Assembly: GCA_964016885.1 (NCBI GenBank)
Contig: OZ024740.1
Coordinates: 271,374,001-271,438,000 of the forward strand
DNA: 64,000 bases
DNA from: Eledone cirrhosa
Taxonomy: Eukaryota
Direction: 5' to 3'
The translations under genes were made by a program, and so were the position numbers. Positions 1 to 64,000 of the stretch are shown here, one piece after another (positions within the stretch are counted from its first letter, which is position 1; each line of letters begins with the position of its first letter). The notes under the pieces are model-generated. The model did not search any database. It saw only the letters and a program-made list of their open reading frames with translations, and was not told where the DNA came from.

Positions 1-200
1 TTGTTTTGTTTTTTCGGTGGGGGGGGGGGGGGGGGGGGGGTCCAAATTGCAGCTATCCCAAAAGTTTCGAACTAATACCATTACCACAGTGCATTAATCC
101 AATTTTTATGTTGAATAAATGATTGCCCGGCTGTACAGGATTTATATATATATATAACTAACTCACACAGCGATGCTAGCGTGGAAAAATGGATTATGAT

Positions 201-359
<159 letters not shown>

Positions 360-878
360 TTACATATATACATATATGTATATTTACATATATATATGCA
401 TATGTATGTATGCGTATGTGTGCGTATGTGATTCTGTGTCTGTGTGTGTGCGAGTGTGTGTGTATATCTATGTGTATGTGTATGAGTATGTGTATGTGTA
501 TGTGTGTGTGTGTTAGAGATTACATATCTATGGAACTGAAAGAATATATTAAGTTAAAACAAACGTATTCAAAATCTCCTGACAGCACCCTATATGATTT
601 AAAGTAAGGAATGGAGACACATTGCACAATTTTGTCTTCTATCTCTATAATTTCATGTTTAAGAGCATGTCAGAGTTGAATTTGTCTTGTAGCACCACAA
701 GGTTTGGAAGAAGACATGGAAGGAAAAGAAGCAACAAGTAATGTATTAAGATAGTTTCAACTGACGACAACTTTACACTTATTACAAAATTGTGGCCTAT
801 ACAATTATTATATAAAGAACCTTTATTATCTAGAGCTCATGCAAATCTATATGTGTGTCTAGATATATATATCTATAG

Positions 879-1030
879 GTTTATCCCGGGTTCAATCGGG
901 GGTAACCATAGTAAGTAAGGTACTCAATACAAAGCAGAGTATAAATATTTAATATAGAAAATGCTTCTACAGGACTAGAACTGTTTCATTCGGGAGAAAT
1001 CATCAAGAAGCTGATGATTTCTATATTAAA
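879..1030 (-). mobile_element. Fold-back family A (PLE-type terminus in TA-rich microsatellite); other copies at about 37455-37620, 48828-49008, 49146-49303, 50070-50285, 50521-50590, 53361-53530
   Basis: Shared core TTCTACAGGACTAGAACTGTTTCATTCG and tail GTATTGAGTACCTTACTTACTGTGGTTACCCCCGATTG; each copy is partly self-inverted. Confidence 0.8.
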
Positions 1031-2044
1031 TATATATATATATATAGATATATGTGTGTGTGTGTGAGAGTGTGTGTGTGTCTGTCTGTGTGTGTGTGTA
1101 TGTGTGTGTGTGTGCGTATGTGTGTGTACCTATTTTTGTTTGTTAACCACTGAGCTTTTTTGTATTGTTTTTTTTTTAACGATTGTTTTGTTGTTGATAT
1201 TTTCTTTTGTTTTACTTTTTGTTATTTTGTACCCTTTACTGAACCAAATGGTCCCGTAACTCCTAGGGAGTCGTAGGGACGCCGCAGTAATATACGGCCT
1301 TTCTTGGGTATTTTAAGCCAGGCGAGGCCCATCTCTCTCCAGGTTTGAATACAGCAGATTTCTTCCAAAGAAGGATAAAAAGTGAGAGAGTCTGTCCCCT
1401 TTACCTCCACTAATTAAAAATATATATACATACCTTACCATAGATTATATTTCCTTGTGAAATGAAATAGCTAAGTACTACTGTTAACTAACTCCTACAC
1501 TAATCTCATTTCTCTTAAATACCCGATATGGGAAAATCTGAAACAGATATCTTCCGTTCAGCATGTAAAACATTCCCTCCTTTAAATTGTAGTTTGCAAG
1601 TTGTAGATTTTTAACTAAGTAACCAGTACCACTCCTGATTTTGGCCGCTCCTCTGTATGAATGTAACCTCAACACTTGTAATATTATAATGAATAAAATG
1701 AGAATGGTGAGGGAAAGTGTTAGGTTGTCTAGTTCTTCATTAGTCATGACATAAAAATGAACTTGTTTAACTTTAGAGATGTGTAATGCAACTCAAATGT
1801 CTTCTTGGCGCGTGTATAGTATATGTAAAACATTTCCACATATAAATACATTCACACAAACACACACACACGCACACACTTGCATAAATACATACATACA
1901 CACAAACACACACACACACACGCGCGCATGCATAAATACATACATACATACATAGATCCATACAAACACACACACATGCATAATACATACATAAATACAT
2001 ACATACATTCTTACATGCACATATGTGTGTGTAAGTGATGTGTC

Positions 2045-2075
<31 letters not shown>

Positions 2076-2508
2076 ATAAGTGTGTGAGAAAGAGAGTGTG
2101 TGTGTGTGAGGATTTATCTCTGTATATATGCAATATTCCAGTTATTTTAACGAAATGATCGTAAACCAATTAAATGATTTAGTTGAAATCCGTGTTAATC
2201 CTTATTTTTTAATGTATATAGATAGATAGTTTTCCTTACACACCTATACCCAACAACTGAGTACAATGAATATAAACTAGCCAAACACACACACACACAC
2301 ACACACTCACACATACACACACATACACACATATACATACATACATACATACATACATACATACATACATACATACACACACTCACAAATACATGCATAC
2401 AAACACACAAATACATACATACATACATACATACATACATGCATACATACATACATACATACATACATACATACATACATACATGCATGCATGCATGCAT
2501 GCATGCAT

Positions 2509-3117
2509 GCTGGCTGCCAACTCGTTTTCGAGTACGGCCACTACTTTATATCCATGTAGGAGAAACCCTACCGATGCGCTGAACGAGTGTGACTTTTTAG
2601 TCCAGCCAGCGACTTGAAAACTCTGGTACAAACACTAAACTTGTGACAATTATTGACACATAGTGCTGGGCCCATGGTACCATGTGACGACAAGTGCAGA
2701 GAGATCTCCAGATATTAAGCAATGCCTGTGCCGTGAAGCTTTTATAGTGAGCAAAGGCACTGCACAAACCCAGTCCCACTCTCTTAACCAAGATGATATT
2801 TACCAAAAAGAAGAACAAGTCAACATCATTGGATACCATCAGGGTTGCAGGTGCTATATCAGAGTTTTCCTACTCCTAGAATTCTGCCTTGAAAAAGGCT
2901 AAGGAGTCATCTCTCCCGGTGATTTTGGATGACCATTGACTCTTAAGAGCTCCTTTGCCCTTTGACAGGTTTTGTTTTTAGTCCTGCAGGATGTCCAAAG
3001 TCAACCTCCTCACCAAGAAACCTTGGTGGGGTTGCCAGTTTAGTCGCCAACGACCCGGCCATGGGACAGGTTGTACTGGAATACATGTTACCAGTAGCAC
3101 CAACTGGTGACCTGACA
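2509..3117 (-). mobile_element. Non-coding retroposon-like repeat flanked by (ATAC)n, possibly a non-autonomous RTE derivative; copies at 6078-6293, about 6376-6937, 7591-8092, 31954-32360 (opposite strand), and end fragments at about 62848-62892 and 63207-63246
   Basis: High identity among copies with constant ends TGGCTGCC... and ...GTGACC(T/C)G(A/G)CA. The segment CTAGGAGAAGGAAAACTCTGA resembles RTE 5' UTRs (from recall, not searched). Confidence 0.7.
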
Positions 3118-3150
3118 GACCTGACATACATACATACATACATACATACA

Positions 3151-3181
<31 letters not shown>

Positions 3182-3210
3182 GTATATGTATATACATATA
3201 CATATATGTA

Positions 3211-3268
<58 letters not shown>

Positions 3269-3498
3269 TATATGGCCCTCTTCCTGCTATATCAAGTGTT
3301 AACCTAATATATACCTTCCATATACTGTACTGATTGTGTTGTTATTTCTGTTTACCTTTTACACACACACACACAATATACACACACACATACACATATA
3401 TACACACACATACATATATACATATATATATATACATATATATATACATATATATATATACATATATACACACACATACATATATACATATATATATA

Positions 3499-3530
<32 letters not shown>

Positions 3531-3761
3531 CATATATATGTATATATATATAAGTGTGTGTATATATTAATAAATATATGTATATATATATATATGTATA
3601 TATGTATATATATATATGTATATATAAATATATGTATATATATATATGTATATATATATATATGTGTGTATATATTAATAAATATATATTATATGTATAT
3701 ATCTATATACATGTATATATCATACATATATGTATAAATATCTATATATACACATATATAT

Positions 3762-3794
<33 letters not shown>

Positions 3795-3835
3795 TACATA
3801 CATATACATATATATACACACATATATATATATAT

Positions 3836-3938
<103 letters not shown>

Positions 3939-4329
3939 AACTTCCTATTTCTCTGTGTTATCTCTGCTGTGATGTTTTGTGTTCGAAGCGAAACCCTATT
4001 CAGCTGGATTACAGCTAATCCATTCAAGGTTTAATCCCCTCACCATGGGATAGGTGAGGTTGGGGTGAGGGATCGGGTGCTGGTGTGGAAGAGGGTGTGG
4101 GGGAGAAGGTGTGGGAAAAGGAGGTGGCTGGGGCTGGTGTTTAGTGCGTTGTAATTGAGGAGAGGGGGTGAGAGATTGTGTGGAGGTGGTGAGGGAGACT
4201 GGGTGAGAGAGAGAGGGGGGTGAGGAAGAGGGGTAGAGAGAGGGGGTAGGAGAGAAAGAGGGTAGAGAGAGAGGGGTAGAGAGAGCGAGGGGGTGGGAGA
4301 GAGAAGGGGTGAGAGAGGGTGAGAGAGAA

Positions 4330-5608
4330 AGAGCGAGAGAGAGCGGCTGAGAGATTGTGTGGCGAGAGAGAGAGGGTGAGAGATTGTGTGGCGAGAGAGA
4401 GAGGGTGAGAGAGTGTGTGGCGAGAGAGAGAGGGTGTGAGGGATTGTGTGGTGAGAGAGAGAGGGTGAGAGAGGGTGTGAGGGATTGTGTGGCGAGAGAG
4501 ATAGGGTGAGAGATTGTGTGGCGAGACAGAGAGGGTCAGAGAGTATGTGGCGAGAGAGAGATTGTGTGAGAGAGTGTGTGGTGAGAGGGAGAGAGGGTGA
4601 GAGAGTGTATGGCGAGAGAGAGAGGGTGAGGGAGTGTGTGGCGAGAGAGAGTGTGTGGTGAGAGAGAGAGGGGTGAGAGAGTATGTGGCGAGAGAGAGAG
4701 GGTGTGAGAGAGTGTGTGGTGAGAGAGAGAGATTGTGTGAGAATGTGTGGTGAGAGAGAGTGTGTGGTGAGAGAGAGGGTGAGAGAGTGTGTGGTGAAAG
4801 AGAGTGTGTGGTGAGAGAGAGAGGGTGAGAGAGTGTGTGGCGAGAGAGAGAGGATGAGAGAATGTGTGGTGAGAGAGAGTGTGTGGTGAGAGAGAGTGTG
4901 TGGTGAGAGAGAGAGGGTGAGAGAGTGTGTGGCGAGAGAGAGAGGGTGAGAGATTGTGTGGCGAGAGAGAGAGGGTGAGAGAGAGTGTGTGGTGAGAGAG
5001 AGAGGGTGAGAGAGTGTGTGGCGAGAGAGAGAGGGTGAGAGATTGTGTGGCGAGAGAGAGAGGGTGAGAGATTGTGTGGTGAGAGAGAGTGTGTGGTGAG
5101 AGAGAGAGGGTCAGAGATTGTGTGGCGAGAGAGAGAGGGTGAGAGAGTGTGTGGCGAGAGAGAGAGGGTGAGAGATTGTTTGGCGAGAGAGAGAGGGTGA
5201 GAGAATGTGTGGTGAGAGAGAGAGGGTGCGAGAGATTGTGTGGTGAGAGAGAGAGGGTGTGAGAGATTGTATGGTGAGAGAGAGAGGGTAAGAGAATGTG
5301 TGGGGTGAGAGAGAGGGTGAGAGAATGTGTGGCGAGAGAGAGAGGGTGGGAGAATGCGTGGTGAGAGAGAGAGGGTGTGAGAGATTGTGTGGTGAGAGAG
5401 AGAGAGTGGGAGATTGTGTGGCGAGAGAGAGAGGGTGAGAGAATGTGTGGTGAGAGAGAGAGGGTGAGAGATTGTGTGGCGAGAGAGAGAGGGTGTGAGA
5501 GATTGTGTGGTGAGAGAGAGAGGTTGAGAGATTGTGTGGTGAGAGAGAGGGTGAGAGAATGTGTGGCGAGAGAGAGAGGGTGAGAGATTGTGTGGTGAGA
5601 GAGAGAGG
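4330..5608. repeat. GA/GT-rich minisatellite, unit of about 30 bp: GAGAGAGAGAGGGTGAGAGATTGTGTGG(C/T)
   Basis: Directly visible tandem units; explains ORFs 4141-5640, 4536-5642 and 5111-5701. Confidence 0.95.
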
Positions 5609-5899
5609 TGTAGAAATTGGGGAGAGGGTGTGGCAAGCACAAGAGTGTGTGTCAGGTGAGGGAGAGAGGTGTAGTGGTTGGCAATGGTTGCTAATCCTCA
5701 TTCATACACATGTATGGTGACTGCTGTTCTTTCATGATAACCTGAGGAATACAGAACAGATTATATTATCTCAAATATAATGACCTGTTCAAACATGAAA
5801 CCAGACCGTAGCCAACATAATGTTGTTTAATATCATTATTACATACATTCACCATTAGCTACAGACACAGACTGTGGTTAGCTCACAACACCAACAACA

Positions 5900-6078
5900 G
5901 CAACAACAACTGTGGAAGGTATTAAACAACCCATTTGTGGCGCCCTTCCCCCCTATTGGGGATTTCGATTGTTGAATTTGTTTGTTTCAATATTTTTACA
6001 TGACTGTATGTAAAATCCCCGGCATGTGTCTTTGTATTGTCCCCTTTTCTTGTGCGCCCTTGTGGCTAATAAAGACAA
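5900..6078 (+). mobile_element. Probable 3' end of an L1/Tx1-like retroelement
   Basis: T-rich 3' UTR-like tract ending GCCCTTGTGGCT-AATAAA-GACAAA, directly abutting a truncated repeat; no coding remnant recognised. Confidence 0.35.
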
Positions 6079-7297
6079 AGGGGTCATCTCTCCCGGTGAT
6101 TTCGGATGGCCATTGACTCTTAAGAGCTCCTTTGCCCTTTGACAGGTTTTTTTTTTAGTCCTGCAGGATGTCCAAAGTCACCCTCCTCACCAAGAAACCT
6201 TGGTGGGGTTGCCAGTTTAGTCGCCAACGATCCGACCATGAGACAGGTTGTACTGGGATACATGTTACCAGTAGCACCAACTGGTGACCTGACATACATA
6301 CATACATACATACATACATACATACATACATACATACATACATACATACATACATACATACATACATACATAAATGATGGCTGCATACTTAAGCATGAAC
6401 ATCATGGACGTAGATTTTTAGTTGTGCTAGGGCCTAGCCTATGGCCAGGAATATCATGCATCGCAAAAAATGTCACATATCAAGCAATGCCTGTGCTTGA
6501 AGCTTTTTTAAGTGAAGAAAGGCTTTGCACGGCGCCAATCCCATTCTCTAAACATCAAATGCATTTGCCCAATCCCATTCTCTAAACATCAAATGCATTT
6601 GCCCAAAAAGAAGAACAGGTCTATATGATTGGATGCAAACGAAGTCTCAGGTTTTATATCAGAGTGACCGTCTTTTAGAGACCAATAGAGATGTCTTAAT
6701 GAAGACTATGTGTCTCTCGCTCTACGCACACAAAAAAAAACTTTATCGGATGGCAGTTGACTGTCCTGAGTTCCTCCGGCCTTTGACGGGTTTTGTTTTT
6801 CATCCCGCAGGGTCTCCAAAACCTCACTCCTCACCAAGCAAATTTTGTGGGGTTTCTGGTTTAGTCTCCGACGACCCGACCATTCACGGGTTATACTAGG
6901 TTATATGTTGCCAGTAGCGCTGAAGAGTGACCTGGCATATAATATAATATAATATAATATAATATTATATTATATTATATTATATTATATTATATTATAT
7001 TATATTATATTATATTATATTATATTATATTATATTATATTATATTATATTATATTATATAGGGTGGTGGATTGGCAGTATCGGTAGAGGGTCGGACGCC
7101 ATGCTTTGACGCATAGAGTTACGGCCCTTGTCATTCTGAGTTCAAATCCCGCGGAGGTTAACTTTGCCTTTCATCCTTATGGGGTCGATAAAATAAAGTA
7201 TCAGTAATTCATTGGGTAATTGCTGGCCTTGTGCCAAAAGTAGAAACAATTATATTATTTTATATTATATTATATTATATAATATATATATGTGGTA

Positions 7298-7575
7298 CAG
7301 ACCCCCTTCAGTCACAAATGACAATGGGATTTGTACCTAGAAAGTTGCCCTCCGAGGCACAAGTCCGGGTAAGGTTGTTTGCGGAAGACCAGCAATCAGC
7401 CATCCATATGATGTCCAAGGGAAAGGCAAAGACCGATACAACTTGTCACCAGTGACGTCGCAACTCATTTCTACAGCTGAGTAAACTGAAGCGAGAACAC
7501 AACACAAAGCCCGGTCGGAGAATCGAACTCACATCCTCACTATTGTAATCCTGACGTTCTAACCACTAACCATTC
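7298..7575 (-). mobile_element. Second tRNA-derived SINE family (Meta/CORE-like body); related copies at about 37025-37310(-), 27330-27585(-), 49350-49650(-), 52315-52620(+)
   Basis: Shared CCCTCCGAGGCACAAG..GGAAGACCAGCA..CACCAGTGACG..CAACTCATTTCTACA and minus-strand B box (GAGTTCGATTC). Confidence 0.7.
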
Positions 7576-8866
7576 ACTTTACATACATACATGATGGCTG
7601 CCCCCTCGTTATCGTGTATGGCCATTGCACGATATACCATTATTAATAATTATTAATTAATTCTATCGTGCAATGCCTGTGCATGAAGATATTTTTTAAA
7701 GTGAGGAAAGACTGTACACTGAGCCAATCCCACTCTCTGAGCGACAGTAGCTATAACCCGAGCCGCAGGTTTTATATCGGAGTTATCCCAGTTTCCTGAG
7801 TTGCCTTCTCCTAGAAGAATGCCTTGACAAAGGATAGGGGTCCTTCACTCCCAGTGGTTTAACCGCGCGGTACATGTGTATATACATATTTACACACTTT
7901 CGGATGGCCGTTGACTCTTATGAGTTCTTCCGACTTTTGTCAGGTTTTGTTTTTTGTCCTGCAGGGTGTCCAAAATCACCCTCCTCACCAAGTAAACTTG
8001 GTGGGGTTGCCGGTTTAGTTGCCGACGACCCGACCATGCGATAGGTTGTACTGGGCTACATGTTACCAGTAGCACTCAAGAGTGACCCGGCATACATACA
8101 TACATACATACATACATACATACATACATACATACATACATACATACATTCATACATACGGCTGGCTTCTATAGTTTTTGTCTGCAAATTCCATTCACTC
8201 TATAATGCTCAACTCGAGGCTATAGTAAATATGCATGCACACATATATATATAATATATGGGTATGTGTGTGTGTATGTGTGTGTGCGTGTATTTCTAAT
8301 TGTGTGTGTATGTGTGTGTCTGTGTCTGTGCGTGTATGTATGTGTCTGTGTCTGTGCATGTATGTGTGTGTGTGTATAGATACGTATGTGTGTGAGTGTG
8401 TTCGTACAAGGCACACATTGATGTGAAAGACTTAATCAAGACCATCAAGGGCAAACATAGACGGGCTGACCACATCTCTCGTTTCAGAGTCATGGGGTGG
8501 ACTACTAGACTGACAAAATGGATACCAAAGTAGTGAAAAAGAAACTTGAGGGCAGACAAAGGGTAGATGGCGTGAAGATCTGACCCCCACATTGCCCAAT
8601 ATAGTCAGAGATAGGAAGCAGTGGATTTTGTAATGATTATATACGTATATACATCATAATAAATTGGGGGTGGGGTCAGCATTAACACAGGTGGAATTTG
8701 AACTAAGGACTTAATGAATATTATAATCGATTAAAAGACTGGAAGGCGCTGCCCTGCCTTGGTCACCGTCTAATGTCTACACCCAGTCAAAGAAAGATCA
8801 AAGAATAAAAGAACATCGTTTCACGAAACAATATGTCAAATTTTCCCCATTTGATATGATTAGTGT

Positions 8867-8929
<63 letters not shown>

Positions 8930-8932
<3 letters not shown>

Positions 8933-9398
8933 AATATCTTTAAGTCGTTTGGAAGCCTCGACAATGCAAATGGGTAAATCTCCGGGTAACAAGATCCGGT
9001 GGTGGAGAGAGATGTAAGTGGGTGTACGTTGAGATGCGTGGTGTGTATAAGATGTGTAGAAGAATGAAGGAAAGAGTATAAAGGATAAAATTAAAATAAC
9101 AACACGAGAGAGAGTTACCTTGGGAGAGATTTAATAGTCCTATTAAATCTCTCCCAAGGTAACTCTCTCTTGTGTTGTTATTTTTATTTTATCCTTTATA
9201 CTCTTCCCTTCTTTCTTCTACACATTTACACATCTTATACACACCACGCATCTCAACGTACACCCACTTACATCTCTCTCTCCAGCACCGGATCTTGTTA
9301 CCCGGAGATTTACCCATTTGCATTGTCGAGGCTTCCAAACGACTTAAAGATATTTACTTATTATTCCACAATGCTTCAAGCAAACTTCAATACTCTCT
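8930..9398. repeat. Near-perfect palindrome (arms of about 205 bp, 2-nt spacer at 9139-9140) plus a short unpaired tail, between microsatellites
   Basis: Centre ...GAGAGATTTAATAG-TC-CTATTAAATCTCTC...; outer ends TAAATATCTTTAAGTCGTTTGG / CCAAACGACTTAAAGATATTTA. Confidence 0.9.
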
Positions 9399-9475
9399 TA
9401 TATATATATATATATGAAAAACAAGGGGAGAAGAATACTGCATGGTTGCACATGGATTACATATATATATATGTG

Positions 9476-9506
<31 letters not shown>

Positions 9507-9556
9507 TTATTAGGATTGGTGCTCTGAAATATATATATATATATGTGTGTGTGTGT

Positions 9557-9594
<38 letters not shown>

Positions 9595-9651
9595 ATGTGT
9601 GTTGTATGTGTGAGTGTGTGTGTGTATGTATATTAGGATTGGTGCTCTGAA

Positions 9652-9743
<92 letters not shown>

Positions 9744-9884
9744 ATATATATATGTATATGTATATGAATGTGTATATGTATATGTATATGAATATATATA
9801 TATATGTATATTTATATATATATATATAGAGAGAGAGAGAGGGGTGAGAGGATGAGAGATATGTAGACAGACAGACAGATAGAT

Positions 9885-9955
<71 letters not shown>

Positions 9956-10990
9956 CAGACACACACAAAAACACTCTGTTGGTGGTATATTATTTAGCCC
10001 CAGGCTATCCCTGACTGACTTGATCTAGGATCAATGGGACTTGAGTTATAAATCCCTCATCCTTTCATTGCGCAGAAGACATTGACAAATATTAGGAATT
10101 AGACAGCGCACTTATAACATGGTTTAAGCTATGATTTAGTACAAGTTTAAGCATCTCTGGTGAGATGCTTATGGAACAAGCCAAAATTTCTCATAGAGTA
10201 CTAAAGTAAATATAAGACTGAATATTCAGATTGATATGAGACAAGTTTAAGTAAAGACATGGATTTTCATTACATAATTTACGTGTTAAAACGATTAATT
10301 GTTTCTACTTTAGGCACAAGGCCAGCAATTACCCAGTGCATTACTGGTACTTTATTTTATCGACCCCGTAAGGATGAAAGGCAAAGTCAACCTCGGCGGG
10401 ATTTGAACTCAGATCGTAAAGGGACGTAACTATGCTGGAAAGCATGGCGTCCGACCCTCTACCGATACTGCCAATCCAAACGATTAATGCTAACACAGAA
10501 ACTGCAACAAAGTTTGTAGGTGAATTTTCAGTTAGAGGCATCGGAAAATTTAACTCCAGGATAAGTTTATAATTCTGACGAATCTACGCTATTTGGTGTC
10601 GTATGTCACGTTAAAACCTCTTGCCAAAGAACTTAAGAAAGCTCTACTCGAGGGAAAGGATTCTAAATATAGGGTAATAGTTCTTAGCTGATGTAACGCT
10701 GTAGAACACATAAAACCAAACTGGTGGTAAATATGAATTCTTTCATTTACTTACCGTCGTAAGTAAAAAGTCTGTATAACAACTAAACTTTTACTTAGGT
10801 GTTTCGGAGATTACTTCGTGATACAAAGTATAAAATATTCTTTATATAAGCAGAACTTTTAAAAAAAGACAATGTTTTGATTTTGACCTCCTACTAAACG
10901 CACTTATGTGATTCAACACTGTGAGCATAGCATGTTACATTCCTGAGCAAACGATAATAAATTACATATACATGCATGCAAGCCACCGGA

Positions 10991-11430
10991 AGAGGCACAA
11001 TCACCGAAACTTCGAAGTCACTGTCACATCTTTTCTTCAGAAAATATGATTTATACTCAGTTTTGAGTGGTCATTCAGTTAATTTTCATCTGTTCTATAT
11101 ACGCGTGTATATATAAATGTATGTATGTATGTATGTATGTATGCATTATATATATAGAAGAAGAGACCCTACCCCACGTAGACCCTATAGAGGGACCAGC
11201 AGTACAAGTCAGAGGCACAATCACCGAAACTTCGAAGTCACTGTCACATCTTTTCTTCAGAAAATATGATTTATACTCAGTTTTGAGTGGTCATTCAGTT
11301 AATTTTCATCTGTTCTATATACGCGTGTATATATAAATGTATGTATGTATGTATGTATGTATGCATTATATATATAGAAGAAGAGACCCTACCCCACGTA
11401 GACCCTATAGAGGGACCAGCAGTACAAGTC
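10991..11430 (+). repeat. Perfect 220-bp tandem duplication spanning flanking DNA and the LINE 5' junction
   Basis: 10991-11210 equals 11211-11430; junction microhomology AGAGGCA/AGCGGCA. Confidence 0.9.
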
Positions 11431-13089
11431 AGCGGCAGCGTAGTAAGTAAGGCAATCAGAGATATGAAGATAGGGAAGGCAACCGGTCCATCGGGTATAG
11501 CTGCCGAGATGCTGAAGGCATCTGGGTCTGTAGGTCACACTATAACCACACGTATCGTTAACCAGGTAATACTAGAGGGGGCCATACCAAAAGATTGGTG
11601 CAGTAGCATCATTGTCAACTGCTACAAAGGTAAAGGCGATGCACTAGATAGAGGAAACTATAGAGGTATAAAGTTGATGGACCAGGTCATGAAAGTAACA
11701 GAAAGAGTTATAGCACAGCTGATTAGGGACCGGGTGAATATAGACGAGATGCAATTTGGGTTTGTACCAGGGAAAGGCACCACTGATGCCCTCTTCCTTG
11801 TGAGGCAATTACAGGAAAAGTACCTAGCTAAAAGTAAGCCACTCTACTTGGCATTTGTCGACCTTGAGAAAGCCTTTGACAGAGTTCCACGTGCAGTAAT
11901 CTGGTGGGCTCTTAGAAAACTAGGAGTAGATGAATGGCTTGTGAAAGCGGTACAAGCCATGTATAGGGGAGCAGTCAGCAAAGTTAGGATTGGCAATGAG
12001 TATAGCGAGGAATTTAGCGTACAGGTTGGGGTCCACCAGGGCTCTGTTCTTAGCCCTCTCCTGTTCATCATAGTCCTGCAGGCAATAACGGAGGAGTTTA
12101 AGACCGGATGCCCATGGGAACTCCTGTATGCTGATGACCTCGCACTCATAGCTGAATCTATGGTAGAACTAGAGAATAAATTCCAAACCTAGAAGCAGGG
12201 ACTAGAGAGAAAGGGCCTCAAAGTCAACATGACAAAGACTAAGGTCCTTGTAAGTAGACGAGAAAACAGAACCCAGATCCCCTCAGGGAAATGGCCTTGC
12301 TCAGTATGTAGGAAAGGTGTAGGTAGGAACTCCATTCTCTGCCCCAAATGCAAACAATGGGTACACAAGAGATGTAGCGGGATCTCAGGAAGCTTAATTA
12401 AGAATGTAGGATTCACATGCAGCAGCTGTGCTGAAACAGCAAGCAAACAGCCACAGGAAACAAGTACCACCAATCTCTGGGAGGGCCCTGTAGAAACAGT
12501 AGACAGCTTCTGCTACCTAGGTGACCGAATTAGCAACGGAGGTGGGTGCTCAGAAAGTACAATAACTAGGGTAAGAACGGGATGGAAGAAGTTTAGGGAA
12601 CTACTACCACTGCTAGCTGCAAAAGGCTTCTCCCTCAGAATGAAAGGCAGACTGTATGATGCGTGTATCCGAACAGCGATGTTGCATGGTAGTGAGACCT
12701 GGGCGCTGAAGGTGGAAGACTTACGTAGATTAGAGAGAAACGAAGCCTGCATGCTCCGATGGATGTGTAACAGTAATATACGTGAACGACAAAGCATAAA
12801 TGAATTGAGAGAGAGACTGAGCATAAGAGGAATCAAATGCTGCGTGCAGGAGAGGCGGTTACGCTGGTATGGACATGTGATGCGTATGAAGGATGACAGC
12901 TGCATAAAAAGGTGCAGAGCACTAGAAGTTGATGGAAACCGCGGAGTGGGGAGACCCAAGATGACTTGGGATGAGGTGATAAAAGCCGACCTTACCCAAC
13001 TACACCTCTCAAAGTCAATGACACACGACCGTGACTTCTGGCGTCACGCAGTAATACAGGGTACCCGACCTCCCATGGGTACATGCTGA
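11377..13089 (+). pseudogene. LINE reverse transcriptase ORF with a single in-frame TAG at 12190-12192 (likely from TGG); endonuclease domain lost by 5' truncation
   Basis: Reads ...ENKFQT*KQGLERKGLKVNMTKTK... without a frameshift and ends at TGA 13087-13089. Confidence 0.9.
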
Positions 13090-13319
13090 AGCATATAAAC
13101 AATATGCCCCCCCCCCCCCCACCGCAAGGTGGCCGTGGAGGTGCCACGGCGAGGTTGGTGTTAGGAAGGGCATCCAGCTGTAGAAATCAAGCCAGATCAG
13201 TTCCTGTATGAGCAAGGCATGGTCAGCCGACCAGACACTGCCCACAACAGGACAACCCGTCTAACCCATGCTAGCGTGGAAGAACGGACGTAAAACGGTG
13301 ATGATGATGATGATGATGA

Positions 13320-13323
<4 letters not shown>
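11377..13323 (+). mobile_element. 5'-truncated RTE-clade non-LTR retrotransposon (RT plus C-terminal region, 3' UTR, (GAT)n tail) inserted in a (TA)n tract
   Basis: ORFs 11287-12192 and 12229-13089 are in the same frame. RT motifs GKATGPSGI, NYRGIKL, QFGFVPGKGTTDA, FVDLEKAFDRV, GVHQGSVLSPLLF, LLYADDL, FCYLG, then HGSETW and RLRWYGHV. (GAT)n tail ends at 13323; TA runs on both sides. Confidence 0.95.
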
Positions 13324-13351
<28 letters not shown>

Positions 13352-13353
<2 letters not shown>

Positions 13354-13777
13354 CCAAAGATTAATATGGTTCGTTGATTAATCAACAAATACAATTTTAC
13401 AATAGATTAGAAGCACTCGACAAGACATTTTCCTGGATATTTAATATTATTCAAAATGTTAATAAATGAAAAGTATTCTCTAATCAAAATATATATTTTA
13501 TTATACATATTTCAAACGTACAATGGTGCTTAAGTACGTTTTCATCAGATAAAATATGAGATTTGATATGTGACATACCGCTACGGTTTTAATTATTCAA
13601 TTCCAGTATTAACTGCCAATACTGGAATTGAATAATCAAAACCGTAGCGGTATGTGACATATCAAATCTTAGATTTTATCTGATGAAAACGTACTTAAGC
13701 ACCATTGTACGTTTGAAATATGTATAATAAAATATATATTTTGATTATGAGAATATTTTTCATTTATTAACATTTTG

Positions 13778-13785
<8 letters not shown>
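13352..13785. mobile_element. Fold-back family C (arms of about 165 bp, 7-nt loop near 13614); relatives at about 13832-13997, 19134-19450, 24270-24620, 24741-24962, 31040-31363, 33107-33368, 38945-39290, 57930-58077
   Basis: Inverted arms about 13445-13610 and 13618-13785 carry a hammerhead on each strand; (TA)n flanks. Confidence 0.85.
13673..13733 (+). ncRNA. Type I hammerhead ribozyme motif (family C); an inverted copy lies at about 13495-13555 on the minus strand
   Basis: ATTTTAT-CTGATGA-AAACGTAC/GTACGTTT (8-bp stem II)-GAA-ATATGTAT-A-ATAAAAT. Confidence 0.85.
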
Positions 13786-13834
<49 letters not shown>

Positions 13835-13993
13835 CGTGGTGTCCTTGAAATATGTATAATAAAATAAATATGGTTTTATAAATATAGTTTCCATTTGTTA
13901 ATATCGTATGTTTACTCCAAATACTTGTTGAGTGCTTTATATCAGTTATAAAAATATTTGCTTGTTGTATCCCAACAATTTAAATAGAACTTT

Positions 13994-14030
<37 letters not shown>

Positions 14031-15291
14031 CGAAGGAAATGTGATAAGGAACCAGGTGGACCATAACGCACCAAAGTACTCAATACTTAGGGTAGTAGAG
14101 TGGGTAATAGGAACAAGTAAGACCCCGACGGCTGAGCTCAAGCCGTTTCGACGGCTAATTCAGTCCAGAATTAGCCGTCGAAACGGCTTGAGCTCAGCCG
14201 TCGGGGTCTTACTTGTTCCCATATATATATATATATATATATATGCATGTATGTATGTTTGTATGTATGTATCTATGTATGTAAGTGTGTATAATGGAGG
14301 TATGAATATGTTTTAATTGTTATTAGTATTAGTATTCTCAAATCAGGGTAGTGAATTAGCTGAAATGTTAGAGCACACATGGACAACCTTTTTGGAGAAG
14401 CGGGCCGCATGAGATATAAAATCATTGTTTCTACTTTTGGCACAAGGCCAGCAATAACCCAGTGCATTACTGGTACTTTATTTTATCGACCCAGTAAGGA
14501 TGAAAGGCAAAGTTAACCTCGGTGGGAGATATAAAATAATGTTCAAGTAACGTACTGGGGTCGATTTAATCGACTTTCTTCTTCCCACATTTGCTGGCCT
14601 TGTGTCTAAATTAGAAACCATTATTTGAATGGTGGTGGATTGGCAGTATCGGTAGAGGGCCGGACGCCATGCTTTGACGCATAGAGTTACGGCCCTTGCC
14701 ATTCTGAGTTCAAATCCCGCCGAGGTTAACTTTGCCTTTCATCCTTACGGGGTCGATAAAATAAAGTACCAGTAATGCTCTGGATAATTGCTGGTCTTGT
14801 GCCTAAAGTAGAAACAATTATTTATAGTCGGGTGGATTGGCAGTATGCTTAGAGAGTCGAACGCCATGCTTTGCAGCATAGAGTTATGGCCCTTTATGAT
14901 TTGTGTTCAAATCCCGCCGTGGTTAACTTTGCCTTTTATCCTTACGGGGTCGATAAAATAAAGTACCAGTAATGCTCTGGGTAATTGCTGGCCTTGTGCC
15001 AAAAGTAGAAACAATTATTTGAATGGTAAAATGGCAAAATCGGTTGAACGTTAGACGCCATGCTTTGCAAAACAGAGTTACGTTCTGAGTTCAAATCCGG
15101 CTGAGGTTATCTTTGCTTTTCAGTCTTTCGGAGTCGATAACATTAATTACCAGTAACGTACTGGGGTCGATTTAATCGACTTCCCTCTTCCCACAATTGC
15201 TGGCCTTGTTGGTGGAGTGGCAGAATCGGCAGAGCGTTGGAAAAAATGCTTTCTTTGTGGTATTGTAATGGTAGTGGTAGTGGTGGTGGAG

Positions 15292-15330
<39 letters not shown>

Positions 15331-16007
15331 ATGGTAGTAGTAGTAGTAGTGGTGGTGCTGGTGGTGGTGGTTGTAAAACTACATGATGTGTGTATATATG
15401 TGAGTGGAAGACACCCTCCCCCCACCTCCTCATCTTCCCCCCCCACACACACACACATACACACACACCCTCCATACACCGCCAACACAGATATTATGGA
15501 AGAGGTTTACGTGATTGTGTAACGAAATAATTCATTTTCCCGCCCTCAACGTTCGTAAATTTAAACGAAGGAGTGTTTCATTCTTAGCACACACACACAC
15601 ATACACACACACACACATACACGCACACACACTCACACACGCGCGCGCGCCCACACACACACGCGCGCGCGCCCACACACATAGACATACATACACTCAT
15701 ACATACACATACACACACACATACACACACGCGCCCACACACACACACACACATACACATACGCGCCCACACACACGCACATATACACACACACACGTTC
15801 ATACATACATACACACGCATACACACACACGCGTAGACACACACATAAACTTACACACACTCAAATTCGCAGGCACGCAGGCACGCGCATATTTCCACGC
15901 ACATACATACATACATACATATATACATACATACATACACACATACATACATATATACATACACACACACACATCCACTCCCTCCCCCACATACATACAC
16001 ACACACA

Positions 16008-17878
16008 CTTGTAAGTAGCCATACACACATCTACACACCAACACACCTAATACATACATACACACACACATATACACACATCTACACACTAACACACCTA
16101 ATACATACACACACACACACACATACACACACACATACACACACACACACTTGTGAGTAGCCATACACACATCCACACATCCACACACCAACGCACCTAA
16201 TACGTACACACACAGTTGTGAGTAGCCATACACCGCCCCGGTTACACCCCCCCCCCCCCCCCACACACACACACATACACACACACACAGTTGTGAGTAA
16301 CCATACACCACCACCCACACACACACACACACACATACACACACAGTTGTGAGTAGCCATACACCACCACCCACACACACACACACACATACACACACAG
16401 TTGTGAGTAACCATACACCACCACCCACACACACACACACACACATACACACACAGTTGTGAGTAGCCATACACCACCACCCGCCCACACACACACACAT
16501 ACACACACAGTTGTGAGTAGCCATACACCACCCACCCACCCCCCCACACACACACACATACACACACAGTTGTGAGTAGCCATACACCACCACCCCCACA
16601 CACACACACACATACACACACAGTTGTGAGTAGCCATACACCACCACCCCCACACACACACACACATACACACACAGTTGTGAGTAGCCTTACACCACCA
16701 CCACCCCACACACACACACATACACACACAGTTGTGAGTAGCCATACACCACCACCACCCCACACACACACACATACACACACAGTTGTGAGTAGCCATA
16801 CACCCCCACCCCACACACACACACACACACATACACACACAGTTGTGAGTAGCCATACACCACCACCCACCCCCCACACACACACACACATACACACACA
16901 GTTGTGAGTAGCCATACACCACCACCCCCACACACACACACACATGCACACACAGTTGTGAGTAGCCTTACACCACCACCACCCCCCACACACACACATA
17001 CACACACAGTTGTGAGTAGCCATACACCACCACCACCCCACACACACACACATACACACACAGTTGTGAGTAGCCATACACCACCACCCACACACACACA
17101 CACACACACATACACACACAGTTGTGAGTAGCCATACACCACCACCCACACACACACACACATACACACACAGTTGTGAGTAGCCATACACCACCACCCA
17201 CACACACACACACACACATACACACACAGTTGTGAGTAGCCATACACCACCACCCACACACACACACACACATACACACACAGTTGTGAGTAGCCATACA
17301 CCACCACCCACACACACACACATACACACACAGTTGTGAGTAGCCATACACCACCACCCACACACACACACACATACACACACAGTTGTGAGTAGCCATA
17401 CACCACCGCCCACACACACACACACACACATACACACACAGTTGTGAGTAGCCATACACCACCACCCACACACACACACACACATACACACACAGTTGTG
17501 AGTAGCCATACACCACCACCCACACACACACACACACACACATACACACACAGTTGTGAGTAGCCATACACCACCACCCACACACACACACACATACACA
17601 CACAGTTGTGAGTAGCCATACACCACCACCCACACACACACACACACACATACACACACAGTTGTGAGTAGCCATACACCACCACCCACACACACACACA
17701 CACATACACACACAGTTGTGAGTAGCCATACACCACCACCCACACACACACACATACACACACAGTTGTGAGTAGCCATACACCACCACCCACACACACA
17801 CACACACATACACACACAGTTGTGAGTAGCCATACACCACCACCCACACATACACACACAGTTGTGAGTAGCCATACA

Positions 17879-17919
<41 letters not shown>

Positions 17920-18305
17920 TGTGAGTAGCCATACACCACCACCCACACACACACACAGTTGTGAGTAGCCATACACCCCCACCCACCCCCACCCACCCGC
18001 CGCCCCGGCCCCACATACATACACACACAGTTGTGAGTAGCCATACACCGCCATGGTGCTGCCTCCCCCCCTCCCCACACACACACACACACACACAGAG
18101 TTGTGAGTAGCCATACACCCCCCCCCCCCCCCGCCGGCCCCGGCCCCACATACATACACACACAGTTGTGAGTAGCCATACACCGCCATGGCGCTGCCTC
18201 CTCCCCCCCCCCCCCACACACACACAGTTGTGAGTAGCCATACACCCCCCCCCCCGCCCCACCCCACCCACCCACATACATACACACACAGTTGTGAGTA
18301 GCCAC
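16008..18305. repeat. Minisatellite with constant core CAGTTGTGAGTAGCCATACACC and variable (CCA)n/(CA)n spacers, roughly 40 units
   Basis: Directly visible; explains the long minus-strand ORFs in 15799-18326. Confidence 0.95.
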
Positions 18306-18759
18306 CAACACACCTATATATATCATTAAATCTTCACTATCTCCACCATCCCATTTTTACGGTTGTATATTGAACCAGCTGTCATTGAAGTTATTTCTTT
18401 CTTTCCTTCTTCTTCCATACTTTCAAAACCCGCCACTAACGACGCCATTTTCTTTTTCCTATTCTACACAAATCAACCTTAGAAAATCAACACCTACCTA
18501 CCCACAGTGACACCCAGTTCTGTGGGTGGTGTCTAATTATCTTTGTCTAACTCTGTATGTGTATGTGTATGTGTGTGTGTGTGTGTACATGTGCGTGTGT
18601 GTATGATGGTTTGTTGTCGATGTCTGTCTGTAATTCTGCGTATGTGCTTGTGCATGTCTCACTATAAATATGTGTATATGTGCGTGTATGTATACATACA
18701 TACATACACACACACAAACTCACATGTATATGTGCATACATATATATATGTATGTATGT

Positions 18760-18812
<53 letters not shown>

Positions 18813-18822
18813 TATATGTATG

Positions 18823-18893
<71 letters not shown>

Positions 18894-18985
18894 ATAATAA
18901 TATAGTAATAATAATAAATGTGAAGACTAAAATCCGAAGAGGGCTCGATGTATGTGTATATATATGAGGACTATATGTATTTATA

Positions 18986-19058
<73 letters not shown>

Positions 19059-19065
19059 GTATATA

Positions 19066-19118
<53 letters not shown>

Positions 19119-19177
19119 TTATTTATATATATACAATGATATTAAATAAATGGAAACTATATTTATAAAACGATATT

Positions 19178-19237
19178 TATTCTATTATATATATTTCAAG
19201 GGTACCAAAACTTTGGTACGCTCTCATCAGATAAAAT
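19178..19237 (-). ncRNA. Type I hammerhead motif (family C)
   Basis: Reverse complement: ATTTTAT-CTGATGA-GAGCGTACCAAA gt TTTGGTACCCTT-GAA-ATATATAT-A-ATAGAAT. Confidence 0.75.
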
Positions 19238-19454
19238 ACAAAGTTTGTTTTATAAATATTGACATATCCAGGAAGAAGATCTTAACGATTCAGGTTTTTC
19301 CTGGATTGTAAAAGGAAAGAAGGGAAAGAGAAGAAAAGTCAAATATTTCAAATTATTAAGATGAGTATGCGAATGAGGTTGAGGTATTTTTAGCGTCTAA
19401 AAACTGTCGAGTGCTTCGAATCAGTTATAAACTGATTCGAATTATATTATATTC

Positions 19455-19522
<68 letters not shown>

Positions 19523-19766
19523 ATATTTGGGGAGGGTCATATTTGCGTAATATTGCCAGAATTAATAACAGAACACACTCACTGTTTGGTTGGTTTTCGC
19601 TTCTCGCTGTCTTTTACTAATTCATCGCCGCTATATATATATATATATATAATAGCCGTCGAAACAGTTTGAGCTCTGCCGTCGGGTCATACTTTTTCCT
19701 ATATATATATATATATATGAGTGTGTGTGTGTGTGTGCGTGTGTGTGTGTGTGTATGTATATATAT

Positions 19767-19952
19767 CGTTTTTCACAAAAATAATTTAAAAAGTGATAAC
19801 TATAGGTGGAGAGGTTAAACACACCTCAAAATAGAGTAATGTATCTTAATAGGCAAAATCAAAAGGCTATGTATTAACCCTTCTGAAAGAATTTCCCAAA
19901 AATGTGTATATACAAACTCCTATTGTGCCAAAATTAACAATTGCACTAGAAG

Positions 19953-20024
<72 letters not shown>

Positions 20025-20025
20025 A

Positions 20026-20108
<83 letters not shown>

Positions 20109-20109
20109 A

Positions 20110-20207
<98 letters not shown>

Positions 20208-20310
20208 TATTATTATTATTATTATACGTCTAGTGCAATTGTTAATTTTGAGGTGTGTTTAACCTCTCCGCCTATAGTTATAACTTTTTAAATTATTTTT
20301 GTGAAAAACG
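19767..20310. repeat. Inverted pair (about 19767-19955 and 20225-20310) separated by TA/TG microsatellites
   Basis: CGTTTTTCACAAAAATAATTTAAAAAG..GAGAGGTTAAACACACCTCAAAAT is reverse-complemented at about 20244-20310. Confidence 0.75.
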
Positions 20311-20328
20311 ATATATATACATATACAT

Positions 20329-20410
<82 letters not shown>

Positions 20411-20574
20411 TTTCTGAATTTGTTTAGCAAGATTCTTTATCTGAAAACGTGTGTTGAAACCGATATTGTTATACTTTGGGATAACAATATATATATATAT
20501 ATATATATAAAATGTTTAAAAAAATAATGAATAAAACAATGAAACAGTTCCTTATATTAAACAAAAAAAGTTCA

Positions 20575-20718
20575 TTATTTAACGATCGTTTCTAGGACAT
20601 ATATGTGTTAGAATTGGCATGCATATTCAACAGATCTATGTACAAAATTATACAAAATTATACAAACTATCAAATATAATATACATACCAACACATACAT
20701 ATGCCGTCTTCAGATATA
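20575..20718 (-). ncRNA. Hammerhead motif with a long stem II
   Basis: Reverse complement: CTGAAGA-C-GGCATATGTATGTGTTG...TAACACATATATGTCC-TA-GAA-ACGATCGT-T-AAATA; the 5' strand of stem I merges into a TA run. Confidence 0.55.
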
Positions 20719-20747
20719 TATATATATAGGAAAATGTTTATAAGTAT

Positions 20748-20786
<39 letters not shown>

Positions 20787-21145
20787 AAAAATTTTAACCC
20801 CGACGGCAGAACTCAAGCCGTTTCGACGGCTATTTCTAGTCCAGAAATAGCCGTCGAAACGGCTTGAACTCTGCCGTCGGGGTTAAACATTTTCCTATTA
20901 CCCACTCTACTGCTCTAAGTATTGAGTACTCTGGTGCGTTATGCTCCATCTGGTTCCTTACCATACCTCCTTCGTTATATATATATATATATATATATAT
21001 GCACCAATTTTTTAAGGCAATAATTGGTGCTTTGCTGGTTTGGTTTGCTGCATGGCTGGATGGTTGGTTAGATAGTGGTCATCCAAGGTTAAAAAGTGAG
21101 TGGAAATATATATATATAAATGTGTGTGTGTATGTGATGTGTGTT

Positions 21146-21208
<63 letters not shown>

Positions 21209-21480
21209 ATACAGTTGTCCCCCAGTATTCGCGGGGTTACGTTCCTAGAGCAACTGCGAAGAGGGAAAAACCGTGAATATTGGACGTTGTCCATAAAAAT
21301 GCCTATAAACGTCAAAACATAACGTAAAATATAGGCCAAATATAGCCAAATATGGTATATTATCATTGATAATTTAGCGTTAAAAGCGTGAAAAAATATA
21401 TATTCCCATGAAAAGCCATAAAAAATGGCGGAAGATATTTACGATTCCTCGAATATGCAGTGGTTTCCACAAACAACTAT
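21209..21480 (+). mobile_element. pogo/Tigger-like transposon end
   Basis: TA-CAGTTGTCCCCCAGTATTCGCGGGGTTACGTTCC start resembles pogo-type TIRs; second TIR not seen. Confidence 0.45.
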
Positions 21481-22828
21481 TAGTTAGGTTCTTTTTTTAT
21501 TCAGAAACACGATTTTTCATATTTAATATATAACTGTTTCTACTTTTGGCACAAGGCCAGCAATTACCCAGTACATTACTGGTACTTTATTTTATCGACC
21601 CCCGTAAGGATGAAAGGCAAAGTTAACCTCGGCGGGATTTGAACTCAGGATGGCAAGGGCCGTAACTCTTTGTGTCAAAGCATTGCGTCCGGCCCTCTAC
21701 CGATACTGCCAATCCACCGCCCAATCCACATATTTAATATATAACGATACCTTTACATAGTATATAACTGCTCCAGATTGTATTAACTTGTTTCAGCTGA
21801 TTGATTGGCTAATTCCAGCACCTTGTAACGTCTTGTCCTCTTTATATCTGCCTTCATCTTTTGAACATTATTTTCACATTTCACTTTTGTATTTGTTTTA
21901 CAAGGTTGTTGATGTGAAATCTTGTGTTAAAACAGATAAAACTGTATAAACTTTGGGAGTGTCATGCTGCCAATAAAAACACACGCACTAGATGTTTTCA
22001 TTTCACATTATTATTAGTCATGTAACTTATCCAGTAAATAGCTTAGTTTATTTATTTTCCAGGTGGTTAATAAATTGTCATATTCATTTTTATTCATCAA
22101 AGCTCTTTCGTCACATCCTCAATGACTAGTCTTGCTCCTCTGTATCTCCTCTTTGTTCTGATCTTGCTATTGTTGTTATTGTTCTTGTTCTTGTTGTTGT
22201 TGTTTTGTTGTTTAATTCCAGCTCAGCCCTGATTAAGCAAACCTATAATCTACGGCATTCCAGCCTTGATCATCATCCCTTTTGTCAGACATAGTGTATT
22301 TAAAACTACGTTTAAATATGTTCCGTTTAACTCACATGATTCATACAGAACTGTAATTGTGTATGCTGGTTGCTAAGAATCAATAACTTTTGTTTTCTGG
22401 GAAATTAATAATGGTTGCAACCCTTTAATGACTGGTTTTTTTAAAATAGTTTTAACCAATCAAATGTATCTATCTTCTACAATTTCGATTGGTCAGTTGA
22501 TACTTATAAGTTACTGGTCATAAACAAACAGCACGGATTATGTGGGGGCGGAATTAGCTGAATCATTGAAGTGTTGTATAATGTTTCCTGGTTTTAGTCA
22601 CGGCTCTTTATGTTCTAAGCACAAATTCTACCGGATTTCCTCTTTCGTGTCATTCTGGGGTAGATAAAATAGCGTACCAATAGTGTATACTCATATATTA
22701 CATCCTAGCTGAATATGCTGTTATATCAGAAAATATTATAAACTGATATTTTCCTACACAATTATTTTAGACCTCAAAAAAATCCTTCGTGTAAAAATAA
22801 TATATCTATCTATGAAAATGTATCTATG

Positions 22829-23728
22829 TACTCTCGGGTCTCAAATAATAGAGGGGCCGGAATAAGCGGGGTGGTTGGAAAATTGGGAATTTTTCTAGGT
22901 TGTCTCCGTTAATTTTTTTTAAAAAAACAGAATTAGTTGATTAGTTTACATCAAGAATGGGCAACCTTTTTCGAGAAGCGGGCCGCCTGAGATATGGCTC
23001 GTCATCAGGCGGGTCGCAAGCGCTAATTTACATTCGTGCCCACATTTTTAAAAAAAAGGGGGAGGGCTGTAACTCAGGTTGTTTTGATTTGTTTCTTCAA
23101 AATTCGTACACGTTGTTTCCCTCGATAGTAAAAATGATAGAAAGATAGATTACGACTGAAAAGTTGGGGTAAAAAAATCAGAAAGACTTCACTTTGGTGA
23201 CTTAGTCGAACCATTCAGAAAGCTTCGCGGGTTGCATGCGACTCGCAGGCCTCAGTTTGCTCATGATTGGTTTACATATTGAGACCCCAACCCAAACGCC
23301 TTCTCCATTCTGTCCGCCAGGAGCCGTGGGCGGCCAGCACGTGGGACCCCATTTGCTCATAATACAGAGAGATGGGGAGGGCGAGAGTGGTGGAGGCAAT
23401 GACAGTGGGAGTTCGGCTCTTCCGTTTTCGGACACATTTATCAATTCTATGTTGCTGTTGTCTATACAGCTAACTTTATATAAAAAATTGTTGAAGGAAT
23501 CCTAATTAATTTATAACGTAGGGGATTTCTTGTAATGTACTTTATTTTTGTCATGTATAATGTTTTTTAATGTATAAAGAGAATTAACTGTCGCAGGAAT
23601 GCTACCACTTAAAATAAAATTTCGCCGGCGATAGATTAGTAACATTTAATAAGCGGGTGGATTTGGATAAGAGCGGGGGAAGTCCTGAAAAATTAATAAG
23701 CGGAGGAGAGGGTGCCTATTCGAGAGTA
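22829..23728. mobile_element. Decayed TIR DNA element or MITE
   Basis: Ends TACTCTCG / CGAGAGTA with repeated subterminal AATAAGCGG motifs. Confidence 0.5.
22952..23269. mobile_element. hAT-type MITE with an 8-bp target-site duplication, nested in another TIR element
   Basis: TSD GTTTACAT at 22944-22951 and 23270-23277; imperfect TIRs CAAGAATGGGCAA / TTGCTCATGATTG; related fragment at about 14380-14415. Confidence 0.8.
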
Positions 23729-23899
23729 CATGTATATATATATGTGTGTGTTGATGGGGTGTTTATGAACAAATATTTATATGCCGTAACTTAACAGTTC
23801 GATGAAAAGGAAATCGATAAACTAAGTACTGGAGACGATATGATCATTTAATTCCCTTCATGGTGGTGCTCCTGTGTGGCACTAGGGAAAGAACAAAAG

Positions 23900-23954
<55 letters not shown>

Positions 23955-23960
<6 letters not shown>

Positions 23961-24247
23961 ATACTTTGGGAGGGTCATGTTGCCAATAAGAAACACACGC
24001 ACCAGTTGCTTTCACTTCAATTTATTATAATAAATTTATAAATTTATAAATTTATAGATTTCTGGTTGGTTGGTTCCACAACCAGATAGTTGTTTATATA
24101 TTGTCATAGTTCTTTCGTCACATACTCTGTGACCTCTTCAGTGACTGGGGATTCTTATTGGCAACATGACCCTCCTAAAGTATAACAATATCGGTTTCAA
24201 CACACGATTTCAGATAAAGAGTCTTGCTAAACAAATTCAGAAACGAT
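23955..24247. mobile_element. Fold-back family E; fragments at about 19517-19630, 20408-20488, 21945-22130, 39881-39950, 52208-52250
   Basis: TTGTTATACTTTGGGAGGGTCATGTTGCCAATAAGAA is inverted at about 24152-24190; TA flanks; internal hammerhead. Confidence 0.75.
24103..24145 (-). ncRNA. Minimal type I hammerhead motif (family E)
   Basis: Reverse complement: GTCA-CTGAAGA-G-GTCACA gagta TGTGAC-GAA-AGAACT-A-TGAC. Confidence 0.75.
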
Positions 24248-24613
24248 ATATATATATATATATATATATTAAAGAGTTAAACAAGATTCAATGAGTACAT
24301 CAAAGAATGAGTTTTACAGTAGATTGGAAGCACTCTACAGCAAAAATAATTTTCCAGAGTTATTAATATTAAAATACAAATATTAATAAAATAGATGTTC
24401 TTTTGATCAATTATATTTTATTATACATATTTCGGAGGTACAACAGTACGTCCTCATCAAACAAAATATAATGATACATGACATACCCTGAGATGTTAAA
24501 TGGTTAAGATTTAATCAAGGTAGTGACTACCTTGATTATCATTATATTTTGTCTGATATATGTATAATAAAATGTAATTGATCAAAAGAACATCTATTTT
24601 ATTAATATTTATA

Positions 24614-24743
<130 letters not shown>

Positions 24744-24856
24744 TAGAAGGGGTATTTAATTTGTTGGAAGTCCGACAAATATAAATGTTTATAACTGATT
24801 TAAAGCACTCAACAATTTACTGGAGTAAATATTCAATGATATTAAACAAACTTTGT

Positions 24857-24917
24857 ATTTTATCTGAGGAAAGCGTACCAATGTGTTTTGGTATCCTTGA
24901 AATATATATAATAAAAT
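24857..24917 (+). ncRNA. Type I hammerhead motif (family C)
   Basis: ATTTTAT-CTGAGGA-AAGCGTACCAA..TTGGTATCCTT-GAA-ATATATAT-A-ATAAAAT. Confidence 0.75.
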
Positions 24918-24957
24918 AAATATGGTTTTATAAATATAGTTTCCATTTATTTAATAT

Positions 24958-25018
<61 letters not shown>

Positions 25019-25141
25019 TATTTATTAAATAAATTAAATCTGTTATTTTAATAAATATTTGCTCTACGGTTCTTATATATTTGACATATATTTATCCTTA
25101 TCGAGCCCTCTTTGGATTTTAGTCTTCAAATTTATTATTAT

Positions 25142-25178
<37 letters not shown>

Positions 25179-26293
25179 GTATGTTTGTATGTTTGTATGT
25201 ATGTATATATATATGTGTATGTTTCTGTCAAATTTGGTCAATATGGAGTGAAACAGTCATATATGTACGTGTTTATATATGTGTGTGTATGAGTGTGGGA
25301 GTGAAATGTATGTGTAGCTATAAACTATACTTAGGAGTGGTTAATAGAGGTGTGCTTCTAGAACAACAGGTATTATCGACACGTGACATGTTGAAGGTTA
25401 GCTGGGTTGGGAACTTTTATGTATCTTCAAATTTCGTTTTATGATATTTTATTTATTTTATTTATTTTATTTATTTTATTTTATATATTTTGTTGCCTTC
25501 TTTTAGTAATTTTTGTGTTTTACTTTTTTTTTTTTCTTTTTCTTCTTTTTTTTCTTTTTATATTTTCCTAACCTAACGTATAGAGAAGTAAAGGTACGTA
25601 AACTTGCGATGACATTCTATTGTTTGGAACGGTAGACTTTTCAGTCTTCTCGTGGCAACCACGTGGCAATCTCGAGGCAATATTCAGAAAAACAACGCAT
25701 CACTTGTTTTTTTCATTAATCGTAACTTGATCAAATACCAATACTGTTATAAAGTTGTGAAATCAGTCGATTTCACCACTTTGCGCTTGTGGTTGTGTGT
25801 TTGCGTGTGTGTGTGTATGCGTGTGTGTGTGTGTGTGTGTGTGCGTGCGTGTGTGTGTGTATGCGTGCGTGTGTGTGTGTGTGTAGGTGTATGTGTGTAT
25901 GTGTGTATGCGTATGTGTGTGTGTGCGCGTGTGTGTGTGTGTGCGTGTGTGTGTGTGTGCGTGTGTGTGTCTATGTGTGTGCGTGTGTGTGCGTGTGTGT
26001 GCGTGTGTGTAAGCGTATGTGTCTGTTAGTTGGAAATCTTTTATACCTGACACATAACAGCAGGTGGGCTGTCTCACTTTCAAGTATCAAATGCGAAACG
26101 TTGATCATTTTAGACTACCAAAGCAATTAACTTAATTAATTTAATTAGCTCTTGGTAAGCATCCCGAGTACAAACCAAAACCGAGGCGTCGCCATATCAC
26201 GAAACGTAACCTTAAGTACTTGGACATTATACACTGTAAATTGGGAATAGCTTGCTGTGAATAAAAGAGAATAATAGGAGTAACCAGCAAGAA

Positions 26294-26667
26294 CATCAAA
26301 TATCGAATTGGCCATCAAATATCGAATTGGTCATCACATATCGAATTGGTCATCAAATATCGAATTGGCCATCAAATATCGTTTGGTCATCACATATCGA
26401 ATTGGTCATCAAATATCGAATTGGCCATCAAATATCAAATTGGCCATCAAATATCGAATTGGTCATCAAATATCGAATTGGTCATCAAATATCGAATTGG
26501 CCATCAAATATCGATTTGGTCATCAAATATCGAATTGGTCATCAAATATCGAATTGGCCATCAAATATCGAATTGGCCATCAAATATCGAATTGGTCATC
26601 AAATATCGAATTGGCCATCAAATATCGAATTGGTCATCAAATATCGAATTGGCCATCAAATATCGAA
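26294..26667. repeat. 19-bp tandem repeat CATCAAATATCGAATTGG(C/T), about 20 copies
   Basis: Directly visible and highly homogeneous. Confidence 0.95.
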
Positions 26668-26701
26668 ACGTATTGCCCAAAACTGCACGCTGTTATTTTA
26701 A

Positions 26702-26786
26702 TACGAGGATCGGTTGAAAAGTTCATAGGCTGACCAAGATACTCTCATGGAATGACCAAGTGAGGTTTATTTTTCAACATAGTCCC
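26702..26786 (+). mobile_element. mariner-like terminal fragment
   Basis: TA-CGAGGATCGGTTGAAAAGTTC...TTTTTCAACATAGTCCC. Confidence 0.55.
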
Positions 26787-28642
26787 TGGAAAGAAACAAT
26801 GCAGTTATTAATGGTTTCTGATTTAGGCACAAGACCAACAATTTTAGGGGAGGGGGAAGTCGATTAAATCGATACCAGTGCATTAGTGGTGCTTTATTTT
26901 ATCGACCTCGCAAGGATGAAAGGCAAAGCTAACCTCGGCGGGATTTGAACTCAGAACGTAAAGGGATGTAACTCTGTGCTGCAAAGCATGGTGTCCGACG
27001 CTCTATCGATACTGTCAATCCACCGCCCAAATGCAGTTATTAATAAGAGTTGATATTAATTCATGCAAGATTTCACAGCCCTATCATCATTCCGTCATAG
27101 TCAGCCTATGAATGTTTCCCCCGACCCTTGTATTTATTGGGTCGTCAAGTATGAAATTTGTAGATATTTGTAGAAAAAAAGAAATTTCTACAAATTTCAT
27201 ACTTGATGACCCAATACAATAGATATAAAATTTGTAATGGATTTCCATCGGTTTCGATGATGAATCTTCCAGTTTTTTTTTATCATCTGAATAGTCTGCT
27301 AATGAAATTGGCGTGTAAATTGTTGAGCATTCCACAGACACGTGTACCCATACCGTAATTCGCTGGGAGATTCGGCGTGGCAGTGTATGACGAAGCTGGC
27401 CCTTTGAATTACTGGTACAGACCATTTGACTAACTTTCAAATAGTTACTGTCTACCCAATTTCCTTCACAGATCGTGAGTCGACCCGAGGCTATAACAAG
27501 TTGCACTTGTCCAAGGTGCCACACAGAGAGGGATCGAACTTAAAAACTAACGATTGCGAAACATACCTCAAACCATTCGCCCATGCTCTGTCTAATGAAA
27601 TGTTTTTGTGTCGTTGTTGTTTTTAGTTTTTCTGTTGTTTTCTTTATTTTTTATTCAACATTTTCAACCCACAATATCAAGAACGTCTGCTTTTGTTCAA
27701 CTACTTGCATTAAATTTCCTATAGTTGCTTGCTACATTGAACTTTATATTTTCTCTGCATTCTTCATTGTCTTGTCGTCACAGTTGAGTGAAACAAATAT
27801 ATAACCCCCCACAGATACTAAACAGGTCATACCACCACCCACATTCATTTGATCAAAAGATTATGTGTCAAGGTGAATTGTTGACGATTTCAACAATTGG
27901 ATTCACTAATTCCTTTTTATATAACATTACTATTCTGTTTTATTCTTACTGGTGGATTGGCAGTATCGGTAGATGGTCGGACGCCATGCTTTGCAGAAAA
28001 GAGTTACGGCCCTTTATGGTCTGAGTTCAAATCCCGCCGAGGTTAACTTTGCCTTTCATCCTTGCGGGGGTCGATAAAATAAAGTACCAGTAATACACTG
28101 GGATAATTGCTGACCTTGTGCCAAAAGTAAAAATCATTATTACATAATAACTTTTAAGATAGTAAAATATTAGTTAAGCGACAAACACATCAGAATAATG
28201 TTTTCTGATTTAGGCAGAAGGTCAATAATTTTAGGGGAGAGGAACGTTGAATGAATCAACCCCAGTACATTACTGGTGCTTTATTTTATCGAACCCCGTA
28301 AAGATGAAAGGGAAAGCTAACCTCGGCGCGGTTCGAACTCAGAACGCAATGGGCCGTACATCTATGCCACGAAGCAAGTTCTCCGACGCTCTACCGATAC
28401 GGCCAATCCACCGGCGTAACACTACAGTTGTGAATGCTTAAGTTTTGTAATTTTTTAGAACTTTGAAACTGGAGTTTATTATTTAAAATAAGCCCCAGCT
28501 ATTAAATTACCAGTAATGCACTGGGTAATTGCTGGCCTTGTGCCTAAAGTAGAAACAATTATTTAAAATAAGCCCTTTATAGTCTGAGTTCAAATCCCGC
28601 CGGGGTTGATAAAATAAAGCACCAGTATATATTTGATATGTA

Positions 28643-28684
<42 letters not shown>

Positions 28685-28689
28685 ATGTA

Positions 28690-28735
<46 letters not shown>

Positions 28736-28737
<2 letters not shown>

Positions 28738-28930
28738 AACAAGTATGACCCCGACGGCAGAGCTGAAGCCGTTTCGACGGCTAATTCTGGACGAGTCCAG
28801 AATTAGCCGTCAAAACGGCTTCAGCTCTGCCGTCGGGGTCATCCTTGTTCCTATTACCCATTCTACTACCCTAAGTATTGAGTACTTTGGTGCGTTATGG
28901 TCTATCTGGTTCCTTACCACATTTCCTTCG

Positions 28931-28931
<1 letters not shown>
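28736..28931 (+). mobile_element. Fold-back family B (terminus of the GIY-YIG PLE); other copies at about 14029-14220, 19652-19700, 20785-20975, 28969-29080, 30816-30873, 35633-35728
   Basis: Inverted arms around GACGGCTAATTCTGGAC-GA-GTCCAGAATTAGCCGTC plus an unpaired tail ending CCACATTTCCTTCGT; (TA)n on both sides. Confidence 0.85.
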
Positions 28932-28971
<40 letters not shown>

Positions 28972-29262
28972 GATTCGGGACCGCCATTGCTGAGCTCCGG
29001 CCGTTTCGACAGCTAGATCCCAAGTAACGTGTACTCTGGTGGGTTATGGTCCACCTGGTATTTTACCACACCCTATCTGATATATAAATATATAGTATCA
29101 GCCGTACTAAGAGTGAGAAATGAAATTTCATTATTTCCATTTATCGTTTCCGGTACACCCGGCCGACCAACTCACTCGATATGCAAATTAGGCTGCTCAG
29201 CCGTTAATATGCATAAGGAAAGTATATACTTTCAAACGTCCAATCGACTGACAGGAAGGTAT

Positions 29263-29305
29263 ACGGTGCTGATGACAGCTAATAAGCTAGAAACTAGTTC
29301 ATCGT
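29263..29305 (+). ncRNA. Minimal type I hammerhead motif
   Basis: ACGGTG-CTGATGA-C-AGCT aata AGCT-A-GAA-ACTAGT-T-CATCGT. Confidence 0.75.
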
Positions 29306-29597
29306 TCTTTTGTCAGTGTTGAACAAAAGGGCAACGATGATTGCTGAACACTGTACGGCTTAATTCGGGCTGTTTGTTTACAAACAAACCGAGTATTATA
29401 ATAAATGTTCGGTAAACCCATACGTACATATATATATATATGTGTGTATGCATGTATGTATATATATACATACTACTGTATGTCTGTATACATATATGTA
29501 TGTACGTATACATACTTACATTTATGTATCAGCCGTACTAAGAGTGAGAAATGAAATTTCATTTTTTCCATTTATATATATATATATATATATACAT

Positions 29598-29975
29598 ATA
29601 ATTTAATTTTAGGTTTAATTAATACATATCAAATATGTACAGATAATGTTTCTCAGAAAAAGCTCAATAAACTTTTGTTTAGAGCATCCATAATATAAAA
29701 TGATTTTAAACGATATATAGCAATATATCAATTGAGAATCTAACCAGGCTTTAATACATATATTCATATAAAAACAAATACAATTTAAGGTCTTAAATAA
29801 AAAAACATTACTCCCATAACGAATAACGGCCATTTAAATATAACTTATTCGTTTTGATTAAGGTTTTGTTTATTTAACAACTTAAATTGTTCCTATATGT
29901 ATATATGTATTAAAACCTGGTTAGTTTCTCAATTGATATATTTCTATATATCGTTTAAAATTATGTTATATTTTT
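29598..29975. repeat. Diverged fold-back element (arms about 29692-29808 and 29862-29973)
   Basis: TTTTAAACGATATATAG..ATCAATTGAGAATCTAACCAGG versus CCTGGTTAGTTTCTCAATTGAT..CTATATATCGTTTAAAA. Confidence 0.7.
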
Positions 29976-30011
29976 ATATATATGTGTGTGTTTGTGTGTG
30001 TGTGTGTGTGT

Positions 30012-30112
<101 letters not shown>

Positions 30113-30245
30113 AATGAGGGTTTTATAAATAAAAAAAAAACAGATGTCCTACACGGACATGGAAAAGAAATCGAAAATGCAACTGAAGTCTTTTTAAGAA
30201 TATGTATTTATTTCCTGTGTGTTTGTGTGTGTATATATATATATA

Positions 30246-30803
30246 TTGTTGAGTAAAATGACACGAGGCCGGACTGGTGAAATTCCTTCAAAGATTTATT
30301 TCAGCAAATACTATGTATATTTCAGTAGCCAGGTTACGTAGGATCCTGGTGACATCATCAGGTTGTATGTTGCATAATAGTTATTTAATAAAGGAATAAT
30401 GGTAAACACAATCCAAGAGGCTATAAGGAGAGAAAGCAGATTAAAAAAACACAGAGTAAAAAGGCTTTTGACTCGAAGGTAATCAAGAGGGGCAGTTGTT
30501 CTCAGTTTGGCTGACCACCTTCGAGTATAATTATGCAATATACACCTGATGATGTCACCAGGATACTACGTAATTTTGCCACTGAAATGTACATAGTGTT
30601 TGCTGAAATAAAACTTTGAGGAATTTCACCAGTCCGTCCTCCTGTCATTTTACTCACTTATAATTAACTCCGTTCTCACACCATCAGCAAGATTCAACAT
30701 CAAAGATGTTCCATAACGTCGAGTGCTTTTCCTAATATTACATCATGGTTGGCTATACGGGATGACCAATTCTATCCAGTGGTGAACCACCAAACTTAAA
30801 TTA
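30246..30803. mobile_element. Fold-back family G (arms about 30250-30380 and 30530-30657, plus tail)
   Basis: TGAGTAAAATGACA..GGACTGGTGAAATTCC is inverted as GGAATTTCACCAGTCC..TGTCATTTTACTCA; hammerhead in both arms. Confidence 0.8.
30542..30599 (+). ncRNA. Type I hammerhead motif (family G); an inverted copy lies at about 30309-30365
   Basis: ACAC-CTGATGA-(stem II, CCAGG/CCTGG intact in the inverted copy)-GAA-ATGTACAT-A-GTGT. Confidence 0.75.
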
Positions 30804-30905
30804 ATATATATATATGTTCGAATCTAGCTGTCGAAACGGCCGGAGGTCAGCCGTCGGGGTCCTGATTCTTTTCCTATATATATGTATATATATATATATA
30901 TATAT

Positions 30906-31042
<137 letters not shown>

Positions 31043-31256
31043 GTAGGAGGTGAGTTTTATTGTGGCACAATAAAGCAATGCAAATATCGGATAAGTAGCA
31101 CTCTACAGTTTATAGGACTGGAGTATAAATAATATAAGATCAAAAGATGGTTAAAAGAGATCCAAGTATTTTATTATGCGCATTTCAAAAACAAATATGT
31201 TGATTTAAAACTTCACTATTCACAAGTGTTTTTTAAGCTTCATATCATGTATCCCT

Positions 31257-31325
31257 ATTTTATCTGATGAAAACGCAGATATGATCCCATGATGATATTT
31301 GTTTTTGAAATGCGCATAATAAAAT
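31257..31325 (+). ncRNA. Type I hammerhead ribozyme motif (family C variant)
   Basis: ATTTTAT-CTGATGA-AAACGCAGATAT..ATATTTGTTTTT-GAA-ATGCGCAT-A-ATAAAAT; stem III is a perfect palindrome. Confidence 0.8.
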
Positions 31326-31361
31326 ATTTGGAACTCTTTTAACCATCTTTTGATCTTATAT

Positions 31362-31394
<33 letters not shown>

Positions 31395-31562
31395 TTATTA
31401 AAATAACAGATTAAAGTTTAAGCAAAGAATCGCTGCTGTCACCCTTAACGGGATCTTATGAAACTAAAAAAGTCAATATTTGGTCTACGGTGCTTATATA
31501 TTTGATATATATTTATCCTTATCGAGCCCTCTTTGGATTTTAGTCTTCAAATTTATTATTAT

Positions 31563-31641
<79 letters not shown>

Positions 31642-32356
31642 TCGAGAATCGCAACTTCGGCCCACGAAATAACGAAAAACAATCTCCGAGATGTGTGGCA
31701 AAGTGCTCAATGGTTCGGATGAACCAGAGCTATAACTAACGTTTAATACCAAACACACTGAGACAATGGTTAAACAATGATTCGCACAGCCAAAAAAACG
31801 ATCAAGTAATTCGGGTCAAACAAATAAAAATATACATGATATATATATAGATTCCATACACTGGTGGTTTCCCCCTGTTTTATTGATGGCACACACATTT
31901 TCTCTCTCTCTATTGTGTTATCCTTTCTACATACTGTATTATATATATATATAATGATGACCCCTTAGCCTTTGTCAAGGCAGAATTCTAGGAGAAGGAA
32001 AACTCTGATATAACACCTGCAACCCTGATGGTATCCAATGATGTTGACTTGTTCTTCTTTTTGGTAAATATCATCTTGGTTAAGAGAGTGGGACTGGCTT
32101 TGTGCAGTGCCTTTGCTCACTATAAAAGCTTCACGGCACAGGCATTGCTTTATATCTGGAGATCTCTCTGCACTTGTCATCACATGGTACCATGGGCCCA
32201 GCACTATGTGTCAATAATTGTCACAAGTGTAGTGTTTGTACCAGAGTTTTCAAGTCACTGGCTGGACTAAAAAGTCACACTCGTTCAGCGCATCGGTAGG
32301 GGTTCACCTACATGGATATAAAGTAGTGGCCGTACTCGAAAACGAGTTGGCAGCCA

Positions 32357-32406
<50 letters not shown>

Positions 32407-33061
32407 TTGTATATATATGTATATATATGTATATATATGTATATATATGTATTATATAGCTAAAGAAATGAAACACAAACACAGAGATGCAAAAACACGA
32501 AGACTTATTAGTATCACGCTTAGATTCGGCGTACACATATATGTGTGTGTGTGTGAGTGTGTACGTGGATCCTATTTGTATACCTACATGTATTCAGTTC
32601 AACCCAATATTTATTTTAAAAGACGGAATTAGTGGTCAGTGGCTCTTTGGAGTAGTGGTAAAAGCCGACACCCGCCCTCTGAGAGATGCAAGATTCGAGT
32701 GCTTACAAGCACCTCCATTCACTTTATTCCGTCTCCAGCAGGTAATTTATCTGATTTTCTCATCTATCATTTACGTTGAGAAGTACACATTTTGAATTTC
32801 AAATGTTCCCAGTCCATCTTAAGTCAACAGCTTTGTTTACATACATAGCTACATGCTTAAATCTTCTAAAAAGCACCTAATGTGTTTTTATTTTACAAAT
32901 GGAAAAGTAGTAAATTAAGCATGGAAAAACTTTTACAAAGCTGTATTAAGCGAAACCTGTCAAGTACAAAAATACAAAAACTATTTTTTTTTTAATGTAA
33001 AAATGTTTTTCGTTGTGTACTGTACACAATATATATATACCGTATATATATATTGTGTACA

Positions 33062-33110
<49 letters not shown>

Positions 33111-33152
33111 TTCAAAATATTAACAAAAATAGACATTCGTGTGATCAAGTAT

Positions 33153-33215
33153 ATTTTATTATACATATTTCAGAGGTACTGAGCTATCTTCAACAGTACG
33201 TCCTCATCAGATAAT
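33153..33215 (-). ncRNA. Type I hammerhead motif (family C)
   Basis: Reverse complement: TTAT-CTGATGA-GGACGTACTG..CAGTACCTCT-GAA-ATATGTAT-A-ATAA. Confidence 0.75.
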
Positions 33216-33871
33216 GTCTATTTTTGTACGTCCTCATCACATGTCTATTTTTGTTAATATTTTGAATTAATATTAATAACTCCGGAAAACCATCTTGTGG
33301 AGTGCTTCTAATCTATTGTAAAACTTTATTCTTTGATTTATTCATTGAACTTTGTTTAACCTTTAAATATATATACTATAAGGTTAAATCTATACATATA
33401 TAGTGTATATTGAGTAAGTTACTCAACAAAGGAAGCTCAATGAATAGTTAGTACAGAGCATTATACAAATTAAAATGATATGCAAAAAATTCTCTTTCAT
33501 ATATTTAGTTGAGAAACAACTAGTATCGTGTTCATATATATATAATGATAATAATAAATGTACTCACTCAGAAAGAATCAACTCAAGATTATATATATAT
33601 ATATATATGGGGGGGGGGGGGGGTATTGTCTTTAATGCATTCGAAACTAGAGTGATCCAGAGAAGACAGCCGGTGAGCGAGAATTGACCTTATGTTTGTA
33701 TCTTCCATGTTTTCACCCACGTGTCTTTTTTAAATAATATTTATTTGTAACAACACAGCCTCATTTTTAATTCTACATTATGTATATATATATAACATTG
33801 AAAGCGAATATATATATATATATAGTATAAAAAACGAAAAATCAGTGATGCATCTGGACTCAGTTTATTGC

Positions 33872-33959
33872 GTGTTACAATTGTTTCGCCGGCAGGTAGC
33901 TCGAGACATGATCACTGTATGGATCTGGCTGATTCTACGGCTACAGGTTCTTCGGACAC
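33872..33959 (-). ncRNA. Hammerhead-like motif with a long stem II and a U4C core change
   Basis: Reverse complement: GTGT-CCGAAGA-(long insert)-GAA-ACAATTGT-A-ACAC. Confidence 0.55.
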
Positions 33960-33979
33960 ATGCAATTCTTTCGGAGCAA

Positions 33980-34340
33980 ATTTTCTGATGGTTCCTCTGA
34001 TGCATAAGTTACACGGACGGCGTCCTCCCGTGTAAGAGTTAGCTCTGGACAGTAAGCTCCAAGTGAGATTGTAGGTTATATTATTATCTTTGAGGTCTCA
34101 GATGTGGCCCGAAAGTGTAGTGGAATGACGCCGGGCCGGGTTTCGGAAAGTATGTCGGTGTAGGTAGAGCCGGGTCTTGAAGTCACAAGCGGTTAATCCT
34201 ATATAAGCTTTGGTGGTGTCCGTCCTCACGTTGCACTGGTAGATCACATTACGATCTCGGCATCGGTTGTTGAGGGGGAAAAGGGATCCATCAGGACAGT
34301 TACACCTCCTGGTCGGCTCTCCACTGCTGTCTAGGTTATT
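33980..34340 (-). pseudogene. Penelope-like element GIY-YIG endonuclease fragment (inverted segment)
   Basis: Manual minus-strand translation: RCNCPDGSLFPLNNRCRDRNVIYQCNVRTDTTKAYIGLTACDFKTRLYLHRHTFRNPARRHSTTLSGHI*DLKDNNITYNLTWSLLSRANSYTGGRRPCNLC. It has the VIY..YIG motif and an upstream Cys cluster. Confidence 0.85.
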
Positions 34341-34346
34341 TCTTCC

Positions 34347-35589
34347 ATAACCTACAATCTCACTTGGAGCTTACTGTCCAGAGCTAACTCTTACACGGGA
34401 GGACGCCGGCCGTGTAACTTATGCTCAGAGGAAACATTACAAATGATGTTTTCAAAGGACCAACTCCTAAACAAGAAAGACAAACTGGTAACTGGATGCA
34501 AACACAGATTGCGTAGGACTTACCTCGCCCTCAAACCCCAAAATGACCCGGGGGTAAACAAGGGCTGAAATACCCCACTTGCCGATTTTGTAAGGGGTTA
34601 CCCCTGCTTACAAAGGTAGACGTAAATCTTTTATCTTTTCCTTCTTCCCCCATCTCTTCCTAGTCCTTCCACCCCAGATCTCCTTGTCTTTTTTTCACCT
34701 TTTCGCCTACCCCGATGTAGCCCATCGGTCCTCTGTAGCCTCAGTACCCCCACCCCCCTATTTTTAAGATAGAATTGGCCGATTATGCTTTTTACAGCAG
34801 ATGTGTTAGACCCCAGTAAATTGTTTTCTTTCTGGTTGCTGCTCCATTTCTGTGATTTCTAAATTTCCTAGTGGTATGTTTGTATTAGTATCCTTGTATT
34901 AGTATTTCTGTATTAGTATTCTGAATTAATATTTCGTATTAGTATTTTTGTAGTAGTAATTTAGTATTTTTGTTTTTAACCCGTCATTGTAAGATAGCAT
35001 TGGCTGATTACTAACTAACTATAGCAGAGGTGTTAGACCCCCCGTAAAGCCGGCTTTATAAAATTCTTTCACTACAATCTCGTATTTAGTACTTTTCTCC
35101 ACCTATTAAACTTAGCTTAGCAATACCAATGAGAGATTTGGTGATTGTGGAAGAGTAGTAACCAGAAATTATTTTTTATATATTTATTTCCTTATTTTTA
35201 TAATGGTTTCGTTGTTTACTCCCTTTCGATTTACCTATTCTTTCAACTCCCCCCTCCCCTTCTCCAGTACACTTTTCTCGACCTTCTATACACTATCCTT
35301 AGAATCTGTTGTATAGATTTCACTTTCAACGCTTGACTGGGTTTCCCCCACTCCCTCTTTGTTCTACCGGCAAGTTCAGCTTCCCCTACCCCCCACCAAA
35401 TGCCATGATAGAATCATCTGTCTTTACAACAAATTTTTGACCAATCCCTTTGGACAATTACTATCTTCCCATATAAGGAAATACCCCCTGAGAAGTTCGG
35501 CTATTTATTTGCCAGGCTAAAAATTCTTATTTAGTCCAGAATTAGCCCTCGAAACGGCTTGAGCTCTGCCGTCGGGGGTCATACTTGTT

Positions 35590-35591
<2 letters not shown>
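34347..35591 (+). mobile_element. PLE 3' end: GIY-YIG C-terminus (stop 34566-34568), about 0.9 kb of 3' UTR, and a degenerate hammerhead-bearing terminus, followed by (TA)n
   Basis: ITYNLTWSLLSRANSYTGGRRPCNLCSEETLQMMFSKDQLLNKKDKLVTGCKHR...*. About 100 bp are duplicated in inverted orientation at about 33980-34079. The terminus matches fold-back family B. Confidence 0.8.
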
Positions 35592-35634
<43 letters not shown>

Positions 35635-35725
35635 CGAAGGAAATGTGGTAAGGAACCAGGTGGACCATAATTCTAGAATTAGTCGTCGAAACGGCTTGAG
35701 CTCAGCCGTCGGGGTCCTACTCGTT

Positions 35726-35774
<49 letters not shown>

Positions 35775-36076
35775 TTGAAAGCAAAATAAACAGTAAGATG
35801 AGGTAATGAAAAGTAAATGTTACCTGGTAATCTTTATGTTGTTGTTGTTGTTCTTTTATCTGTCCAATATTTACCCCCATCTTACAGTCCATTTTACATT
35901 GTTCAGTCTTCTATCTCTTTCAACGTTATATATTATATACAATGCTTCAAGCAACAAACTATAACATTTTATTTTATATGTATATGTATTTAAAAGGTAA
36001 ACAAAAATAACAACAGAATCGGTACAATATATGGAAGGAATATATTAGGTTAACGCTTGAAATAGCAGGAAGAGGG

Positions 36077-36112
36077 TCTTAACGTTTCGGACGCTAGTCC
36101 TTCATCAGAAGA
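36077..36112 (-). ncRNA. Minimal type I hammerhead motif of the PLE type
   Basis: Reverse complement: TCTT-CTGATGA-A-GGAC tagc GTCC-GAA-ACGT-T-AAGA. Confidence 0.8.
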
Positions 36113-36230
36113 AAGAATGAGAAATAAGATATATAGACGGGACGGGCGGGGTGGAATTGGAAAAAATGTCTTTAGATAAAAATAACAGGTCCATTCATGT
36201 TGACATCTCTTGGAAAACTGTTGATGCTGG

Positions 36231-36350
<120 letters not shown>

Positions 36351-36396
36351 AACTCTTTAGTTACAGATTCTCCGTTGCTTGTGAAACATGTAGATA

Positions 36397-36442
36397 GTTG
36401 TTGATGATGGTCACAATAAGGACCGAAACTCGGGTCAAGATA
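36397..36442 (+). ncRNA. Degenerate hammerhead motif
   Basis: TTGATGA-T-GGTC acaataag GACC-GAA-ACTCGGGT-C; C3 and stem I are mutated. Confidence 0.5.
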
Positions 36443-36556
36443 TTCTTCTTTTACAATCTACAGAGAAATGCGTAAATAAGATATGTTTAGATGTTTATAT
36501 ATATAAATATGGGCGCAGCTTAGGTTATATCCACTACGTACTGATATGGGTTTATA

Positions 36557-36597
<41 letters not shown>

Positions 36598-36832
36598 CTG
36601 TTTAGTACACAGTTCAATATATAATTGAATTAGCTGCAACAGTAAGCATTAAAATTAACAGATCTAGTTCTTTTGATCAGCTTTTTCACTCTACTGAGAA
36701 ATACATAAATATGACATATAAACTTGCATACACTCACACACACACACACACACGCACACGCACACGCACACGCACACGCACACGCACACGCACACACACA
36801 CACACACACACAGACACACACACACACACACC

Positions 36833-36915
<83 letters not shown>

Positions 36916-37654
36916 TTGTTTCTACTTTTGGGACAAGGCCAGAAATTACCCAGTGCATTACTGGTACTTTATTTCATCGACCCCGTAAGGATGAAAGGCA
37001 AAGTTAACCTCGGCGGGATGAATATGGTTTTGTACCTGGAAGGTTCCCCTCCGAGGCACAAGCCAACGCAAGGTGTGTTTGTGGAAGACCAGCAGTCTCC
37101 AATACATGCCAGATGTTGTGCAAGGAAATGTCAATGACCGATACAGCATGGCACCAGTGACGACGCAACTCATTTCTACATCTGAGTGAATTGTAGCAAC
37201 CTGAAATAAAGTGCCTTGCTGAAGGACACAGCGCATCACCCAGTTCGAGAATCGAACTCACTCACAACCTTAAGACTGTGAGCACAAATGTTCTAACCTC
37301 TAAGCCACGTGACATCACACACACACACAAACACACACACACATATATACATATATACATATATATATATATTATATATTATAAATATATATATATATAT
37401 GTGCGCGTGTGTGTGTATGTAAGGGTGTGTGTGTACATATATGTATATAATATGCAGGTTCCCGAGATGAGTTGGGGTAGGGGATAACCACAGTTAAAAA
37501 AAGTACTTAATACATTGGTAGAGTGTAGGCATCTTTATTTTATATAGAAATGAGTTCTACAAGACTAGAACTGTTTCATTCGTATGATTTCTAACCCTGT
37601 AGAAGTAATTTCTATATATAATAAACACATGTGTGTAGGTGTATAGGAGTGTGC

Positions 37655-37716
<62 letters not shown>

Positions 37717-38335
37717 TAGTCGAATTACCCGCACCTTGCTGCGTTTCACACATTTTTTATTTTGTAAGAAAATGATGATTAATTTTAAATCAGTGATATA
37801 ATTTATACACTTGAAAGAAAAATTTAAGTCTGAATGTTAATTAAGTGCAAACACAAAACCAACCATGCATATCTATACTATCTCTAATCCTTCTATAGAT
37901 TTAGAAAAATAACCAATAATATATTCTATAAAAATGTCAAAACAACAGATGGGAATCTAATTACTCACTGCGACCAAACATTCTCACTGCTATCAAAAAA
38001 CCACTCCCTCAACTATTCTTCTAACAACTTCACCCCTCCCTCCTAATATTCTCTATAAAAACCAAACAGGTCCTCAGTAAAATTATTCTGATGAAATGAC
38101 AGTTGATAATAACATTGAAATATTGAATGTCTGCATAACTAATACTTTGTAGATAGCAGCTGTTTTCAGGTTATGTAACTGTTATTGAAACACGTGTCAA
38201 TAAATTCCTTTTAACTAAACTGTATCCATTTAAATCCTTCTATTTTTCTCCGGATTACTTTTGGAACTACAACTGGAACCATCGAGCAAACTCTACGTGA
38301 GCTGTCCATCTACTGTGTGTAATATTTATATTACA
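37717..38335 (-). mobile_element. Decayed Helitron 3' end
   Basis: Reverse complement ends CGCAGCAAGGTGCGGGTAATTCGA-CTAG-T; a degenerate GQL.V..AR motif lies near 38280-38310. Confidence 0.5.
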
Positions 38336-38350
38336 ACACTACGGAAAATA

Positions 38351-38402
<52 letters not shown>

Positions 38403-38462
38403 ATACGTATGTATATATATAAGTATGTGTACTGGGAAATGAAATTTCGTTTCATTTTTTCC

Positions 38463-38500
<38 letters not shown>

Positions 38501-38847
38501 TCTGATAACCACACACTGGGATCGATTTTAAACCACAATATCTGTTCTTTGCAAACATATGATCTTGTGGGAACACGTTGATTCAATTACAATGCCACAC
38601 AGTTGTATATCCACCCAAACTACCCACCTCCATACCCAAGTGCTGATTTTGGTACCCGCCTCAGTAACACACGAATCTACTGAACCACGTAATATTATAT
38701 ATATATGAATATTCTTATACACAAATTATGCATACATCTTGTGTCTGAGTGACAATCTGAGTGTTAATGTTTACACTAATGTATGCATGTACATCTATAT
38801 ATATATATATATATAATATATATATATAAATTAAATATATATATATT

Positions 38848-38946
<99 letters not shown>

Positions 38947-39095
38947 GATATTAAACAAATGGAAACTATATTTATAAAACCATATTTATTTCATTATACA
39001 TATTTCGGGGATACCATATTAAACCAGCTTTTTACATAACGGTTGGTCAATATTTATGGTACGTCAAAATTATTTATAAAATGTTTATATATTGT

Positions 39096-39159
39096 ATTTT
39101 ATCTGAAGAAGGCATGCCATATTTTTAATATGGTATCCCCGAAATATGTATAATGAAAT
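39096..39159 (+). ncRNA. Type I hammerhead motif (family C)
   Basis: ATTTTAT-CTGAAGA-AGGCATGCCATATT..AATATGGTATCCCC-GAA-ATATGTAT-A-ATGAAAT. Confidence 0.72.
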
Positions 39160-39290
39160 AAATATGGTTTTATAAATATAGTTTCCATTTGTTTAATATC
39201 GTATATCTACTCCAAAACTTGTCGAGTGCTTTATATCAGTTATAAAATATTTACTTGTTGTAACCCAACAATTTTATATAAAACTTTTGC

Positions 39291-39328
<38 letters not shown>

Positions 39329-39329
<1 letters not shown>

Positions 39330-39811
39330 AATCAAAGGTCGATTGACATATATATAAAATAAACATATCAAATATTGACTGGTGACAATTTGTAAAGAGT
39401 GTAAGAACACAAAGTTACAGAGGTAGCATATTAATATTTAACGAAAAGTTTAAATATAGATACCTGGCAATAATAATTATTTTCTGTCGTACACATTCCA
39501 TTATTACATTAGAAATATGTTTCACCATTATATAGCGAAGCACAGATATTTATAGTTGAATATGTACGAAGGAAAATAATTATCATTGCCAGGTATCTAT
39601 ATTTAAACTTTTCGTTAAATTTTTATATGCTACATCTGTAACTTTGTGTTGTTACACTCTTTACAAATTATCCCCTGTTAATGTTTGATATGTTTATTTT
39701 ATATATATGTCAATCGACCTTTGATTTTTAATAAATACTCAGATTTATTCCTTAGGTTATTTGAGCTTCTTCTACAGGTGGTATGGCGCATGACATCTAT
39801 AATTCTATTAG

Positions 39812-39815
<4 letters not shown>
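39329..39815. repeat. Fold-back element (arms about 39330-39498 and 39558-39727, plus tail)
   Basis: AATCAAAGGTCGATTGACATATATATAAAATAAACATATCAAA is inverted at about 39684-39727. Confidence 0.8.
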
Positions 39816-39881
<66 letters not shown>

Positions 39882-39966
39882 CCGTTTTGCAAGGTTTTTG
39901 ATATGAAATGATGTGTTGAAACAAATGTTGTTATATTTGGGGAGGGTCATATTATTATATATTTAT

Positions 39967-40003
<37 letters not shown>

Positions 40004-40479
40004 CTGTTTGTGTGTGTGTGTGTACATATACATATTTAAATTTATAATTACTTGTGTGTGAATGAGTGTGTGTCTGTGCACGTGTGTACATATATATAGA
40101 GAGACATGAAAGAAGTAAATAGACATCAATCATGTTGGAATCCAAATATTTTGCATTTTTTCTTACGAATATTCGTTTTCTTTTGTTTAAAATGTGATAA
40201 ACTTATCCTATAACAGTCTGCATTACAAAATACCAGAAAAATTCTGATTCTCATTGAGGGTGTAACGTTGGTCAATCTGAAAATGAGTTATCCAAAGTAC
40301 AAATTGCTAGAAATCTCTGAATAACTTTTACTCTGAATAAATTTTACTCTGAATAACTTTTACTCAGAATAATAGTCCGTGTTAGTCAAATGTATAAAAA
40401 CATCATTTGTATCATAATGGGGTTGATCTGGGTATTCTGGAAAACATATATGTGTCGTTCGAAGATCTATTGAAAAACA

Positions 40480-41000
40480 AACATAGTTTAAAGACTTCAG
40501 CAGTTGTAGAAAAACTCAAAGTTAGCTCAAGTGCAGCAGTATGATATTTGTTTTGGGGGATGTGTAGCTTAGAGAAAGACTCTTTTTATTTACTATTCAT
40601 ATTAAGAATGGGAATAAGTGCGCCAATGAGATAAGCAAGCAAGCTTTTGGTGCTTTGGCACGGCATAATTTTTTACAAGGAAAGGCTCAATTTTCAGACA
40701 ACTGATGCATATAGGCCTGAAGATTACCCAGCCATGAGTTTCAAATAAACGGACTACAATCAACAGTCAAACATGTTAGTGTATCTATTATTGTTTGAGG
40801 AAATATTTGTAACAGCCGTAGGTCAGACTTGGTTGAATGTATTGTCGACATTTATTCAGAAAAATACATTTCTATCCTTGAAGACAGATTTATACTAATG
40901 CTTCCATGTGGTCAAAAAGGAAAAGAAAAGTCATTGCTGTTTGTTCATGGAAGATATGGTTCCATGCAGCATTGCAAACCTCAGCTGTTTCAATTTATAG
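40480..41000 (+). mobile_element. Tc1-like transposase remnant
   Basis: Fragments TVKHVSVSIIV*G, EKYISILED and FMEDMVPC resemble the Tc1 DDE domain motifs VKH..SVMVWG, Y..IL and FQQDNAPCH. Confidence 0.6.
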
Positions 41001-41049
41001 AAAAGTAATCCCTTGATACTGAAGGGTGTTTTGATCCTTCATCATTTTC

Positions 41050-41807
41050 TATAGTTGTGGAAGGTGTTGTAAACTTAGTTAATCAAGTGTTCCCCAATTT
41101 CAAAACCCACCAGTCCAACGAAGAGTGAGTGTGTGAAAGAGCAATCCTTGTCTCCCATAACATCACAACATTCCCAACAGTCTGGAAGCGTCCGGTATGC
41201 TGCCACACAACCTTGGAAACCTGGATCAGCCATAATTGTGCAATAGGACGCGTGTCGTTGTGACAGAGCTACAACCTCACATTATTGAAGCCAAAATCCT
41301 CACTGGATGTGGTAAGAGAAACATCGTATTTATACCTAGAATACCGCTAATACCAACAGATGTCCCCTTTTTTTCCAATCGATTGTAATTCCCAGTTATG
41401 CAATGGCCATTAACAAGTCCCAAGATCAAACTCTGCAGGTTGTCGGTCTCCATCTACAAGAGGGCTGCTTCTCACATGGCCAGTTGTATGTAGTTTCTTC
41501 CAGACTAGGAACACCTCACAAGCTCTTCATATATGCTCCAAAGAAAAACGTTACAAACATTGTATATACTGAAGTTCTGTAAATGTTTTATAATTTTCGT
41601 AGACTACAATTCTTCTATTGTTTTGTTTTCTTTATTACTTTCTGTATTTAGATATTCTAAATAACTTTTTTAAATTGTTACATAATATTTAAATACCTTT
41701 TCATATCTTATATTTCAAGGGAAATTGACATTACGATAGATGCCAAAAGGTGCCTTATAAATAGATTGAGCACAGTACGGACCGGGGCGAAGGCCGGGAA
41801 GCCGCTA
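41050..41807 (+). mobile_element. Helitron 3' remnant: PIF1-like helicase C-terminus (stop at 41580-41582) and 3' hairpin/CTA(G) end
   Basis: VFPNF..CERAIL, HIIEAKILTGCGK..VFIPRIPLIPTD, AMAINKSQDQTL, CFSHGQLYV.SSR, TNIVYTEVL*; terminal CCGGGGCGAAGGCCGGG..CTA. Confidence 0.85.
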
Positions 41808-41939
41808 TTATATTATATTATATTATATTATATTATATTATATTATATTATATTATATTATATTATATTATATTATATTATATTATATTATATTATATTA
41901 TATTATATTATATTATATTATATTATATTATATTATTAA

Positions 41940-42129
41940 GGGCGGTGGATTGGCAGTATCGGTAGAGGGTCGGACGCCATGCTTTCCAGCATAGTTACGT
42001 CCCTTTACGATCTGAGTTCAAATCCTGCCGAGGTTGACTTTGCCTTTCATCCTTACGGGGTCGATAAAATAAAGTACCAGTAATGCACTGGGTAATTGCT
42101 GGCCTTGTGCCTAAAGTAGAAACAATTAT
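41940..42129 (+). mobile_element. tRNA-derived SINE with Nin/Deu-like central domain (representative copy); others at about 7062-7256, 10298-10478(-), 14420-15240 (cluster), 21535-21722(-), 26813-27028(-), 27950-28142, 28200-28415(-), 36914-37018(-), 47460-47665, 51052-51409, 53900-54078, 54447-54557, 55391-55612, 56227-56408, 58560-58722, 61200-61896 (cluster), 62062-62194(-)
   Basis: A box TGGCAGTATCGG, B box GAGTTCAAATCC, core GCCGAGGTTRACTTTGCCTTTCATCCTTACGGGGTCGATAAAATAAAGTACCAG, ATT-rich tail. Target-site duplications include CATATTTAATATATAAC (21518/21729) and CAAATATCAACCAAGA (51164/51410). Confidence 0.9.
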
Positions 42130-42357
42130 ATTATATTATATTATATTATATTATATTATATTATATTATAATACATGTATGTTCATACACGGATCAAAAG
42201 CGGTATATATATATATTTTGCCGAATATATATATATACCGCTTTGCGGTATTTAATTACGGCTATTTACGTTCTGGGTTCAAGAGCCGCCGAGGTCAACT
42301 TTACATTTCTTTCCCCTGAGGTCGATAGAATAATGTACTAGTCATGTATATATATAT

Positions 42358-44240
42358 ATCCTGTTGAGGGTCTTTGCCACAAGTGACGTCAGTGAGATCC
42401 CCCTGTCGTTGTTGGTGCTAGAGAGATCTCCCTTCCTTGGCACTGGGACGATGTTACAGATCCTACATTGGTTCGGGGTAACTCCTTTCTCCAGTGCCTG
42501 GTTACAGAACTCCAGGATGGTATCATCAAAATCACACCTCTTTATCACCTCTGATGCCACTCCATCTTCTCCATGAGCCTTACCCTCCTTGATCTTTTTC
42601 TTGGTTCTCTGAAGCTCCTCTCTGGCGAAGGGTCCTGTCTCAATATCCAGTTCTTCAAACATCTGCCTGATCTCCCCAGTGTTCTGGGCTGTGGAAGGCG
42701 GCTATCCCATTTGGGTCTTAAAATGTTCCAGCCATTTCCTCTTCCTAACCTCGGGCCCTGTTCCTTGGATCTGACTCGAACGCCCACTCTTCCTCCCTGT
42801 GATCTCGTCGATGATCATCCAGCTCTCCTTACACCCAGACCTGTCAACCGCTCTCTCCACACTTCTGATCTTCTCTATCAGCGCCTCCTCTCTGGCCTCA
42901 GTGTAAGCGGTACAGAGTTCTTCCTTCATCGCCTCCATATTCTCCTTCCTCTCCTCCGTAGGATCAACATGGAATTGGTCCTTGGCAGCTTTCAGGTGTT
43001 CCCTAGCACGCACTTTTGGGTCTTCAGAGCTGCCGTTCTACCTCTTCTTCTCTCTCCTCGGCACCAGGGGCTCACTTGCTTCTGCCACTGCAGTAGTGAA
43101 GTATCCATACCTCCTCGTCACACTCTCCTCAGTCCCTCCAATCTCTCTCTCCTCTGCCTCTCTACACAGAGCACTGAACCTGTTCCTCACTTCTACTGTG
43201 TACCTCTCCTGTAGCTTATCATCTTCCTTGAAACTCCCCAGTCATAGATTGCTCTCCGGGGCTGAGCCTTACTCTTTCTTAAGCTCACCCGGACTTCACT
43301 CATAATAAGCCGGTGGTTACTGCCCAGTGTACTGAACTAGTTGTATGGTTCTGTGTTCAGAACACTATTCTGCCACTTCCTCCCCACCAGAATGAAATCA
43401 ACCTGGGACTTGGACAGGTGCATATCAGAGATGTAGGTCCACATCTTCCCTGAATTCTTCCTAAACCTTAGGCTGGTTGCCAACAAGTTTGCCTTCAGTA
43501 GGATGTCCCTCAGTAGTCTCTCATTTCGGTTTGCGTTATGGAAGTACCAGCAAGGATCTTCACTGCACTCCTTACTCAGATGTGTATTGAAGTCACCCAG
43601 AACAAGTAGGGTGTTATGAGATGGTGTGATGTTGACAGATGTACACACTCCTCATGGAACTCCTCTGCATTCACATCACTGTCCCCCTCGGTTGAAATGA
43701 CTGTCAGCCTTGGGTTTCCATTGAAGGTCGCCCTCACCACTCACCGGGAGACATGTATAATTTCCCTCGGCAATAGATTGACTCTTACCCTGAACACAAA
43801 ACCCACTCCTCCTACTACAGCATTGGCTCATCTTTCCAATGTAGAATCCTGTGTTCTTGGATCGCAAGTATCTGCATACCACTCTCCTTGAACAGATGCC
43901 CCAACTCCTCCTCTTCTCCAGCGTCCGAACAGTCCTCACATTCAGAGTGCCGATTTAATGGCTCTTCTGCAGGACAAAACTATATTCTTTATATTTGTCT
44001 CAAAGACAGCTGATCCATCATCCACTGGCCCTCCCTGTGGCTCTAAAACAGCAGAGTCATAACGACCAGACTTCTCCTTGACAGTGTAGTTAAGGGCTCT
44101 AACCCTAGTGCTGTTAAATACACTTTCCATGGTTCTTTTCAATGACTGATAATACCTTACCGGCGCCACTCAAGTAAGGTAATTATTTAACCCACATTCC
44201 CCCCACAGCGCCTGAACTCCCGAACTGGAGCTTTTCCACT
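42358..44240 (-). mobile_element. Inverted 5' part of a decayed RTE-like LINE (5' UTR, APE endonuclease, start of RT)
   Basis: Minus-strand fragments TLNVRTV, VLGDFNTHL, WTY..SKSQVDFILV, KIKEGKAHGEDGV, IVPVPRKGDLSSTNNDRGISLTSLVAKTLNR, with frameshifts and stops. Confidence 0.88.
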
Positions 44241-44244
44241 GGAT

Positions 44245-45060
44245 GCAGGACTCTGGCTTTACTGTAACACTGGCTCAGAGCAGGAGAGTTAAGGCTTAAA
44301 AGATATCAGATGCTGAATTTGCTGGCGACATAGTTCTGGTGAAGGGGGTTGAGGAGTTGATGCAGGAGGTGGAGACTGTGACGATGGGTGTGGGACTGAG
44401 AATCAATGAGATTAATATGAAATATCTGGTAGAGAACATTAAGAAGCCAGAGAAGATTATGAATGTAGGCAGGAAGCCGCTAGAGTTGGTTGAGGACTTC
44501 CTGTATCTGGGAGCAAAGATTAGGAACACAGAGGATGATGTGGTTGAGAGGAAGAGCAAAGCCTGGGCAGCGCGCCACAGTTTGAGATTGGTGTGGAAGT
44601 CGGACCTTCGTAAAGACCTGAAGATCCGTCTCTTCGTTGCTACAGTGGAGTCTGTGCTACTGTACGGGTCTGAGTCTTGGACACTGACCAAGAAACTCAT
44701 TCAGATGGTGGATGGGTGCTACATGAGAATGCTGAGGATGGCTCTGAACATTAATCAGTATACACTGAGGATGAAGAACTCAGAGCTGTACGGGAGCCTC
44801 CCAAATGTCAGCTTGAAAGTAACACAGGGGAGACTGAGGTTAGCTGGACATGCTCACCGACATACAGAGTTGACACTGCACTCAGTGCTCCTGTGGGAGC
44901 CCCTACACGGACACACTAGAAGAGGGAGACCGAGATTGACATATATTGACGCCCTAAGGAAATACACTGGTCTCTGAGAAATGCAGGACATGGCGGCGAT
45001 GATGAAGGACAGAGACCGCTGGAGAGAACTCGCCCATGGATCTCGGGAATTTTACTCACA
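44245..45060 (+). mobile_element. 3' part of the same RTE-like LINE (end of RT and C-terminal region), ending in (TA)n
   Basis: SRRVKA*KISDAEFAGDI (degenerate FADD), DFLYLG, LKIRLFVATVESVLLYGSESWTL, RLRLAGH, RGRPRLTYID (ORF 44339-44977). Confidence 0.9.
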
Positions 45061-45061
45061 C

Positions 45062-45159
<98 letters not shown>

Positions 45160-45489
45160 AATATATACATATATATATATACCCAAGTACCCATCTCCAC
45201 AGTCAATGTGCCCTTCACTGTGGCAGGTGCAGAGGAGGGCAATAAACCCACCCTGATTGAAAGTGTATGGGGATGGTGTGTGTATGTATATGTGTGTGTG
45301 GTACCCGGATGTGAAAGATTCAAAGCTTCATCTATTCACAAATAGTATGTGTGGGCGCCTTGTCTTTATATTGGTCTGTCGTTGAATTTAAGAGAACAAA
45401 GTACTGTAGTGAACCCGGTTAGTAAATCTTACAAATTACGCCACACAGTTACACGGTTACACCACGTAATTTGACTGCAGCGCAAATAT

Positions 45490-48833
<3,344 letters not shown>

Positions 48834-49014
48834 GGCTTCTACAGCACTAAAACTCTTTCATTCGAAGAAAATCATCAGGAATGATGACTTTCTTCGAATG
48901 AAACAGTTGTAGTCCTGTAGAAGCCATTTCTATATTAAATTTTGTATATACTCTACTAAAGTATTGAGTAACTTACTTACTGTGGTTACCCCCCGATTGA
49001 GCCCGTAACACACA

Positions 49015-49059
<45 letters not shown>

Positions 49060-49103
49060 ACACACACGTACACACACAAACACACACACACACACACACA
49101 CAC

Positions 49104-49142
<39 letters not shown>

Positions 49143-49706
49143 TAATTTAATATAGAAATGACTTCTACAGGACTAGAGCTGTTTCATTCGTGTTAAATCA
49201 TTAGGAAGTCATCATAGAAGTCATTTCTATATTAGATAATGATGCTAATGCATTGAGTACCTTTTTTTGTAAGAGGGGTTACCCCGATATTACTTGGGAT
49301 CTACATATATATATATATGTGTGTGTGTGTGTGTTTATATGTGAGTCGCTCATCCGTCGAGGTCCACAATGAGTTTTTCAATTGTCCGAATAACGAAACA
49401 ACCTCGTGCAACTGGCTGAACATTCTCTAGGCATGTGCGCTTTTGCTTTATTTCTCAGGAAGATTCAGCATGGTACAGAATAGGAAAATGCTGGCACTTT
49501 CAATTACACTCCTTTCTATCTAATTGAATGACCTTGGACTTAAAACAACGTGAAAATAAAGTTTCTTTCTCAAGGACCCAACCAACGCAACGCAATGAAT
49601 CGAACTCGCGATTATGAGCCGAACACCCTCGTCACTAAGACATGCGCCTGCACCGCATTATATGTTTGTGAATCTGTCTCTTTGTATGTGTGTCTGTGTG
49701 TTTGTC

Positions 49707-49745
<39 letters not shown>

Positions 49746-49753
49746 GTGTATGT

Positions 49754-49784
<31 letters not shown>

Positions 49785-49990
49785 GGTGTGTGTGTGTGTG
49801 TGTGTGTGTGTGTCCGGTTCTACATTCTTTTTTTCTTTTCATTTTAGACTCATTCAACCGCGTGTTCGTTTTTTCTGAACCTGTATTCTTAAGACGTCGT
49901 TAGTTCAGTGAAATATTGCGTAGATGTTACGCAATATTTATCCTCGTTTGAGGCAATGTACTTCAAAAATACACACCAGGGAAGGATAAG

Positions 49991-50070
<80 letters not shown>

Positions 50071-50335
50071 GTTATTCCGGGTTGAGTCGGAGGTAATCAC
50101 AGTAAGTAAGGTACTCAATACATTGCAGAGTATATAAGTTTTAATATAGATGAGATTCTACAGGACTAGAACTGTTTCATTAGAAACCTATTTTTGTCCT
50201 TAATTTATTTGATTAATTTTTTTCGTTTGATTTCTAAAGAATGAAACAGTTCTAGTCCTGTAGAATCTCATCTATATTAAAACTTATATATATATATATA
50301 TATATATATGCGTGTGTATATATATATATGTATGT

Positions 50336-50403
<68 letters not shown>

Positions 50404-50972
50404 ATTATTATGTAATATACAACATAAGGCAATTATTCCATTTACCAGTGGTTTCTTAAAAGCAAAAGGTTTTGCTTTCAATCCTCAGAATGAAAAAATC
50501 CTGGTTATATATATATATATGAGTCCCGGGTTCAATCGGGGGTAGCCACCGTTCTAGTCCTGTAGAAGCCATTTCTATATTAAATTTTGTTATATATATA
50601 TTTATTAAAATAACAGATTAAAGTTTATGCCCTCTTTGGATTTTAGTCTTCAAATTTATTATTATTACTATATATATAGATAGATAGGTATGTATGTATG
50701 TATGTATGTATGTATGTATGTATGTATGTATGTATGTATGTATGTATGTATGTATGTATGTGTGTATGTGTGTATGTACGTATATACGTATATACATATA
50801 TGTATGTATGTGTGTATATGTGTATATGTCTGTGTGTGTGTATGTGTGTTTGTGTGTGTAGAGGTATGCATGAATGTATATATGTGTGAGTGTGCGTGTG
50901 TGTATATTTGTGCGTGCGTGCGTGCGTGCGTGTTCACAAATAAAAGAATTGTATTGAAGCAAACACGATACA

Positions 50973-51586
50973 CAGGGGCGGTGGAAACATTTCTGAATGA
51001 GGAAGGGGGCAAATTTAGACAATTTAGTTGTGTTTAGCTGTTAGATAGAGCTCAAATCCCGCCGAGGTTGACTTTGCCTTTCATCCTTACGGGGTCGATA
51101 AAATAAAGTACCAGTAATGCACTGGGTATTTGCTGGCCTTGTGCCTAAAGTAGAAACAATTATCAAATATCAACCAAGAGCGGTGGATTGGCAGTATCGG
51201 TAGAGGGTCAGACACCATGCTTTGACGCATAGAGTTACGGCCCTTTATAATTTGAGTTCAAAGCCCGCCGACGTTAAATTTGCCTTTCATCCTTACGGGG
51301 GTCGATAAAATAAAGTACCACTCACGCACTGGGTCAATTTCATCGACTTCCCCCTCCCCCCTCCTCCCCCCCAATTACTGGCCTTGTGCCTATATAAGAA
51401 AAACATTACCAAATATCAACCAAGATATATAAAAAAAATTCGATATGCGATAAACATAACATGTACATAAATTGTAGCGTATGTATAAACAGATGTGTGT
51501 TTTGCTAGTTTGGGGAGAAAAACATAATTATTGGGGGGGTGGGGTCATTGTGCCCTCTGCTCTCACCCCCAGTTCCACCGCTTCTG
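50973..51586 (+). mobile_element. MITE with nested SINEs; second copy in opposite orientation at 59164-59763
   Basis: TIRs CAGGGGCGGTGGAA / TTCCACCGCTTCTG; internal 51440-51586 is the reverse complement of about 59164-59308. Confidence 0.75.
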
Positions 51587-51719
51587 ATACATACATACAT
51601 ACATACATACATACATACATGCACTGACAGATTTTTTTTTTTTGTATGTTCGTTCCCGCTGTCTGACATAGCTACATAGTTGTTTTGTATCAAGTCATAC
51701 TACTACTACTACTACTACC

Positions 51720-51751
<32 letters not shown>

Positions 51752-52094
51752 AAGCTTATTTGCCAATTATTAGTGTATTTTATTTCAGGTAGTTAAAGGC
51801 TTTTTTTTTGTTTTTCTTCTACTAAACGTAGAAACCTATTTTTGTCCTTAATTTATTTGATTAATTTTTTTCGTTTTATTTCATAATGCAACTCTTCTGC
51901 CCCTCTCTCCCTCCCTCCCTCCCTCTCCCTCTCTCCCTCCCTCCCTCCCTCTCCCTCTCTCTCCCTCCCTCCCTCCCTCTCTCTCTCTCTCCCCCTCCCT
52001 CTCTCCCTCTCTCTCTCTCTCCCTCTCTCTCTCGCTCCTGTTTTAAGAGCTTGTGTAGTGTGTAAAATATATTGAAAGTCTTCTCTAGTATATA

Positions 52095-52149
<55 letters not shown>

Positions 52150-52172
52150 CATATATATATATATATATAAAT

Positions 52173-52213
<41 letters not shown>

Positions 52214-53307
52214 ATATTTGGGGAGGGTCATATTGTTATAACATTCCCAGAAATGAGAGAGAGAGAGGGGGGGTGAGAGAGACAGAGAGAGGAAGGAGGG
52301 GGAGAGAGAGAGAAAGGCAGGTATGACTGAGCGTTTAAGGCGTTCGCTTTGTAACCACGTGGTTTTCAGTTCAGTCCCGCTTCGTGGCACCTTGAACAAG
52401 TATCTCGACGCGCGAAATACGTAACTCCCAGTCATTCCATGTAAATGTATCAGCGTCTGTATTTAGCTTTGTGTCTGTCTTGTATTTACGTCCCGTAACC
52501 TGTCGGTTCAACAACAACAACAAAAAGAAATCGATAAAATAAGTAGTGGAGTCGATATGATTGACTAAATCAGCGCGTTGCCCCAGAATGACCGCAGTCT
52601 AGTGACTGGAACAAGGAAAAAAAGGAATATTTACAATGACGCTCTATCGATAAATCAGTTTTTACCAGTGTTTATTCATTTGGAATTTTATTTCGTCATA
52701 CATGACATGGATATATTTTCTTTCTTTTTTTTTTTCTTCTTCATTCTATTTTCTCCTGTGTGGGTGGGGCAGTTGTTTTTCCTTTTCATTCAGTATGTAT
52801 TTTGTTTTCTTTCTTCCTTACCGTTTACTTACAATACCGTCTTTTTTTTTTCTCCACGGTGGATTTACGATAGATACCTTATGTATTATATGAATGACTG
52901 AAAGTTACGTATTTCGCGCATGGAAGATATGTTTTCGTAACTAACTAAACGTCAATTTCCTTTAACCAAAAAACTTGTGGGGTAAATCAAAACTTTCAAA
53001 TGTATTTGAAAAGTTATTTTTCATTAATATTTTTTTTTGTTTTTTTTTTTCAATTTTATTTTATGACCTCAGTAATGGAAGAATTATTACTATTAATTAT
53101 TGAGAAAATTATTGATTGGAAAATATTAGATTCTATATTTTATAAATCAATCTATAAACCAGTTTGGGGCTTTTGTATACAAAATCTTAAGGATTTTTAT
53201 CAATATATATTTTTTTATGGTCTCAGTCACTTGACTATTACCGTGTAAAACGTTCAAAGAATTAAACAATGTTCGATAAGCCGAATTTTCGGCTTTTGAA
53301 ACGCTGA

Positions 53308-53360
<53 letters not shown>

Positions 53361-53410
53361 TAGAAATATATAGAACTGAGAACTGTTTCATTCGGGAGAA
53401 ATGATCAGGT

Positions 53411-53457
53411 CTTCCTGATGATTTCTCCCAAATGAAACAGTTCTAGTCCTGTAGAAG
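53411..53457 (+). ncRNA. Type I hammerhead motif (family A); related copies at 964-1010 (-) and about 48837-48882 (-)
   Basis: CTTC-CTGATGA-TTTCTCCC(A/G)AAT-GAA-ACAG ttctagtc CTGT-A-GAAG. Confidence 0.75.
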
Positions 53458-53530
53458 CCATTTCTATATTAAATATTTATACTCTGCTATGTATTGAGTA
53501 CCTTACTTATTGTGGTTACCCCCGATTGGC

Positions 53531-53574
<44 letters not shown>

Positions 53575-54200
53575 TATAAAGAACGTACTCAAGCGCAGAA
53601 ATGCTATAAAGATACCTTATAAAATAAGGTGCGAAGACCTTTAAAAGACGGGGAAAAAAGTTGCGATCGGCCGCTGTGAGTAATTGAACTTCAGGGTTCA
53701 ATTACCTCAGACTCCTCATAGCAGCAGATGGCAACCCCTTTTTCCATCTTCTTTTTTTCACCTAACATTTCTGCGCTTGACCACTTTCTTTATACTAATA
53801 TATGTTACAAGAATGTTTAAGGCATACTGACTTCAGATCAGATTTCAATCTGGGTCCTATTCAATCGATCTTTCGTTGTTATTATTATTGTCGGATATTG
53901 GGTCGATTTAACCGACTTTCCCCGCCTCTAAAATTGTTGGCCTTCTGCTTAAATCATAAACCATTTTCAAATCCCGCCGAGGTTGACTTTGCCTTTCATC
54001 CTTACGGGTCGATAAAATAAAGTACCAGTAATGCACTGGGTGATTGCTGGCCTTGTGCCTAAAGTAGAAACAATTATTACTATTATTGTTATTTAATTTA
54101 TTATTTTTAATTAACAGTATATTGGGGTGGGGTCATTATTGTTTACGTGGTTTAATACAACAGATATCTATTTAATATTCACCGGAATGGAGGCTACAAG

Positions 54201-54262
<62 letters not shown>

Positions 54263-54269
54263 TATATAC

Positions 54270-54326
<57 letters not shown>

Positions 54327-54551
54327 TTATATATATATATATATTTATTTATTTATTAAAATAACAGATTAAAGTTTAAGCAAAGAATCGCTGCTTATTC
54401 AATCTTTGGATTTTAGTCTTCAATTTTATTATTATTATTATTATTAAAATCCCGCCGAGGTTAACTTTGCCTTTCATCCTTACGGGGTCGATAAAATAAA
54501 GTACCAGTAATGTACTGAGTAATTTCTGGCCTTGTGCCAATAGTAGAAACA

Positions 54552-54649
<98 letters not shown>

Positions 54650-54690
54650 AATACACACATAAATACATACATATATATGTGTGTGTGTGT

Positions 54691-54735
<45 letters not shown>

Positions 54736-54821
54736 AGAACACAAAGAAATGAAACCGACCAAAGTTACGTACACATGCCATGTGACTTTCGCTGAATAAC
54801 ATTTTCGGAAATCTGTGAGTG

Positions 54822-54907
<86 letters not shown>

Positions 54908-55657
54908 GCCTTGATTCTTCTATTATAAATATATATGTCAGTGCATATGTTTATAACAAAAAACTAAAAAGCTACTTAAGTTTTTACTATCGTCTAAATA
55001 ATTGCGGTTGTTTTTGTTGACAATACAAATAGTCTCCATTGTAGCTTTTCATTTAACTTAAATTTTTTCTTTTACTTTTTCCTTCTTCTTCTTTCAATGT
55101 TTTTGTTGTTGTTCTTGTTGTTGTTGTTTTGGGTGTGAGCTTTTTTTTCTCTTTTGAAGTCATTGATGACGAAAGCGTAATATCGACCAGCCATCGCCTG
55201 TTTAAAATGAAATTAAACCTATCTTGTTACTAGTAAACTCTAACACCTCTCAGGTCAGTCATGGTCGATCCTAGACACTTTTTTTTTCTCATTTTTTTTT
55301 AGGATAGACAGGGTTATAGTTTGAAAGTTGTTTAGCGTGTACTGATTCTCTAGTTATTATTGTTGCTGTTATTGTGCCTAGATTTTAAAAGGGCGGTGGA
55401 TTGGCAGTATCGGTAGAGAGTCGGACACCATGCTTTGCAGCATAGAGTTACGGCCCTTTGCGGTCTAATTTCAAATCCCTCCGAGGTTAACTTTGCCTTT
55501 CATCCTTACAGGGTCGATAAAATAAAGTACCAGTAACGTACAGAGTTCGATTTAATCGACTTTCCCCTTCTCCCCCAAATTACTGACCTTGTGCCTATAC
55601 TAGAAATCACTATTGCTGTTATTTTTGTTGTTGTGGTTGTTGTTGTTGTTGTTGTAA

Positions 55658-55688
<31 letters not shown>

Positions 55689-55958
55689 CTATATTTTTAT
55701 GTAAGTCATTGGTACGCTCTATTCTAGTAGCCAATCCCTTTACCGTCTTGAAAGTGGCAAACACGTCGCTTTAATCTCGGCCATGTTGTACATCCAATAA
55801 GGTCCGGTCAGAATAAAATGTAAATGGGCGGGGAGTGAGTGCTACTTAACAACAACAATAACAACATCAACGTTATCGTATAAACTTACGAATAAGCCTC
55901 TACGTTGAGACATACACACATACACACACACACACACATACACACACACACTCACAAC

Positions 55959-56006
<48 letters not shown>

Positions 56007-56402
56007 TACACACAAACACACACACACACTCACAAACACGCACACACACTGACAAACACACACACACACTGAACAAACAAACACACACACACACATATAC
56101 ACACACACTCACAAACACACACACTCACAAACACACACACACACACACAAACATACACACGCACTCACAAACACACACAAACACACACATATACACACAT
56201 ATACACATATATGTATGTATATTATTTTGGCAGTATCGGTAGAGCGTCAGACACTATGTTTTGCAGCATAGTTATGGCCCTTTACGTTCTAAGTTCAAAT
56301 CCAGCCGAGGTTAACTTTGCTTTTCATCCTTACGGGGTCGATAAAATAAAGTACCAGTAATACACTGTGATAATTGCTGGCCTTGTGCCATAAGTAGAAA
56401 CA

Positions 56403-56664
56403 ATTATTTTAAGAGATGTAGGCCCTATAGTCAAGGTTTAAACTGTATCACAATTAATAACACACGCATACACACACACACGCATACATACACACACACA
56501 CACACACACATACACACACATACACATACACATACACACACATACACAGACACACACACAGACACACACACAGACACACACACAGAGACACACACACATA
56601 CACACAGACACACACACACATACACACATACACACAGACACACACACACACATACACACAGAGA

Positions 56665-56718
<54 letters not shown>

Positions 56719-56977
56719 TATGTGTGTGTATGTATATTATTTTAAGAGAAGTAGGCCCTATAGTCAAGGTTTAAACTGTCACAATTAATAACACATACAC
56801 AAATACACACACACATACACACACGCATACTCACACATATACACACACACACACATACACACACACATATATATATGTATGTATATTATTTTAAGAGACG
56901 TAGTCAAGGTTTAAACTGTCACAATTAATAACATACACACACACATACTCACACACACATATATACACACATATACA

Positions 56978-57018
<41 letters not shown>

Positions 57019-57098
57019 TCACACACACATATATACACACATACACACACACACACACACATACACACAGACACACACACACACACACACACATACAC

Positions 57099-57129
<31 letters not shown>

Positions 57130-57131
57130 AA

Positions 57132-57215
<84 letters not shown>
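56403..57215. repeat. Triplicated unit: about 55-bp unique core plus a CA-rich microsatellite
   Basis: ATTATTTTAAGAGA..TAGTCAAGGTTTAAACTGT(AT)CACAATTAATAACA at about 56403, 56735 and 56885. Confidence 0.85.
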
Positions 57216-57220
<5 letters not shown>

Positions 57221-57417
57221 ACAGCCTACATTGTTACGAAGCTGGTATAAATATCTCACAACTAAAGTCACCTAAACAGAGTTTTACAAACTGAAACACG
57301 GGAAAGTTTGTTTACTTTGTTACATAATGATGACAAGGCAAACCAGCACGGGAGCCTTTGTGCTTGAAATAGCAGCCAAATCTCCTTCAATTTTCACCCT
57401 GCCATCATAAAAATGCC

Positions 57418-57448
<31 letters not shown>

Positions 57449-57506
57449 CGTGTGTGTGTATGTATCTATATATATGTATGTATCTATATATATATATATA
57501 TATATG

Positions 57507-57554
<48 letters not shown>

Positions 57555-57599
57555 TATATGTATATATATATATATATATACATACATATATATATATAG

Positions 57600-57700
<101 letters not shown>

Positions 57701-57763
57701 CATATATATATAGATACATACATATATATATAGATACATACATACACACACACGCACATTTTC

Positions 57764-57811
<48 letters not shown>

Positions 57812-57838
57812 ATATATGTACATATATATATACGTATG

Positions 57839-57895
<57 letters not shown>

Positions 57896-58073
57896 ATGTA
57901 TATATATGTATATATGTGTGTATATATATAAACAAAAGATGGTTAAAAGAGTTCCATGTATTTTAACCATCTTTTGTTCTTATATATTATATATACTCCA
58001 GTCCTACAAACTGCAGAGTGCTTCTTATCCGATATCTGCATTGCTTTATTGTACTACAATAAAACTCACCTCC

Positions 58074-58145
<72 letters not shown>

Positions 58146-59317
58146 AATATATATATATACAAATATATGTATGTATATATATATATATATACTGGATAAC
58201 CGCGTTCTGGATATATTATTCGTTCTGATATGATGCACATGGTTACATTCTTTAAACGAGAGTATACCTCATTAGATTTCCCTCGGTACTAAACAGGTTC
58301 ATTTTTATTTTTTATTTCTCTTTCTCTTTCTCTTTCTCTTTTTCTTTTTCTTTTTCATTTTCTTTTTCTTTTTCTTTTTTTTTTAACTCGGTGGAATGTA
58401 AGGCTTTCAATATTTGAATTTAGAAGTCAGAAAAGAAAATCAAGTGGTTAAAGGTTGGAATACCGATCAATCATTGTTGATTCGAGATATTACACAGGTA
58501 TTTGGGGGGGGGGGGGGGTTGTCGAAGCTTGTCATTCGACCGACTTTTTATTTATGTTATAATTGTTTCTACTTTTGGCATAAGGCCAGCAAATACACCA
58601 GTGCATTACTGGTACTTTATTTTACTCTATGCGTAACGGCCCTTGCCATTCTGAGTTCAAATCCCGCCGAGGTTATCTTTGCCTTTCATCCTTACGGGGT
58701 CGATAAAATAAAGTACCAGTAATTATTTATGTAGTAATTAAAGGGTGGTTCTCTTCGATCAGAAGCTTCTACAATAATAACAAGAACAACAACATCAACG
58801 ATGGGAAGTGTCATGCTTAGAATGACCGACAGAACCCAGATTAAATACATAAGTTCATACAGTTAGATTGACAATAACGCGGTAGTTTATATTGGAATAA
58901 CTGGTGGCTGTGAGGTGTTGTGTTTGTATGTTGCTTGAATTAACCTTTGTATTGTATAGAATATCTTATCTCTGTTCGCAACTTCTACCCGAGTACAGCT
59001 ATTAGGGGTGGCAGGAGGTGATAGGAAGCTAACCAACAACAACAATATATATTATTGTATTACATTTGCTTTATTTTCTTGGCTTTTTTTTTTTTTTTTG
59101 CCTTTCTGTCAGTGATTGTTTTGGTAGTTTCTGATGGAATTAGGACCTCTCGAAGATCAGGGCAGGGGCAGTGGAACTGGGGACGGGGGACATGGCCACT
59201 TCCTTCCCCAATAATTATATTTTTCTCCCCAAACTACCAAAACACACATCTGTTTGTATATACGCTACAATTTATGTACATGTGGTGTTTATCGTATATT
59301 GAAGTTTTATATATATA

Positions 59318-59370
<53 letters not shown>

Positions 59371-59374
<4 letters not shown>

Positions 59375-59583
59375 ATAATAATAAATTTGAAGACTAAAAT
59401 CCAAAGAGGGCTCGATAAGGATAAATATATATCAAATATATAAGAACCGTAGAGCAAATATTTATTAAAATAACAGATTAAAGTTTAAGCAAAGAATCGC
59501 TGCTTTCACCCTTAGCGGGATCTTCTGAAACTCTTAAGGGTGAAAGCAGCGATTCTTTGCTTAAACTTCAATCTGTTATTTTA

Positions 59584-59590
<7 letters not shown>
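59371..59590. mobile_element. Fold-back family D; other copies or fragments at about 18890-18950, 25013-25146, 31395-31566, 50601-50669, 54352-54445
   Basis: Shared AAATAACAGATTAAAGTTTAAGCAAAGAATCGCTGC and ATCGAGCCCTCTTTGGATTTTAGTCTTCAAATTTATTATTATTAC; inverted arms about 59457-59514 and 59533-59590. Confidence 0.8.
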
Positions 59591-59635
<45 letters not shown>

Positions 59636-60072
59636 ACTGATATTTGATAATAACAGCTAAATTAATCACTTACAACTAAATTGACCAAATTTTTCCCCCC
59701 ACCACAAACAACACCACCACCACCACCACAACCACCAATTCAGAAATGCTTCCACCGCCCTTGCACGGAATAATATATCTGTAAAAGATTGATTCGACTT
59801 ATCTAAATCGATACAGAGGGATTTAAAAAAAGCAAAGTTGCCCTACTTATCCCACCGATCCAATCATCTCAACGAGATTTCTCTTAAAAATTATGAATGG
59901 AAAGATTCAAATAATGAAAGTTCTAATTAAGTAATCAGCGAGTGAATTATTAAGGATTGGTGGGTTTTTCCCGCCTCAAGGATGCTGGGAAACCTTCAGA
60001 AATATATGATTAGGGATGGTGTGAATATTACTACATGTTTTAAATATTTGCTTCCTGTTACATGAATGAATA

Positions 60073-60120
<48 letters not shown>

Positions 60121-63100
60121 CTGTAGTAGTAGTAGTAATAGTAGTAGTAGTAGTAGTAGTAGCAGCAGCAGCAGTAGTAGTAGTAGCAGTAGTAGTAGTA
60201 GTAGTAGTAGTAGTGAGTCGCAGAATCGATTCAACATCACATCAGCAGACAAAACGCCTTGCGATCTTTAGATAGGGTTCATTTTTGTACCCTGAATTCA
60301 AATGCTGCTGAGGTCGACTTTGCATTTCTTTCTCCGTCGATCGATTTAATTGCTGGCCTATGTCTAAATGATTATTATTATCATATCATTATTATTATCA
60401 TTATTATCATTATTATTATTATTGTTATTATTATTGTTTTTATTTATTTATTTGAACACCTTTATCTTTTTTCACTTGTGAATATGGGATCTTTATACCA
60501 ATACAAAAATATGAAAGAAACACAATTGGTGGATTATATTTTTTTTATATAACTCTAGTATATGTTCAACAGTTTTGTTATTGTTGCATAAACGCAGGCC
60601 AGGTTCTGATCTAGCTGACCTACGATCATATATATTCTGGACATGAACATAATATCTTTATTTTAGATAAGGAGTACCAATGATTACGTTATGCGTAGTA
60701 ATACAACAGAACGAATCAATGTGAGAGCTATTACGTGGTCGTCCAAACAGTTAAAAATAGCAGCCAAATCATTCTGAAATCTTGCTGTCTGAAACAAAAA
60801 GGAACAGAATAATGTGGTTTAGTGTATATTATTTTTGTTATTGTTTTGTTATTGCTTTTACTTTATCTTCTGTGTAGGAAAGAATATCGCTACGGCTATG
60901 ATTAAAGAGTCTTTGACTATAAGCCTTGCTCGATCAGGGCCATGTGGGGGTTAAAACAAACAAAAAATTACGATGTTTTTGAGAAAAAAAATCTACAGTT
61001 GAAGGAATATCTAGACCCCAAAGAAAGGAAATAATATGGCTTGTAATAGGCTGACACAAGGAAATCCAACAACCGGATATTTGGGGACACGAAAATATGG
61101 ATTGTGCTGGGTTTTGTTTTGACCTGGTACCAGACCAAATTTTGTTGAAAAAGGAAGAAATACATTTGACTGAATTGATCTGCACATTATTATTATCATT
61201 ATTGGATTAGCAGTATCGATAGAGCATCGGAGACCATGCTTTGCGGTATAGAGTTATGGCCATTTACGTTCTGAGTTCAAATCCCGAATGCACTGGGGTC
61301 AATTTAATCGACTTTCCCCCATCCCCTCAAATTACTGGCCTTGTTCCTAAAGCAGAAACAATTATTATTATCATTATTGGATTAGCAGTATCGGTAGAGC
61401 GTCGGAGACCATGCTTTGCGGCATAGAGTTATGGCCCTTTGCGTTCTGAGTTCAAATCCCGCCGAGGTTAGCTTTGTCTTTCATCCTTACGGTGGTCGAT
61501 AAAATAAAGTACCAGTAATACACTGGAAGTCAATTTAATCTATTTTCCCCTCTCCCTCCAAAATTGTTGGCCTTGTGCCTAAATCAGAATCCATTATTAT
61601 TATCCTTTATGATCTGAGTTCAAATCCCGGGGTCGATAAAATAAAGTACCAGTAATCTACTGGAATAATTGCTGCCCTTATGCCAAAAGTAGAAACAATT
61701 ATAGGGCGGTGGATTGGCAGTATCGGTAGAGGGTCGGACGCCATGCTTTGACGCATAGAGTTACGGCCCTTGCCATTCTGAGTTCAAATCCCGCCGAGGT
61801 TAACTTTGCCTTTCATCCTTACGAGGTCGATAAAATAAAGTACCAGTAATGCACTGGGTAATTGCTGGCCTTGTGCCTAAAGTAGAAACAATTATTGGTT
61901 TTTATTCGATAGACCCCCTACAGGCTGGAGAGAAGACAAAAGCCATCTTGGCGGGATTTTCAACTAAAGATATATAAAGACAAGGCTTCTATAGTGCGGC
62001 GCATTACATTGTTGTTTAAACAACAAAACAACAACAACTGACACAACCTCTAGTGATTTAATTGTTTCTACGTTAGGCACAAGGCCAGCAATTACCCAGT
62101 GCATTACTGGTACTTTATTTTATCGACCCCCGTAAGGATGAAAGGCAAAGTCAACCTCGGCGGGATTTGAACTCAGATCGTAAAGGGACGTAACTTCTAG
62201 TGATTTAATACTACATATTCAGTGACACGTGCGCTGCTGGTGGAATTTGAAAGGTGCGCGTGCCGAATTATATCATCTGGTTGGTGTTTCTTTACTCTTG
62301 AAGTTTACATGTATGTGTGTATATATGTATGTATGATTGTATGTATGTGTGTATGTATGAGTGTATGTATGTGTGTATGTATGTGCGTGAGTATGTGAGT
62401 ATGTGTGTATGTATGTATGTATGTACGTATGTATGTATGTATGATTGTAAGCATGTATGTATGTATGATTTATGTATGTGTGCATGTATGTATGTATGTA
62501 TGTATGTACGTATATATGTACGTAAGTATGTATGTATGTATGTATGATTGTATGCTTGTATGTATGTATGTACGTATGTATGTACGTATGATTGTATGCA
62601 TGTATGTATGTATGATTTATGTATGTGTGCATGTATGTATGTATGTATGATTGTATGTATGTGTGTATGTATGTACGTGTGTATGTATGTATGATTGTAT
62701 GCATGTATGTATGTATGTATGTATGTATGTATGTACGTATGTATATACGTATGTATGTATGTGCACAGTCTTTCCCCACTTTAAAAAAATTCTTCATGCA
62801 CAGGCATTGCACGATAGAATTAATTAATAATTATTAATAATGTTAAATCGTGCAATGGCCATACTCGATAACGAGGGGGGGGTGGCAGCCATCATGTATC
62901 TATATATGTATATATGTATGCATGTATGCATGTATGTATGTGTGTATGTATGCATGTATGTTTATACGTGTGTGTGCGTGTATATGTATGTATGTATGCA
63001 TGCATGTATGTGTGTATGTATGTATGTATGTATGCATATTATTGTTGTTGTCGTTATTATTATTGTTGTTATGATTATTATTATTATTATTATTGTTATT

Positions 63101-63419
63101 AATGTATGTGTGTGTGAGTGTGTGTGTATGTGTATGTATATGTATATATATATATTTCTTTTTTTTTTATTATTATTATTATTATTTTTTTTTTTTTTAT
63201 TTCTCCTCGTGCAATGGCCATACTCGATAACGAGGGGGCAGCCATCCTCATGTATGCATGTATGTATGTATGTTTATACGTGTGTATGTATGTATGTTTA
63301 TATGTGTGTTTGCGTGTGTTTTTTAATGTTTCTTGTCTCTAGCCTTACCAAAAACAACGAAACTTCATTGTCTTCGATAATTTTTTTGTTTTCCTATACT
63401 TATTTCGTAAAGAATGTTT

Positions 63420-63457
<38 letters not shown>

Positions 63458-63806
63458 TATGTACATGTGCGTGTGTGCTTTGTATCTAAGTAGATGTGTG
63501 TGCGTAGTATTTTACTGGTTTCAGTCATTCGGCTGCGGGCATGCTGGGACACGACCTTCAAGGGTGCGTTTAATGGATAATATTGATTCAGAATATTTAT
63601 TTCAATTTAGTATTTATATTATCGATCTCTGTTTGTCGAACTGCATGTTAAGGCAGATAAATAAGAACAACGGTTTTTATATGCTGCAAAACTTAAACTC
63701 AAATACACATACACAGACATAAATACATACAAATATACATATACATGCATGCACATATACATGCATGCACATATGCATGCATGCACATATGCATGCATAT
63801 TCTTAT

Positions 63807-63852
<46 letters not shown>

Positions 63853-64000
63853 ATGGACATCTACACAGTTTCCACCTCAAAATGCCATAAGGCATTGGTC
63901 AGCCTGATGCTATAATAGTAGATATTTGATCAAGATATATATATGTGTATATATGTATATATATATAATATAATGTATTATATATATATATATATATTAA

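What the first reader, a model, noticed from the sequence alone, without database searches (positions are those of the whole stretch)
33980..35728. GIY-YIG remnant physically links fold-back family B to an autonomous Penelope-like parent
Seen: a PLE-type GIY-YIG domain is missed by the ORF track. It is split into a minus-strand N-terminal part and a plus-strand C-terminal part with about 100 bp duplicated in inverted orientation. After about 0.9 kb of UTR it ends in CCCC-CTGAGAAG..GGCTA/TAGCC..GAA-ACGGC ttgagctct GCCGT-C-GGGG, a degenerate type I hammerhead. This is the same sequence that makes up the short palindromes at 14029, 20785, 28736 and 35633. Inference: it is the long version of the same insertion process.
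Basis: partly seen in the sequence, partly recalled or inferred. Interest (0 to 1): 0.75.

Follow-up and report, generated by a model that had tools for sequence, protein, structure and literature searches.

The report
Broken Hydra-type Penelope retrotransposon copy
This is a broken, folded-back copy of a known kind of jumping gene (a Hydra-type Penelope element), and the short hairpin repeats nearby are its shortest insertions, likely made when the element's RNA is copied from both sides of a DNA cut until both copies run off its predicted capped start.

Summary
Real, and the link holds. The stretch is a 5'-truncated, head-to-head insertion of a Hydra-clade Penelope-like element (PLE), not Neptune, Poseidon or Naiad. 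The family-B end follows the GIY-YIG region in 24 of 29 other copies. Near-full-length copies (about 3.3 kb) exist, but none of 20 fetched has an intact ORF.

Corrections:
- The short palindromes hold only the hammerhead's 3' half, and 35633 is not a palindrome.
- The overlap is about 87 bp and is probably what a later deletion left. The left end is fused to a second fold-back family.
- The 'degenerate' core is a subfamily state: C3·A8 in 1,500 exact matches, U3-A8 in 4,220.

Short arms stop at one point inside stem II, often with an extra G, which likely marks a capped RNA start. Exactly one arm carries the 80-nt tail in 53 of 54 short and 24 of 26 long pairs.

Inverted copies, tail, TA targeting and pLTR hammerheads are published. 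This scan already reported the same mechanism and the mismatch at many other places in this genome. New member of a known kind.

The parts
33825..33986 (-). Terminus of a second abundant fold-back family ('family C'), ending at the left TA tract without its tail; carries a hammerhead-like string with a CCGAAGA core (read by eye)
   Evidence: 97% to other family C copies; fold not supported by energy
33987..33991 (.). 5-nt filler at the family C / family B junction
33992..34349 (-). Left (inverted) arm: linker CxC-x5 and N-terminal GIY-YIG; in-frame stop at 34095-34097; outer ~1.2 kb missing
34347..34349 (.). 3-bp microhomology (ATA) joining the two 5'-truncated arms head to head
   Evidence: gap -3
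34347..34568 (+). Right arm, C-terminal GIY-YIG (PCNLC..E, CKH) to the stop codon
34569..35482 (+). 3' UTR with a 55-nt direct repeat (34762-34814 / 34987-35041)
35483..35579 (+). Type I hammerhead motif: stem I, core C3(35488)-U-G-A-N7-A8(35493)-A, long stem II, GAAA, 5-bp stem III with palindromic loop, predicted cleavage after 35573
35533..35533 (+). Position -57 of the family (A of TTAGTC), where short arms stop; predicted capped transcription start
35580..35591 (+). End 'A' (no tail), abutting (TA)n
35634..35727 (.). Separate short family-B insertion of a sister subfamily: tail stub (minus, 35634-35670) plus 56-nt arm (plus, 35672-35727)
14030..14219 (.). Short palindrome, tail on left arm
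20785..20975 (.). Short palindrome, tail on right arm, other subfamily
28736..28931 (.). Short palindrome, tail on right arm, extra G at -58, both arms share a rare variant
19653..19699 (+).

Best explanation
The locus is a decayed head-to-head insertion of a high-copy Hydra-clade Penelope-like retrotransposon, likely made by cutting both strands of a TA repeat and copying one RNA from two start sites 80 nt apart, and the short family-B palindromes likely come from the same reaction running off a predicted capped RNA start. Shown: the element anatomy, the link between GIY-YIG and terminus, two fixed 3' ends, tail on exactly one arm, pile-up of short-arm ends near -57, and matching subfamily in both arms. 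Inferred: long insertions start at the downstream pLTR copy of a longer-than-unit RNA and truncate at random, while short ones start at the upstream copy and run off; the two cDNAs are joined by microhomology. Inferred for this copy: a later deletion fused its left arm to a neighbouring family-C insertion, leaving the ~87-bp overlap. Predicted: the C3·A8 hammerhead cuts poorly and was not needed for this subfamily's spread.
For: Link. Full unit pLTR-tail-ORF-UTR-pLTR-tail in L107, L108, L116 and others; the tail runs on into the 5' UTR and ORF start. Hydra motifs. Master copies under purifying selection: 21 synonymous to 12 non-synonymous fixed differences between subfamilies, against 47 to 134 among private changes. 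One tail: 53 of 54 short pairs; 24 of 26 decidable long pairs, 18 of 44 undecided. Short-arm 5' ends: 85 of 111 between -62 and -50 in tail-selected loci; 10 of 10 between -61 and -47 in 400 kb taken by position. G next to arms ending at -57: 16 of 26, against 7 of 57 for arms ending at -55..-44 (p 8e-6). Both arms same subfamily in 41 of 41 typed pairs, 13 of 54 untyped; 18 shared variants against 5.1 in shuffles, 0 of 5000 reaching it. Short-long mixed pairs are rare, 5 of 128 junction calls. In vitro a PLE protein cuts and extends both strands, starts at two sites that bound the tail, is predicted dimeric and does not need hammerhead cleavage (PMC11167929). Deletion origin of the left end: neither outer end has a tail; L179 shows a C/B fusion with two tails and a 7-nt stub of the lost B arm.
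Against: No RNA data. Some of the G's at -57 can be templated by the partner arm. Arm concordance could reflect subfamilies active at different times, gene conversion or fold-back copying. Only 6 of 25 long pairs are closer to each other than to every other copy; many are no closer than average. Most near-full-length copies carry 160-1,100 nt of upstream pLTR rather than 57 (read by eye), so some templates start upstream of -57 or the enzyme jumps; my crossover test could not tell which. The overlap lies within 100 nt of the right arm's start, as internal twin priming would give. Samples were mostly the top 40 hits of similarity searches.
Confidence: 0.72

Rival explanations
1. The adjacency is a chance nested insertion: family B is an independent mini-element that landed behind a GIY-YIG remnant.
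For: Both target TA tracts and do pile up there (35634 insertion, family C).
Against: 24 of 29 other GIY-YIG copies carry the same terminus at the same distance through a shared UTR; full units exist.
Confidence: 0.01
2. Inverted arms arise by self-priming or fold-back of a single cDNA (or of an antisense template, as proposed for rotifer Penelope), not by two primed strands.
For: Arms share rare variants; self-priming is proposed in PMC3846280 (passages); 6 of 25 long pairs are unusually alike.
Against: It does not readily explain why one arm ends at A and the other at B in 77 of 80 pairs, why both arms can carry their own extra G (L195, L200, L214), or the unequal arms with unique central segments.
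Confidence: 0.15
3. The window's split GIY-YIG is an L1-style internal twin-priming inversion or a template switch in one event, with the left cDNA started on a family-C RNA.
For: Both outer ends are termini at TA; overlap only ~87 bp; a second B/C-like head-to-head join exists (L069); the junction has a short filler.
Against: No tail at either end; it is the only one of 55 GIY arms capped by another family; L179 shows such joins can arise by deletion.
Confidence: 0.15
4. Short palindromes are mostly self-propagating non-autonomous mini-elements, transcribed from their own tail-bearing arm and mobilised in trans.
For: They greatly outnumber long copies (8 of 9 sites in 400 kb) and would contain the predicted start plus both priming sites.
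Confidence: 0.2

Closest known systems
Hydra clade of C-terminal EN+ PLEs, e.g. Hydra-1_Obim, Hydra-1_Amil (Craig et al. 2021, PMC8557442; passages, section 11, Files S1/S2 and alignment passages seen)
   Same: Single ORF with RT then GIY-YIG; no CCHH; CxCX5C linker; DKT; RW-basic motif; CxxC and CxH around E/N; (TA)n target; pLTR hammerhead; a 5'-truncated inverted copy is listed for Penelope-13_HM.
   Different: Unit about 3.3 kb with ~1 kb 3' UTR (Hydra 'generally <3 kb'); tail 80 nt against 30-40; RWR for RWK; all listed Hydra hammerheads have a C3/G8 core, this family has A8 with U3 or C3 and a long stem II; a distinct family from Hydra-1_Obim (compared by eye, no identity computed).
General PLE insertion architecture (Penelope of Drosophila virilis, PMC2377424 passages; Adineta vaga Penelope, PMC3846280 passages; Fig. 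2 legend of PMC8557442)
   Same: Partial tandems, inverted 5'-truncated copy, tail on one end, transcript starting inside the upstream pLTR.
   Different: Here stub-sized palindromes are the dominant product and stop at one position.
PAc (Poseidon of Anolis) in vitro mechanism (PMC11167929; parts 1-2 of 4 read)
   Same: Both strands cut and extended, two start sites bounding the tail, AT-rich target, hammerhead dispensable.
   Different: Other clade; that study does not describe head-to-head run-off products in the parts I read.
U3-A8 hammerheads of Schistosoma Cercyon PLEs (Cervera and de la Pena 2014, PMC4209133; parts 1-2 of 4 read)
   Same: U3-A8 covariant core in pLTRs; opposite-strand motif pairs 100-700 bp apart; palindromic loop 3.
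   Different: Here stem III is 5 bp, and one lineage amplified with C3·A8.

Membership tests
Penelope-like elements (EN+) | Single ORF with RT and GIY-YIG EN | tested here: met
   RT with YRDD upstream of GIY-YIG in one frame, L116; Pfam and PDB give no hit, so the call rests on motifs and the alignment
Penelope-like elements (EN+) | pLTR / partial tandem, inverted copy, tail | tested here: met
Hydra clade | CCHH absent (no two Cys between GIY and YIG) | tested here: met
   VIYQCNVRTDTSNKAYIG has a single Cys and short spacing like the Hydra rows
Hydra clade | CxCX5C linker | tested here: met
   CNCPDRSLC in L033, L107, L110; the window copy has F at the last Cys
Hydra clade | DKG changed to DKT; RWK motif | tested here: met
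   HSDKTGN and RLRWRTF in L113, L115, L121; RWR rather than RWK
Hydra clade | CxxC and CxH flanking conserved E and N; (TA)n target | tested here: met
   PCNLC..E..N..CKH; TA flanks
Hydra clade | Canonical hammerhead in pLTR | tested here: inconclusive
   Motif present but core is U3-A8 (4,220) or C3·A8 (1,500); 48 sporadic G8
Hydra clade | RT phylogenetic placement with reference sequences | not tested
   Reference sequences were only readable in the paper's supplement; compared by eye
Neptune / Penelope-Poseidon / Nematis | CCHH motif inside the EN | tested here: not met
Naiad / Chlamys | N-terminal EN; no canonical hammerhead | tested here: not met
   EN is C-terminal
Active type I hammerhead | Watson-Crick pair 3-8 | tested here: not met
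   C3 with A8 in the window copy and its subfamily; pair requirement from PMC3884650 passages and PMC11167929
Active type I hammerhead | Self-cleavage | not testable with these tools
   needs an assay
Autonomous element | Intact ORF copy in the genome | tested here: inconclusive
   0 of 20 near-full-length loci intact, longest open stretch 557 of about 733 codons; purifying selection on master lineages

The most novel reading that the evidence does not exclude
The tens of thousands of short palindromes are a genomic read-out of the unresolved PLE reaction: a two-part enzyme primes both target strands at two sites on one sense, capped RNA whose start splits the hammerhead, commits both cDNAs to the same pLTR copy (short pairs with short, long with long), and does so without a working ribozyme, as shown by a lineage that made at least 1,500 long arms with a C3·A8 core.
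Probability: 0.5. Interest if true: 0.55.

Novelty: new member of a known kind. Interest (0 to 1): 0.3.

Why it matters
How PLEs make inverted copies and tails is stated as open in PMC8557442. This family gives large in vivo counts that fit the in vitro two-start, two-strand result, names a testable transcription start, and offers a natural U3-A8 versus C3·A8 pair for asking whether the ribozyme matters. The locus itself is an ordinary decayed copy. The architecture is published, and the added points were already reported by this scan elsewhere in the same genome.

Tried and rejected
Pfam on fragments and on 557/499-aa products: no family. PDB sequences: none. Rfam: no hammerhead hit, only microsatellite-driven noise.

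My first clade guess, Neptune, was rejected on CCHH and linker. Reading the core as a U7 deletion was rejected because position 7 varies while A8 is fixed.

A retrovirus-like strand transfer at -57 got no support: middle against downstream pLTR differed 5.5%, 4.1%, 7.0% and 6.0% in the four regions (12 tandems). One copy (L031) switches type at the cleavage site.

Arms starting at the cleavage site are rare: 3 of 95 incidental tail arms start at -21..-12. The direction of the U3/C3 change is unresolved: one split on an unrooted tree of 39 of 74 rows, with 22 of 96 dropped for coverage. No coding part of family C was found within about 1.9 kb upstream in 12 loci.

No measured rate for a C3·A8 core was found; PMC1986816 was not held. 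Searches for a published strand-transfer or cap run-off model and for a cephalopod-focused report listed nothing beyond the papers cited; subscription papers and bioRxiv supplements are not covered. In one search about 9 of the 53 long-long calls are internal-repeat or spurious calls and 4 are near-short.

Full report
Observation. The six-frame translation shows a PLE-type GIY-YIG split between the minus strand (33992-34349) and the plus strand (34347-34568). The arms meet head to head at a 3-bp microhomology. BLAST gives a 98-bp inverted duplicate, but comparison with other copies limits family-B sequence to about 87 bp. Beyond a 5-nt filler, 33825-33986 is 97% identical to the terminus of another abundant fold-back family, here called family C. 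The right arm continues through about 0.91 kb of UTR and a hammerhead motif and ends at 35591 against (TA)n. The short elements at 14029, 20785 and 28736 are head-to-head pairs of the last 52-65 nt, with an 80-nt extension on one arm. 35634-35727 is a separate, non-palindromic insertion.

The link. The window lies in a 3.0-Gb genome, G000. Of the 30 best GIY-YIG matches fetched (of 40 listed), 25 including the window have the family-B terminus 0.7-1.3 kb downstream on the same strand. Across all loci 46 of 55 decidable GIY arms reach it; two of the nine misses are diverged-subfamily arms whose termini appear in other calls. Twenty loci chosen for the 5' end show the unit pLTR, tail, 5' UTR, ORF, 3' UTR, pLTR, optional tail, about 3.3 kb. 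The 80-nt extension is the PLE tail: it runs seamlessly into the ORF start of the next unit. None of the 20 has an intact ORF of about 733 codons. Fixed differences between subfamilies are mostly synonymous (21:12) and private ones are not (47:134), so the masters were autonomous. L108 joins a 52-nt short arm to a full-length tandem. Forty 10-kb stretches taken by position hold 9 insertion sites, relatives included, one of them long. That gives about 67,000 sites (31,000-128,000) genome-wide.

Clade. Following a lead from earlier scan notes I tested the Hydra features of Craig et al.: C-terminal EN, no CCHH, CxCX5C linker, DKT, RWR, CxxC and CxH, TA target. All are met, and the protein follows the Hydra rows of their alignment by eye. 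Neptune, Poseidon, Nematis and Naiad fail on CCHH or domain order. No tree with references was built.

Hammerhead. The window core matches its subfamily consensus. Position 8 is A throughout the family and position 7 varies. Position 3 is U in several subfamilies and C in at least two, including this one. Exact genome-wide counts are 4,220 U3-A8, 1,500 C3·A8 and 48 with G8, with 0 in the reversed controls. U3-A8 is a published covariant (PMC4209133). The 3-8 pair is structural (PMC3884650), and breaking it abolishes cleavage in PAc without stopping insertion (PMC11167929). C3·A8 is therefore predicted to be weak. I found no measured rate, and rare core variants can stay functional (PMC7151607).

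Mechanism. Short arms do not end at random. 85 of 111 arms in tail-selected loci end between -62 and -50, 46 of them at -58..-56, and 10 of 10 anchored arms in the position sample end between -61 and -47. Arms ending at -57, the A of TTAGTC, are preceded by G in 16 of 26 cases against 7 of 57 elsewhere, as expected from copying a cap (recalled from other reverse transcriptases). Some of these G's may come from the partner arm. One arm has the tail in 53 of 54 short and 24 of 26 decidable long pairs. Both arms share subfamily in 41 of 41 typed pairs and share rare variants above shuffles. Short arms pair with short and long with long; only 5 of 128 junction calls are mixed. This fits two-strand priming at two adjacent sites, at the upstream pLTR for short products and the downstream pLTR for long ones. 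Against: only 6 of 25 long pairs are uniquely alike; full-length copies usually carry more than 57 nt upstream; the strand-transfer test was flat; there is no RNA evidence; most samples are ranked by similarity.

This copy's left end. Neither outer end has a tail, unlike 77 of 80 pairs, and it is the only GIY arm capped by another family. L179 shows a C/B fusion with two tails and a stub of the lost arm. A deletion between neighbouring insertions in one TA tract is therefore the likeliest origin. A one-step template switch is not excluded (L069).

Known or new. Inverted 5'-truncated copies, tails, TA targeting and pLTR hammerheads are described (PMC8557442; PMC2377424; PMC3846280). The 2026 retrozyme preprint (part 1 of 5 and passages) concerns tandem non-coding derivatives. 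The run-off reading and the mismatched lineage were not found in my paper searches, but unreviewed scan notes report both at other places in this genome.

Noticed in passing
window 33825-33986; L093, L226-L237: Family C: a second fold-back family with the same two-end, one-tail, TA-target layout, an 85-nt tail sharing a motif with the family-B tail, a hammerhead-like string with a CCGAAGA core and palindromic stem III, and at least 1.9 kb without a detected ORF.
   Followed up: partly
L069:953-1911; L179:1262-1619: Two further head-to-head joins of family B with family C-like arms.
   Followed up: partly
L031:5377-5420: The middle pLTR switches subfamily type right at the predicted cleavage site; single case.
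   Followed up: partly
L125:2955-7539: Partial tandem whose upstream and downstream pLTRs belong to different subfamilies (C3 and U3 cores).
   Followed up: partly
window 28978-29070 and 30820-30875: Short arms of a more distant relative (GGCCGGAG loop), with its own tail variant.
   Followed up: no
L045:7982-9901; L046:4222-5595; L082:3-1056; L124:653-1552: Other Hydra-like ORFs; the L046 EN region is 41% identical to this family. Several PLE families coexist.
   Followed up: no
family 3' UTR, positions about -675 and -470: A short internal inverted repeat recurs in many copies and produced false junction calls.
   Followed up: no
L123:6741: An arm ends about 560 nt early at an internal GTGTTCC|TA that resembles the normal end: deletion by microhomology or an alternative start site.
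   Followed up: no
L043:3443-4819: Long tandem array of a short unit open in several frames.
   Followed up: no

What the first reader, a model, noticed from the sequence alone, without database searches (positions are those of the whole stretch)
59290..59650. Paralogous empty site suggests long (TA)n tracts arise with or after fold-back insertion
Seen: two copies of one MITE lie at 50973-51586 and 59164-59763. In the first, the site reads (reverse complement of about 51410-51445) CGAATTTTTTTT-ATATAT-CTTGGTTGATATTTG, only about 3 TA units. In the second, the same site holds about 60 bp of TA, a 220-bp family D fold-back, and about 45 bp of TA. Inference: the element targeted a short TA run and the tracts were generated or expanded around it, so these retroelements may seed microsatellites rather than just land in them.
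Basis: partly seen in the sequence, partly recalled or inferred. Interest (0 to 1): 0.7.

Follow-up and report, generated by a model that had tools for sequence, protein, structure and literature searches.

The report
Penelope element landing in new microsatellite
A jumping gene of a known TA-repeat-seeking kind sits between two long TA repeats at a spot that normally has only two TA units; genome-wide comparison shows such spots also lengthen on their own, so the element likely landed on an already lengthened repeat, which then likely gained more TA, rather than creating it from scratch.

Summary
Observation confirmed. The host is a ~240-270-bp MITE whose site reads T5-11 ATAT in 241 exact-pattern empty copies (100 listed, at most 3 AT units). 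The window copy holds 31 TA units, a 217-bp fold-back and 22 TA units. The fold-back is the double-ended stump of a Hydra-clade Penelope-like element (2.9-kb unit with 729-aa ORF found); Hydra insertion into (TA)n is published. Eleven long-TA alleles were found at this site: 5 with fold-back/partial-tandem inserts, 1 with SINE+LINE, 5 insert-free (6-14 units); a neighbouring MITE site has 3 insert-free expansions and no fill. A SINE (TA)3 site (6,829 copies) shows no two-sided fill, and 26 of 39 family-D copies sit across a tract from another repeat end. So seeding from 2-3 units is not the usual route: slippage likely comes first, landing second. No orthologous empty allele could be read.

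The parts
59163..59763 (+). MITE copy A (filled); 14-bp terminal inverted repeats; family has 5-bp target duplications
   Evidence: family: 611 candidates; 5-bp duplication exact in 10 of 22 copies, at most 1 mismatch in 15 of 22
59301..59308 (+). Left edge of the site: GAAG plus a T-run of 4 (empty copies mostly have T5-11)
59308..59371 (.). Left TA tract, (TA)6 TT (TA)25
59372..59458 (-). One-sided 87-nt 'tail' of family D (sequence that follows the upstream pseudo-LTR, just before the ORF, in the full element)
   Evidence: matches L214 3231-3084; architecture
59458..59590 (.). Inverted arms of family D (59458-59514 and 59534-59590, 56 of 57 nt complementary): two head-to-head copies of the pseudo-LTR 3' end
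59589..59632 (.). Right TA tract, (TA)22; the C of the consensus ATATCTTGG is missing at the junction
50973..51586 (-). MITE copy B (site empty), with two SINE pieces inserted further on
51425..51438 (-). Empty paralogous site, T8 + (AT)3
   Evidence: row C1:271425411
31392..31565 (-). Another family-D fold-back between TA tracts (further D pieces at 18905-18949, 25031-25144, 50598-50668, 54350-54437)

Best explanation
The insert is a truncated, double-ended copy of a Hydra-type Penelope-like retrotransposon, and the TA tracts likely arose in two steps: the MITE's T-run+ATAT site first lengthened by ordinary slippage, and the element then likely cut that tract and left two halves that kept or gained length. 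Shown: the site is short in almost all copies; it reaches 6-15 units without any insert in about 1% of copies; the full element has no (TA)n at either point where copies end; most family-D copies lie in tracts that also border other repeats. Inferred: the GIY-YIG endonuclease cuts both strands of a tract of roughly 6 or more units, the reverse transcriptase primes from both 3' ends (one copy with the 87-nt tail, one without), a target duplication of a few TA units is added, and each half then behaves as its own microsatellite, so one tract becomes two and total TA rises. The elements thus multiply and likely enlarge microsatellites but seldom start them.
For: Empty-site census: 241 exact matches, 100 listed, at most 3 AT units; the pattern catches 12 of 27 sampled copies of this subfamily (my count), so ~540 copies. 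Long alleles at this site from four pattern searches (read): 5 insert-free (L069 6, L070 6, L102/106 10 plus minisatellite, L107 12, L076 14), 5 with fold-back or partial-tandem inserts, 1 with SINE+LINE. Second TA site in the same MITE: 4 loci, 3 insert-free (15, 14, 6 units), 1 rearranged, 0 filled. SINE control: 6,829 copies with (TA)3; 7 have 7 or more units, 1 insert-free, none of the other 6 resumes the SINE after a TA tract within 10 kb, and 0 of 7 right-anchored hits has the SINE left part within 1.5 kb; Fisher p=2e-6 against 5/540, or 4e-4 if 5 one-sided cases are counted as fills. 26 of 39 D copies face another recurrent end or hairpin across the tract, 33 of 39 that or a compound microsatellite, close to the 172 of 301 long background tracts with such an end (binomial p=0.26), while 2-3-unit runs number 12,101 per 1.06 Mb. 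Insert-free tracts of 30-66 units exist at an internal site of another repeat (10 of 49 rows, from three arrays). Outer edges of element-flanking tracts are not enriched for T-runs (13 of 138 vs 51 of 625, p=0.61). Full element lacks (TA)n at the tail junction, and tail-end tracts are as long as short-end tracts (medians 15 and 16). Penelope target duplications of 8-10 bp (PMC3846280); two-strand cutting and extension in vitro (PMC11167929).
Against: Filled alleles total 53, 42, 28, 34 and 28 units; no insert-free allele at either MITE site has a run above 15 (exact Mann-Whitney p=0.0008; p=0.015 if the L102 minisatellite is scored as its 61-unit sum). An 8-10-bp duplication adds only 4-5 units, so the extra growth is assumed, not shown. 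All 6 filled alleles have the T-run cut to 3-4 (2 of 5 insert-free long ones do; p=0.06). Numbers are small (5 vs 8), the searches were exact patterns that miss diverged copies, the ~540 is an estimate, background 'recurrent ends' include SINE tails and MITE ends and miss rare families, and nesting shows landing in tracts that an earlier element may itself have made. No orthologous or allelic empty site was read.
Confidence: 0.55

Rival explanations
1. Seeding: the element cuts the short T-run+ATAT site directly and the long tracts are made at insertion (reverse transcriptase stuttering on the 3-4-nt UA microhomology at both start points, as telomerase does) or soon after (slippage beside the hairpin).
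For: Filled alleles are all far longer than insert-free ones; T-run is T3-4 in 6 of 6 filled alleles; both start points in the full element are followed by only a short AU/UAU stretch; a minority of D junctions show short re-copied ends; the MITE site is filled at least 10-20 times more often than the SINE (TA)3 site; Penelope RTs are sister to telomerase (PMC8557442 abstract).
Against: Same site expands without inserts equally often; no two-sided fill in 6,829 SINE (TA)3 copies or at the second MITE site; no T-run enrichment at outer edges of element-flanking tracts; flank erosion also accompanies insert-free long alleles (L076, L262, L270); 31 of 46 tail-end junctions are exact; Hydra ORFs lack the insertion-in-fingers domain linked to repeat addition (PMC8557442 section 11 and passages).
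Confidence: 0.2
2. Pure landing with no gain: tracts grew to about 30 or more units by slippage first, and the element, strongly preferring long tracts, simply split them.
For: Median left+right sum is 28 for D (48 pairs) and E (36 pairs), equal to the background median when runs are weighted by length squared (27-31). No trend of tract length with element divergence (D tail end rho 0.09, p=0.52, n=54; E rho -0.12, p=0.43, n=43). Long insert-free tracts are common in the genome (129 of 301 at 28 or more units).
Against: It needs all 5 MITE alleles that reached 28 or more units to have been hit, with probability about 0.02-0.12 at genome-wide capture rates; linear length weighting predicts sums of only 16-23; sides under 4 units are rarer than a uniform cut predicts (by eye).
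Confidence: 0.2
3. The tracts are carried in the element's RNA (read-through (UA)n tails copied with each insertion).
For: The downstream pseudo-LTR of the full copy is followed directly by a long TA tract, so read-through RNA could template the short end.
Against: The tail end comes from the pseudo-LTR/ORF junction, where no (TA)n exists in the full element, yet its tracts are as long as those of the short end.
Confidence: 0.03
4. The insert-free long alleles are former filled sites from which the fold-back was deleted between the two TA tracts, so all long alleles go back to an insertion.
For: A hairpin between direct repeats is a plausible deletion substrate (general knowledge, recalled); L076 shares the T4 edge and the lost C with filled alleles.
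Against: Deletion between tracts totalling 28-53 units should leave longer runs than the 6-15 seen; the second MITE site has 3 insert-free expansions and no filled allele; 3 of 5 insert-free long alleles keep the full T-run.
Confidence: 0.05

Closest known systems
Hydra clade of C-terminal EN+ Penelope-like elements (Craig et al. 2021, PMC8557442; includes Hydra-1_Obim of Octopus bimaculoides, listed with (TA)n preference in File S1)
   Same: Single ORF, unit under 3 kb, DKT motif, CxCX5C linker, C-terminal GIY-YIG, CxxC and CxH around the conserved E and N, insertion into (TA)n, inverted truncated copy with one-sided tail.
   Different: RWG for RWK; only a degenerate hammerhead core; tail 87 nt rather than 30-40. 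In the passages read the paper reports the (TA)n bias and says target duplications could often not be discerned; it does not test whether tracts pre-exist or grow.
MuTAnT Mutator-like fold-back elements of Medicago (PMC4486113)
   Same: 200-300-bp fold-backs in (TA)n; occupied sites carry about 15 units per flank against 9 in empty sites, the same filled-longer-than-empty pattern with empty sites already expanded.
   Different: DNA transposons with 9-bp duplications, not retroelements; tested with true empty alleles from other ecotypes, which could not be obtained here.
Microsatellite birth from L1/Alu tails and internal proto-microsatellites (review PMC3812793); TE-carried repeat expansion in penaeid shrimp (PMC7878876)
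   Same: Repeat-borne proto-microsatellites lengthen after insertion, as the MITE's T-run+ATAT does here; Penelope elements go with long (AT)n in L. vannamei.
   Different: There the element supplies or carries the repeat; family D encodes no (TA)n, and the proto-microsatellite belongs to a different, older element.
Poseidon PAc in vitro mechanism (PMC11167929)
   Same: Both strands cut and extended, two internal start points defining a tail, AT-rich targets.
   Different: Different clade; no microsatellite target and no repeat addition reported in the parts read.

Membership tests
Hydra-clade Penelope-like element | Single ORF with RT then C-terminal GIY-YIG endonuclease; unit under 3 kb | tested here: met
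   L214 3268-5454, 729 aa, YRDD at 346, IVY 583, YIG 598; repeat unit about 2.9 kb. Read from motifs; Pfam and PDB gave no match, NCBIfam only two weak unrelated ones.
Hydra-clade Penelope-like element | DKT in place of DKG; RWK motif; GxKF/Y not conserved | tested here: met
   DKT at 115, RWG at 37 (one residue off RWK), GFKT at 57 (criteria)
Hydra-clade Penelope-like element | CxCX5C linker instead of CX2-5CxxC; CxxC and CxH beside conserved E and N | tested here: met
   CxCX5C at 564, no CX2-5CxxC, CxxC..E at 662, N..CxH at 681
Hydra-clade Penelope-like element | Canonical hammerhead ribozyme in the pseudo-LTR | tested here: inconclusive
   No Rfam hammerhead match in 271 nt; a core-like CAGAAGA...GAAA with a short stem occurs in both pseudo-LTRs; activity untested
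Hydra-clade Penelope-like element | Placement in the Hydra clade by RT phylogeny | not testable with these tools
   Reference sequences were not among the supplement held (one metadata file)
Hydra-clade Penelope-like element | Insertion into (TA)n; inverted truncated copy with one-sided tail | tested here: met
   TA tracts on both sides of nearly all 39 sampled fold-backs; tail on one end only
Naiad clade | N-terminal GIY-YIG endonuclease | tested here: not met
   Endonuclease motifs are C-terminal
Neptune/Nematis clades | CX2-5CxxC zinc-finger linker | tested here: not met
   Pattern absent
MITE (non-autonomous DNA transposon) for the host repeat | Short, terminal inverted repeats, target duplication, many copies | tested here: met
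   Uninterrupted copies 234-272 bp, 14-bp TIRs, 5-bp duplication in 10 of 22 exactly; 611 candidates. Superfamily not tested.
Microsatellite-seeding element (makes a long repeat from a 2-3-unit target) | Short runs are used as targets and long tracts occur only with an insert | tested here: not met
   8 insert-free long alleles at two MITE sites; 0 two-sided fills in 6,829 SINE (TA)3 copies
Microsatellite-seeding element (makes a long repeat from a 2-3-unit target) | Orthologous or allelic empty site is short | tested here: inconclusive
   No contig or read bridged the site at two loci

The most novel reading that the evidence does not exclude
Hydra-type Penelope reverse transcriptases add (TA)n repeats at both primed DNA ends by re-copying a 3-4-nt UA template, telomerase-style, so that each insertion builds its own microsatellites and these elements are a main engine of this genome's roughly 750 long TA tracts per Mb.
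Probability: 0.1. Interest if true: 0.8.

Novelty: new member of a known kind. Interest (0 to 1): 0.36.

Why it matters
Insertion of these elements into TA repeats is known, but inside a repeat the target duplication cannot be read, so whether they make or merely use the repeats has been hard to test. A MITE family with about 540 copies of one short site gives a natural experiment with repeated independent events. It argues against seeding from scratch and for a loop in which slippage opens a site, an element splits it into two tracts and these attract more elements. The unexplained excess of TA at filled sites leaves room for repeat addition by a telomerase-related enzyme, which can be tested in vitro.

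Tried and rejected
Reads/contigs: two attempts to see an empty allele or ortholog (window left flank; D locus L044) gave no bridging record; two of the runs laid had nothing laid; no conclusion drawn. Automated search for filled/empty paralogs in 1.06 Mb plus loci: first script timed out; the second gave 104 candidates, almost all false or internal to the elements, and added no usable site beyond the MITE. Third control site (11 of 14 copies short in 1.06 Mb): 3 long alleles genome-wide, one insert-free with a flank deletion, two one-sided junctions, no fill; too few to weigh. Dropped before counting: 3 loci (L074, L084, L088) that are a different junction; L261 (rearranged); duplicate overlapping matches. 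T-run trimming as a signature of insertion: rejected as specific, because insert-free long alleles also lose flank bases and no genome-wide enrichment was seen. Tract length versus age: no trend, low power. Pfam, PDB, NCBIfam and Rfam gave nothing useful. Inserts E, F and G were taken as Penelope-type from their architecture only; their ORFs were not tested. Literature searches found no paper in the held library testing empty against filled sites for Penelope-like elements; subscription papers are not covered and the bioRxiv supplement of 10.64898/2026.07.22.740005 could not be seen. Earlier-findings look-ups by words and by sequence returned nothing.

Full report
Observation. The two MITE copies and the site are as described. 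Copy A (59163-59763) reads GAAG T4, (TA)6 TT (TA)25, a 217-bp fold-back, (TA)22. Copy B (50973-51586, minus strand) reads T8 (AT)3 CTTGG at the same place and has SINE pieces inserted a little further on. The genome is 3.0 Gb and very rich in TA tracts: 800 tracts of 8 or more units in 1.064 Mb sampled from five places. Earlier scan notes call it octopus-like; I did not test that.

The host. A DNA search gave 611 candidates (40 scored). Uninterrupted copies are 234-272 bp with 14-bp inverted ends and 5-bp duplications (exact in 10 of 22). One subfamily has the T-run+ATAT site, another lacks it. An exact two-anchor pattern found 241 empty copies; of the 100 listed none has more than 3 AT units, 5 have 3 (my count). 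The pattern catches 12 of 27 sampled copies of the subfamily (my count), so about 540 copies exist. The ancestral state is short.

The insert. Family D has 2,194 candidates (40 scored). A full unit on another chromosome (L214) shows pseudo-LTR + tail, a 729-aa ORF, pseudo-LTR, then a TA tract. The window insert matches the end of the pseudo-LTR twice, head to head, one copy with an 87-nt tail. The ORF has DKT, YRDD, a CxCX5C linker, C-terminal GIY-YIG motifs and CxxC/CxH around the conserved E and N, fitting the Hydra clade as described in section 11 of PMC8557442, where almost all families insert into (TA)n; that paper's File S1 lists Hydra-1_Obim with (TA)n preference. Only a degenerate hammerhead core is present; no tree was possible. 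In vitro, a Poseidon element cuts and extends both strands from two internal start points (PMC11167929, parts 1-2 of 4 read); the same model explains the fold-back here (inferred; earlier scan notes reached the same view). In the full element neither start point is followed by (TA)n except the downstream pseudo-LTR, and tail-end tracts are as long as short-end tracts (medians 15 and 16), so the tracts are not simply carried in the RNA.

Census of the site. Four pattern searches gave 11 distinct long alleles. Filled with fold-back or partial-tandem inserts: window (31/22 units), L061 (23/19), L071 (17/11), L068 (25/9), L108 (22/6), from four different families; L067 has SINE+LINE (8/3). Insert-free: L069 (6), L070 (6), L102/106 (10, within a TA/TTGGA minisatellite of 61 units in sum), L107 (12), L076 (14). 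Three further loci are another junction and were dropped. At a second TA site in the same MITE, 4 loci had 6 or more units: 3 insert-free (15, 14, 6), 1 rearranged, none filled (the anchor is present in 25 of 38 sampled copies).

Controls against seeding. A SINE variant has (TA)3 near its end in 6,829 exact copies. Seven have 7 or more units: one is insert-free, six are one-sided junctions in which the SINE does not resume after a TA tract within 10 kb, and none of 7 right-anchored hits has the SINE left part within 1.5 kb. So 0 of 6,829 two-sided fills against 5 of about 540 (p=2e-6; 4e-4 if five one-sided cases next to Penelope-type ends are counted). The short SINE remainder and SINE age limit this control. 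Of 39 other D copies, 26 face another recurrent end or hairpin across a tract and 33 do so or sit in compound microsatellites, near the 172 of 301 for long background tracts, whereas 2-3-unit runs number 12,101 in 1.064 Mb. Another repeat has insert-free tracts of 30-66 units at an internal site (10 of 49 rows, three arrays). Outer edges of element-flanking tracts are not enriched for T-runs (13 of 138 vs 51 of 625).

Evidence for a gain. Filled alleles total 28-53 units, insert-free ones have runs of 6-15 (p=0.0008, or 0.015 with the minisatellite scored as 61); single sides are also longer (p=0.016, where one side was entered as 26 rather than 25). That all five alleles of 28 or more units were hit has probability about 0.02-0.12 under pure landing. 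Genome-wide the median left+right sum is 28 for D (48 pairs) and E (36 pairs); length-weighted background gives 16-23, squared weighting 27-31, so a steep preference for long tracts could also produce it. Published Penelope duplications of 8-10 bp (PMC3846280 passages) add only 4-5 units. The T-run is T3-4 in 6 of 6 filled alleles and 2 of 5 insert-free long ones (p=0.06), but flank loss also occurs without inserts. Tract length shows no trend with element divergence. Junctions are mostly exact (31 of 46 tail ends), with a few short re-copied ends.

What could not be shown. No contig or read from the same or a related organism bridged the site at two loci, so the order of events rests on paralogs and small numbers.

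Comparison with print. MuTAnT fold-backs in Medicago show the same filled-longer-than-empty pattern with empty sites averaging 9 units (PMC4486113, passages and Table 1). Birth of microsatellites from repeat tails and internal proto-microsatellites is reviewed in PMC3812793 (passages); Penelope elements go with long (AT)n in shrimp (PMC7878876, passages). PMC13282606 (passages) and bioRxiv 10.64898/2026.07.22.740005 (passages) do not address the question in the passages seen. Seven searches found no empty-versus-filled test for Penelope-like elements in the held library.

Verdict. A real feature: a known kind of TA-targeting retroelement in a derived microsatellite. Most likely slippage first, landing second, with net gain afterwards (0.55); seeding 0.2; pure landing 0.2. 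Interest 0.36.

Noticed in passing
window 59163-59763 and loci L003-L270: The MITE family makes 5-bp target duplications (exact in 10 of 22 copies), unusual for its CAGGGG ends; superfamily not determined (hAT5-like is recalled, not tested). Longer internal versions (L010, L024, L261, L271) suggest two deletion-derived subfamilies.
   Followed up: partly
window about 51050-51405; L027, L030, L076: A second hotspot in the same MITE, just after TGATATTT, holds SINE insertions in several copies.
   Followed up: no
1.064-Mb sample: Dozens of unrelated TA-flanked families, many fold-back, stack in shared TA tracts; over half of tracts have a recurrent end on at least one side.
   Followed up: partly
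L214 1732-6162: Partial-tandem family-D element with an open 729-aa ORF and a degenerate hammerhead core (CAGA for CUGA) at the point where many fold-back arms turn.
   Followed up: partly
L102/L106 about 1370-1520: The MITE site has become a minisatellite of (TA)8-10 + TTGGA units, seven copies.
   Followed up: no
L234-L238, L240: SINE copies end at their internal TATATA directly on long TA tracts; possibly primed there on existing tracts or joined by deletion.
   Followed up: partly
blocks B2 10353-12621 and B3 75384-77433, 115381-121935: Tandem arrays of a ~470-590-bp unit whose internal TA site varies from 5 to 66 units between neighbouring units; one array alternates 6 and 9 units.
   Followed up: no
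L067: SINE plus LINE fragment inserted at the same MITE site with (TA)8 on one side only.
   Followed up: partly
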